The translations under genes and the position numbers were made by a program. The notes beneath the pieces were generated by a model. That model ran no database searches. It saw only the letters and a list, made by a program, of their open reading frames with translations, and had not been told where the DNA came from. A DNA stretch of 61,867 bases, counting the filler, from Hausera hauseri (taxonomy: Eukaryota): NCBI GenBank assembly GCA_046269625.1. It is 13 parts of 13 records of this genome, joined end to end, with 100 filler letters (N's around TTAATTAATTAA, not from the genome) between each part and the next. Parts side by side here need not be neighbours in the genome. Positions count along the whole stretch, not along the records: positions 4,213 to 10,551 come from JBJURY010111210.1; 12 more parts are not named here. The stretch is one strand, 5' to 3'. Position 1 is the stretch's first letter; every line of letters starts with the position of its first letter. Below are positions 1 through 61,867 of this stretch, piece after piece.

Positions 1-86
1 ATTTAACAATTTATTCATGAAATAAGACATGGCGATTATTTATGATGTGGTTTTAATAACGGTACTTCGGTCTTAGTCTTCATTGT

Positions 87-989
87 TTAGTGAGACATAA
101 TAAAATCCATCAAATTTAAATATTTCATTTCGATTTGTGGTAGAAAATATTCTTTAAAACATTTCCGCAAAAACATTTCGTTTCGTTTAACGTTGTCAAA
201 AGGTCCAACGGTATTCACCATAGTCATGGTTATAAAATGCAGCAGAGCCAAGTTCAATAAATTACAATCCGGTATTTTGGATTTCAATTCATTGTGCTGT
301 GATTCTGTAAAATTTGCAACGCTTTGCAGGATTTCGGTTGTTTCGGAAATAACTGAACTTTGACTAAGTACTAGACACAAACAATTTGAAATTTCCATAG
401 CTTGATATTCTTCGAAGATGCTTGATATGTTCGTCTGTGTAGTTGATTGCATTCATTTCTTTTAATTTCCTAACAACATCATCAGTGATTCATAAGTGCG
501 ATATGTCACTTTCATCCAAAGATGAAGTAGCATTATAGAGACTGTTTTTTTCTTTTTTTGATTCCAGATATTCAACACGGTCTTTGAAATGATGGACGTA
601 CAGTCATATATATGAAATGTGTCATTAATATCAAAGATGTTTCGTCGGTCTGTTACTTTGGACAATACTGACGCCATAAATTCGGTTTTTCTATCTTGGC
701 AATGACATTTTTGACGAATGTTGTCTTCATTTTTCAGGACGTACTGAATTATATTTGACGAATTACTTCCTTTAATTAATGGCGGGAATTCATTTGGAAG
801 TTTGAAAATTTTCTTAAATCGTTCGATTGTACGATTCTTTTTCGTAATGCTAGACGACACTGATCTCCATTTGTCGGATGCATTAAAATTCAGTAACTGC
901 TCTGAATGTTTTGATGATGGAGTTGATGATTTAGGTTGAATGTAAAACTTCGACGACTTTTTGTCATTTGTTATTGATCTGTTCTTCAT
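87..989 (-). CDS. Two tandem uncharacterised ORFs (462-989 and 87-452), possibly one frameshifted gene fragment, lying immediately beyond the gypsy PPT
   Basis: ORF track 175 aa and 121 aa, same strand, with a poly-A run near the break. No family recognised. Confidence 0.3.
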
Positions 990-1053
990 GGTTTCTGTTT
1001 CTGTTCAATATTTATTCCGACAATCTACGATAATTTCCGATAATTTTTCTACG

Positions 1054-4000
1054 CCATCTCCGACTGTGAGTGGCACATGTACAACGGCAAATGTTTGAAC
1101 AAAATGTTTTTTGAAATTGTTTTGCATAAAACGACACAAAATAAAGTTGGTCCCAACGTCATCGGTACACAGCTATATTCTGGCACGATGAGATAAAAAC
1201 GACAAAAGTGCATCAAATCGTCGGCAATTACAAAGGCAAATAAAACAAAGACAAATAATAAACAACAACAGTGTATTTACAGGTCAATAAAATGGGCCAA
1301 AGGAGTACGGCAAAGCAACGACTAGAGGGGTAAGAAAGTAGAAAATGTGTAGAAACGGTGTAGGCTGCCTAAGTGGTCTTTGTATGAATAAGACTTTGTA
1401 ACCCTACAATGTTAATTGCCTTATTATAGGTACTAAATTTAATGTCTTTGACTCTGCTTGCTGAGTTGATTGAGGTACAATAATTGCGGATTTCGTCATG
1501 TACGGTGTTGTGTCGTTCAAGGACGAAGGAGTTGGAGGAGGAGGTTTAGGAGAAAAGGAAGTAAAGGTGGAGTTTGGATTAGGTTCTGGTAAAGGAGTAG
1601 AAATAGGGGTCACAATGGAAAGGAATGCATGTGGTGGAGGAACTAAAAGAGGAAAAAGAGGAGGAGTCAGAATGGGGTAGAAGATTCAAATTGTGGGTAT
1701 TATCAACGAAAAAGGCAGGCTTTACTTTGTTGATATGCACCTCTAGTTCCTTAACGTCTTTAGAAATAATGACACTATAAGAGTGAAATTGAACGAGTTT
1801 TTAGGGCCCCAAATACCATGGTTGAAAACCGCACGGAATCTGGTTTCGCAGCCAGACAAACTTTGCAGAATATAAATCCACGGGTAGGTACGTTTTATTG
1901 CTATGTAGTATTCTGCAGAATGAATCTTTAATGACTGAGACAAAATGGTCCTGTGCCGCTCGGATAGCTTCATCTGTAGGTGTATCTTCCGAGACAGTAA
2001 GCTCAAATATTGAACATACAGGTATTCCGAATAAGGATTCCGTAGGTAAACAACCTGTAGAAGTGGAGGGAGTGTTTCGCCAACCCAGTAGAACTAACGG
2101 AAGAAGAGCGGTCCAACTGCTATTAGATTCAGCGAGGATTCTCAGTGACATTTTCAGTGTTCTGTGGAATCTCTCTAAAAGACCATTTAATTGGGGGTGA
2201 TATAGTATTGTGTGTATATAGCTGATTCCTAATCAGTTAATGAGTTATTTAAACAAGTTGGACTCAAACTGAGTACCTTGGTCCGTAATAATGAACACAG
2301 GGGATCCAAACCTGCTGATCCAAGTGCGTGTGAAAACGTCGGCTATTGTGACCGTGTTAGTGCTCCATAGAGAGACAGCTTCTGACCATAGCGGGGAACG
2401 ATTCATCATGGTCAAAATTAACTGATGACCGTTGTCAGAAGGGAGAGGGCCAGCAAGATCTATAAGTACTGAATGGAAATGCGATGTGCAAGGGAAATGA
2501 TATAGTGGTGGCTTCAAATGCTTGATGGTTTTAAATTTTTGTTAGGCTACACATTCGTTAACCCGCGCTTGCACATCAGAACGCATAGTCGGCCAGATTA
2601 CCTGTCGGTGAAGCAAGCGAAAAGTGGCCAGGGTGATGTAGTTAATGTACGCTGTTGAATGCCTGTTTTTGCAAGATAGGAGCTAAGATTACCTTAGGCT
2701 GTCCTGATTTGCACGTGTCGAAAGCTACGCCATCAATGATATTGCAGGAAATAAAAGATTTAAGGATGTCTTTGGGTGGTTAGTTTTCCTGGAGCTAGTT
2801 TTGAGTGCAAATAGACTTAAAGTTAATTGAGCTTTCTGATCGAGATAAAAAATCGGCAACTAAGTTGTTAACTCCGTTGATATATTTTATTTCGAAATTA
2901 AATGTCGACAAGTATGAAATCTGTCGTTCCTGTCGAGTAGAAGGATGCTCCAATCGCATGATGTTTATTAGGTGTTTATGCTCAGTTTGTATGGTGAAAT
3001 GTCGAGCAGTGAGCAAATGTGAAAAATGTTTTAAGAAGAGAACTATCGCTAATAGTTCTCGGTCGAACGTGGAGCATCTGATTTCAGGGGGTGTTAGTTT
3101 GCATGAAAATAGTTCTAGCAGCTGATTTTCGCCTTTATGAATCTGGTGTAATACAGCGCCTATGGCTGTAGTAGAGACGTCTGTAGTAAGGGCAAGCTGT
3201 GCATCATGCTTAGGGAAAGCTAATATTTCGATTGTTTTCAAACGTTCTCTTAGCCTTTCAAATTTGTTTACTAGTTCGGAAGTCCACAGTATTGGCTGGT
3301 TTTTTTTCCACCACTGAGGTGAGCAAATAATGCGGTAAGTTCAGAGCAGTACAGCACATACTTGTGGACGAAGTGCAAAGTGCCTCAAAACTCCTCATTT
3401 CTGTTCTTCTTCGAGGTAGTTGCACATTTTTAGGGCTTCAACTCGATCGGGCTGAGGCGAGTGACCTTGGGAAGAAATAATGTGACCAAGGAAATTTATA
3501 CGCTTCTGGAAAAAGTGATATTTGACGAAATTGATCTGTAGATTATGCTGGTATGAACGTTAAAAGATTGATCTGAGGTGTTTTTCGTGTTGTTGGGTTG
3601 AAGAAGAAACAACTAATATGTCATCGATATATGGATGAGCATATGGAAAATCAGAAAGAATAGAATCATTGTGGCGTTGAAAGGTCTATGCAGCGTTCCG
3701 TAGGCCGAAATGCATGTACAGATATTCGTAAAGGCCGAAAGGAGTAGTTACGACTGCCTTTTCGATATCTTTAGGTGCCACCGGAATTCGGTGGTAGTCT
3801 TTGAATAAATGAATGGTAGAATAAATTGTGATGTTACTAAGAAGGTGCAAGTTATTCTTAATGAGTAGTACCGGGTATACATCCATTATTGTCAGTGTTT
3901 AACTGAAGATAATCACCACATAGTCTAAAAATTACGTCCTTCTTTTTTACGACATGCAATGGCGACGACCATGGGGATTTGAAGCGACGTACAATGCCGG

Positions 4001-4112
4001 AAAATTCGAGGTCTAGAAATTCGACTTCAACAGCTTGTCTACGATGAGGAGATAATGGACGCACTTTTTGGCGGATAGGTCTTTGATGTTCTGTCACAAT
4101 GTGGTGAAAAGT
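1054..4112 (-). mobile_element. Degenerate Ty3/gypsy (CsRn1-like) pol, RT-RH-IN, plus 3' UTR and PPT-like site
   Basis: RT motifs (SPWSSPLHVVKKKD, TTPFGLYEY), RNase H (LTTDVSTTAIGAVL, STFDRELLA, ADFLSR) and integrase (IDLAGPLP, ITDQGTQFES). PPT-like GGAGATGG at 1061-1054. Many stops and frameshifts. Confidence 0.93.
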
Positions 4113-4212
4113 NNNNNNNNNNNNNNNNNNNNNNNNNNNNNNNNNNNNNNNNNNNNTTAATTAATTAANNNNNNNNNNNNNNNNNNNNNNNNNNNNNNNN
4201 NNNNNNNNNNNN
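4113..4212. other. Artificial contig linker N44-TTAATTAATTAA-N44. Also at 10552, 14858, 19715, 23889, 28740, 33533, 37864, 42417, 47196, 51660 and 55908.
   Basis: The same 100-nt spacer with a six-frame stop cassette occurs 12 times. Confidence 0.98.
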
Positions 4213-6778
4213 ACACAGCTCAAAAACATACAGCTACCACGTACATCAACAGAGATGCGTTCTTTCCTCGGAACCTTGCACTTTATTCATAAGTTTATTC
4301 CACACTGCTCCACTCTAGCCGCCCCATTTGCGTCACTAAGCTCTGACAAGAAAAACAGCATATTCAATGGACCGCCCAGCTAGTCAACGCTTTCGATTAC
4401 CTCAAAGACAATCTAAAAACCGTGGAAATCCTGGCCTATCCCGACTCCCATGCAGAACTCCTCTTAACCACAGGTGCATCTAAAACAGCTGCAGGTACTG
4501 TCCTTTATCAAGTTAAAAATGGATCCCATGAGCCATTAGAATTCTTTTCTAGAAAATTCACGTCACAATAGCAAGGATATTCCACCTTTGACAGAGAGCT
4601 GCTTGAAGTGGTCCTTGCGGTAAAACACTTTAAGCATCTGCTAACCGCACGAACCTTTACAATACAAACGGACCACAGGCCCTTGCTTCAAATTCTCACC
4701 ATGAAATCGCCTTCTCCATGTCAGGAGAGGAAGATATCGTATTTATCCACATTTAATTTTGAAATTATGCACTTAAACGGATTCGACAATTTGGTAGCTG
4801 ACCTTTTGTCCCGATCGGTCAGCTCGAATGATTTTACATCAACTTTTCCTCAATCCATACTTCAACAAAACCATTTACCTCCTGACATCCTTAAATCTAT
4901 TAAATCATGCAAAACGATCGACGGTGTGGCCTTTGACACCTCCAAACCTAATAATCCTAAAATCATCCTTTCTGAAACGCTTCAAAAAGAAGCATTCAAC
5001 AACATCTATTCGTTGCATTATCCTGGTTCCAAGGTCACTTTTCGACTTTTACAACGCCAAGTAGTATGGCCGTCGATACGCTCTGACGTACAGGCATGGG
5101 TTAGGCAGTGTGTGGCATGCCAAAAATCCAAAGATATTAAGCATTTAAAGCCACCATTATATCATTTTCCTTGCACGTCTCGTTTTGAATCTGTTCACAT
5201 TGACCTTGTAGGCCCACTATCCATAGACAACGGCCATCAGTTCATTCCCACAATGATGGACCATTCCGTGCGATGGCCAGAGGCTGTTCCGCTTCGGAGC
5301 ACCAACACAGAAACAATATCAGACGTTTTTATTCGCACTTGGATCAGCAGGTTTGGATCACCTCGCAACATCATTTTGGACCAATGCCCACAGTTTAAAT
5401 CCAACCTGTTTAAAACTCTTGTCAATTGATTGGGAATTAACCATATGCACACGTCATCCTATCATCCTCAATCAAATGGCCTTCTGGAACGCTTCCACCG
5501 AACGATGAAAACGTTTCTTAAAATCCTTGCTGAGTCCAATCGCAGTTGGACCACATTCCTTCGGTACGTTTTGCTTGGCTGCAGGAACACACCATCTACT
5601 TCTGCAGGCTGTTCACCTGCAGAAGCATTATTTGGTACTTCTATCAGACCATTATTCAAGCTGGCTGAGCTGTATAATATTTTTACAGACGAAACCATAC
5701 AAACGGCCCAGAGACACTTTGTTGCGATCAGCAAAGACTCATTTTGTAGACTGTTACACGGCAATAAACCCTACATACTCGACGATTTATATACTGCTAA
5801 GTTTGTATGGCTAAAGAATCAGACGCTGTGTAGTTTTCAACCTCAGTAAGTTGGCCCTTACAAAGTAATTCGTTTACACTCCCACAACGTCATCATTCTC
5901 AAGGGCGTCAAAGAAGTAACAGTCCACATCAACAACGTTAAGCCGGCCTTCTTCATTGACGATACATCCCCTATCGAGACCATTTCTCCACCAACATCTT
6001 TACGCGACGCGCAGAAATCAAAAAATTAATTTCCTATTTCTGTTCAATCCTTTAATCCACTTTCTCCTACGTTGTTTCTCAATCCTTCTACTTTGACTTT
6101 TTCTGAGAGTTCATTCAAATTTCCCCATCCGATTCTGCACTTTCAAGCATCTTAACATCTTTTTCATCCACTGGTGACAACCTGCTTTCCTCACCTACGA
6201 TACTTTCTCCTCTAATCACCACTTCTACTTCACCAATCTCTCCATCTACGCCTTTCATCATTCCAACCTCTTACATGTCACCTTTCAACTCCTTTCCTTC
6301 ACCTTCTTCATCTCCTTACTCTCTTTTGTCTTGCCCCTCTTCAGCGTCCCCTCTCTGTCTCTCCCTCTTTCTCCTTCCACACTTTCGTTATCCCCGGCGC
6401 CCGCTTTCTTTTTTCTTCCTAACACACCATCTTCTAATCCTCTCATTTCCACTTCGCAAATTCCGCCTCTCTTAAACTCTAGTCCCTCCTATCCTTCGTC
6501 TCATCCTCCTTTGACACCTTTTACTTCTTCACTTTGACCTTCACCCAACACAATCCCAAAATCAATATCGGTTATACACCAAAATCAGATGCAAACAAAC
6601 AAACCAAGTATACGAGCAAGCAAAACCGTAAGATTCAACAAATATTGCAGAGTAAAATACAGACAATGAACTGAACGCCTTGAAACAGTCCACTTTTAAA
6701 TATACCTTTACCCTTTCGCGCTTCTGCTTCTCCTTTTGTCGTGCTTTACAATTCTTCAACTCAGCCACTGGGAGATGA
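4213..6778 (+). mobile_element. CsRn1-like gypsy family A: RNase H-integrase, pyrimidine-rich 3' region and PPT
   Basis: TDHRPL, ADLLSR, zinc-binding (LHYPG...CVACQKSK), HIDLVGPL, YHPQSNGLLERFHRT and GPY motifs. Purine tract GGGAGATGA (6770-6778) followed by TGTGG. Confidence 0.95.
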
Positions 6779-7286
6779 TGTGGTGTCTACATGGTTTGCC
6801 TCCTGGCCGAACGAGATCGGTGGTTTGTTGTTCCCTGGGCGGCGCGCAAGTCCGAGACCGAACGCCTCCATTTTCCCGAGTTTTGTTTGGCGGTCGTGGG
6901 GTGGTGAAAAGTACTATATGAGGAACAAGCAAAATCTTGAACTCCTTAACAGCAGTAATTTCTCGGGCAGAACTTGTTCTAATCACGCGTAAAATCGACA
7001 CTGTTTATGTCTATTTTTTTGCGTTTTGCACGAGAAAGTGGCAGGGCAACACATATGGCAGTCAGTGTGCATGCTTTGTGGGCGCTTGTTGTACATGTGC
7101 ATATATAAATGTACTATTTTTTGTTCGTTTTTTTTCTTAGTTGAAACTCAATTTTTGTTTTACTGTACTATGAAGTTTAAAATTTTGGTAGATAATAATA
7201 AATCTTTAGTGCCGAAATTCAAAATGGAGTTTTCCTTTTGTTATACTATTTGTAGATTCTTTTTATCTAACATTATGACGATTAAT

Positions 7287-8060
7287 ATGTCTTCGAACAC
7301 AAAATTGTTTGATCTGAAGAGTTTGTTTGACGGTAATAACTTTTCTGAATGGGCAAAGCGAGCTTTTGCTAATTCCGAATTTTCAAGTAATTTGGATAAA
7401 TTTGTTTCCATCAACTATGGAGATGGTTTGAAAGGACTTCACAGTCATGATTTTGAAAGTAAAAAATGAGATATGCGAAGAAATTATTCAAAAGTATGAT
7501 ATTGACGAATCAATTATACAGGATATTAATAACAGTGGTTTCTATCAATTCCACATTGATTTAAATGCTTTAAAAATGAATATTAAAAAAATTAGACTCC
7601 CTAGTTTGTCATATTTTGAAAAACATGACTCGATATCAAGTAATTGCTGGTAAAAGTGCGTTGACTTTTGTCAAAAGCTATCCAGTCATAACTCGAGTTG
7701 TCTCAATATATGCTGATGATAGCGGCAACGTTGTTTACTTTTCCGGTATCGTTGCTGCACCACCAAACAGTCGTAATAGTTATCGGTACCTGGTGTTCTT
7801 CGATGACGGTTACGTGCAGTACTCTTTCCAAGACGAAGTCTGCCTCGTGTTTCAGCAAAATCTCGACAATTGGGAAAGCATGAATGCCGAATCCCAGGAG
7901 TTCGCCAAAGGATATCAGGACAGTTATCCCGAACGACCAATGGTGCAAATGAAAGTCAGCCAGATCATCAAAGTGAATACAATTCCGAGTCGTGTCCGAT
8001 GAAAGTTGAAAAGGTCGACACCAGTTTTGCATACGTTTGCTTTGAATCGACACATTGCGA
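7287..8060 (+). pseudogene. SETDB1: Intronless, frameshifted, truncated fragment of SETDB1/eggless (tandem Tudor domains)
   Basis: RVVSIYADD-YFSGIVAAPPNSRNSYRYLVFFDDGYVQY...SYPERPMVQMKVSQIIK / KVEKVDTSFAYVCF matches the SETDB1 Tudor region (YAGIVAE..RFLIFFDDGYASY..YPNRPMV..VEEVDGSLV). No MBD or SET domain. Assignment of 7287-7640 is tentative. Confidence 0.85.
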
Positions 8061-8899
8061 ATACAAGTTGGAACTACATTGGTGTCAGAAAATACTTTGC
8101 ATGCCAAGCTCGGCATCATCAGACGTTTTATTTCCAGACAGTACAAACCATCACAGTACTTTTTCTTTGTGTGACAGTGTGGTTGTTGTAACTTTTGATG
8201 ATTGCGTATTATTATATATTTTTCTACTAATGTTATTTTATTTTTGCTACCAGTATGTTATCAAACGTGTCTAAACCACTGCCTATTTTTCGTTGATAAA
8301 ACTTTGGATAGGCCGACACTTCATTTGTGTTTCGCACATCCGCTTGACTGTTGTTCATTGACTGAGTATCACATCTTTGGCGACTCGCCACACTATTCCC
8401 ATATCATGTACAATAGAAGAAATCACAAAAAAACCGCTAAACCTATATCATATTCACTCGACATTAAATCTTACGATCTTCAGAGTCGCTTGGAGACACG
8501 TAACCATAACGATAATAACACGCAACAGTATAAACTTCAAGAAAACGATTTTAGCCGGTGTAATAGCAATAAAAATCATCAAAATGTGTTACATCACCCA
8601 GACAATTTTGACAATACAATCGGTAATGGAAGATGGTATCGAATGTACAAGCCCCAATATCGAGGTTTCATTTTCCCTAAAGACGTTGATGATACAATTG
8701 TACCAACCAAAACGAAACCTGTAGAGCCGGTCAACGGCTGCCGGACCGAATTCGGCAACGAGTGCGTCCCTTCCCGCAAATTGCGGCTCCGTCTCCGGGA
8801 TACCGTGCACCCGGTCTGTGTTCCAATGTCAGTTGCAGTTGCGATTGGCCGTGTGCTCCTCCTGCATCACACTCCCGACTATCAGACACCAATTTTTCC

Positions 8900-10551
8900 G
8901 TTTTTCTTCTAAACAATGAACATGCCACAACATACGCAATAACACAACACACCAAAATAATCCAAATGTACAATCATGTCCGCACTACGACAAACTTAAA
9001 CGACTTTTTCCTCAGTCATTACGGCCTTGTGCTCTCCACTCTTGCCGGTTTCTTTTCTTCAACACAGTCTTACTTCGTTATTCACGTTCACCCCCGTGTC
9101 CATGGTGGCATGAATTCTTCCTTCACCATAGACACCACGGACAAAGCCACCAAACCACCGATCTCCATTACTTACCTACCCAAACAAAGTGCTTCAAACA
9201 CTCCAACACATCACACACTCTCCACTCATTCACCCTGCACAGAATACTTTCTCGACAGCCAAAATTCTACTCAAACATGGTTAAAACTGCATCAATTCTG
9301 GCTCCAATCACAAAACGTCGTTTACCTCTTATCCAAAGCCAACAACCTGTTTTTTTATTTATCTACGTCTATCAAAACCAAAATTACGAACATCATTGAC
9401 ATCCTTCACCACACCGATCCATGTGCTCAACTTTATAATGCCGTTCTTAAACTTACTGAGCCGTCAATCGATTCTATCATTCAAAGGTTCTTCAAAGACA
9501 ATGCCATGGGCCTTCAGATGCCGTCTGAGTTCTTGCGCACATCTTTGTCTCACCTCAATACCCTTGGCGTAACATCTGCGCATAGTCCAGAACTTTTTCG
9601 TCGTTACTTTGTAAACGCATTGCCCCTTCAAATAAGAGCGTTGTTCACTGCGGTCGAAGACTCCACGGCACTAGAAAAGTTAGCTGAACTGGCAGACAAA
9701 GCTTATGAAGTGCTTCACTCACACACAACACCAACTGTCTCTGCGGCATTAACAACAAACCACAAACAACAAAATGCAATGATGCAGCAACAAATTTCGC
9801 AATTACGCACAGAAAACGAAATTTTGCAAAAGAAAGTTAATAATATAAACGAGAAATTAAATGAGTTAACGCTGACTCGACGAGGTTTTTCTAGGGCTGC
9901 TTCCCCCAATGCATTTCATCAACGACAAAAACGGTCACCTTTGCCCGCGCGGTTGTCTATTTGCTACTACCATAACAAATTTGGCAATAATGCTCCGAAA
10001 TGCTGCATCGGTTGTAAATTTTACTCCATCAATTTTAATACAAGCAACATCGTTTGCATCTATCACTCAAAATTTGGAACAAAAGCGCAAAAATGCCTAC
10101 CTGACTGTACCTACAATACACACAATAAAATCAACACCATTAAACCGACACAAAACAGTAAGCCAAACTCACCAGCTACAAAAAAACTGATTTCGCCGCT
10201 AGGACACACGGCAAGTTCTAGAAAAGGTAACAACATGCAAAAAGATAGCCGACACATTTCTTTTGCTGTGTTCACGTTGGAAGCAGCAGTCGTCACTCCA
10301 ATAAAGCAAAACATCAGTTTTCTCATAGACACCGGCGCTACAATCTCTTTATTACGATCAGCACAGCACATCCAAAACAATTTCACTTCAAAAAGCAACT
10401 GTTCACTGCTTCCGGTGGACCTTTACAAACTTTTGATAATACCAAATTAACTTTCACTCTTCCAAATTTCCCAAACACATTCACTAGGAAATTTACAGTA
10501 GCCAATGTACTTACACCTATATTGGATTCAGACTTTCTGTCCCACTATAAT
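8900..10551 (+). mobile_element. CsRn1-like gypsy family A: gag with two CHCC knuckles and aspartic protease
   Basis: Gag motifs PSEFLR and LEKLAELADK; ICYYHNKFGNNAPKCCIGC and VCIYHSKFGTKAQKCLPDC; protease FLIDTGA and IGSDFL. Confidence 0.93.
10180..10221 (+). promoter_or_regulatory. gag-pol -1 ribosomal frameshift site: slippery A_AAA_AAC plus H-type pseudoknot
   Basis: AAAAAAC-TGA followed by stems GCCG/CGGC and CTAGGAC/GTTCTAG. Conserved in other copies at 46416-46457, 25840-25883 and 20707-20750 (minus strand). Confidence 0.75.
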
Positions 10552-10787
10552 NNNNNNNNNNNNNNNNNNNNNNNNNNNNNNNNNNNNNNNNNNNNTTAAT
10601 TAATTAANNNNNNNNNNNNNNNNNNNNNNNNNNNNNNNNNNNNNNNNNNNNATTTTCCAGACCTTTTCCAAACCAATACGACTTTTTCCCCATTTTAAAG
10701 ACCTTTACCAAACCACTTATGACGGAAAAAATTGGTAAGCAGTATTCCATACATTTAAAATCGTGCGGACATCCTGTATATAGTTAT

Positions 10788-11600
10788 TCAATCATGCTGC
10801 ATGCAGCTGTTCTTTTTTGAAGAGCGTTTAGAACAGGTGATCATGGAAGTTATACTGAGTCCAGGAAGCTGTTCCCATGGACTTGGGGAGAGAGTTGGGG
10901 ATATTTCCGTCGTGATGTCTGGTACATCTTCGTTATACAGCCTACTCAGTCTTTTAGAACGATGTACGAAGCTGCTTCTCTTCAATTTTCCACCAACTAA
11001 ATCTTCGAATCTTCTTTTAATCGGATGTGATGGCATACTCTTGTACTTTTCTGCTTGGATCAAGGCCTTAGTATCTCGTCTGCGGGATAAGAGTGGAACA
11101 CCTGTAATTTTTTGTTTCCATTTCACTTACTGGAGTGGATTTCATGGCACCAGTGGTCAGCCTCTTCTCCAAACTTTCTCCAAAGTTTGTAGGTGTGATT
11201 TGGCTGAAGTAGACCATACTCTAGCACTGGTCTTATGGCACCTATGTAAAGTTTTTTAAGTATGCTTTCATTGGCACCCCCAATTTGATCCAGCTTTTTT
11301 TTCCCATAATGGCTTCAGCCTGTTTTCTCAGTCTGGGGTCTCCATGTCATTCTTCTATCAAATGTGGTGCCTAAATAAACTTATTCCGCGTCTACTGGCA
11401 CATTTGCATTTCAAAGTCTTATTTCCCCTGCCTTGTCTTTGTTTGAGAGAGTGAAGAGTGCTGATGAGGATTTATCAGAATTTATTTCCACCATCCATTT
11501 TCTGCCCATGTGGTGATATGGTCTGCTGCCCATTGCATTCTTCTGTTTGCAATAGTGAGGTGTTTCTCTACACACCATATGGTCAAGTCATATGGTTTAT
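10788..11600 (-). mobile_element. Degenerate non-LTR retrotransposon RT C-terminal fragment (I/Nimb-like)
   Basis: Frameshifted reading resembling LKKLY..IRPVLEY followed by TGVPLLSRRRDTKALIQAEK..PSHPI. Confidence 0.6.
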
Positions 11601-12226
11601 TTTGTCTACATAAGCGTGAATCATGTGATACAAGGAAATGAATGCCTGACTTCATCCAATAATTAATACAGTGTTTTTCTCCTATAAATATGGGGTGATC
11701 ACAAAGACATTCTCTGTCAAAGAAAATTTACTGTGTGTAACTCATCAACAATAGGAGCATGCAGTTTAGAGAAAATGTAGAATTCAACATGGAACTTACA
11801 TAACCCCGCATGATGAAGTCTAGAGAAGATAATCAGGCCAAGGTATCAGTTCACCCCTCCCCATTCATCTGTTTGTAAATGTAGAGTCCAGGTAATCACA
11901 GTCTGCCACCTATGGTACAGGTACAATGTAATTTACAGAAGTGTCCAAAAAAACAATTGCATTAATGGTGGACGTATGGACCAATAATTCATTAGGCTGT
12001 ACCAAACGTTAATTGTGAGGCTTTTTCTTTACTCTTCCAGCACAACTAGGATTCTCATCAGTGGCATTCGGTGACTTTCCTCGTAGGGGACTATCTTCCA
12101 TGATACTTTAAATGATGCATTTTTGACATTAAAAATAAAATAAACAAACAATAATAACAATGAACACAAAATTCAACAAACAATTAAATAGAAAAACAAT
12201 TCTTAAAAGGGTTAGAAAACATTGAT

Positions 12227-12460
12227 CTATGCGGTCCTTTTGTCTCCTTTTTGAATGAATTTTTCAATGACAGCATCATATAAAGACCTTTGACTTTGCA
12301 GTTCATCTAAAGTCTTTTTCAGTTGATAGCAATGAAAGTGTAGAAAGCCTGTTCGGGCCCTGGGTGTTACACACACAGTTTCAAACAAGAGAAAGTGCGT
12401 TCCACAGTAGAAGTGCTCACTGCTATTGTTGATACCAAACAACATAATTTATATGTTTCT
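12227..12460 (-). mobile_element. hAT transposase C-terminal dimerisation-domain remnant
   Basis: Frameshifted ..TVERTFSCLK..RLSTLSLLS.. and VIEKFIQKGDKR. Confidence 0.5.
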
Positions 12461-14957
12461 GGGTATGCTTCATCTGCTAATTATGTTTCTTTCAGGAACT
12501 TCGTTGTTTCAGTAACTGTCATATTTGAAAACTATGTAAAGTGACAATTTGCTTCACAAATTACTAAAGTTGAACAATATACCGTAATATGCTTAAGGGA
12601 TAAATCAAACTGTCTGAAAATTGAACACTCCCCAAAATCAGCTGTCTCGTTACAATCAATAGTGTTGAATTGTTCTAGGGGAACACATTTCTATACTGAT
12701 TTCCCTTGCATATTTACCCCTGTAAAAAATCATCTAACCAAATTAAAAACTGAACATTTCTATACATCAAGATTCCTTACATTAATGAGAAATAAATGAT
12801 GATTTCAAATTACACAATTTATCTACTAAAAAGCGTAAACATTTGCTACATTTTCATCGTGGAATGTCGTAGCACGTAATGTTTTTAACAGTACAGAAGG
12901 GAAGCAGGCTCAACTGCTTGATCCTGTCTCCAACCATTAACCGGTCGTCAGAGAGATCCGATATATGGTAACCCAAGCATTTTCGATCTCTGAGAGCACT
13001 GACTGAGCTCGAATACCTGGTACCATTTAATATTTGAATCGGAGAGAATTACGTACTTCAAATTTTATTTTTTTAATATCCCATAGGAATTTAACACAGA
13101 TTACTTTAAGTGTCTGTGGATTTGGCTAGTCCCCTGCATTGTCTTTGATCCATAGTCATCGAGCATCAGCTCTTGTTGAGTCCTATGCATTACACGCCAC
13201 CGATTCTCATGCATTTATTTATTTGTTTATAAATGCAGCTGTTTATGAAGATTTTTGAGCATTAATGATCTTGGCATCTATAGTGCAAGTGATGCATCAC
13301 ATGTGAATTTCTGTGGGCTGCATTTGAAACCTTCTTGGAAGGTATTCTGCTACCATCTGGGGACTTTTGGAGTGATGTGTCCGATGAAACATTTGCTGCA
13401 CAGTTATTGTGATTACTTATTGTGAAACCATAGAACTTACCATGTATGTGCTATTTTGAGCACTATTTACCACAGTAATACAAACAGCAATTCACAGATG
13501 AGCACAGTGCTGACAACAAAATTACACTGATCACCTTGTCTTGCCACCAGAAAATCACAAGAGATGGAGATCAATGATGACCTACACTTCACAGCATGTC
13601 ACCCAATGACGATGATGTCTCGCCATGGCCACATGTTTGTACTGTTGATATTTTACATGCAACAAATTTTAATTACCAAGAAAATACATTTTGTCTGCCC
13701 ATCTAATTGGCATTTTTTTTATCACAGTGCAACACACACAGTGCTAGCAACAGATTCACAAAGTATGCTGTCGAAGACAAGATCAATGTATGCTTCCACA
13801 AAAGAGAATGAATGTTCTTGACCATTCCAATGTTGAAAGTATTATATAGATATACTATCCAGGTCATGCTGGAGTGAGAGGAAATGAGAAGGCAGGTGCA
13901 TGGGCTGGAAATGATTGTGAAAAAAAGCACACTGATAACAAACGAGGGATATGTGCTTATAGAATGAGGATTGGTGTATGTGGGGATAATGGAGGAAAAT
14001 GCATCCTGACAAGTAAAGTATGATGAAGCTAACAAGAACACAGCAGGCCTAGACAGGTAAAAGCCTCAAAAGCTCTGACTATGCCAACTGTTTATCTGAG
14101 GTGAAAGACTCAATGCAAACTCATTGAAAAACACACATGATTATCAATCAAGCATATATACATCAAAAATGTATTTAACATGTATTCAATAAGTATCCAA
14201 TATTAGACTTCAATCCATTACTGTCCTTCACGTTACAATTCTTTTCATAAAAATACTGTAAGGATCCCATCTTTCTTGCAAGTTTTCTTCCAGCCATTAT
14301 AGCAAGTAAAATTTGAACCCAGCCACATATGAGTTCCCTCCGGTATGCATTTCCATGAGTTATTTATAACCTCAACTGAACAAGTGCAACAATTACAGAA
14401 ATCAATAAACATTCCAACCTACATACATCATAACTTTAAAGAGAAAGAGGTGCTGTGTAAGTGGCAACTCACAGCCGGCCCCAATACACATCATAATGAA
14501 GATCCTCTGCCTACGTTCAAGCCATGTCTTCAGCCAAGGAAACCTCCCAGTTAAATGGCAGAGGTTTGGGATGGTCCCCAGTTGAATGATGGATTACTAA
14601 TAAACACCGAAAAAAAAATCATCACTGCTGTAAGCTTCTCTCAGTAAGTTCTTGTGCGTGTTAATCATGTCTCTTCAAGTGATAATTCAAGGTAAATCCT
14701 AAACCGCACCAGCTGACTTCCAGATCCCCACAGACGAAGATGGACATCACATTGTTTTTGATGTAGCTGTGTGTTCAGTAATTCGTCAAACAGTAGCACA
14801 TATCCATTTGATTTTCGTACACTGTCTTTCAGGATGGACTGAAAATAAGGTGCTAATNNNNNNNNNNNNNNNNNNNNNNNNNNNNNNNNNNNNNNNNNNN
14901 NTTAATTAATTAANNNNNNNNNNNNNNNNNNNNNNNNNNNNNNNNNNNNNNNNNNNN

Positions 14958-16760
14958 TCGTATTGTTTCACTCCGTCTGGGACGGCTTCACGCTTATTTT
15001 CAAAGTATTCTATATTTAGTCGTTTTCCAAAGATCATTTCCGCTGGTGTTTTTCTTATTGCCTTCTGATGAGTAGAATTTAAGGTATTTCTACGTGTGGT
15101 AGAGCCTGAGTCAAGTCACTAAACAATTTATTGGCATTACAGCAGTCTATCCATTCCCTGATGGTTCTGAATTGTTTTGCTATTTGTCCATTAACCTGAT
15201 GATGACATGGGCTCGAATATTGGGTTTGAAAGTTGAAAGTCTTTGAAATATTTTCAAACCTCCTTGACAGGAAACGCTTTCCCCTGTCAACGTGCACAGA
15301 TTTTGGTGTACCAGAGCGTAGAATCCAATGATGAACTAGTGCATCCGCTAACGTATTTTCATCTTGTTTCTGAACTGCTCGAAGAATGATATATTTACTA
15401 AATTGATCAATAATAGAAAGTATGTATTTCTTTCCATTCGGAGCAAGTTTTATGGGTCCACAGAAATCAATGAATATTGATTTAAATGGTTCAACGGCCG
15501 ATAGTTTTAATTCGGATTCCTTAGTTGGCAGAGTATATGTATTCCGTTTTTGACATATCGAGCATTGTTTAACTACAGATTTCACCTTTTTCGCGAAATT
15601 GTCCATATTGAAATAGTTATTCATGTATATACATATACTTTCTTATAACCAGTGTGACATAATTTCTTATGATATTGATTAATTCTTCTCTATCCTGTAA
15701 TGAAATTTCTTTTATTTCTTCAATTTTTAAAGATTTCGGATAATCGTTGTGGATCTGCTGATTTATAAAATTCATTGACGCCACTTCAATATAATTCACT
15801 TTAGTTTTCTCTGACTTAGCGTTTTCATGTGTACATTTTCCTCACCCCATACGAGATATTGAATCTGCATTGTCGTGTATTGCTCCTTTTCGATATTCCA
15901 ATTTAACATTAAGGCTACTCAGAAAGTTTATCCAGTTCTGAAATTGAGCTGTAATTGACTTCTTTGTAGCGAGCTTGAATGTTATAGCTTTATGATCAGT
16001 ACGCAATGTGAATTCCTTCCCGCATAGGTAGTGCTGAAAATGTTGTACGAAATGGAAAATGGCTAATAATTCTTTTCTCGTTATGCAGTAACCCATCTCA
16101 TGTATATTCATACTTTTGGGTCCGTAAGCCATAACGTGTTCATTACCGTTTTTGTCATTCTGTGATAGTACTGCGCCTATTGTATCGAGGTTGGCATCAG
16201 TGTCCAATGTAAATTCTTTTTTGAAATCTGGATGGCAAAGTATTGGGGCTTGTAGCATTATATTTTTTAATTCTTTGAATGCAAATTCACAAGCTTCGAT
16301 TCCGATTGTTTTCATTAGTACTGCTAATTAATACTTCCAGTGGTTTCGATAACTTTCCGTAATCATTGATAAATTTCCTATAATAATTTGTTAATCCTAA
16401 AAAGCTCCTTACATGCTTGAACAACACGACTGTTTGAAATTCTGAATGGCTTTTATTTTCTCATTGTCAGTTTTAGTACCTTTTTTATTGATTATGTGAC
16501 CAAAAAACTTTACTTTCTCAACAAGAAATTTACATTTTTCGGAATTCAATTTTAGTCCCGCACTCTTCATTTTTTGCAAAAGCTTTCTTATTCTCTGTAA
16601 GTGTTTCTCCATCATCGATGAAAATACTAATATATCGTCTAAGTACACAAGATATGCGTTCCATATCATATTTCCTACCACAATGACCATCGGCTTCTGG
16701 AATGTGGATGGTACCGCAGCAATCCCGAAAGGCATTCGGCTGTTTTCAGTGTTCATTCTT
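14958..16760 (-). mobile_element. Degenerate Ty3/gypsy pol (RT-RH-IN) from a different family
   Basis: RMPFG, YLDDILVFS, LDTDANLDTIGAVL, TRKELLA, TDHKAI, NADSISR, IDFCGP, VDRG, HHQVNGQ. Confidence 0.92.
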
Positions 16761-16762
16761 CG

Positions 16763-17880
16763 TCAAGTTCTACCTACGAAGTGTTCTGAGAGAAACCATA
16801 AATGACGAGAGAGGACAGTAAACGCGACATCAGCAACGGCTCGGTTTGGATACGCATGAAGAAGTTGCAGCATCTGTGCATCATTCAAAGGAGCATGAGA
16901 GACCATTGGAGCCTCATGCCACAAGCGCCCATACACAAGTGCAACGAAGATAGCAAGTTCAGTCAGTCCTTTGCACTCTCTGGCAGTTAAAGTCAATTGA
17001 CCTTTAAACAGTACAATCTTCAAAGAGTAGATGGCCTTGGCCGTTCATCTGCCATGGAGCATCGCACCAGGTGCTCGGAAAGTTAACCGTTCCAGCTAAG
17101 CTACAGACACCTCTTTGTGTACGGCAATTCCAGATTTTTATAGTGCTCTGAGACAGCACCACATCGTCGAGAGGATGTCCCAGAGCCTTGGCTACTGATG
17201 CTACCACAAACATAGCTCCACGATCAGGCACGTTGATGCTGTCAAAAGCACCAGAAACTTCTGTGCTTGCTATTATATTCTTGGTTGACTTCCTGTACTT
17301 AGTTGTTTTGGCTGATCGTGATTCATCAAAAGATAATGGAAATGTAACTGTGAATTCTATGTCCGTGACATTATCGCCCATATTACGGCCTTCAGATAAA
17401 GTTGAAGCGCTTCCTGATCCCTTTTCTACGTCATCAGGTGCTTCTAGCTGTTCAACCTATGCCTGTCTTTGGCTTCCTATAGGCTCTTTTCCCGCCTCCT
17501 TTTTCGACAGCTTGCAATCCACTCCTGCTATGATGCAGCTAGTAACGGCCATCCTTTAATAAGGAATTGCTTATCCCAATTATTATCATTATCCGTATCA
17601 TTAGTCATTACGCCATCACATTCTTAGTTGCAATATTAATTGTTTCCGGAGATCATCGCTTAATGATTGTTCTTTAACCCCGTATCTTTCCAATGACTTT
17701 GTTCTGTTTTTCTTCAGTAGCTGATATTCATCATCCAACTTTATGAGTTGTTGTATTTCAGCGGAGTTGATTTGCTATTAGGATTCTAGCTTTCTTCCAT
17801 ATCTCCAGAAACTCAATGATAAGGTTAAACATTCATTTGTCTGCTGCAGCCGGTCTCTTGTAAGTAGGACCAATAGGTAT
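16763..17880 (-). mobile_element. DNA transposase remnant (hAT-related, probably hATm-like)
   Basis: Frameshifted PGAM..RW.AKAIYSLKIVLF, followed by APLND and RHLWFLSE motifs. Confidence 0.6.
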
Positions 17881-17942
17881 TGAATATAGGCAATTTGTTG
17901 GTGAAAATTGTATAGTCTAATTTTTAGCCTGTCTGGAAAACA

Positions 17943-19714
17943 GTGAAAACCTTAGTTTTTCCTTTCTATAAGAATGCGAAGAAACCCATGATCCACTTAA
18001 ATTCTCCTGAATGGTATAGGTTTAGAAATGCTACTGCTTGTTACCTCTGTCATAAAAATGGTTCTGATTTTGTTCGAGATCACTGCCATGTTACAGGTAA
18101 TTTCTTAGGTCCTACTTGTAACAAATGTAACTTGGCGCGTCAGATCAGATACAATTTACCTGTAATTTTCCAAAATTTGCGTGGATATGATCTTCGTCAT
18201 AACTTAGTTGGGACTTGAGCGTGATTCCAGAAATGATAGAGTAATTTTTAACTGTTCGATCAAATATAGTATTCATATAAAAAGTCAGTTTCTATTCGAT
18301 TTCTCGACCCATTCCAATTTTTACCGGCTTCACTTAAGACTTTGGCTTTCATCTTAGATAACTACCCATTCACTGCATCTGCCTTTCCTTCATATATTAT
18401 TAAAGGAAAAGGGATTTTTCCATACACTGCTGCAAAAACATTCAGTGACTTGCAGTAGATTACTGGATTACCACCAATATTGTAAGGTGTTAGCAATACT
18501 GACTATGAAGAAGCACAACTTACCTGGTGAAAATATAGTTGTAACTGTCTTTTAGATTATATGTTAGTATACATGAAACTCGATGTATATTTGTTATGTG
18601 ATGCTTTTGAGCGGTGTAGGAAGGAAGTTAAATTGCATGATGGTTTAAAGGCTACCAATTTTTTCTCCACTCCAGGTTTAAGTTGGGCAAGAGCACTGAA
18701 AATAAGCCGGTGCCGCATTGAACTCATTCAGGATCCTGAAATGTTCAGTTTCTTTCATTCAAGTATTCGAGTTGGTATGACTTTTGTAAATAAATATAGA
18801 CTTGTCTATTATAAAAGTTCCAGTATCTTGTACATTGATGCAAATTATGTGTCCAACTGGACTTTATCGCAACCTTTGCCATTTGCAAATTTGACTTACA
18901 TTTATGATGAAGATAATTTAAGTAGTCTAATTGAGCAGTTGCCTGATGTTGAGTGCGATAAGGAAAATCGAGTCTTAGTATTTGAAGTTGACTTAAGTAT
19001 TCCGCCTAACAACATGATAAATTAGACCAACTCCTTTTAGCTTTAATAAATTAGTGCCCTCCTGGTTTAAAAGTAAAGAAATGGCTTCCTACACTTCAGC
19101 GTAATTCCACATATGTTGTTCAACACCGGCTCTTACACTTTTACATCGAGTTAGGCGCTGTAATTTAAAAGGTACATCGGGCTGTTGGGTTTGACCATAG
19201 TTATGTTTTTAAGGATCTAAACACTGCAAAGAGGGCTGCAGCGAATAATTCTTTTGAGAAGGACTTTTTAAAGCTTAAAAACAACAGTTTGTATGGAAAA
19301 ACCGTTGTAAACCTGTTGAAAAGGTAAAACCTGAGACTGTGTAATAATGCTAAGAAGCTTATTACATATGCTAGTAAAGCCCAGTTTAAAGATAGTATTA
19401 TAATAGTTGATGATGTAGTTGCTGTTCTCCTCAATAAAAACATGGTCACATTAGATAGGCCGTCATACATCGGGCAGGCCGTACTTGATCTTTCCAAGTT
19501 ATGGATGTATGAGCTGAATTATGTCGACTTGGAGACGTATAGACACAAGTTACAATGTGAACTTAATATTGTTGCTGGTGATACTGACAGCGTTTTCCTT
19601 AAATGCCGTGGTGTTGACTTAAAATCGCAGCATTTACCCGCAATGATAGCAAACGAGCATTTAGGTACGTCAAACTATGACAAGAGTAATTCGCTGTACT
19701 GAACTCGTTTCGCA
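17943..19714 (+). pseudogene. Polinton/Maverick protein-primed DNA polymerase B with endonuclease VII-like zinc domain (degenerate)
   Basis: CYLC..VRDHCHVTGNFLGPTCNKCNL, FQNLRGYD, KGIFPY, DVYLL, YIDAN, KLKNNSLYGKT and GDTDS. Multiple stops. Confidence 0.9.
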
Positions 19715-19814
19715 NNNNNNNNNNNNNNNNNNNNNNNNNNNNNNNNNNNNNNNNNNNNTTAATTAATTAANNNNNNNNNNNNNNNNNNNNNNNNNNNNNN
19801 NNNNNNNNNNNNNN

Positions 19815-22140
19815 CTTGCGTAAGTAATGTAATATATCTTTAATCAAAGGTAGAGGATAAGCGTCCATGGTAGTAATGTTATTAAGTTGGCTATGATCGC
19901 CGCTTGGACGGAATGTGCTATCTTTTTTGGGAAAACGTGGAGAGGTGATGCCGACGGTGATTTTGATCGTTTTATTATTCCAGCTTGTTCTAGTGTATAG
20001 AATTCCGCTTGGACTGCCTGTCGACGGCGTGGTGACAGTGGGCGGAGTTTCTGTTTAACGGACATAAGGTTTTCTGTGATGATATAATGAAACGTCGTGT
20101 TAGCCGGTCGAAATGCAGGGTCTTTTTTAATTGTATGGAAACAAGATATGAATAAATATTGTTGCACTTCTTGGCTAAGCGTAGTAAAGATTTAATTGGA
20201 TTTAATGTGAGAAATGGTAGAAATCGGGTCGTTTCAATCGGACGTCAACAGAAAAGTAAAACTGTTTATATTGGATTTATCAGTAAGGTTTTTATTCACA
20301 TTGGTTAATGGTTTTTTCAATATTGATTTTATAGTTGATATCGGTTGGTTATCTGTAGGGGTCGGCTTTGTTGAACTGCTTTTAATGATCCGACGTTGCC
20401 TACAATCTACAAGGAAGTTGTAGAAGGATAAGAAATTAGACCTAAGTATTGCAAATTGTGTGTCGGCGGCGATGAAAGTCCAATTGAAAATGTCGGAAAA
20501 TGGTGGTAACGTGAATGATACCTTGGCCGTGCCGAATACGCGTAAAGCTTGGCCGTTTGCCGTTTACAGTTTAGTTGAAGTCGGTGAGATGTTTTATATT
20601 TTGGTGGACATAGGTAGAAGGGACACTGCTGCTTAAGAATCTATTAGGAAGTTTATTGGCTGATTAGGTTTGGATGTTAAGGAGGCTTTTAATGTGAAGA
20701 CGCCTTTGCTAGCATGCGCCGGAACATCTGGTGGCTTTGTCAATTTTTTTGGATGGACAGATTTTGGAAGTCGTGAGAACTACTATGGAATTTGTCAGGT
20801 CGGTTAGAAAACGTGCAGCCGTTAATGCAGTTTCGGGCTTTATTGATGAACCTATTATGATAAATGCAAACAATGTCAGATTTTTGAAAAGCTGCTGTAA
20901 AGAAGTTGCACCCCAGGCAACATTTGTTGGATTGGTTCTTGAATTTAGTGTAATAATGGCACACCATGGGTCGAGTTGGGGACCTAGCGGATCTCAAATT
21001 TTGCGATGAATCACGGATATGATTGGGTGTGAATCGACCACGTCGCGGTATGGATAAACTGTCCAGTTTAGAAGTTAAAGCAGAAATGGCTTGGTGTATT
21101 GCCGTGTTTTCAGCCCGTAGAGCGTTTATTTGGTTATTCAGCGCTAAGATTTCAGCGTTAGGTGGTGCCGAAGGTGGTTGTAAGGTGGCTGCGATGATAG
21201 GAGTATGGTGTATCTAATATTTCATAGCTTTTGTCAGCCAGTTGTGCTAACTTTTCTAACGTAGCGGTGTCTTCAATGACGGTTAGTAAAGCACGTATTT
21301 CTTACGGTAACGATTAAAGGAAATATCTACGCAATAAGTCGGCATTGTTTGTCTGGTTTACCCCTAACTTGTTTAATTGGGTTAAAGATGTTTGTAAAAA
21401 TTCTCAGGGTTTCTGGTTTCTTATCGAATTATCATTGAAATATTTTTGGATAATGTTAGCCAGAGAAGGCTCAATGAGTTTAAGAACGGCGTTAAATAGT
21501 GTCTCGTATGGGTCTACGGTTTGGAAGATTTCGGAAAGATTTGGGAGCAGTGATTTAATACTGACTGGCAACAGTATTAATAGACTATTTGCTTTGAAGA
21601 AAGGGTCAGTAATGTTATTTGATTTTAGCCACTGTACATGGAATTCTAGCCATGTACTACTGGAATGTTTTTTGTCGGTAAAGTAGTCGACACAAGGGAA
21701 ATTGACTAAAGAGGGTGCTGCAGGTAGAACTACAGGAGGCTGTTTGAGAGGAACGTGTATGGTGGGAATATAGGTGAGTTCCTAGGAGTCGTTTATTGTA
21801 GATTTGATGTCGGAACTACCAAATAGGCGAGGACATAAGGTAATTATTAACAATGGTGAGGATAAAAAGGATGATATTAGATCGGAATAATGAAGGTAGT
21901 ACCCGTTTATTCTTAGAGTGACTCTTTTAAAGTTAATTCGATAAGCCAAATCTACAAAGAAATCTGCTACTGTTGCCTTAGCGTGTGTGATGTGTGTATA
22001 TGTTTATTTTGAAGGAAAAGAAAAATAGGGAAAATGGCGAGTTTCATGTCAGGGAGATAGTGCGCCGCCGGGGACACGCTTGCGCCAAAACCATGGGTGC
22101 TGTGAAATTCTGGTCGTGTTAACGGTGGATCAAACGCCAG
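19815..22140 (-). mobile_element. CsRn1-like gypsy (related subfamily): gag, protease and start of RT, degenerate
   Basis: VCHYYTKFKNQSNKCCLGC and VCIYHNRFINKARNCINGC; gag ends QKN* at A_AAA_AAT; RPLSPRRRQAV and SASPLHV. Confidence 0.9.
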
Positions 22141-22721
22141 GACTGCTACTGTATAATTTTCACCTGCTGACGGGGAGCACTGACCTTTAAACTCATTGTA
22201 GGTTGCCTTCGAGTGATCGTATTAACGTATTGTAAGAATGTAAAAACGTATTTTTCTTCTTCTGAAGTTCGACGTAGTTGATGTATCGTCTTATTTTTAA
22301 TGACGAACGGAAAGCAAGTTGAGAGATTATAAAATATTGTGATTTTCTCTCCAAAATTTTTATCTACGCTGCATGTTACGAGAAAATTGCTGAAACCTTG
22401 GAAATCAGATTTATTGGTATTGTACAGGATGACGTCAAAATAAACTATATCTAAAATACTAAAATAGATAATTCCGAAAACTGTATGATCATCTATCGTA
22501 ATTGACGTTTTAGATTTGTAGAATCCCATTTTTTACCGATTCTTGTAAAAGGTGTATTAAATGGTAATTTAGACGGTGCATTTGACACCTAAATGATAGA
22601 CTTGACGATTTTATTTATGGAAGGTTCTTTAGGTTGGTAAATAGGGGTACGTATGTATCGCCGCATTATAGTAATGTTATATGAGCACGCATAAGCATAT
22701 AAATGTGTTATTGAGAGATAA

Positions 22722-23225
22722 TTAAAATACATGATCCAACCTTTGACTTGGGAAGGCAATGGTCCTGTGTCCAGAATTGCTGTAGAGCACGGGATCGTTG
22801 GGTTTCTTTGCTGTACGGCACGTGACAGAATTGTTATTAACTGAATTGAACAAAATTGAGGTAGAATAACCTGTTTGTGAAAGAAATTTCGAAATTATTT
22901 CAATATTCGATTTCGGATGTAGTTTCAATGGATATTGTAAGTGATTATCCAACTGAAGTAATGTGACTAATAAGTGTAATCTTTTCTTCGAACTATAAGA
23001 ATTGCCGGTACGTATTGATTCCAGTTCCTGGTTACTCAAATGTGATGATAACGTATGATCTGATCGCCTTGATTGTAAACCGAGAACATTAACAATGCAC
23101 AATTTTTCATTGGGCATGTAGCCGTCATTATGCCTCACACTGTTGTTGTTTGATGGAGTACTATTAACAAATGCAAATTTCGATTCCAGAAGTGTGCCTT
23201 CCAACGTATCATTTTCGATGTCCAT
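22722..23225 (-). CDS. Uncharacterised Ser/Asn-rich ORF upstream of gag
   Basis: 167-aa ORF, no family recognised. Confidence 0.25.
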   Translation of the reverse strand: MDIENDTLEGTLLESKFAFVNSTPSNNNSVRHNDGYMPNEKLCIVNVLGLQSRRSDHTLSSHLSNQELESIRTGNSYSSKKRLHLLVTLLQLDNHLQYPLKLHPKSNIEIISKFLSQTGYSTSILFNSVNNNSVTCRTAKKPNDPVLYSNSGHRTIAFPSQRLDHVF

Positions 23226-23336
23226 CTTATTTCTTCGACGTATTCTGGGACGAAATTAAGAGGCGGATAATTCGGAAAATGTATTTTGAGTGGAATTTAT
23301 TGTAACTGAAGAATTATTCAAATTTATCCCAATAAG

Positions 23337-23888
23337 TTATTCCTTGTTCGTTCTATGGCGAAAATGAACAACTGCATGACAGCCTCCACACGCCACATCA
23401 TCAGTATTGACTTGAGCACCGAGCTTTATTAAAATTCGTGAAATGAAAAATATGTTGAGTTTAACAGCGACGTGTAAAGGCGTTTGCTTTGTATTGTCTC
23501 CGTGAAGGTAGTTACAACCCAATCTTTCTAAGCATTTAAGAGAACCGCCCATAACGGCACAATGAACTGAGTTTTTGTCAAAATTGTCATATTGGTGGCT
23601 TTCTTCGGGATCATTCGACAGTTTTCGGCCAGTTGATATTTTCAGGTGTTCAGTGTAAATGTGAAGAAATAAGAGGTTTTATTAATTTTTCAACGGTATT
23701 TAGCTGATTATTGATATAAGATAAATGCAACGTGCGATTATTGTTATTTGTCATGGAATCCGATTCGGCACATATTTTGATTAGATTTATAACTGTTTCG
23801 GTGTGACCAAAAGACAATGCCACGTGTAGAGGAGTATAGCCTTCGGTGTCACGACAATTTATATTAGAACCTTTCTCGATAAGCATAT
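23337..23888 (-). pseudogene. Ankyrin-repeat gene fragments
   Basis: LIEKGSNINCRDTEGYTPLHVA and QTPLHVAVKLN..LIKLGAQVN. Confidence 0.85.
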
Positions 23889-23988
23889 NNNNNNNNNNNN
23901 NNNNNNNNNNNNNNNNNNNNNNNNNNNNNNNNTTAATTAATTAANNNNNNNNNNNNNNNNNNNNNNNNNNNNNNNNNNNNNNNNNNNN

Positions 23989-26900
23989 AAATATATTTCA
24001 TGGAAAAACTAAACGTCGACAGGTATGATATCTGTCGTGCTTAAAAAGCTTTACCGCTAGAACTACAGCCAATAGTTCACAATCGAATGTTGAGTATCGG
24101 CTTTCAGATTGCATGAGCTTTCGGGAATAGAATTCTAACGGTTCATCGACGCCATTGTATATTTGTATATTTCTGTGGTTGAGGCATCGGTAGTTAATAT
24201 TAGTTCAGCGTTTGGCTTTGGAAAGGCCAAGATTTCCATAGTTTTCAAACCTTCACAAAGGCGATCAAATTGATTTACTAGATCGGGAGTCCAATGGATT
24301 AATTGTCTTTATTTCCCAGATGAGAGGTGTGCGAAAGGTGCTGTTAGTTCGGAACAGTGTGGCACGTATTTAAGTACAAAATGCAGTGTCCCTAGAAAAC
24401 TCCTCATATCGTTAGTAGTGGTTGGCAACGTCACATTTTTAATTGTTGTAAGCGATCAGGCTGAGGCGGATGCCCTTCGGGAGTAATTATGTGGCATAAG
24501 AAGTTGACATGTTTCTGGGAGAAATTTCATTTGGCAAAATTAACTTGCAGGGTGCTTTTATACAGTCTGTAGAAAATAATCCTAAGGTGCTCATGATGTT
24601 GTTTGATGGAGTTGGAAGCGACTAATATGTCATCTATGTATGGGTGAGCAAAATCAAGACCACAAAGAACGGTGCCAATGTGGCGCTGAAAGGTCTGAGA
24701 TGCGCTACGAAGGCCGAAAGGCATGAAGATGTATTCATAAAGACCAAATGGTGTGATGACATCAGTTTTTGGAATGTCATCAGGGGCAACAGGAATTTGA
24801 TGGTAGGCTTTGTGCATATCAATGGTTGAATAGGTATTGGTGTTGTTGAGGCTGTGAAGAATATCTTTAATGAATGGTAGTGTATAGGCGTCTGTAATAA
24901 TCAGACTGTTTAATTGACGATAGGCGCCACATGGCCTATAGGTACCATCTTTCTTTACCACTACATGAAGAGGAGAAGCCCACGGTGAATTAGATCTCCG
25001 AATGATGCCTGACCTTTCCAGTTCATTAAATTCCTATTCCACAGCTTTACGTCTGCGTGACGACAAGGGTCTGATCTTTTGTTTGATCGGCCCCTGATGC
25101 TCTGTTACTACGTAATGATAAGTTGTGGATGGAGGCTTAAAGTTGACGTCCATTTTAACTATGCGAAAGCAAGACGTTGTGACGTATGATTTAAGATCGT
25201 AGTCTAGGGACAAGAATGAATGAAGCATATCATTAGAGAGAACAGCTCCAGTGATTAACGAAAAGCAACTGGCATCGCTACTGTCGACGACTAATTTGGA
25301 TTTTTGTTTTAGAATAGATTTATGATTGTTGTCCATAATTGAAATATTGCCGACTTTATCGGAAGTTTTTTTATAGATGTCAAAGCGTTTAACAGGTTCA
25401 TAAATGAGTGTAGTGAATTGCTCATTAAGTTGTCTACGAGACACATGTTTGGAGTTGCAATCGAGTTCCTGCTTAAAAAAACAGCTGTATTTGAAATCGA
25501 CCAATAGATCATGTGCGACGAGAAAATCTGAGCCTATTATGGAAGATTTAATGTTAGTCACGTGGAAGTTCCAGACAAACTTATCTGGCAAGTTAGCAAA
25601 TGTGAAAGTCAATTCCATGGTTCCTGCAACATGCAACGGTTAACCACTGGAAGTGAAAAGCAGTGGACAGGAAATCATAGTCAATGTGAAAACGAAGGAC
25701 AAGGGAAGGAACGAAAAGGCAGCTCCGGAGTCTATAAAGAAGTTGATATGTAAAGTATTTCTAAATAACAGTACAGATTTCAACAGAAACACTTCAGAGG
25801 CGGTGTTGAAACGGCCAGAAGATTGAGCGATATTGCCTGCGCCAGAATGTGCCGTAAAATCTGGCGGCGTTATTAGTTTTTTTGAAGGTTTTGGAGAAAA
25901 GGATAAGGAGAAGGAAAAGCCAGGAGATTTGCCGTTGTAATGTTTACAACCAAGCACACATGACCTAGTCCATGACTGAAACTTATTGTGATAGACGCAA
26001 ATGGGGTTGTCCACAACTGTAGAACCGACAACCCAAAAAACATTTCCTAGCATCCCTTCGAAATCGCGTATGATAAAAACTAATCATGCGTCCACCAGGT
26101 GAAATGGATCGAGCAGTGTCTGGAAATGCTTCTCTCCCTTGAAGGTCTGGTTTCGCTTCGTCGAGGCCCACTAAGATTTTTTAGTTGTGTAGTAATAGCC
26201 AAAATCGATTGCTGTAACTCGTCAAACTGTTGCTGCGTCATTTGCAATTGTTGTGAAAATGAAGTGCTATCTGTGTGAATGTGTGTGAGCGGTTGCTGCA
26301 GCTACTAGTTGAGAACAATTAGATTGCAAAATGTCAAAACTTTTGTCTGCAAATAAGGCGAGCTCTTCAAGGGCCGTTGAGTCGTCTACTACAGTGAGCA
26401 GCGCTCTGATGGAAGTTGGTAAGGATGAAAGAAAATACCAACGAAGAAGATCGTCATTGTTTCTAATAGTGACGCCTAAGTAACTCAGTTAAGATATTGC
26501 AGTTTTAAGAAAATCCGATGGTTTTTGATTTTCGATGGCATGTTCATTAAAATATTTCTGAACTATGCTGTCAATGGAAGGGTCGGTAATGTGTATAACT
26601 AATTCGTGAAGCATATCATATGGATTTGAAGAGGTTAGTATGTCTACCAGATTATTGATTTGATACCTGGTATTAGCTGGAAAAAGTAGTAGCAAACTGT
26701 TTGCCCGCAAGAAGGAATCTGTGATATGATTGGCCTTAAGCCACTGCAAATGTAATTGTAACCAGGTATAACCCAAATTCGTCTTGTCGAAAAAAAATCT
26801 GTGCAAGGGAAATTTAGAGATGCAGTTGGTGTGGGTTCGGCAGGACGACGACTTGATCTGGTATTAGTGGGGTTTTCCACATAAGAAGGATCGGGGTCCG

Positions 26901-27200
26901 ATCCACCCCCTAGGCGAAAATGGAGCATGAGACAAGTGGCTGGACGTTCGTCGCATACGAAAGACAAGAAGGAGTCTGAAGGATGTATCATAAGCCCTTG
27001 ATATGTGAAATAGAAATCAGAAGTGTTATATGATGAGGACAAAGCGTTATATAAAAACTGTGCTGTGTCGTTGAGTGGAGCTTGTAAGATTGTAATGTGT
27101 TAATTGTAGCTAAAGACAAGGAAAGATAGTTGTAATGAGGTATCACTCGAGATAGCGGTGGCAAGTAATAATTGGGATAAAGGAATATCCAAAGATGTTA
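23989..27200 (-). mobile_element. CsRn1-like gypsy (related subfamily): gag-PR-RT-RH, degenerate
   Basis: gag KPSDFLK, two CHCC knuckles, FFIDSGA, IIGSDFL, KAYHQIP, TPFGLYEY and YIDDIL. Confidence 0.93.
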
Positions 27201-27559
27201 AGCTTAGAAACCCTTTAAAATGAAAAATGGTTTGAGCCAGGAAGAATTTGCATGTGCAAACAAAATGGTCCCACTGGTGGGCGCGAATCAATGAAAAAAA
27301 TTCCACCCACCTGTGTCTGAATATCGGAATCCTGAATGTCGAATTGGGCCACATCTGTAGTATTTTCCCCACTGGATTATTCATCAACATAATGCCGGTC
27401 ATTGTCGACACCTCTCGAATGTTTGTACTTTCTTTTGTCAAATAAATCGTTACCGAGACAGACATGAAGAATATTGTGAATTGTGACAAACGTTGAGCCC
27501 GTTGATTGATTATCGCTACTCCAGAAATGGAGAATACTGACAGTAGAGTAGCCGGTTTT

Positions 27560-27850
27560 TCCATGTCTGACTTTTGAAATGAAATATGCGGTCAGCATGA
27601 TAGAATTTACCACTTTGAAAATTAAGAAAATTTTATAGGGTTCAATTCGTACCAAGAATGTTCAGAACAAACGCTGCAGTGCTGTAGTGAGTGCCATAGT
27701 GAAATGCCGGTTGACTATCATCATCCCAATTTTTAAATCTTGAATCAAAGAACTATTTTCTTGAGGAATTCAATGCTCCAATAGGATTAGAAAGATCTCG
27801 ATAAGTAAAAAAAGAACGAAAGTCAATGGTTTTGGCATCATGGTTATGCG
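27560..27850 (-). pseudogene. BEACH-domain fragment (neurobeachin/LRBA-like)
   Basis: Manual translation across a stop and frameshifts gives [49 protein letters not shown]. Confidence 0.85.
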
Positions 27851-28310
27851 GATGATTGTCCATAAAGTATTGAGCCGCGCCTAGTTTACCATCGAGAAGT
27901 TTTCGACCATCCCTCAGAAGTTGTTTCCAATACAACGAACATATCTTTGGTAAATTTATCATGATCTTTGATTATTTCATCCAACAGAGCAGCTTTTACT
28001 TCTCGTTCTTTAAATTCACATATGTATCCCTAAAATAAAATGGGTTCTTCCGATTCCGTATCTTGAATAATTCTTAACTTGGTCTTTTCCATCATAATAA
28101 AAAGCATAGAGTTGTCTTCTGAGAATATTATATCCCAAATATCTTTGTACTCAAAGTTTTCGACAACTTTTCCTTGTTTCTGATCAGTTGCAATTTCTCC
28201 TTGTCTTTTATCCAAATCAAAAAATGTCAATGTCCCACCAAGAACAATGGATGCCAATCGTGTTCCAGTGCAATTGATATCCATCTTAAACGGTCTATTC
28301 CGAAGAGAAT
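27850..28310 (-). pseudogene. WDR35: WDR35/IFT121 internal fragment
   Basis: INCTGTRLASI..GTLTFFDLD..KDIWDIIFSEDNSMLFIMMEKTKL..EEPI..LRDGRKLL..AAQYFMDNHPH parallels WDR35 ([62 protein letters not shown]). Confidence 0.85.
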
Positions 28311-28589
28311 GTATTCCATCAACTTTTCCTTTTATATATTCCAATTCATTGCAAATGCCATCATTTAATACAAAAGTTCTAACAAATTCTAACGATGGGT
28401 CATGTGGATATAATTTCTTTCTATCAAGAGACTCGGTTTCAATATCCATTGATTCTTGAACAGCGAACCTTTTTGGACCATTTTCGTCTTCACTATCCGA
28501 TATAACATGTTCACCCATGTGTTCAGGTTTATCTAAAGCGACGATTTCTTCCGTTACTTCCTCTTCAATTTCCCAACTAATTACTTCTG

Positions 28590-28739
28590 TTGTAACTTTT
28601 CGTAGAAATTCAAATATATTCAAATAATGCTGCCTTCGGGCAATATGAGCAGCAGTCAATCCTTGATTATTTTTAATGTTCGGATCAACACTATTCTCTA
28701 ATAAGAGATAAATTAACTGCGCAGTCAGATGCATTGGTG
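28590..28739 (-). pseudogene. Ankyrin-repeat fragment in frame with the WDR35 fragment
   Basis: LIYLLLENSVDPNIKNNQGLTAAHIA. Confidence 0.75.
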
Positions 28740-28839
28740 NNNNNNNNNNNNNNNNNNNNNNNNNNNNNNNNNNNNNNNNNNNNTTAATTAATTAANNNNN
28801 NNNNNNNNNNNNNNNNNNNNNNNNNNNNNNNNNNNNNNN

Positions 28840-28915
<76 letters not shown>
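28840..28915 (+). repeat. (TAA)n microsatellite
   Basis: About 25 perfect TAA units. Confidence 0.97.
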
Positions 28916-28916
<1 letters not shown>

Positions 28917-31900
28917 CATTAGTCTTTTATAGCGCTTTTCAGGACACCCAAAGATGCTTTACAATTTCATGCGTCATTCATTCACACACCGATGGTAGTA
29001 AACTACATTGTAGCCAGATTGTAGCTGGATTGTAGTAGATGCAGTTTCCTGCATTCTGGTGTGTTTTACAGGTTCCTTAACATACTTTTACCTGCATAAA
29101 AACACTTGATTAAACAGCTTAATTACAGACAGATTATTCATTCAATGAGTTGAATCATCTTGGATAGCTAACAGCTACAGCCATTATAATAAAATTAATG
29201 TGACAATTTATCACAAACACCGATTTTAGAGAATCATTTTACATTTAAATTGGTTATTCTTAATTTAGGTTTGTCAGTAACAGAACATGCCATTGTGCCA
29301 AGCAATGACGACCCTGAACTGCATGTTTAAAATTAAGAACATTAAAAACTTTACCCAGTGAACAGGTAAAATACTGACAACCACCAACAGAAAATTTAGG
29401 AGGCCTTTCTTTGTCTGATTTAATGACAGCTCTACTCATAACAAACGGACATGACATTATGCAGCCTTCAGAACATAAACTAACTCTGTGCCAAACAATG
29501 GTGGCATAAAGAAAATAACTTGTCAATTTTTTCAGCTTGTATGTAAATATTATGAAAAACTGATACATGGGTGTTTGGAACTGGTTAGAACACTAACGAT
29601 AGATGGATTGAAAGATTTATTTATTGACCTTTATTTAACCAGACAAATCCTAACCTATTTGAACATCTTAGCAAATATCTCTCTGTTGCACAGAACAAAA
29701 TAACTTGAAAATACATTTTTTATGAGTTAGACTGATTTTTTTAAATTACTATATTTTTAAAGTTATTTTAATTGTTCAAACCTGTGTAATCAATCATTTT
29801 CTACTGTTTATTCTAAATATTTGATCATTTACTGAATTACATTTCTCACAGAGCAGTTGTGTCACAGTATGGCTCTAAACATAAACAAGTAGTGAAGAAT
29901 GAAAGTTGTTTACTTATGACAAACTACAAAAACATTTGAAACCCTCTCGCCAGGAGAACATGGTGCTGTTCTCCTGGTGAGGACGAGGAGGTAAACGTTA
30001 ACGGAGATTCATCTTTGCTATGGGGCAGCAAATATGATGCACGCGCTGCACCGTACCAGACGGTCTCGGCTCGTTCACACAGAACGCGCGCATCCTCGTC
30101 AGCGAAGGAGGGGTTTATAGCTGGTGCTCATGTTATTGTAGTAAAATAGGACATGCAGCAGAACACTCTAACTTGTGAAATGTTGGACGATAGGAGAGCA
30201 AACGCATGACGGACGAACAAACTGAATGTTGCGGCTAACGCGCTGCCTTTGCACGAGGAGCTTGATCACGCACGCAAAGTTGCTCATATCTGTTGGATAA
30301 CGGCGCTCTGAGCACAAATATTTATTATAAAGTTAAGTTTTATAGACCAAAGACCAGGGAGCGAAATGAGGGAGGAGAGGTTCACTTACTCAGGACTCAC
30401 CGGTGTGTTGCTCCTGCAGACTGCTTCAGATGCTGGCTTTACTGACCCGCGCCGCTCTGCTCTGACTGGTTAAAGGAAGAGACGCAACAGAAAACAACTA
30501 GAGTTGATTTTATTTTTTTCCTCACGCAGGTGACAGAAATGGGTCTGGGCCAAGTTCAAAGTGACGGAAATCGGTCGTGGCGACAGAGAACTTTAAGCCC
30601 TGGGATTCAACAATACCTAGCTGCATACATACCTGCAGTACCCGATCGACACGCCCCGATTGACACGCCTCCTGAATATGCGGCTGCGGGGGACTCCCCA
30701 TGACGCGATTTTAACCCCCCCCCCCCCATCCTCCGGAGGCTGAAGCAAATTGTTTTGAATCTGGTTATTTTAATGGGGGGTGGGGGTGCGAATTTTTGTT
30801 CAAATTATATTCTTGTATTACAGTTTTAAAGCATTGTTGTCTTTTATACTTAACAATACATTTGACAGTCATAAATAAAACAATCATAATACTGATTATT
30901 AATCACAGTTCATGTATTCTTACTGTTAGCAGGATATCTCACTAACCAATAACACTATCACAGTGAAACTTTCAGGAAATCTTAAGTAAATTAATATATT
31001 GAAACGAAATAAGCTGACAGTAATTCTCAATACAGTTTAGAAATAGATTTCTAAAGATTTCCGGAATAGCTGTATTTCAAAAGTTCAAGCCGCGAGAAAA
31101 ATTGCGTGTTTTCGATTCACAACGGTGACTTCTATACCATTACGGAGTGTAATTATGAATTTGCAATTATCAAAATCCGACTGCAGTTATCTGAATTTAG
31201 GTAACTGCATTGCACTGGATCCTGAGGTCAGCGTTTTTGAAACTGACGACAATTATTCGGATTTTCATAATTGCTGGTCGGGAGTCTGCAGTTTAGTTGT
31301 TAGCATTTTCAAAATTGCTGCAATTATAAAATATGGAAATTTTGCATTCTGCCGAAGACTGCTACCTGAACTCCCACTTAATTGGATTCTCGAATTTGGG
31401 TAATTATTCGAATGGATAATTAATTTTTCTGTCTTAATATCTTCCATAATTGATGCAGCGGGAAACCCATCGGGTACAGGTTTTAATTAATTAAACTTCT
31501 TTTAAAAGTTTTTGGAATAAAAAGGTCAAGGTTTCATTTGAGCTAACAAAATCTCAATTTCGGCAGAATAATTTTTATAAATTCTCAAACGCAGAATTTG
31601 TCGTCCTTGTGTGCGTATAACCGTGTATTCATGCACTTTTTCTAATCCTACATTTGTGTGTATGCTTTGTCAGGAAGTCCCATTAAAGGTCATTTCAATT
31701 GGCTGATTAATTTTGTCATGATTCACATCATGTATAAACATATGATGAACTTGTTCTAGACAACACGTAAGTACTTACTAAGACAATGATATTTAGAATT
31801 ACAAATGCGGAAAGACATGATGTCTTATTAAATTGCTTTCGTATTCAAAATGACGGAAATGCAAATACAATTATGATAAGTTTGTTTGTAAAGAAATATT

Positions 31901-31922
31901 TAATCATAGATTTATATCAACA

Positions 31923-33327
31923 ATGAATGGTAAACAATTCAACAATAACAACAACAAAAGCTGCAGCAGAAATAATGGAAGACAAGGAAACACAAAAGCT
32001 GCTTACGTCGAAAGTCCACAACAAGATGCATTTCTGAGTAAGTTTTCAATCTTACAGTGACATGATTGATTAATTAATAGACAAAAATAAATTGTATGAA
32101 AATGTCGCACAAGAATCACCAAAGGTCACACCACAACAACCAAAGGTCACACCACAAAAACCAAAGGTCACACAAGAAGCACCGAAGGTTACACCACAGC
32201 AACCAAAGGTCAGTGTGGACATCAAGAAAGAAACACAAAATAAATCACCACAACAAACGAATATTTACAGCATCCCGGACCTACTGAATATTCTGGACAC
32301 CATCCCCAATAAATCGTCAACCAATCTGTTAGGCGATACCAAACTGAACCCAATCCTGTTACCAATTGTAACATGCTTCTTTGTTGTTTCCATTAATTTA
32401 TTTCCCCACAGCCACTGACTAGCAAAGAAATCAGCAATAGTTTGAAGTCATTGTCACGAAAAGAAACCCGTCGACTGAATCAAAACCATATGCGAAGAAT
32501 TGTGAAATCAGTGGCCAACACATTGACTCCAGATACCCTGAAAGATACTGTGACGTCATTACGTAAGTTGACATTCGGTGATGATCTGACGGTGATTGAC
32601 TTTGTTGAAATTGTCTACAAATTGGCTGTCATGTGTAAGAAAAACACATCTCTATGCCAAATTGTGTGCTGAATTGAAGGATTTGCAAAGTGAGGAGAAG
32701 TCATTCAAATCATTGCTAGTAAATTATGCAATGACGGAATTTCAGAAACCCCTTGAAACAAGATTGCATGAGACAGAAGCATATTGGGAGAAATGGAATT
32801 CAATAAACGATAGTGTATCTCAAGTGGATGTGGAGAATAAGTTGGAAGTGTCGAGACTGGATTTTATCAATTGTAGAAGGTGAGTTCTTATTTGTTGGAG
32901 TTTTCATCATTTGGATCAACTGGAGATCCAATTGAATGTTCATTTGTTATTCATGAATTCACTGACTCATCATCATGTTGTTATTTATTTCAGATTCATT
33001 GCTGAATTGTTCAACTATGGCATACTAACTGCCGAAATCATTCTGTACTGCATTAACACCCATCTCTGTCGTCCTAACAACGAAATGACAAAGGCGGATG
33101 TCCAATGTCTGCATGTATTACTGTTCACTTGTGGATGTCAACTGGACAGTAAATTGGACAATGAGACAATGGATAAAGTATTCAACAGAATCCGACAGTT
33201 GAAACAATTGAAATATATCGACGAGAAAAGTCGGTTCACACTGGAGAATATTATTGACTTGAGAAAGAGAAATTGGATTCAAAGAGATATCTACAAATAT
33301 GTAAACATCAATTCAATGTTTGAATAA
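31923..33327 (+). CDS. Small eIF4G-like protein: YxxxxLL eIF4E-binding motif plus MIF4G domain. Four exons: 31923-32037, 32081-32367, 32412-32879 and 32994-33327.
   Basis: GT-AG introns of 43, 44 and 114 nt with consistent phases; YSIPDLL; MIF4G motifs VANTLTP, LYAKLC, FKSLLVN, RFIAELF and RFTLENIIDLRKRNW. One extra A at about 32641 shifts the frame. Confidence 0.8.
32113..32212 (+). repeat. Coding tandem repeat with a 21-nt unit (PKVTPQQ-like)
   Basis: About 4.5 copies of ccaaaggtcacaccacaacaa-like units. Confidence 0.85.
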
Positions 33328-33632
33328 ACTGTAAATTTTGTGTTGAAATGGCGATGATGGAGACTTGTAGTTTTTGTCAATTCATTAAATTGTATAATTG
33401 ATTTTTACTTATAGAAAATATTCAATTAAATATGTAGAAGTATGAATATTTATCATTTAAATTTTATGATGCAATGCCTTTCTTTAAAGTACTTTCTATT
33501 CTGCCTGTAATAATTGCATAAATTCTTATAATNNNNNNNNNNNNNNNNNNNNNNNNNNNNNNNNNNNNNNNNNNNNTTAATTAATTAANNNNNNNNNNNN
33601 NNNNNNNNNNNNNNNNNNNNNNNNNNNNNNNN

Positions 33633-36600
33633 TTTAATTCCCTTTTTAGAGATTCTATCCTTTGTGAGGTACTTGGCCTGTTTTGTTGGTTCTCCACTTT
33701 TTCTTCCTCATCTTCTCTTTTCTTCTTGAATAGATAGTTATAAATAAATGATGTCTTCTTGGATTGGGATTTCCCTTCTAATTTTGGTTTCTTAGTCGTT
33801 AATTCCAGTCTCGGTTCCTCTCTTTGTTTCTTTGGCATAATGTGGCTTTTATTTTTCGTTTGTAAGTCGGTTTTGTTTTCGTCTTGTTTTTTCATAGGTT
33901 TTTGTATTGTAACCACAAGGCTATGTGTACTTGTGGGCTGGACGGTTCTGGCTGAAGAATAAGGCTTGATATTCTTTCTGTATTGGGTTTTTATTGTTTC
34001 GGGTTTTAAAAAACTGCATAGATTATAAGTGTGGTTCCTGGGAGTCCATTCATGTTCCAATTTTAATGATTTGTAAATTTCTTGCAAATATTTGCAACGT
34101 TGGCTGGTTGTTAGAAGTCTTGGAATTATGCCTGAATTACTATTTATTGATTCGATCATCAGCTTGAAGAAGGCTTCCGGTGTGGTCGGCCAATTTTTCC
34201 TTGTACGGTCTTTTCCATTCATTCCTGGACCATCGGATGAATAGCTATTTCCCTAAGTCCGGCAATATTTGCATTGCATAGCCCTAATAGCTCAATTTCC
34301 TGTTTTACGTTGTATCCCGTTATCATACACTCGTAGAGGCAATGGTTTAACTCAGAACGGACCTCTCCTCTGCCACAATTTATCGCCATAATTCTTATGT
34401 TACGACTATCCTGTACTAGCCTATATGACTGGTGATGTTTGTCCTTCTCCGCTTCGGTTGGGGTTTGTTTGAATTCTAGTACTGGCAAGCCTAAGTTGCA
34501 GCCTTCTCTATGTACCACCTCAAACATGAGTTTAACAGGGAGGGTCGCTATTCTAAATTCTAGACCATAATTGATACTTTCTAGGCCTTGTTTGCTTATT
34601 TTGAATGTACTAAATCGGCTATGTCGCCCTTCATTACAGTTTCATCGTTGGTTTTCTATTCTATAGTATACTTCTCCGTTAGCTAGATGGATAAATATAT
34701 CTTCCACTTGGGCGATTCTATTCCCGATCAGTTCGTTAAGGCCATACGACTTAACTTGATTGTTTTCGCGCATCGCGTATAGGAAAACTGTGCGGTTCTC
34801 TTCGGTGGCACCCTTCAAGTCATTTGGTTTTTTCGTTTACTTTTTGGTATTCGACGCACATTTCTGTTTGTAATGCATCATTTATCCTTCTGTATATGGC
34901 TTTCAATTTGGGAATGAAGACTGTTGCGTATCCTTGTAGGAATTTTGTCGACTCTAATTCGGCTGATTATACTTACCCTTCTGAAAGAAAATACAAAATA
35001 AGGGTCAATCCTAAAACAAAGTATTGTTCTAAAACTGAACCAATTCTTTGTTTGATGGTGGAATAACCCGATCTGTAGTTGTCAGGTTATTCCATCATTG
35101 AATTCGCCTTGCGGTACCATTACCCTTAATTCCGTCTCGGTAATTTTATGGCGCTTACTACAATGATTATTGGTAATCAATCGTAAAAACGCAATAAAAG
35201 TTATGAGAGCAAATGTTGACGATCCAATAATCGATATTAATGACAAAGTTGTCCATTTGGTTAGGTTTTTCATTTTTATGGTAGTCGCGGGTCAGCCCTC
35301 CGTTCCCTTATTAATTAGTGATTTCCTTAAGACGATCTCGTAAAATTTTTTTGTCCTTTTGTTCTGATTTGTGTTCTGGAGTTTTCTCCTTTTGCGGTAA
35401 AGGTTTTAACGCGATTTTCCTGATTCCATATATATCGCTCAGTGAAGTTTCATCGACCCACCATTGGGCATTAGACTTAGGCGTTAGGACAGCAATCAGC
35501 GATAAGGTTACTATTATCTGTGCATAAGATACTGGTCTAGTGACAATCGACGTGGTCTTATTTTCTCGCGGTTTTAGATGGTAGTGTTTAGCTGGTTTTA
35601 TATCCGTTTTAACTACTCTTTGGATTGATACAAATTGCTCTTTTCCGTTTTTGTTAATATAGGCCGTAGTTGGCGTTGTGCGGATGATTTCATATGGTCC
35701 TCTCCCAGTGCGTGTTAATTTCAAGGATGTGCCTTTCTTCGCGACTGGGTAATGTATATAAACCCAATTTCCCTTTTCCAAACCATGAAGTTTAGTATTT
35801 TATCATATTGCTTTTTAAATTGTTCTTGATACTTGAGTGATAATGTTTTGCAACTTCCCGACACTTTTGTAATCTTGTCTGTAAGACGTCGGCAAAGTTT
35901 TGCTCTAAATCCTCGAGGTTCTTTTTGTACGGTGTCATGCCTAGGTTTGTAGGTAAAATCGCCTCTCGCCCGTACATCATAAAGAACGGTATAAACCCCG
36001 TTGCTGGATGTGGAGTTGTATTAATTGCGAATTGTGTACCTTCTAGGAATTCATCTCAGTCTTTTTGGTCTTTGGTCACTACTGTTGGTAGTATACGGAT
36101 GACTGTCGCGTTCATGCGTTCAACCATTCCATTATATTGAGGGTGATGCGCGATAGTAGTTAGCTGTTCGATTTCAAGCATTTTAGTAATTTTTTCGAAT
36201 AATTCGCTTGTGAAGTTTTTTCCTCTATCCGTTAAGATTTGTTCTGCTGGTCCGTATCTGTAGATAATTTTCCTTACCACTGTGTCGGCTACAGTTTCCG
36301 CTTTCTGATCCAATAATGCCATCAGCTCAACGGAGTGCGTTAGTCGATCTACGCATGTTAGGATGTATCTGTTATTTTTGTGAGTTTACGGCAAAGGTCC
36401 TACTATGTCCATAGACATGGCTTGCATGGGCCTATATGGTATATTTATAGGTTTTAATTCTGCTACGTAGCCTTTCGTTTTCTTTTGTTTTGTCGCGTAG
36501 ACTTTGCAAGCTCCTACCAAATTCTTTACATCAATATAGATACTTGGCCAGTAGAATTTATTTTATATCCATTCCAATGTTTTCTTTCAAGACATGTGTC

Positions 36601-37863
36601 CGGCTAAATATGAATCGTGTTCGGCCATGAGTACTTCGATGCGCAATCCTTTTGGAATAACTATTAGTCTTCTTCCTTTTCGCTTGTAATATAGGATATT
36701 ACCTTGGTTTGATGCATGATATTTATGTCCATGTTTCTGTAGATGCTTTTTCAGTTGTTGTCCATTGGATAAATTTGTCGTTTTGCGTGAATTCAAAAAT
36801 TTGCTGAATAACCTTATCTTTAGCTTGTTCGGCTGCAATTTTAATCGTCCTATCCCGTATTAGAGTTCTTTGTCGTTCAATCAGTTGTTTGAGTCGTGGT
36901 CTTTTTAATGTGGTGATTGCACTTGTTCTTGTCTTTAATCTTGACAGTGCGTCGGCGTCGACATGTTTGTTGCCTGGTTTATATCGGAATTCAATGTTAT
37001 ATCGAGAAATTCCTTCGATCCAACGGTTTAATCTACATGTTGGGTTATTAGCTCGTCCTTTCAATGTTATAACTGCTTTATAATCAGTCTTTATGATAAT
37101 CTTTTGTCCATAGACATAGACATTAAAATGTCGTAGTGCTTCTTTTACGGCTAACGTTTCTAACTCGGTAACCGAATAATTCTTTTCTGCTTTCTTTATT
37201 GAACATCCTCCATAGGCTACTAGATGTTCTAATTCTTCATCGTCTTGTTTCTGGGCTAAATCGCATTCTATGCCTTCTTTAGTTTCATCTATTTTAATGA
37301 TGAATGGTAGGTTAAAATTCGGGTATCTTAAAACTGGTTCGCTTGTTAAAACTTTCTTCATTTCGTCGAATGCTTTTTTTTCCACTTCTGTCCATCTCCA
37401 TTTAGTTCCCTTTTTGAGTAGGCGATATTGTGGCGCGTTAATTTTTGAATTGTCTGGTACGTAAGTGGCGTAATATCTACATAGGCCTAACCAGTGTCTT
37501 AACTCTTTTTGATTCTGTGGTTCCATACAATCGGATATTTTATCTAGCAGGGATTTGCCCGGTTTTGATCCTCCTTCTCCAACTATGTGTCTGAGGTACG
37601 ATACTGCGTTCTGTGCCCATTTACGTTTCTTTGGATTTAGTTTCAACCCCGATTGTTCTAGTCGCATGAGTGTATCCAGTGTCCTTTAAGTGCTCTTCTT
37701 CTGTTTTCGATGCTATCATTACATCGTCCAAATACGCGAAAGCATGATCAAGTCCCATGAGCATCTTATTCATCATTTTAGTAAAAATAGCTGGTCCTGT
37801 GGTGATGCCGAAGGGCATAATATTAAATTCGTATACGCCATCGTGTGTCTTAAACGCTGCCTT
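33633..37863 (-). mobile_element. Ty3/gypsy element (RT-RH-IN) with additional downstream ORF region
   Basis: MPFG, YLDDV, NYSVTELETLAV, DADALSR, LTDRGKNFTS, HHPQYNGMVER and GPY motifs. Extra coding sequence at 33633-35500. Confidence 0.88.
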
Positions 37864-37963
37864 NNNNNNNNNNNNNNNNNNNNNNNNNNNNNNNNNNNNN
37901 NNNNNNNTTAATTAATTAANNNNNNNNNNNNNNNNNNNNNNNNNNNNNNNNNNNNNNNNNNNN

Positions 37964-40900
37964 CTACAGGTATTCAAGAAGGTGTTAGAAGATGGAGGAA
38001 TGATAAAAGGTGTAGTGGCGGATAAAGGAAGAGAGAAAAAAGTTGGAGTAGAAGTAGGAATTGAATTGTGTGAAAGAGTGGAAGTGAAAGATGAAACAGA
38101 GGTAATGGTAGATAGAGGAAGAGGAATAGGGATAGAAGTAAAGAGAAGAGGAAGTTGTGAAGTGGAAATGAAAGCAGTAAAAGGTGATGTGTCAGGAGAG
38201 AGGGAGAAAGAATGCGCCGAAGATGAGGAAGGTGTGGATGGCGAAGGAGAGAGAGAGAAGATGGCGAAGAGGTACAATACGGAGGAGAGCAAAAAGATGG
38301 CGAAGGCGAAGAAAAGTATTGGAAGGTGATGTGCAAGTGGTTGGAATGATGAAAGGGGTGGATGGAGAGATTAGTGAAGTCAAAGTGGAAAGAGGTGTGG
38401 AAAGGCTTGAAGGTGCAAAATCGAATGGGGCAAAAGGAGGCTGAATTGTGAGAAGAAATTGAAGTAAAATTCTTGGGAGAAAACGTAGGGAAAAGTGGAT
38501 TAAGAAATTGAGCAAAGATTGTATGTGAATTGTTGGATTGCTGCGCGTCGTGTAAAGATGTTGGTGGAGAAGTGGTTTCGATGGGAGACGTATCGTCGAT
38601 GAAGAAAGCCGGTTTAGCGTTGTTAATGTGGACTGTTACTTCTTTGTCGTCTTTGAGGATAATAATGTTGTGGAAGTGTAAACGAATTACTTTGTAAGGG
38701 CCGACATACTGAGGTTGAAAACCACACGGCGTCTGATTCTTTAGCCAAAAGAACTTGACAGTATATAAATCGTCGGGTATGTAAGGTTTATTTCCGTGTA
38801 ATAGTCTACAAAATGAGTCTTTGCTGATCTCAATGAAATGTTTCTGTGCCGCTTGTATGGTTTCGTCTGTAGGAATATTGTTCAGCTCAGCCAGCTCGAA
38901 TAATGATCTGATAGAAGTGCCAAATAATGCTTCTGCAGATGAACAGCCTGTAGAAGTAGATGGTGTATTCCGCCAGCCAAGCAGAACATACGGAAGGAGT
39001 GTGGTCCAACTGCGATTGGACTCAGCAAGGATTTTGAGAGACGTTTTCATCGTTCGGTAAAAGCGTTCGAGAAGGCCATTCGATTGGGGATGATATGGTG
39101 ACGTGTGAATGTAACTAATTCCCAATCGATTGACAACAGCTTTAAACAGGTTGGATTCGAACTGTGGACCTTGGTCCAAAATGATGTGGCGTGGTGATCC
39201 AAACCTGCTGATCCAAGTGCGGATGAAAATGTCTGCGATCGTTTCTGTGTTGGTGCTCCGAAGCGGGACAGCCTCTGACCATCGTGAGGAACGGTCCATC
39301 ATTGTGAGGATGAACTGATGGCCGTTATCTAAGGGTAGTGGGCCTACAAGTCAGTGTGAACTGATTCAAAACGAGACGTGCAGGGAAAATGATATAGTGG
39401 CTTTCAGTGTTTGGTAACTTTGTATTTTTGGCATGCCACGCACTGCCTAACTCATGCCTGCACGTCAGATCGCATCGACAGCCATACTACTTGGCGTTGT
39501 AAGAGTCAAAAAGTGGCCTTGGCACCGGTATGATGCAACAAATAATATTGTTGAATGGATATTTTTGAAGCGCTTCAGAAAGAATGATTTTGGGATTATT
39601 AGGTTTGGAGGTGCCAAAGGCCACACCGTCGATGGTTCTGCCAGATTTAAAAGATTTAAGAATGTCATGAGGTGGCTGGTTCTTCTGAAGTTTAAATTGA
39701 GGAAAAATTGGTGTAAAATCAGTCGAGCTGACCGATCGGTACAAAAAGTCAGCTACAAAATTGTCGACTCCGTTTAGATGCTTAGTTTAAAAATTAAATG
39801 TGGACAAATACGATATTTGCCTCTCCTGATGTAGAAAAGGCGATTTCATGCTGAGAATTTGAAGCAAGGATGTGTGGTCCATTTGTATTGTAAAAGTTCG
39901 TGCAGTTAGCATATGTTCAAAGTGTTTTACGGCAAGGACCATTGCAAGCAACTCTCGGTCAAAAGTGGAAAATCTTTGCTCTTGGGCCGTGAATTTACGA
40001 GAGAAGAATTCTAGTGGCTCATGGGATCCATTTTTAACTTGATGGAGGACAGCACCTTCAGCTGTTGTGGATGCGTCCGTGGTTAAGAAGAGTTCTGCAT
40101 GGGAGTCTGGATAAACCAGGATTTTTACGGTTTTTAAATTGTCTTTGAAGTGGTCGAAAGTGTTGACTAGCTTGGCGGTCCATTGAATAGGCTGTTTTTT
40201 TGCCAGAACTTAATGATGCAAATGGAGCCGTTAGAGTGAAGCAGTGTGGAACATACTTATGAATAAAGTGCAAGGTTCCAAGGAAAGAACGCATCTTTGT
40301 TGATGTACGTGGTAGCTGAATGTTTTTCAGCTGTGTGATGAGCTCTGGCTGAGGTGAATGTCCGGAGAAGGTAATAACATGTCCTAGGAAATTGCCCTTA
40401 TGAAGAAAAAAGGAGCATTTGGCGAAATTAATTTGCAAATTGTTTTGGTGCAGCACAGGAAGATTAGACATAAGTGTTCCGAATGTTGTTTCGAGGAAGA
40501 TGGTGCAATTAGGATATCATCAATATAGAGATAGAGAACATCTAAACCTGATAGGACTGTATCGATATTCCTTCGGAAAGTCTGGGAAGCGCTATGGAGT
40601 CCAAAAGGCATGAAGAGGTATTTGAAAAGGCCGAAAGATGTAATGACAGCCGTTTTCGGAATGTTTACTGGGGCCACCGGAATTTGGTGGTATGCTTTGT
40701 GTAAATCAATGCAGGAAAATATGGTTGTACCGTGGAGCCTGTGAAGTATATCGTTGATTAATGGTAAAGGGTAGGCATCCATTGTTGTTATGGTGTTAAG
40801 TTGGCGGTAATCACCTCATGGGCGAAAGGTACCATCTTTTTTCTGATCTTTCTTGTTCGAGAAACTCAGCCTCCACTGCCTGTCTGCGGCGAGGCGATAG

Positions 40901-41925
40901 CGGGCGGACCTTTGCCGTATTGGTCTTTGATGTGCTGTTACTAGGTGATGGAAAATGGATTGGGGTGGTAGGAATGATTTGTCCTTTTGCAACAGACGCG
41001 TGCAGGAAGACGAAATGTATTGCTGTAGATCAGAAGGCAACGATCAAAAGTTATCCGATGGTGTCGATGCATCGTGACTGGATGCAGTTGAGGTATGAGT
41101 TGTAGACGAGGTGTTGTGACTGGGTGGTATTTGGTGCAGGATGTTCGTGTTGAAGATGGTGTTGCCAGCTGTGCCATCACTAATAGGTGCCACGCATTTG
41201 GCAATATCCTATTTGCCACCGTAGTAAAAATTTCTGTATAATGAATGATTATAAAAATAATTTAAATCGGAAGTCGTTTGCTTCAGTATTGACTTGTTGG
41301 AAGCGATCGCCCGAGTGGTCACCGAAATGCTGTTAATTTGATCACGACTATTTCCGCACCTTAAAGAACATCGTTTGCAATCTACAAGTAAATTGTAGTG
41401 GGACAGAAAGTCTGAACCCAATATAGGTGTTCGTACATTGGCTATTGTAAATTTCCAAGTGAATGTATTTGGAAAATGTGTAAGAGTGAACGTTAATTTG
41501 GTAACACCAAAAATTTGTAAAGGTTTACCGGACGCAGTGAACAGTTGCTTTTTTGAAGTGAAATTGTTTTGGATGTGCTATGTTGGTGGTAATAAAGAAA
41601 TTGCTGCGCCGGTGCCTATAAGAAAGTTAATGTTTTGCTTTTTGGAGTGATTACTGCTGCTTCCAACGTGAATACAACAAAAGAAATATGTCGGCTATCT
41701 TTTTTGCATGTTGTTGTGTGTCCTAGTGGCGAAATCAGTTTTTTGTAGCTGGTGAGTTTGGCCTACTGTTTTGTTTGGGTTTAGTAGTGTTGATTTTATT
41801 GTGCGTGTTGTAGTTACAGCAAGATAGGTATTCTTGAGCTTTAGTGCCAAATTTCGAGTGATAGATACAAACAATGTTGCTTGTATTAAAATCGGGGAAG
41901 CAAAATTTACAACCGACGCAGCATT
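37964..41925 (-). mobile_element. CsRn1-like gypsy family A copy (gag end to IN plus low-complexity tail), truncated at a Polinton-like terminus
   Basis: High similarity to 4213-6560 and 9990-10551, with RT, RH and IN motifs. Homology stops abruptly at 41925. Confidence 0.93.
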
Positions 41926-42416
41926 AGTAGGTAGAAGGGAGCACATCAGATCAGACACCCAGGGAAGGAAAGTAACCAATGAGAGGAAAACACGTCATGC
42001 TGGGGTAAGGAAAATTGGCCAATCAGAGAGCAGTATTCGGTAGACCGTCGAGAACAAAGCATTATATGATCTGTTCGTGGTTTCGATATTTCCACCCCTT
42101 TTTGTTTAAATTTTAATGGTTGGTTTGTTTAAATTTTGGTTGCGAACAAAGAATTTTATCATCTGATTGTGGTTTCACTATTCCCATCCCCTTTTGAACA
42201 AAGCACTTTATGATCTGACCGTGGTTTCACTATTTCCGTCCCTTTTTGTTTAAATTTTGATTGCGAACAAAGCATTTTTTGATCTGTTCATGATTTCACT
42301 ATTCCCACCCCACTTAATTTTGGTGTAATCTGATTGGTCGGTTTGCGGAAAAAAAAATTTTAATTTCACAAATTTTCTATAAATACCCATGTGAAAGTGT
42401 CACTTATGAAAATGTC
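41926..42416 (+). mobile_element. Polinton-like terminus (AGTAGG...) with four subterminal direct repeats and an inward CCAAT/TATA promoter
   Basis: Shares ccaatgaga..aacacgtcat, ggggtaa, gcagtattcggtagac and gtttc.atatttccacccc blocks with the PolB-linked terminus at 46679. Repeats starting gaacaaagca at about 42052, 42143, 42195 and 42264. Confidence 0.65.
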
Positions 42417-42516
42417 NNNNNNNNNNNNNNNNNNNNNNNNNNNNNNNNNNNNNNNNNNNNTTAATTAATTAANNNNNNNNNNNNNNNNNNNNNNNNNNNN
42501 NNNNNNNNNNNNNNNN

Positions 42517-42703
42517 CCAAGCCATTGCTTGGCGCAATGCGGGTCAGAAGCACGGAACATGGCAATGGAGGACGGGTCTTGCAAGCGAGAGCCCGGGCGA
42601 CCGCCTCATGTTCTGCCAATACGCGCCGATGGCGCGCCATGTAGTGTTCCTTGACGTTGTTCATGCCGCGACCGGTGCGCAGCTCGATGTGGATTGCAGC
42701 CAT
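42517..42703 (-). CDS. Phage-type RusA-like (Holliday junction resolvase-like) protein N-terminus, cut by the contig end
   Basis: GC-rich, AAGG ribosome-binding site; EHYMARHRRV..LPCSVLLTRIAPSNGL resembles a common phage RusA-like family. Confidence 0.55.
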
Positions 42704-42870
42704 AGACCTTTCAACGCATCACCCCCCGGGGTTTATTCCTTGATCGTCCCGGGGGGCTTGTTTTGATGCGGCATGCGCCTGGGGGTAGAAGTTCCCACCC
42801 ATCACATGCAGCCGCGGTTATCTGCCTGCATGCAGGCGCCGCACTCACGGCTTGCGGCCGGGCGGGGTGA

Positions 42871-43143
42871 CTAGGCGCCCGAGATCGACACCTCGTTCAA
42901 TTTCAGATCATCGCTAGGCGCGCCATCCAGATTGGTCGCCAACTCCTGCAGGAGCAAAATCATCTTGTCCTGGCGGATATTGGTGATGGTCTGCGATCTG
43001 CTGTCCGGCGTCACGACGGTGACGATGAAGCCGACACGAAACGGCATCGCAGCCATTTCGATGGTGTCGGCAAAGCGCTTGACCTCGTCATCAATGATCG
43101 CGCCGATAGCGTCCACGGCTTCTTGTGGTGTTTGGTGGTTCAT
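42871..43143 (-). CDS. Hypothetical bacterial or phage protein
   Basis: GC-rich 90-aa ORF with a GGAG Shine-Dalgarno site upstream. Confidence 0.55.
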   Translation of the reverse strand: MNHQTPQEAVDAIGAIIDDEVKRFADTIEMAAMPFRVGFIVTVVTPDSRSQTITNIRQDKMILLLQELATNLDGAPSDDLKLNEVSISGA

Positions 43144-43242
43144 TTGATGTCTTCTCCATCTTCAAAAATGCGCAATGCTTTCTGGCGGTAGCTGCCGTCA
43201 ATCAACATTTGGGCGCAACGGAACATTTGTTGTGATGCCCGC

Positions 43243-46200
43243 AAGTGGCTTTGATTGGTGACGTATCGTCGATAAAGAAGGCCGGCTTAGCATTGTTGAT
43301 GTAAACTGTTACTTCTTTGTCGTCTTTGAGAATGATGATGTTGTGGGAGCGTAAACGAATTACTTTGTAAGGGCCGACATACTGAGGTTGAAAACCATAC
43401 GGCGTCTGATACTTTGGCCAAACGAACTTGGCAGTATATAAATCGTCGGGTATGTAGGGTTTATTTGAGTGTAACAATCTGCAAAATGAGTCTTTGGTAA
43501 TTGCAACGAAGTGCATCTGTGCCGCCTATATAGTTTCGTCTGTAGGAGTGTGGTCCAGCTAAGTCGGCTCGAATAATGATCTGATGGGAATGACAAATAA
43601 TGCTTCTGCAGGTGGACAGCCTGTAGAAGTAGATGACGTGTTCCGCCAGCCAAGCAGAACGTACGGAAGGAGTGTGGTCCCAGTGCGATTGGACTCAGCA
43701 AGGATTTTGAGAGACGTTTTCATCGTTCGGTGAAAGAGTTCGAGAAGGTCATTCGATTTGGGATGATATGCTGACGTGTGAATGTGGTTAATTCCCAATC
43801 GATTGACAAGAGCTTTAAGTAGATTGGATTCGAATTGTGGACCTTTGTCCGAAATGATGTGGTGAGGTGATCCAAACCTGCTGATCCAAGTGCGGATGAA
43901 AACGTCTGCGATTGTTTCTGTGTTGGTGCTCCGAAGCGGAACAGCCTCTGGCCATCGCGAAGAACGGTTCATCATAGTGCGGATGAACTGATGGCCGTTG
44001 TCTAATGGTAGTGGGCCTACAAGATCAATGCGAACAGATTTAAAACAAGACGTGCAGGGAAAATAATATAGTGGTGGCTTTAGGTGCTTAGTAACTTTGT
44101 ATTTTTGGCATGCCGCACACTGTCTAACCAATGCCTGCACGTCAGAGCGCATCGACGGCCATACTACTTGGCGTTGTAAGCGTCGAAAAGTAGCCTTGGC
44201 ACCGGAATGATGCAACGAATGTATGCTGTGGAATGCTTCTTTTTGAAGCGACTCAGAAACAATAATTTTGTGATTATTAGGTTCGGAGGTGTCAAAGCCA
44301 CACCGTCGATGGTTTTGCACGATTTAAAATACTTTAGAATGTCTGGAGGTGGCTGATTCTGTTGAAGTTTGGACTGAGGGAGAATGTAAAATCAATCGAG
44401 CTGACCTATCTGGACAAAAAGTCAGCTACTAAATTGCCGACTCCGTTTAAGTGTTTAATTTGAAAATAAAATGTGGACAAATTTGATATTTGCCTCTTCT
44501 GACGTGGCGAAGGCGATTTTATGGTATGAGTTTGAAGAAAGAGCTTGTGGTCCGTTTGTATTGTAAAAGTTCGTGCGGTTAGCAAATGTTTAAAGTGTTT
44601 TACGGCAATGACCATTGCAAGCAACTCTCGGTCAAAAGTGGAATATCTTTGCTCTTATGCTGTGAATTTTCGAGAAAGGAATTTCAATGGCACATGAGAT
44701 CCATTTTTGACTTGATGGAGGACAGCACATGCCGCTGTTGTGGATGGTTAAGAAGAGTTCTGCATGAGAGTCTGGATAGGCCAGGATATCTACGGTTTTT
44801 AAATTGTCTTTGAGGCGATCGAAAGAGTTGACTAGCTTGGCGGTCTATTGAATGGGCTGTTTCTTCTTGCCAGAGCTTAGTGACGCAAATGGAGCGGTTA
44901 GGGTGGAACAGTGTGGAACATACTTATGAATAAAGTACAAGGTTCCTAGGGAAGAACGCATCTCTGTGGATTTACGTGGTATTTGTATGTTTTTGATCTG
45001 TGTGATGCGGTCTGGTTGAGGTGAATGTCTGCAGGAGCTAATAACATATCCTAGGAAGTTGATCTTATGTTGAAAAAAGGAGCATTTGGAGAAATTGATT
45101 TGCAAGTTGTTTTGGTGCAAGCGTTGGAAGATCAAACGTAAGTGTTCAGAGTGTTGTTTTGAAGAGGATGATGTAATTAAGATATCATTAATATAGGGAT
45201 AGGCGAAGTCGAAACCTGATAGGACTGTATCGATATTCCTTTGGAACGTCTGGGAAGCGCTACGGAGTCCAAAAGGGTTGAAGAGGTATTCGAAAAGGCC
45301 GAAAGGTGTAATGACAGCCGTTTTAGGTATGTCTGCTGGTGCCACCGGAATTTGGTGGTATGCTTTGTGTAGGTCAATGAAGGAGAAGATGGTCGCACCA
45401 TGGAGCCTGTGAAGAATATCGTTGATTAATGGTAGAGGGTATGCATCCATTGTGGTTATGGTATTGAGTTGGCGGTAATAGCCGCATGGGCGAAAGGTGC
45501 CATCTTTTTTGGAACCACATGCAGTGGTGAAGACCAGGGGGATTGGATCTTCTAATAATTCCTGATCTTTCCAGTTTGAGAAACTCAGCCTCCACTGCTT
45601 GTCTGAGACGAGGCTTTAGCGAGCGTACCTTTGTTACTATGTGATGAAAGGTGGATTGAGGTGGTACGAATGATTTGTCCTTCTGTAACAGATGCGCCCA
45701 GGAAGACGAAATGCATTGCTGTAAATCAGAAGGCAACGATGAAAAGTTATCAGGTGGTGTCGATGCGCCGTGACTGGATGCAGTTGAGGTATGAGTTATA
45801 GATGAGGTGTCTTGACTGGGTGGTATTTGGTGCAGGATGTTCGTGTTGAAGATGGTTTTGGCAGCTGTGCTATCAGTGATAGGTGCCAAGCAGTTGGCAA
45901 TATCGTATTTGTCACCGTAGTAAAAATTTTTGTATAATGTATGATTATAAAAATAATTTAAATCGGAAGTCGTTTTTTAGTACTGACTTGCTGGAAGCGA
46001 TCGCCGGGGTGTTGATAAAAATGCTGCTAATTTGATTAGGATTATTTCCGCATTTTAAGGAACATCGTTTGCAATCTACAAGTAAATTGTAGTGGGACAG
46101 AAAGTCTGAACCCAATATTGGTGTTCGTACATTGGCTACTGTAAATTTCCATGTGAATGTGTGTGGGAAGTGTGGAAGAATGAACGTTAATTTGGTAACT

Positions 46201-46678
46201 CCAAAAATTTGTAAAGGTTTACCGGACGCAGTGAACAGTTGCTTTTGTGAAGTGAAATTGTTTTGGATGTGTTGTGTTAGTGGCAGAAGAGAGATTGCCG
46301 CGCCGGTGTCTATAAGAAAGTTAATATTTTGCTTTTTGGAGTGACAACTGCTGCTTTCAACGTAAATACAGCAAAAGAAATGTGTCGGCTATCTTTTTGC
46401 AGCTTGCTGCCTTTGCTAGGACTTGCCGTGTGTCCTAGAGGCAAAGTCAGTTTTTTGTACTGGGTGAGTTTAGCCTACTGTGCTGTGTGAACTTAGTAGT
46501 GCTGGTTTTATTGTGTGTACTGTAGTTACAGCCAGGTAGGCATATGTGTGCTTTTGTGCCAAATTTTTAATGATAGATGCAAATGATGTTGCTTGTATTA
46601 AAATCAGGGGAATAAAATTTACAACCGATGCAGCATTTCTAAGCATTGTTACCAAATTTGCTATGATAATAGCAAATT
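43243..46678 (-). mobile_element. CsRn1-like gypsy family A copy (gag end to IN), truncated at a Polinton terminus
   Basis: Similar to 38570-41925; includes FLIDTGA, RT, RH and IN. Gag breaks off just before ICYYH. Confidence 0.93.
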
Positions 46679-47195
46679 AGTAGTTAGATGTGGCATCTTT
46701 GCGCCACTACCCCCCCCCCATGAGAGGGGAAGAGAGAACACGTCATCGCAGATGGAAAACAGACCAATGAGAAGAGAACACGTCATCGGGGGGTAAAGAA
46801 AAAATAGGAGGGCAGTATTCGGTAGACAAAGGAATTTCTGGCGCACATTAAGTTTCACTATTTCCACCCCCTATAACAGAGCCAAAAAGAGATTTGAAAT
46901 TTTTATTGTTATAACACACAAAAAATATTAATAATGTTCGTATGCAACACTCCGGTTTTTCTCTATCCATTGGAGTTTGTCGTCAAACGGGTCCAGTGCT
47001 TTCTTATTCGAGCTGATTGTCACCAGCTGGTGGTTTTTACTGCCAATTCACTTTTGGTCCACCATGGTGATGCAACCGGTTTCATAAGCCTCTCGGTCGC
47101 TGTCAAACTGTAGCTCTGTCTGCTTGAAATTGATACCTTTGCATTTAAGGATCGGTTTGGTTTGGGTTTTGAGGGCGTATAATTTCGGCCGTAGG
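46679..47195 (-). mobile_element. Polinton end: pPolB C-terminus followed by an AGTAGT terminus
   Basis: The minus strand (47194 to about 46927) translates to LRPKLYAL..KCKGI..IGSKNHQLVTISSNKKALDPFDDK..AYEHY*, a pPolB C-terminus. The plus strand begins AGTAGT at 46679. Confidence 0.85.
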
Positions 47196-47894
47196 NNNNN
47201 NNNNNNNNNNNNNNNNNNNNNNNNNNNNNNNNNNNNNNNTTAATTAATTAANNNNNNNNNNNNNNNNNNNNNNNNNNNNNNNNNNNNNNNNNNNNTCAGT
47301 AGTGATTTAGTGGTTAGCTTTTGTTTCACGTAATCAGCTAAACTATCAACATTACACATCATAGTCATTTATTTATAATGTTTCTACACACACCTCACAC
47401 ACACAGATGCAGAGAGAGAGAGAGAGAGAGAGTTTACAATTATAAATCATAAGTATTTATTAACTTGCATGAACTTGAAAAATAACTTTCTATCATTTCT
47501 GTCATACTGCACTTTGAAGATACTGTTTTTTTTAATTTTCAGTTCATGTTCTGGCTGGTAAGCCCAACTCTCCATATGATACAGCTGAAGGCGAAGAAGA
47601 TCGTATGTTGACAAAAAAATGTGTTATATGCATTTTTCATAAGAAACTGATGACTACAACAGAATGATAATTTGTTAAATAAAGAGACGAAACTTGTACA
47701 TAGCTGAAAAAGTTGGTAAAAAAATCTTGCTAGGGTGTGTGAGACATTACAGTTACAGTACCTAGTATCAGTGAGGCATTAGTTAAACATCATAGGAAGC
47801 AAAATAATCAGTAAGAATCTATTAGATAGGCAACTGTATGTTCAGCTGACGTTTCCAAGCTTTTTCTTCAAACTTCTAAAATGACAATAAAATA

Positions 47895-48160
47895 ATGTTA
47901 AATTCCAAAGTGTCCCGAATTTACTGGAACAATTCTAACGATATCGTAAATGTAATGCTAAGTAATGGAACGATTTTCACCTGTAATTTCGTTATTATTA
48001 CTTTACAAGCAAATCTTTTACTTTCCGGTTCGATAGATTTTGTTCCATCGATTCCAGAAGAAAAAATCAATACATGGAGACATGTGCCAGCAGTAAATTA
48101 CTGTCGCATATTTGCTAAATTTCCCAGACGATTTTGGCCTGACAAAGAATGGTTAATTTC
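47895..48160 (+). CDS. Flavin amine oxidase (polyamine-oxidase-like) exon or fragment
   Basis: LNSKVSRIYW..VMLSNGTIFTCNFVIITL..IDFVPSIPEEK..YCRIFAKFPRRFW. Confidence 0.7.
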
Positions 48161-48379
48161 AGTTGTTGAAAATTGCCAACCTGAAAATGTCGAAGTGAAA
48201 AATGGTCGACATGACAAGTTACCGACATGAAAAAATGGCCGGCATGAAAATTTGTGGGAAGGAGAATTGGCCGAAGTGAAAACTTGCCATCTTGAAAAAA
48301 AATTACCGCCATGAGAAACAATGACCGACATAAAATGATGATGATATTATGTATGACAAATCTGTCATAACCATGGAGA

Positions 48380-48780
48380 AAGAGAGTCGTGCAGTATTAT
48401 ATCGAAGCCATACTAATGTATGGCTGCGAATCTTGGACATTGAGTGAAAATTTGGAAAATTCTTTAAAAGAAACATAAATGTGGTTTCTCAGAAGAATGT
48501 TGAAAATCCTATGGACAGCAAAGAGAACAAGAAACAGATGTAGAAAGAACGCTAATCAGTAAGATCAGAAAGAGAAGGTTTGGAGAACTTGGTCACCACA
48601 TCAAAATACCAGGCAGGAAGTAGAGGCAGTGGGCGGCAATGAATGAAGTGTCTAGATGGTTTCAAAGAATGTCTCGGAAGTAAGTCAACAACAGAGATGA
48701 CTGGGGACACCAGGAATCGCGAGAAATGGAGATCCATGATAGCCTGCACTTCGCAACATGTACACGATGATGATGATGAC
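48380..48780 (+). mobile_element. RTE-clade LINE 3' end with a (GAT)n tail
   Basis: LMYGCESWTL..MWFLRRMLKILWT, NREKWRSMI, then gatgatgatgatgac. Confidence 0.8.
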
Positions 48781-48789
48781 TGTAAAACG

Positions 48790-50190
48790 AGATGGCTAAC
48801 ACGTAACAAGACTATCGTTCCGTCCTTATACCGCCGGGGACATTATGCTGACTAATATCCTTAACAACAAGACAACTAATGCTGATGACTAACTTAACAA
48901 CGCTGATAGCTTCCCTTCCTTATACGACAGGTCATCTGTTGAATACTAATATCCCTGACCACCCCTAACAATATTGTTATCTTCCCCTTCTGTATGCGAC
49001 CAGCAGGGCACATGCTGATGACTAATACCCCTTAACAACAGGACACAAGATGCTGACTACCCTAACAACGCTGTCATCTCCTTTCTTATACAACAAGTCA
49101 CTTGATGATGATTAATACCCCTAACAACGGTCCTGGGCCGACATAACATGTTGTTGACATGAAAAAATGGCTGATTATCATTAATACTGTTGCTATCTTC
49201 CCGTTCCTTGTACGATATGGCACATGATGACGGTTAATATCACTACCAGCAGATATCTGACGTTGAGGAATAATGTAACAAAGCTGGTAACTTCCCCTTC
49301 CTTATACGACGGATCCCCTGATGATGTTTATATGCCTGACTGGACACCTGGTGATGATAATTAACCTAACAACGTTGATAACTTCCCCCTTCTTTATACG
49401 ACAGGTCACCTGATGCTGATGACTGATACTTGTAACCACCCCTAACAAGGCTGTTATCTTCCTCTTCCTTACACGCCATAGCACACAATGATGACTAATG
49501 TCCCTAACACTGCTGTCAACTTCCCCTTTCTTATACAACATGGCACATGCTGATGACTAGTATTCCTAACAATGCTACCATCGTCCCTTTCCATATACGA
49601 CACAGCACATGCTGATGGCTAATATCTCTAACAATGGGACACACGATGATGGTGACTAATCTGACAAAGCTGTTATCTTCCTTTGTATTATACAGCCGGA
49701 AACCTGATGATGAATAATGTCACAAACAACATGACACCTGATGATGATGACAAACTTAACAACCCTCTTAACCTCCCCTTCCATATACTGCCGGACAATT
49801 GATGATGATTATGACTAACCTAACAACTATGTTAACTTCCCATTGCTTATACGGCTGGACACCTGATGATTATTATGACAAACCTAACAACGCTGATAAC
49901 TTTCCCTCCCTTATATGACATGGCATATGCTGATGACCAATATCCCTAACAATGTTGTTATCTCCCCCTTATGTGACAGATCACCTAATGCTGATCACTA
50001 ATAACCCTAAAAACCTATAACAACGCTGCTATTTTCCTTTCCTTATACGCCATGGCACACGATGATGATGAATGCCCTTAAAACTGCTGTTAACTTCCCC
50101 TTCCTTTTATGACATGGCACATGCTGATAACTAATATCCTTAACAATGCTGTCATCTTCCCCTTCTTTATACAACAAAGCACATGCAAGA
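48790..50190 (+). repeat. Degenerate tandem repeat with an ~62-bp unit and ~30-bp subunit variants
   Basis: Recurrent ccttatacgac..ggcacatgctgatgactaatatccctaacaacgctgttatcttccccttc. Confidence 0.9.
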
Positions 50191-51759
50191 CCCACCACAA
50201 CTCTCAACCAAGGTAAATGCTGCTAATTCTCCAACATAGGCCTACATTCTCTACCAAGTCACAACATGATGGTGATGATCATGATACCTAGACATAACAT
50301 ATCACCACCCCGTCCCATCCATTATCTCACCAACCATCACGGCAGAGCCCCATGTTATTACAAGACGTAAAAAAAGAGTTGGCAGCAATTATTTCTGGAC
50401 ACAAAATGTTAGTCATAATTTAAAAAGGCACCCTCATAAAATTCGCGTGAAAAAAAAGCCGTGACTTGTGAGTCAGCCTAAGCGATAATTTGATATCTCT
50501 TATCAATTTTTAGTGCCAGTTGCTAAAGCGTCCTGACCCGTCTCTCTATCTTCAAAATAATTACTTTTCCCCTGTCCGGGCTGGCATTCGACATCCTGTT
50601 CATCCTTACCTATCTACTCGTGCCTGGTTATAAACGAACGACAAATGTGACCGCTTTGCTTGGAAGGGGCGTAACTATCTACGAGTTTATGAATCTTCAC
50701 CCCTGTCTACAGTTTAAAAATGTGAGGTATACGAAACTATGTCACCAGCTATCTATAGCGGAACCCCAAGCTGAGGATGATGATGATATCTAGACATAAC
50801 ATACAACCCTTATAGCACCCGCCTAGATTACGTCATCAGAATTATGACGTAATCAAAATTATGATGCTCGTGCATAATAATATCTAACTACATAAAAATT
50901 ATAATACGTCATCAAAATGACGTCAAAAAATGATTATGATGATGACGATGCATAAAAACTAACTACATAAACATATATTATGTCATCACGATGACGTCAT
51001 CAAGAGGCGTCTCCCCTTACTACCCGGATACCACCTGCTGATGACACCCCAAAGAAACACCCCGACAACCCCTTTATCACTATTTACTATAATGACTGTT
51101 ATATCAATTACTATTGTATAAGAATAAATTGTCTCCCCTACTACCTGGGTATCCACTTAGCCCACCTGTCGATAACACCTCGAAGACCCATCCCCACATA
51201 TCCCTTACATAACAATACGAAAATCACAATAGTACTACAGATCAACAATCATACAACAAGTCCGCCTGCCCGGTTATCCACCTAACACACCTCTGCTGAC
51301 GACACCTACCATTATCAACGCTTACAACACAAAGAAGAAAACGGTAGCCACCCGGAACAATAATATGATGACTTTACATAATTTACTTACATAAATGTGC
51401 ACTTTAAGGATAGTAAATATTGGTAAATCCACTTTTTTTTAATTGCTAGGGCAAAAAAGGGGGAAAGTTTGGTTTTTGGTTAATAAGCTGAACAGAGTCC
51501 ATCCATAACTATTGGCAGTGGGAGATAGATGGAAGCTGTAAGGCATGGGAAATAGATTTTTCTCTCTGGAACTAATTATACAGATAGTAGCTAAGTGTGA
51601 GATCTGTGGTTTTGTTGAGAATACACTGCAGAGTGTACATATATAACTGATAAGCCACANNNNNNNNNNNNNNNNNNNNNNNNNNNNNNNNNNNNNNNNN
51701 NNNTTAATTAATTAANNNNNNNNNNNNNNNNNNNNNNNNNNNNNNNNNNNNNNNNNNNN

Positions 51760-53755
51760 ATCTGCTTCGTGAACAATTTTGTTACTTTCATTTTGAATAA
51801 ATGCGTTGATATCTGTGTCCATCAAAACGGCTTTTCTGACTGTCTTGAATGCCCGTTTTGCGATTTCACCATCAATATTCGTGTAAATGGCTTCGAGAAA
51901 ATAATTCACATTGATCGCATTTAACTCCTGTACTGCGTCCTCCAGAATACCAGCAATTTTGGATTTGTGATTTCTCATAAACTGGTTAATACTCCGGGTT
52001 TCTGCTGCATCGTGTTGTTGCGGTACAATTGTATGTTCGCGTACTCTTCGACTAAAGGCATATCTTTCTGCTACTCTTTTTCGTGGTGCCTTTTGGTGTA
52101 TATTTTGCATTGACCCTTTTTCTTTTCGTTTTCTACACTTTGTTATACCATTTGATTTTGAAGGGATTGGTGGTGGTGGTGGTGGTGATGTTAGCGGATC
52201 TGCTACAATGGATTCACCTGCTGTTGTTGATGTTGAATTTTTTGTCATGTTGATTGCTTCTTTTAAAATTTCGCGTTTTCTTCTCAACTGAGATTGACCC
52301 AGGTGTGGTCCATGTTTATGTAGAAATTCCCCGTATGTTGTTTTTTTCAGATTTTTGGCATTTGGAACAGATATTGTTTCTGTAATGTTTTATTCCATAG
52401 TTCTGCTGTCCGCTTGGCATTATCGTGTGCATGGGTTTGAACGACTGATATGATGATGATGTTGCATTAGGTGTGTATCATTGTCATGATAATATTTGAT
52501 CTGGTTTATTTGATGACGATATTATTTGTATTAACATTTTCATTTTGCTTATATCTTGAAATTGATTGATGTGTTCCTTATGTTGGGCATAAAATTCCAT
52601 ATATGGTGTGTAGTTTAGAGATCGACATACTGGATATATATATATCAATTTTTTGATTCATAATATTTTGCCATTTTCTGATGACACATCTTCGGATCAT
52701 TATATTGTGTGTTATTGCAATATTTGGTATACGTTTCACACTAATTTTTTTTAATTTATCAAATGGAGAAATTAATCTTACTTTAATCATTGTAAACGTT
52801 TTAGCTACGGTATAATAATAATAATTGATTTTGTTTCCTTATTTTATGTATTTAACACACATTGTATGGCCTTACATTACCTTTCATTTAATCTTTAACG
52901 TGTGTGCGTGTGATATAAAGAGATGCATTTTAAAGGACTTCCATAAAACCGAAAAAATAATCGATATTTTTCGAATGTATTTGTCTAAAACCGCATAAAA
53001 GTTCCTGTGTTCAAAGTTCACATGTACGTAGAAAATTTGTTTTCCTCTTCTGTACGTTGATGGAGATGCGTAAAACTTCCCGATACACATAGCCGTAATC
53101 AGCAAACGATGACCAATCGATCGAACCCAATTATGTTAGATTTCGATGAAAATTGTTTTCCATTTCCATAGGATATACCCTCTGACGATTTTCGACGTTT
53201 TCCATCGTTGTTCCGTTCGGGAATGGGTTATTTCCATTCGGACACCATTGCAGAATAGCCCGCGTCATGGGCTTTCGTTTGATATGCTACTCGACAATGG
53301 ACTCCATCATCAGTGCACACACACATGGGCGTATGTGACGTCATCGGTGCATCGTGCACCGATCTTTTCGGTTCCATTCCGCTACTCACAGGACCATTGT
53401 TAGGGGACCATTAACCATTGTTCGATAACGTTTCCCACTTCCCCACAAACCATATGTGGGTTTTGGATCACTTTTTTGCCCTCGCCCCGTGCTTCTGCGC
53501 TGCATCCGATCGACTTCGTTCCTTCGGCATTTGATGCGCCATTGTTGCTCCACATGACCGTGTACTACTTCCCTCTAACATCCTCATTTCTTCGTGCACT
53601 TCTCCTGCTTCCGGGTGCACCGTGTACCGTTATCGGTGTTTTTTGAAATTTCCGTCGCCGATTCTACCAAGCCAGTGCCTGTGTGCGCATCAAGCACGCT
53701 TCGTATTGGCTGCATGGGGGGGGGAGTGACCCAAAACCCGCATTTTTATACTACT
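51760..53755 (-). mobile_element. Polinton end with pPolB N-terminal region (ORF 52287-51760); terminus at 53755
   Basis: The ORF resembles the pPolB N-terminus (YAFSRRV..AINVNYFLEAIY..KRAFKT..TDINAFI). The minus strand starts AGTAGTATAAAAATGCGGGTTTTGGGTCACT-C(n)-ATG, similar to the 46679 terminus. Confidence 0.7.
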
Positions 53756-53871
53756 CCATAAAATCCCATCAACGGAAAGAGAGACTGGCCACATGTGCAC
53801 AAATCAAACGTCCCAACATTTATTTATTGTAAATGATCAAAAAGGTAAACAGCATTATCGAATATACATCA

Positions 53872-55236
53872 TCAATGGTCTGAAAAATGACCTTCAAATT
53901 GACCCAATGTTGGCTCCTGGGTAAAAATGAATATCGTATTCATAATAGCCAGGAAAACATAAATAACAAAAAATATTCTGTCGAATAGAACCGCCAGCTG
54001 TAGCCAATCCTGATTCGTGTTTTCTTGGTCGTGCGAAATCGGGTAGTTACTTAAAGTATCCGTTTCTTCTTTGTCAATTACTTGGGGTTGTCTTATTTCC
54101 TGGTTGATGTAATTAATGCAAAATATACAGACTGCCCGACTTCGTAATATCTTCTTCATGTATAATGGCATAGGAGATGTTGGTTTTTTTGCACTGATGT
54201 TTAACACAAATGCAGTCATCAATACTGATAGACATACCAATGCAATGGAGGTACAGAAAAATATCCCCAATGTTGGGATTCCATCCGATGTTCGGGGTAT
54301 ATTTTCTGATACTAGCAATAAGAACACAACAACAGAGAGTAAAATCGTAATACATAGATTGATTTTCTCCCCACATTCCACAGGTAGAATAAATGTTAAT
54401 GAAGATATCCAAACGAGCAGAACGCAAGGAAATATCAAGTAGACCTTTATGAACTGCGGTTTCCTCTGTAGCTTTAATCGAAATGTCACCTCTGTATATT
54501 CCAGTCCATTTCCGTCTTCTTCTGAACCAAAGTTGTAGCTTGATTTCGTATCGAATGCCGGGAATTCGAGTACAATCCATTCCCCATTACTGGCATTTTG
54601 AAACGAATGGCCCTTTGAGTTCCCTTCGTCTTTTTTCGTCAAATTAAACACTCTCGAATCTTTATTCCACGATGCAAATGTCAAATTGCATGTTTGAATA
54701 TCAAACGGAAATTTCCTAATGTCCACTCGGCAGAAACTCTTCAGCAATGCTTGGGCACCCAATTGGACAAATCCGTTGTGACGTACCCGCGCAACGGACT
54801 GGGGAAATAAATACATTCCCTCCTCGAAATTGCCATGCAATGATTGATACCAAATGAGATCTGGATGGTAGATTTCCTGCGCGGGCAACGAGATTTGGTT
54901 GATCCGATTGAATTTATGCGGGTCCCACGTTAACATGCAGTCGAACCAGCTCATCTCCATCCAGACGTCGATGGTCAGCATTTGGGTCGGCTCGTCGAGA
55001 TCAAACAGCTGATACAAATACATATCCATAAACACATGGAATTTCGTCTTGTTGTCACACACCGGCATTGCCAATGGATTGTATCCCTGTTTGAGATAAT
55101 CAATTAGTGGTAAATAAATACTCTTATTTGTCTTATTACTCCTGCTTACCGGTGCCTCATGGTCACCACCACCACATTGGACACTAACCAAATTTACACA
55201 TGTAACAAGGAAAAAACAGAAATTGAATTGTTGCAT
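53872..55236 (-). CDS. Intronless nicotinic acetylcholine receptor subunit (non-alpha type, cation-selective), about 454 aa
   Basis: Signal peptide from MQQFNF; Cys-loop CRVDIRKFPFDIQTC; four TM helices; GEKINLCITILLS; no vicinal cysteines in loop C; AATAAA at about 53823. Confidence 0.93.
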   Translation of the reverse strand: MQQFNFCFFLVTCVNLVSVQCGGGDHEAPVSRSNKTNKSIYLPLIDYLKQGYNPLAMPVCDNKTKFHVFMDMYLYQLFDLDEPTQMLTIDVWMEMSWFDCMLTWDPHKFNRINQISLPAQEIYHPDLIWYQSLHGNFEEGMYLFPQSVARVRHNGFVQLGAQALLKSFCRVDIRKFPFDIQTCNLTFASWNKDSRVFNLTKKDEGNSKGHSFQNASNGEWIVLEFPAFDTKSSYNFGSEEDGNGLEYTEVTFRLKLQRKPQFIKVYLIFPCVLLVWISSLTFILPVECGEKINLCITILLSVVVFLLLVSENIPRTSDGIPTLGIFFCTSIALVCLSVLMTAFVLNISAKKPTSPMPLYMKKILRSRAVCIFCINYINQEIRQPQVIDKEETDTLSNYPISHDQENTNQDWLQLAVLFDRIFFVIYVFLAIMNTIFIFTQEPTLGQFEGHFSDH

Positions 55237-56143
55237 TTTGTCAGCACACAATTTCAAAATTAATTTTACATTTATCACGACAATGGATGACAACAAAATT
55301 GCATCAAACTGCTCTTGTCGTTTTTCATGACGAAACAACGAATCCTCATTGAATGACAACAATCGACCAATAACAATCGACTGGGGTGACAAAAATTTCC
55401 ATCAGTCATGTTTGTCTGTGTGTTGGACTGGAGTCATATGAACAACACACACACACACACACATACGCACAGCCATTGACAGCATTCGTCAATCAGCTGT
55501 GCTTTTCGGTGGCAAATTGATCTGGTGACAGTAAAACTGCAATAACGTCATCCTATTTGAATTTCTTCGTCGATATGTGCAATTTGCAGTTGATTTATGC
55601 CTGAGTGAAAATGGAATAGTTGATAATAAAATGTGACTTCCTGTGACTTGATTGAAATTGACATTAATGGAGAAATTGATTTATTTGAAATGAATTGACT
55701 GAACTAACATTCAATAAGCGTAAATTGTTACTAGCCAGAGAAGTTTATAAATTAATGCCCTTTTATTATTATAATTATTATTCAAATTGTCGTCATTTTT
55801 GGCATGAACTTGAAATACATACATTGTCAAACGTTGTTACCGCAGGACCTTGTTTTTTTTTTGTTAACTGGTAGAGAGGTTAAATTTTTCGAAACAAAAA
55901 TGAGAACNNNNNNNNNNNNNNNNNNNNNNNNNNNNNNNNNNNNNNNNNNNNTTAATTAATTAANNNNNNNNNNNNNNNNNNNNNNNNNNNNNNNNNNNNN
56001 NNNNNNNATGTTTTCCGAATTTTAGCAATCAACAAATTCAGGAAATTCTACGTTCACGCAACAAAGGTTCTAGTAAATTATATCTCGTCAAGTTGCACGG
56101 ATACAATACACCGAGTTGGATATTGATTGATTTCTGATGAGTG

Positions 56144-57202
56144 ATGAGCATTTATTTGGTACTTCATAATAACAGATTATCAAAACATGATAACAACAAC
56201 AATACCGCTGAACGGTTTACCATGGCATTGAACCAGCCGCTCGATTTACGTCAGGGAGCCTGGGTAGTGGCTTTGACGGAATTCACATTTATATTTTCAC
56301 CAATAACAGTACGTGAGAACAGTGGAATATACTATATTCTACAAAGACAATCTCCTGCATTTAGTCCTTTGCAGTTAGTTTGAGACTCTAAGGGATTTCA
56401 CGTTCACAATTACAAGCGGCAATATATTTCGGTTTATATTTTTCATTTAAACAATCCATTGGTACTAAAACACAAACATGCGATTGAATTGCGATTTAAA
56501 TCACTAACCGACGCCCAGGCATGGAGTTTTTATTCTGCCAATGTGCGCTCGAAAGGTCTACAGCTCGGTGGACATAGTATAATTAGTGGGAAATTGAACT
56601 TTTCGGAAAACACCATGAAAACCACAAATATTACAGTAAATTGGCAAAAGACTGAATCATTCTTTTACTCTCATACAACAGGAAATGGTTTCCTTACGAA
56701 AACGGAAACAGAATTGTGCACAACCATTAAGGTAGTAGCTAAATTGGCTCTGAAGACATTCGAATTATACTTTGATGGTCGTGTTTTGTTTACACTACAT
56801 AATAATATTACATATTTTGCCTTTAATGAACTATTGGCACGGAATCTGAGTTTTAAGAAACGAGAATTCGGTTAAACCGTCGGATGGTCTATTGTTGCTA
56901 AACAAAAACCACGTCTCTATGAAGCATTTCATCGAATCAATATTTTAATGGATCTAACGGAACCCGTATATGTTGATGGAGACCGTAAAATACTACTGGC
57001 TTCTATTGGACTGGATTCGGACATGTACAAAACATCGGGAGAAACTGCTCACGTAAATTTCATCAGACCCATGTATTTACCGTTGTCTCACAATGTTGTG
57101 CACAGTATTTCCGCGTATATAGAAGACGAATTTTGGAAGCCAATTAAATTTATGTTTGGAGCCCAGATACATTTCATGCTACATTTTTGTCGTCGTCGAT
57201 AA
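56144..57202 (+). pseudogene. Polinton minor capsid (penton) gene 1
   Basis: IYLVL.NN..NNTAERFTMALNQPLDL..WVVALTEF at the N-terminus and DLTEPVYVDG..PMYLPL..IEDEFWKPIKF..LHFCRR at the C-terminus. Broken frames. Confidence 0.8.
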
Positions 57203-57250
57203 TAAACAAACTGAATCATCATTATCATCATTGAGATCACGAGTCTTTTC

Positions 57251-58200
57251 ATGGCGTTACTGAGCAATAGTTGTCCGATTGCTCGTCCGAAAAATTGGGC
57301 CAGTCAATACGCTATGGAATGGCACAATCCGTTAGATTTATCCGGAATTTAACTTTCCCTATGCACCGGTGACATTGAAAGGTAGTATGAAAATAACGTA
57401 CAACAAGACTGTTACTGAAACGAAGTCAAATTCCTGTCGTCTGACACTTACTAATAATATACTGCCTGTCTGAATCTTTCCATTTTCACGAGAGATCTAA
57501 ATAATGACGTACAAGAAGGTATACTGCGTGTTTATCTTATACAAGAAAAAGTAGTGTTTGATTCAAAATACGAATTTACTCTTAGCTTCGAGTCCAATAA
57601 AATGACGCAAAAATTTGGATTCAAAAATATAGAGCTCAAAGGTACGGTTGTTTCTGGTGATTGCGAAGTTGTACCAAGACTCAGTTTAGTATTTTACGAC
57701 ATATCGGTGAAATTTATCCTTACTGGACAAGGGATGTCTACATCAGATGTATCAATAGGCGATAATGTCTATTGTGACTCTGTAGCAGATCTCTGTCGAC
57801 ACTTTTCGTCCAACAGGTACAAAGATACATTTAAGGCTTTCATGTATGATACAAATTGCTACGAATAAAGATGTGGTTGAAATTTTGTTGAATAAAGCTT
57901 TTGCTATAGTATTGGGTTTTGAAAAATACTTAAACAAAACTGAAAATCGCACTGCATCGGATATACATATACGCCAACGTCACTGAACCGATTCTGGTGG
58001 GTGGAGTACGGATGCTACTACTCTGTTCGATTTGTTCAGAAAGTATCCGGTATACTTCTGGAGATAATGACACTGTCAAGCTCGATAATACAATATACTA
58101 TTTGTGGAAACTACATCTATAAACAATGTTGAAGTAAAATCAGATGTGACGCGAGGTATTTTATTGAATTTCCATACGCTACCACAACCTCTCTAACTCT
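57251..58200 (+). pseudogene. Polinton minor capsid (penton) paralog 2
   Basis: ALLSNSCPIARPKNWASQY..WHNPLDLSG and a later EPILVGGVRMLLL repeat the penton signature. Confidence 0.55.
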
Positions 58201-58279
58201 TCACTTACGTCGAAACCAACAATAACAACTTTATTGATTCTGAAATCGTTTCCTTTACAGTAAACCCAGAAAGCTGGTG

Positions 58280-58584
58280 AACTGTCGAATTTTGTTGGTA
58301 AAGAGTATGGCTCTGGATGGTTGTGTACATTGGCACGTTTAGCATTTCCAGTGTTGAAGCGTATTGGAGCCGAGGCAGCAAAAACAGTGCAGGATGGACT
58401 ATATGAAAACAAATCGGTTTTACCATCACTGAAGGCACATGCCTCCTCAGAAATAAAAAGCGCTGCACCGGGAGTCGTTGAATCGATCAAAAAATAATTC
58501 GCTGGTAGTGGCTTGAGAAAACGTGGTAGAGAAGCTAGCTTTTCAGCTATAAACAAACGTCGTCGTCGTACGATTTTTGATTGA
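58280..58584 (+). pseudogene. Polinton small basic core/pVII-like protein
   Basis: GSGWLCTLARLAFPVLKRIG..AGSGLRKRGR..KRRRRTIFD*, located just upstream of the MCP. Confidence 0.6.
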
Positions 58585-58598
58585 TTTAAAACAGACAA

Positions 58599-59735
58599 AT
58601 GGCATCGGCAAAGTCGGAATGGTGCATATTTGACAAAGACACGCCACAAGTTGTTATTGACAATGCAGCATTTGAAGAAATCTGCTCCGTTGATTCTGTT
58701 TCAACGGACGATAACATTGACATTAAATTTAACATTATTGCATCGGACAATGAATAACTGCATTTGAACAACAAGCTACTGTATGTAAAAGTCATTGTTA
58801 AAAAGGATGCATCAACGGTTTTCGCTGTAACAGACACTGTCAGACCAGCCAATTGCTTTTTCCTCACACTGGTCCAGGAAGCCTCACTGACTGTAAACAG
58901 TGTCAAAATTGAAGGCAACACCAGTCTATACAGTATCAAAGAATTCATTGAAACGGCTCTGAATTACAGTGCAGACACGAAAACGATTTTGACTTTTTTG
59001 ATCAGAGGAAATACCTACTACTCGGTGTTAAAGCCATAATTCGGCTCAAACGTAGCGATAATGCGTTTTGTTTTTAAACCGCAGTTGCAAATATCAAACC
59101 CATACTGAAAATAACCGAAACACGATTATACGTACGTCGTGTAAAGGTAGAACCATCCGTGCTCATTGGACATCGATTAAGCTTGGAAACACAAAATGCC
59201 TGTTACCCATTACAATGCACAGAACTAGTGTTTACACCTCACCCAACGGTTCAACTACGTTTTACAAAGATGCATTGTTTGGCGGCATGCGATTGCCAAA
59301 ATTAATGCTTGTTACATTTCAAACGACTGCTCAACAAACGGGCAGTTATACCATCGATTTGGAAACGTTTACTCATAACAATGTGAATTACATCAGTTTG
59401 GGTAAGAATGCGGGTTTCGTTTAGACATACAAGCAGGATTTTAAGACCGGCGATTATGTTTGCACACATATGCAACCTATTGTGCGCAACATGAGTTTGT
59501 TGAACAAAAATGTCAATAATGGAATATTGATGGATTTGTTCAAGTCCACCTATCTATTCTTTACCTTTGTCCTGGCTCTAGATGATGATGTTAAACAGAC
59601 TCAACTACGTCACAGGGAAACCTACGACTGGAGGTTCACTTTGCTAAAGCGTTGGAACGGTCTACCGTTATGTACATTTACGGAGTATTTTATGCCTAGG
59701 TTGAAATAACGAAAAATGAAATCGTCATTCTATAA
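58599..59735 (+). pseudogene. Polinton double-jelly-roll major capsid protein (degenerate, probably internally deleted)
   Basis: AKSEWCIF..PQVVI, IKFNI, LLYVKV, RPANCFFLTL, YSIKEFIETALNYS and RLPKLMLV. Confidence 0.85.
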
Positions 59736-59794
59736 ATAAAATCCGCTGTGTTTCACCTTTTCTTCTTCGTATTTCGAAGTAATTTATTACTATT

Positions 59795-60165
59795 ATGCTT
59801 ACATCACATTTTACATTTAGCTCCACTGAGCTCAGTCATTACGGAATACTGCTCTTGGGTGCGAAATTTCGTGGTGTGTTTCCACTGGACTGTCTGCCGC
59901 GTGATTTACGACAAACTCGTAGTGGTGGTGGTAGCAGTTTCGTTGTCAATACACGCGCCATCGTTGCCGGGCGAACACTGGATTGCTGTGTACGTCCATC
60001 CGACCATTATCAGAGTATTCGATCTGCTCGGATTTTACTATCTGTCAATTTAAAAGACAATCATCACACCGTGTTAAATATAATGGACTTCATTATCAAT
60101 ATCCAATGACTATACTATGTGGACATTACTTATTATTATGGCTTACGTTACAAACACTTTTATGA
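59795..60165 (+). pseudogene. Adenain-like cysteine protease of a Polinton
   Basis: FRGVFPLDCLP, VVNT, PGEHWIAV, VFD and Q..TILCGHY across frameshifts. Confidence 0.85.
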
Positions 60166-61379
60166 ACAATGACTAAACGATTTCTATTTTTTGAACTCTT
60201 TTGTTATGAATTTGAAATATATTATTTGTTATGGTTTTGTGATCTTAATTTATCACACGTTCGGATCGGATTTACTGTTGTACAACAGATTTGGAATGGT
60301 GGTTTAATTCACAATATACACAAATGCACATGACTACATACATCACGGATATTTTTTTAATGTCACCACCTTTATAACTATGTTATAAAAAGGCTACAAA
60401 AATTAAACATTAAAAAAGAAAAATATATTAAACAATAAAACAAACACTAACGAACTTTTTAACTGTAATCCTACGGTAAATAAATGACTTAGAATGATAG
60501 ACTATCTTATATTACTTAAATTTATATCACCAAACTTAAACAAACATATTAGCATAGTTAAAATCTGGTCCGTGATTTATTTATGTTTTATTTACGGTTA
60601 CTATTTCATTTACCAGTGAAAAAAACAATCAGAATACTGCTAGTCAATCTATCTATCATTTTGGGTTATGTCAATATAATCGGTGGAACAATTCAATCTG
60701 CACTTTTTTGTTTGTTTGAATATAGGTCAGATTTAATGTGCAGTTATTAATGCTCAGAATATCAAAACGTGTTATGCTGACAATTGTTAGAAATGCTCAC
60801 ATGTTTTAAAATGTCATGCATACAATGTGATTTGCTTAAAATGCTCACAAGTTAAGCACCAATCACGTCACAGTCACGTGATACACCCACGCGTCACGCG
60901 CAGCACGTGATCAAAGTCGCGTGATTGTCACGTGATTCGCAAAACCATGAACGCCTTTACTCCAACACATTTCATCCGGTCACACAGGCCCGACCTCTTC
61001 TATTTGACCGACTTTTCCGACTTACAGATTTACCCAACCCAGATGTAATGTACATATTTCGAACGTACGTACTGTAAACTAAAATTCCACTCATATATGT
61101 CTGCTCAAATTTTGCTTCTAGAAGTTGCTTTTTTTGCATTTCCTAGCTTTTCTTCTAGTGCTGTGGCGACGTATTCTGCACCATCGAACTCAGCGTGTGC
61201 CAATTGACCGGAAACCACGTGACTCTCACGTGAGTAGTCACACCATTCGCGTAGGCAGACCCCATCCCGCCTTTGAGTTAGAACTCTCTTTCTTCCCCTA
61301 CTCAATATTAGCACTTTCTATTGGTTCTATACGGAATGCTATCAAGGTATTATGTTATATGCAATGTATGCATTTTCTT

Positions 61380-61867
61380 ATGTTTAGAAATACAATGATT
61401 GTGGCTGAGTTAAATCAAATCGAGGAAACACGGGAAGGAAATTGAAACTAACACCCAGAGCAATGAGACATTTCAACTTATATATACGCAGGAGGCATTT
61501 CTCCTCATTTGCTAAACTCAAATGTGAGATCGCAGGGCATTATAATATTGCAGCGTGTTCCAGATCAGTAAGGAGATATTTACACAGGCTGAAAATAAAA
61601 TGTAGAAGGGCTATGAAGAAACCTCTCTTAAATGCATTCCATAGAATGGGAAGGGTCCAACGGGCTAAGAGGTTGAAAGTGAAACCTACCAGTTTCTGGA
61701 AGAAATGTATTTTTCTGATGAATGTAAAATTTGTCTTCTAGATGATAGTGTAAAAAATGAGGTGTACAGGTGTGATGGGGGCATATTTACCTCAGCATAT
61801 AAGGCCAACAGTAAAACATTGTCCTTCGGTCACTATTTTGGATACCTTTCATTTAAAGCTGTTGGTA
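61380..61867 (+). mobile_element. Tc1/mariner transposase fragment
   Basis: KLTPR, SVRRYLHR, KKPLL, R.QRAK and FWKKCIFSDEC. Confidence 0.85.

Follow-up and report, generated by a model that had tools for sequence, protein, structure and literature searches.

Retroviral oncogene capture and the maize element Bs1 are cases of host-sequence transduction by reverse-transcribing elements, in which host mRNA is taken up by copy-choice at short microhomologies and then spread by transposition. The insert in these elements is internal and usually costs gag, pol or env, and a helper is needed. To our knowledge, host gene-fragment capture by LTR retrotransposons has rarely been described in animals, and we know of no case with the insert inside the LTR while the family retains gag and pol. 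SETDB1 is a canonical silencer of retroelements in other animals, where it lays repressive H3K9 methylation. Gene-fragment capture by plant LTR retrotransposons has been reviewed (PMC13317346). Among the telomeric non-LTR retrotransposons of Drosophila, nxf2 was captured by TART-A, and fragments of piwi and aubergine have been captured as well (PMC7785250; PMC13534243).

We analyzed a window of 61,867 nucleotides of joined contigs from Hausera hauseri (GCA_046269625.1). Positions 4213-10551 of this joined stretch (JBJURY010111210.1) hold a piece of an LTR retrotransposon with a SETDB1-derived segment in its LTR. The arrangement resembles oncogene and Bs1 capture in its likely copy-choice origin at short microhomologies and subsequent spread. 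In contrast with those elements, the insert here replaces most of the putative R/U5, and the family has retained both gag and pol (in contig L043, gag is followed by ~1.07 kb and then pol). As in TART-nxf2, a many-copy family bears a fragment of a silencing gene in an untranslated, terminally duplicated part, and the captured stretch of the host gene looks oddly changed, here by two stops that lie outside exact Logan coverage. The two systems differ in element class (a Ty3/gypsy-type LTR element here, a LINE there), in host (here a lophotrochozoan, probably a flatworm) and in the gene concerned (SETDB1 is a chromatin effector, whereas the Drosophila gene encodes a piRNA-pathway factor). Moreover, the fragment here lies inside the LTR, its copies are old and decaying, and the system is described here from its DNA.

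Organization of the element and its LTR

An earlier note on this stretch had described the order pol, polypurine tract, TG..., about 2 kb, and gag in one orientation, and sequence reading together with Pfam matches confirmed it. The features, all on the + strand, are as follows.

4213-5849, +, 3' part of pol: RNase H end, integrase zinc-binding domain and integrase core (Pfam matches)
6770-6778, +, polypurine tract GGGAGATGA, adjoining the 5' end of the LTR (sequence reading)
6779-8078, +, LTR of 1300 bp with termini TGT...ACA (homology with other LTRs)
6779-7172, +, native 5' LTR part, U3 and the probable start of R (common to the sister LTR)
7102-7109, +, conserved TATA-like box TATATAAA within the native 5' LTR part
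7173-8062, +, predicted host-derived SETDB1 segment in sense orientation (host match, type-b copies, frame continuity)
7173-7286, +, putative untranslated lead of the SETDB1 segment
7287, +, putative start codon within the SETDB1 segment, with a second in-frame ATG at 7275
7287-7602, +, N-terminal coding sequence from the putative start codon
7603-7610, +, 8-bp scar of a 360-bp deletion (by comparison with type-b copies)
7611-8062, +, Tudor region, 85% identical to C209944:2164-1712 of the host SETDB1 locus
7679-7825, +, complete Tudor domain, Pfam Tudor_5, a SETDB1-specific model (E = 8.5e-18, 64 bits; cut-off 31 bits)
7969-8061, +, second Tudor domain, Pfam Tudor_4, truncated at the capture junction (weak match in a frame-shifted copy)
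8063-8078, +, native last 16 bp of the LTR, the integrase-recognised end (three-way alignment)
8079-8966, +, long leader 5' of gag, with a PBS-like TGGTGTCAG at 8080-8088 (collinearity)
8967-10450, +, gag and the start of the protease (ORF 8762-10450)

The pol of the window copy is spread across two frames. Within 4608-5849, RT_RNaseH is followed by Integrase_H2C2 and rve_3 (Pfam), with the integrase last, and the RT core lies outside the piece. The nearest named relatives are Ty3/gypsy-type Pol proteins (30-45% identity), which bear PF17919/PF17917/PF17921/PF00665 and are named 17.6- or Tf2-type Pol. The gag ORF (8762-10450) gave no Pfam gag match; it carries two zinc-knuckle-like Cys/His motifs, and a DTGA motif close to its end marks the protease start. 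The putative PBS is a TGG-starting motif kept across subfamilies. The leader is collinear with the contigs L003, L005 and L010, which contain a 5' LTR and leader, and the sister subfamily (L035) is collinear with the window from 8059 onward.

In other copies, the LTR homology starts at 6778-6781 and stops at 8078-8081, and the placement of the purine tract relative to the LTR start is the same. In the 3' LTRs and solo LTRs of other contigs, the homology ceases exactly at 8078. The start at 6779 that had been proposed for the LTR therefore stands, and its proposed end at 8900 does not: the true end is 8078 and the remainder is internal. The accompanying guess that the ~2-kb stretch comprises one LTR and a leader held, and no direct repeat between its two ends was found within the stretch, as had also been noted. 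We found the LTR in 5' (L003, L004), 3' (L006, L011) and solo (L007-L009) contexts. The solo LTR of L009 is flanked by a perfect 5-bp TSD (TCAAG on both sides), the flanks of L007 agree at 4/5 TSD positions, and L008 has no clear TSD. The chimeric LTR stayed competent, as its presence at many loci in the form of a 5', a 3' or a solo LTR shows. No complete element with both LTRs within one contig was found among the contigs examined. As read from its sequence, the element is a Ty3/gypsy-type LTR retrotransposon of an old, multi-copy family. The order pol-LTR-gag in the window contig may come from two tandem elements with a common LTR; the alternative is a chimeric join, the assembly being of low coverage. 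Contig C254402 shows this order too, and the join there is possibly chimeric.

The native 5' part of the LTR (6779-7172) is 81-85% identical to a sister LTR variant without SETDB1 (L035-L038), and the putative R and U5 were placed from the TATA box and AATAAA motifs only. Transcription is predicted to begin ~30 bp past the TATA box, with a poly(A) signal near 7197-7202; the SETDB1 part would then fall in U5 and hence in the 5' leader only. The statement that the fragment occupies the LTR position is correct in part: roughly 7173-8062, or ~68% of the LTR, would be host-derived, and the native U3 with its TATA box and the last 16 bp persist.

The SETDB1-derived segment and the host gene

The SETDB1-type Tudor segment without a SET domain, as claimed in the earlier note, was borne out by the Tudor_5 and Tudor_4 matches and by alignment with SETDB1 structures. 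The alignment of a copy with an open frame reached E = 1.5e-24 for the Tudor structures of human SETDB1 and 1.2e-21 for Drosophila eggless, and the Tudor region of the fragment aligns over 120 residues with the human module and with the fly protein (SETDB1/eggless, PDB 3DLM, 7UVE). Tudor_4 of the window copy breaks off after ~35-39 of 50 profile positions. In all LTR copies, this match ends at profile position 33-39 (E = 1.3e-8 in copy L025), whereas in the host locus it spans positions 2-49. From the ATG, an ORF-like track can be followed into the Tudor domain; in the window copy, three frame breaks occur near 7462, 7585 and 7973. No MBD, pre-SET or SET domain was found in the stretch with Pfam. 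Unlike SETDB1/eggless, the fragment comprises the N-terminus, one full Tudor domain and ~70% of the next, and the post-SET is also absent. Because MBD, pre-SET, SET and post-SET are all absent, the LTR piece is by its domain content a fragment of the SETDB1 gene, neither a member gene nor a paralogue, and it would have no catalytic capacity.

The sole SETDB1 locus in the genome assembly is C209944, which contains both Tudor domains, introns, MBD and pre-SET, and shares 50% identity with Echinostoma caproni eggless; an extra exon of C209944 matches the related protein P0004. The 791 bp nearest the end of this contig are repeated in the genome, whereas the other 1.5 kb are unique. Logan contigs, an independent assembly of a run, cross the capture boundary of C209944 without any difference, at a single-copy depth of ~5 compared with 28-62 for repeat pieces, and in one of them the junction between Tudor region and LTR end is seen as a loose end at position 1712 of the host contig. 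The LTR segment is intronless, as had been pointed out; this is uninformative, because the comparable 791 bp of the host gene have no intron either. We found no contig in the genome that overlaps the end of C209944 at near identity and could continue SETDB1 upstream. All 41 of the 41 genome matches to the N-terminal part are LTR copies or fragments thereof. We infer the SETDB1 origin of 7173-7602 from reading-frame continuity in the type-b copies described below; the host contig breaks off within the captured part and offers no direct match there.

Within the captured stretch, two in-frame stops occur on the host contig, at positions with sense codons in the TE copies and in P0004; exact single-copy Logan contigs reach C209944 position 1810, short of both stops, and a chimeric assembly is possible there. 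These stops are not predicted by a simple picture of an intact donor. We considered an 84-nt in-frame "intron" that would remove both of them and judged it unlikely, as splicing it out would lose sequence that can be aligned to the human Tudor module. A reverse origin, in which the host Tudor region came from the element, was rejected, since the Tudor domains are kept from human to fly and the host locus goes on into the rest of Tudor_4, MBD and pre-SET. Two contigs, C203936 and C356888, were also tried as host-gene candidates, with homology starting at 7286-7289. They were rejected because both reach the LTR terminus at 8078 and their upstream sequences are unrelated. When the open 260-aa frame of C356888 served as query for a word-based protein search, nothing in its length range was returned; longer kin lie outside that range.

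Copy types, decay and the proposed route of capture

The possibility of a single-copy spacer, which the earlier note had set against its own reading, was checked, and the capture stretch proved to be multi-copy: the genome contains at least 48 matches to it at the DNA level and at least 38 to Tudor_5. Dozens of contigs bear both capture junctions and are mutually 8-18% different. Judged by the assembled copies, the SETDB1 piece in the LTR is a property of the family and not of one locus. Two types were distinguished. Type-b copies are longer, with 368-369 bp where the window has 8 bp. Their extra sequence matches the host gene and lengthens the homology by 338 bp, up to where the host contig ends, beyond which they run on in frame to an ATG. 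In type b, the capture extends from the putative start codon (7287) to halfway through the second Tudor domain. Type a is the form seen in the window, and its 360-bp deletion corresponds to exactly 120 codons, in frame. In the tree, type a forms a star-like clade (support 100/99), and the host gene groups with type b.

In the sister LTR variant, which has no SETDB1, an unrelated 405-bp segment takes the place of the capture. This segment is itself multi-copy and is also present in more distant LTRs, which indicates that the fragment replaced native sequence. The earlier note had named an unrelated short LTR elsewhere in the family as a finding that would speak against its reading; the family does have this other LTR form, and it leaves the capture standing.

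The copies were compared without repair, and all rate estimates are pairwise or tree-based. The copy-to-copy dN/dS is 0.65-0.8. Stops number 1.4 per 150 codons, compared with 0.98 in neutral simulations, and 4/16 copies are stop-free, compared with an expectation of 38%. On the internal branch between types a and b, a rough dN/dS near 0.5 was obtained from very few changes. By these measures, the inserted copies, the window copy included, decay neutrally, and selection on the active lineage remains compatible with this pattern. Given this neutral decay, the reading that suits the fragment best is that of a passenger tolerated within the 5' untranslated portion of the element RNA, with no function evident. 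The option of neutral transduction raised in the earlier note fits everything seen.

We consider it probable that SETDB1 was captured once, into the R/U5 side of the LTR by template switching, and was later carried as a neutral passenger. The three-way alignment of the host gene, the capture-bearing LTRs and the native LTRs places a 4-bp GAAT (8059-8062), which host gene and native LTR share, at the 3' junction. Template switching by the reverse transcriptase on host mRNA into U5 appears to be the most likely route. Minus-strand synthesis primed at the PBS would copy the last 16 nt of U5, jump at the GAAT microhomology onto a co-packaged SETDB1 mRNA, proceed toward the 5' end of that mRNA, and then return to the element RNA just 3' of the promoter. 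By this exchange, ~405 bp of native sequence 3' of the TATA box (probable R/U5) would have been replaced by the 5' part of the SETDB1 message in sense orientation. This part would have reached from ~115 bp before the start codon into the middle of the second Tudor domain, with an original length of ~1.25 kb. Once reverse transcription was complete, both ends of the element would carry the chimeric LTR. The single capture would have been followed by many transpositions, and a derivative with the in-frame 360-bp deletion (type a) later expanded in a star-like burst. As to an mRNA or a DNA origin, the comparable stretch offers no intron to discriminate between them.

Competing readings and their implications

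A capture at the DNA level, in which an element beside or inside SETDB1 acquired the fragment by illegitimate recombination or gene conversion and its LTR then became the template of the family, has in our estimation only a slim chance of being correct. Junctions at microhomologies suit DNA repair too, and an RNA intermediate is not demanded, since the comparable host stretch is intron-free. However, the fragment is in sense orientation, begins just 5' of the start codon, and fills precisely the space from the promoter-proximal part to the last 16 bp of U5, as strong-stop copy-choice predicts; an event in one LTR must, moreover, still pass via RNA to reach both LTRs. That the Tudor segment was misjoined to an LTR in a fragmented, low-coverage genome is scarcely credible. 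The assembly is indeed poor (909,086 contigs, with a single-copy k-mer depth of ~5 in one run), and the pol-LTR-gag joins in the window contig and C254402 may be chimeric, but both capture junctions recur in dozens of contigs that are 8-18% apart, solo LTRs carry them in unrelated flanks, one with a TSD, and the Tudor-to-LTR-end junction is seen in a Logan contig too.

Two further readings would give the fragment a role. In one, conceivable if unlikely, antisense small RNAs from the LTR copies would lower SETDB1 mRNA and weaken repression by H3K9 methylation, in the manner of TART-nxf2. The captured gene is itself a canonical retroelement silencer, capture-bearing copies are many (at least 38 Tudor_5 matches against one host locus), and 460/791 host positions lie in exact matches of at least 21 nt with at least one of the 29 copies compared. 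The Drosophila telomeric captures of nxf2, piwi and aub, with matching small RNAs, are on record (PMC7785250, PMC13534243); these papers also report faster host evolution in the captured stretch, which here looks oddly altered by its two stops. On the other hand, the run index gave a single run for this organism, of unrecorded type, and no RNA run, the fragment is sense-oriented with no known antisense promoter, the copies are old (8-18% apart), and the window copy retains one 24-nt exact match only. The fragment-free sister lineage, too, is multi-copy, and no clear copy-number advantage is therefore seen; one silencing-gene capture among the ~250,000 windows scanned could, in addition, be due to chance. 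The other reading, that the LTR-borne frame is translated from the 5' leader into a decoy that competes with full SETDB1 for partners, is highly improbable. Some copies do keep long open frames (315 codons in C356888, 257 in C501098, 255 in C16855, and 255 in C217188, where one stop falls within the Tudor match), and the type-a deletion of exactly 120 codons kept the frame. Nevertheless, the stops (1.4 against 0.98 simulated per 150 codons; 4/16 stop-free against 38% expected) and the pairwise dN/dS of 0.65-0.8 tell against it, the window copy has three frame breaks, and the second Tudor domain, cut at ~70% of its length, could hardly fold. The decoy Tudor protein suggested in the earlier note is disfavored, since inserted copies gather stops and frame shifts at least as often as neutrality would predict. 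The broader proposal that the lineage uses the 5' third of SETDB1 in a transcribed LTR against H3K9-methylation silencing, via small RNAs or a Tudor peptide, is on the present analysis decidedly doubtful.

The capture of SETDB1 echoes the recently recognised theft of piRNA-pathway fragments by Drosophila telomeric elements. If small RNAs against SETDB1 were to prove true, the principle of counter-defence would hold for a further element class, silencing layer and animal phylum. If the lineage did use the fragment against silencing, through small RNAs or a Tudor peptide, the family would be the first LTR-element, chromatin-effector counterpart of TART-nxf2, and the two stops in the captured stretch of the host gene would be traces of conflict. 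If the fragment is a passenger only, as we consider probable, it would still be a clear natural case of host sequence transduced into U5 by copy-choice, and would show the amount of foreign sequence that an LTR tolerates.

Element anatomy and limits of the LTR

The source assembly comprises 869 Mb in 909,086 contigs, one of which, C111210, supplies window positions 4213-10551. This piece carries the following element features.

Features of the element in window 4213-10551
Within 4213-10551, first feature, plus strand: 3' part of pol (Pfam RT_RNaseH, Integrase_H2C2, rve_3)
6770-6778, plus strand: purine tract GGGAGATGA, preceded by a pyrimidine-rich tract; the LTR start (TGTGGTG) is at 6779
From ~8967, plus strand: long ORF with two Cys/His knuckles and a protease DTGA motif at its end; first in-frame ATG at ~8967, second at 9111

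The closest named Pol proteins are of the Ty3/gypsy type (17.6-like, Tf2-like), with identity of only 30-45%. A DNA search of the organism's genome recovered no fewer than 48 matches to 6779-8900, with identities of 81-92%. We aligned the whole piece to fetched contigs of the same genome and found 3' LTRs, in which pol is followed by homology ending exactly at 8078 (L006, L011), 5' LTRs, in which unrelated flank gives way at 6778/6790 to homology running on into leader and gag (L003, L004), and solo LTRs, in which just 6778-8078 lies between unrelated flanks (L007, L008, L009). Because these 3', 5' and solo contexts share their limits, the LTR is 6779-8078, 1300 bp, TGT...ACA. Of the solo LTRs, L009 is flanked by a perfect target duplication of 5 bp (TCAAG), L007 by one matching at 4/5 positions and L008 by no clear one. 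Downstream of 8078 lie a PBS-like motif beginning with TGG and then ~0.9 kb of leader. The 2-kb spacer of the earlier note thus consists of a single LTR and the leader, as suspected there, with the LTR proper ending at 8078 and not at 8900.

The pol-LTR-gag order of the window recurs in L002 (contig C254402, 88% identical); in two of the nine contigs spanning the whole LTR, pol flanks it at one end and leader at the other. Based on end branches of ~0.05 in the captured-segment tree, both LTRs of a single old element are estimated to differ by ~10%, which makes simple collapse of one element's LTRs less likely than two elements in true tandem with one LTR in common, or than a chimeric join of different copies.

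Several other features were observed. Contig L041 (C328272, 1330-3724) joins leader (window 8071-8868) straight to pol (window 5286-6917), as in an internally deleted or rearranged element. Two contigs, C203936 (1337-1338) and C356888 (1958-1959), have LTR homology beginning at window 7289 and 7286, respectively, at the putative SETDB1 start codon, and continuing to the LTR end; the upstream sequences are unrelated and different in each. These starts may mark a hot spot for recombination or truncation, or they may be joins introduced by assembly. A CT-rich tract at 6010-6540, between integrase and polypurine tract (GC skew down to -0.74), is kept as an element part in other copies, and its ORFs are low-complexity Ser/Pro/Leu only. 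The leader ORF at 8202-8912 (236 codons, TTG start, without a Pfam match) is probably not a gene, since L003, L005 and L010 lack ~100 bp (window 8511-8610) inside it. Finally, 18-nt stretches in U3 (6813-6830) and at the gag start (9148-9165) are 94% complementary, with a roughly estimated chance expectation of ~0.02 for the piece; other copies keep both arms, with pairing at 16-17 of 18 positions. Yeast Ty1 RNA has 5'-3' cyclisation sequences, of which these arms are reminiscent.

The SETDB1 segment and the host gene

The SETDB1 Tudor segment that the earlier note placed in the spacer is borne out by Tudor_5, a SETDB1-specific Pfam model, at 7679-7825 (E=8.5e-18), and by 85% identity between window 7611-8062 and C209944:2164-1712; the capture itself is solid. 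One copy with an intact frame can be aligned both to the human SETDB1 Tudor structures (E=1.5e-24) and to eggless of Drosophila. Tudor_4 matches 7969-8061 weakly, in a different frame. Genome-wide profile scans gave at least 38 Tudor_5 and at least 19 Tudor_4 matches; among the matches listed, Tudor_4 ends at profile position 33-39 in every LTR copy and is complete only in contig C209944 (positions 2-49, 68 bits). Further along the same strand of C209944, behind introns, one exon matches P0004, a related species' protein, and another, open over 248 codons, encodes MBD and pre-SET domains. The latter exon is 50% identical to eggless of Echinostoma caproni and 44% identical to a protein of Dreissena, and the genome has no second such locus. 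These similarities make the organism a lophotrochozoan, probably a flatworm. The complete Tudor_4, the introns, the MBD/pre-SET exon with its eggless similarity and the uniqueness of the locus together identify C209944 as the host SETDB1 gene. Only 791 bp at its end are repeated in the genome; the remaining 1.5 kb are unique.

A long antisense open frame was observed opposite the Tudor coding sequence in LTR copies (window 7703-8146, minus strand; L022, 1537-1890; L025, 1187-1540) and in the host gene. Most simply, it is a by-product of sense-frame codon composition.

A search of the run index gave just one sequencing run containing the stretch (share of words 0.35), and no RNA run. Logan contigs, an independent assembly of that run, match host contig positions 499-1810 exactly at a single-copy depth of ~5. 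Exact single-copy contigs cross the capture boundary at host position 1712, and a repeat-depth piece departs from the host there with LTR-end sequence, so that both host locus and LTR junction are supported independently of the assembler.

Junctions, probable mechanism and history of the capture

A sister subfamily (L035-L038) matches at 81-85% identity over 6779-7168 and, past an unrelated 405-bp segment, from 8059 on through leader and gag. The 405-bp segment is multi-copy and common to more distant LTRs, indicating that it represents the native LTR state. Alignments place the 5' junction at ~7172, ~65 bp past a TATA-like box (7102-7109) kept in nearly every aligned variant. At the other end, the 3' junction falls at GAAT (8059-8062), common to host gene and native LTR, so that the last 16 bases of the LTR are native. 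AATAAA motifs occur soon after the 5' junction in native and captured sequences alike (window: 7197-7202). We infer that the captured fragment lies in R/U5 and would therefore be carried in the 5' leader of element transcripts.

The fragment is in sense orientation, starts near the message 5' end and is bounded by the promoter-proximal part on one side and the final U5 bases on the other. Copy-choice during minus-strand strong-stop synthesis would give just this arrangement and is the probable route of capture. The earlier note looked to introns of the host locus for a check; the SETDB1 locus was found and has introns further along, but the comparable host stretch itself is without one, and for this reason a DNA-level event could still have been the source instead of copy-choice.

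The longer LTR form, type b (L031, L032, L021, L033, L034, L042-L044), has 368-369 bp between window 7602 and 7611, versus 8 bp in the window. The additional bases match the host gene right up to the host contig end. Type-b copies have an ORF-like track, broken in places, of ~255 codons from an ATG (window 7287) into the Tudor domain; a further in-frame ATG lies at 7275. In human SETDB1, the N-terminus is about the same distance from the corresponding Tudor domain. Type a, the window's form, is derived, having lost a net 360 bp in frame. A maximum-likelihood tree built from the 453 shared bp shows type a as a star-like clade, supported at 100/99 and with end branches of 0.03-0.07, and places the host sequence on the type-b side. 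The simplest reading would be one capture, with type b first, followed by the deletion and a type-a burst.

Fate of the captured copies and the host gene

Pairwise Nei-Gojobori dN/dS between copies was 0.65-0.74 (ratio of means) or 0.74-0.80 (mean of ratios), and 0.46 between host and copies; dS was higher from host to copy (0.24-0.29) than from copy to copy (0.12-0.21). Sixteen type-a copies average 1.4 in-frame stops per 150 codons, with 4 of 16 stop-free, versus 0.98 and 38% in a neutral simulation with the observed divergence and transition bias. The frame of the window copy breaks near 7462, 7585 and 7973. Long open frames remain in a few copies (C356888 is open over 315 codons), within neutral expectation. 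The dN/dS values, stop counts and frame breaks show that the inserted copies decay freely, a statement about inserted copies and not the once-active lineage; on the internal a/b branch, dN/dS is roughly 0.5, from very few changes. Most likely, the captured fragment has no function.

Exact matches of at least 21 nt to one or more of 29 fetched copies cover 460 of the 791 host positions; in the window copy, one match of 24 nt is left. Small-RNA cross-targeting of the host gene would still be physically possible.

The closest mechanistic parallels to the SETDB1-bearing LTR are transduction by retroviruses and the capture of gene fragments by LTR elements of plants. Its closest functional analogue is found in Drosophila telomeric non-LTR elements, which captured nxf2, piwi and aub fragments and from which small RNAs of the captured part target the host gene (PMC7785250, PMC13534243). 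Here, in contrast, the element class and host phylum are different, the fragment lies inside the LTR, and the gene encodes a chromatin writer.

On its minus strand, C209944 has two in-frame stops, TAA and TGA (1900-1902 and 1827-1829), in the linker between the Tudor domains, inside the captured stretch; LTR copies and P0004 have sense codons at both positions. The stops might come from a repeated stretch having been assembled as a mosaic under low coverage, or might be a real host-gene change in the captured stretch. Both sit just outside the 499-1810 part confirmed by exact Logan contigs, and beyond 1810 the matching Logan pieces are only 95-99% alike, those listed being at repeat depth. A real change would merit attention, since faster evolution is reported for the captured parts of nxf2 and aub (PMC7785250, PMC13534243).
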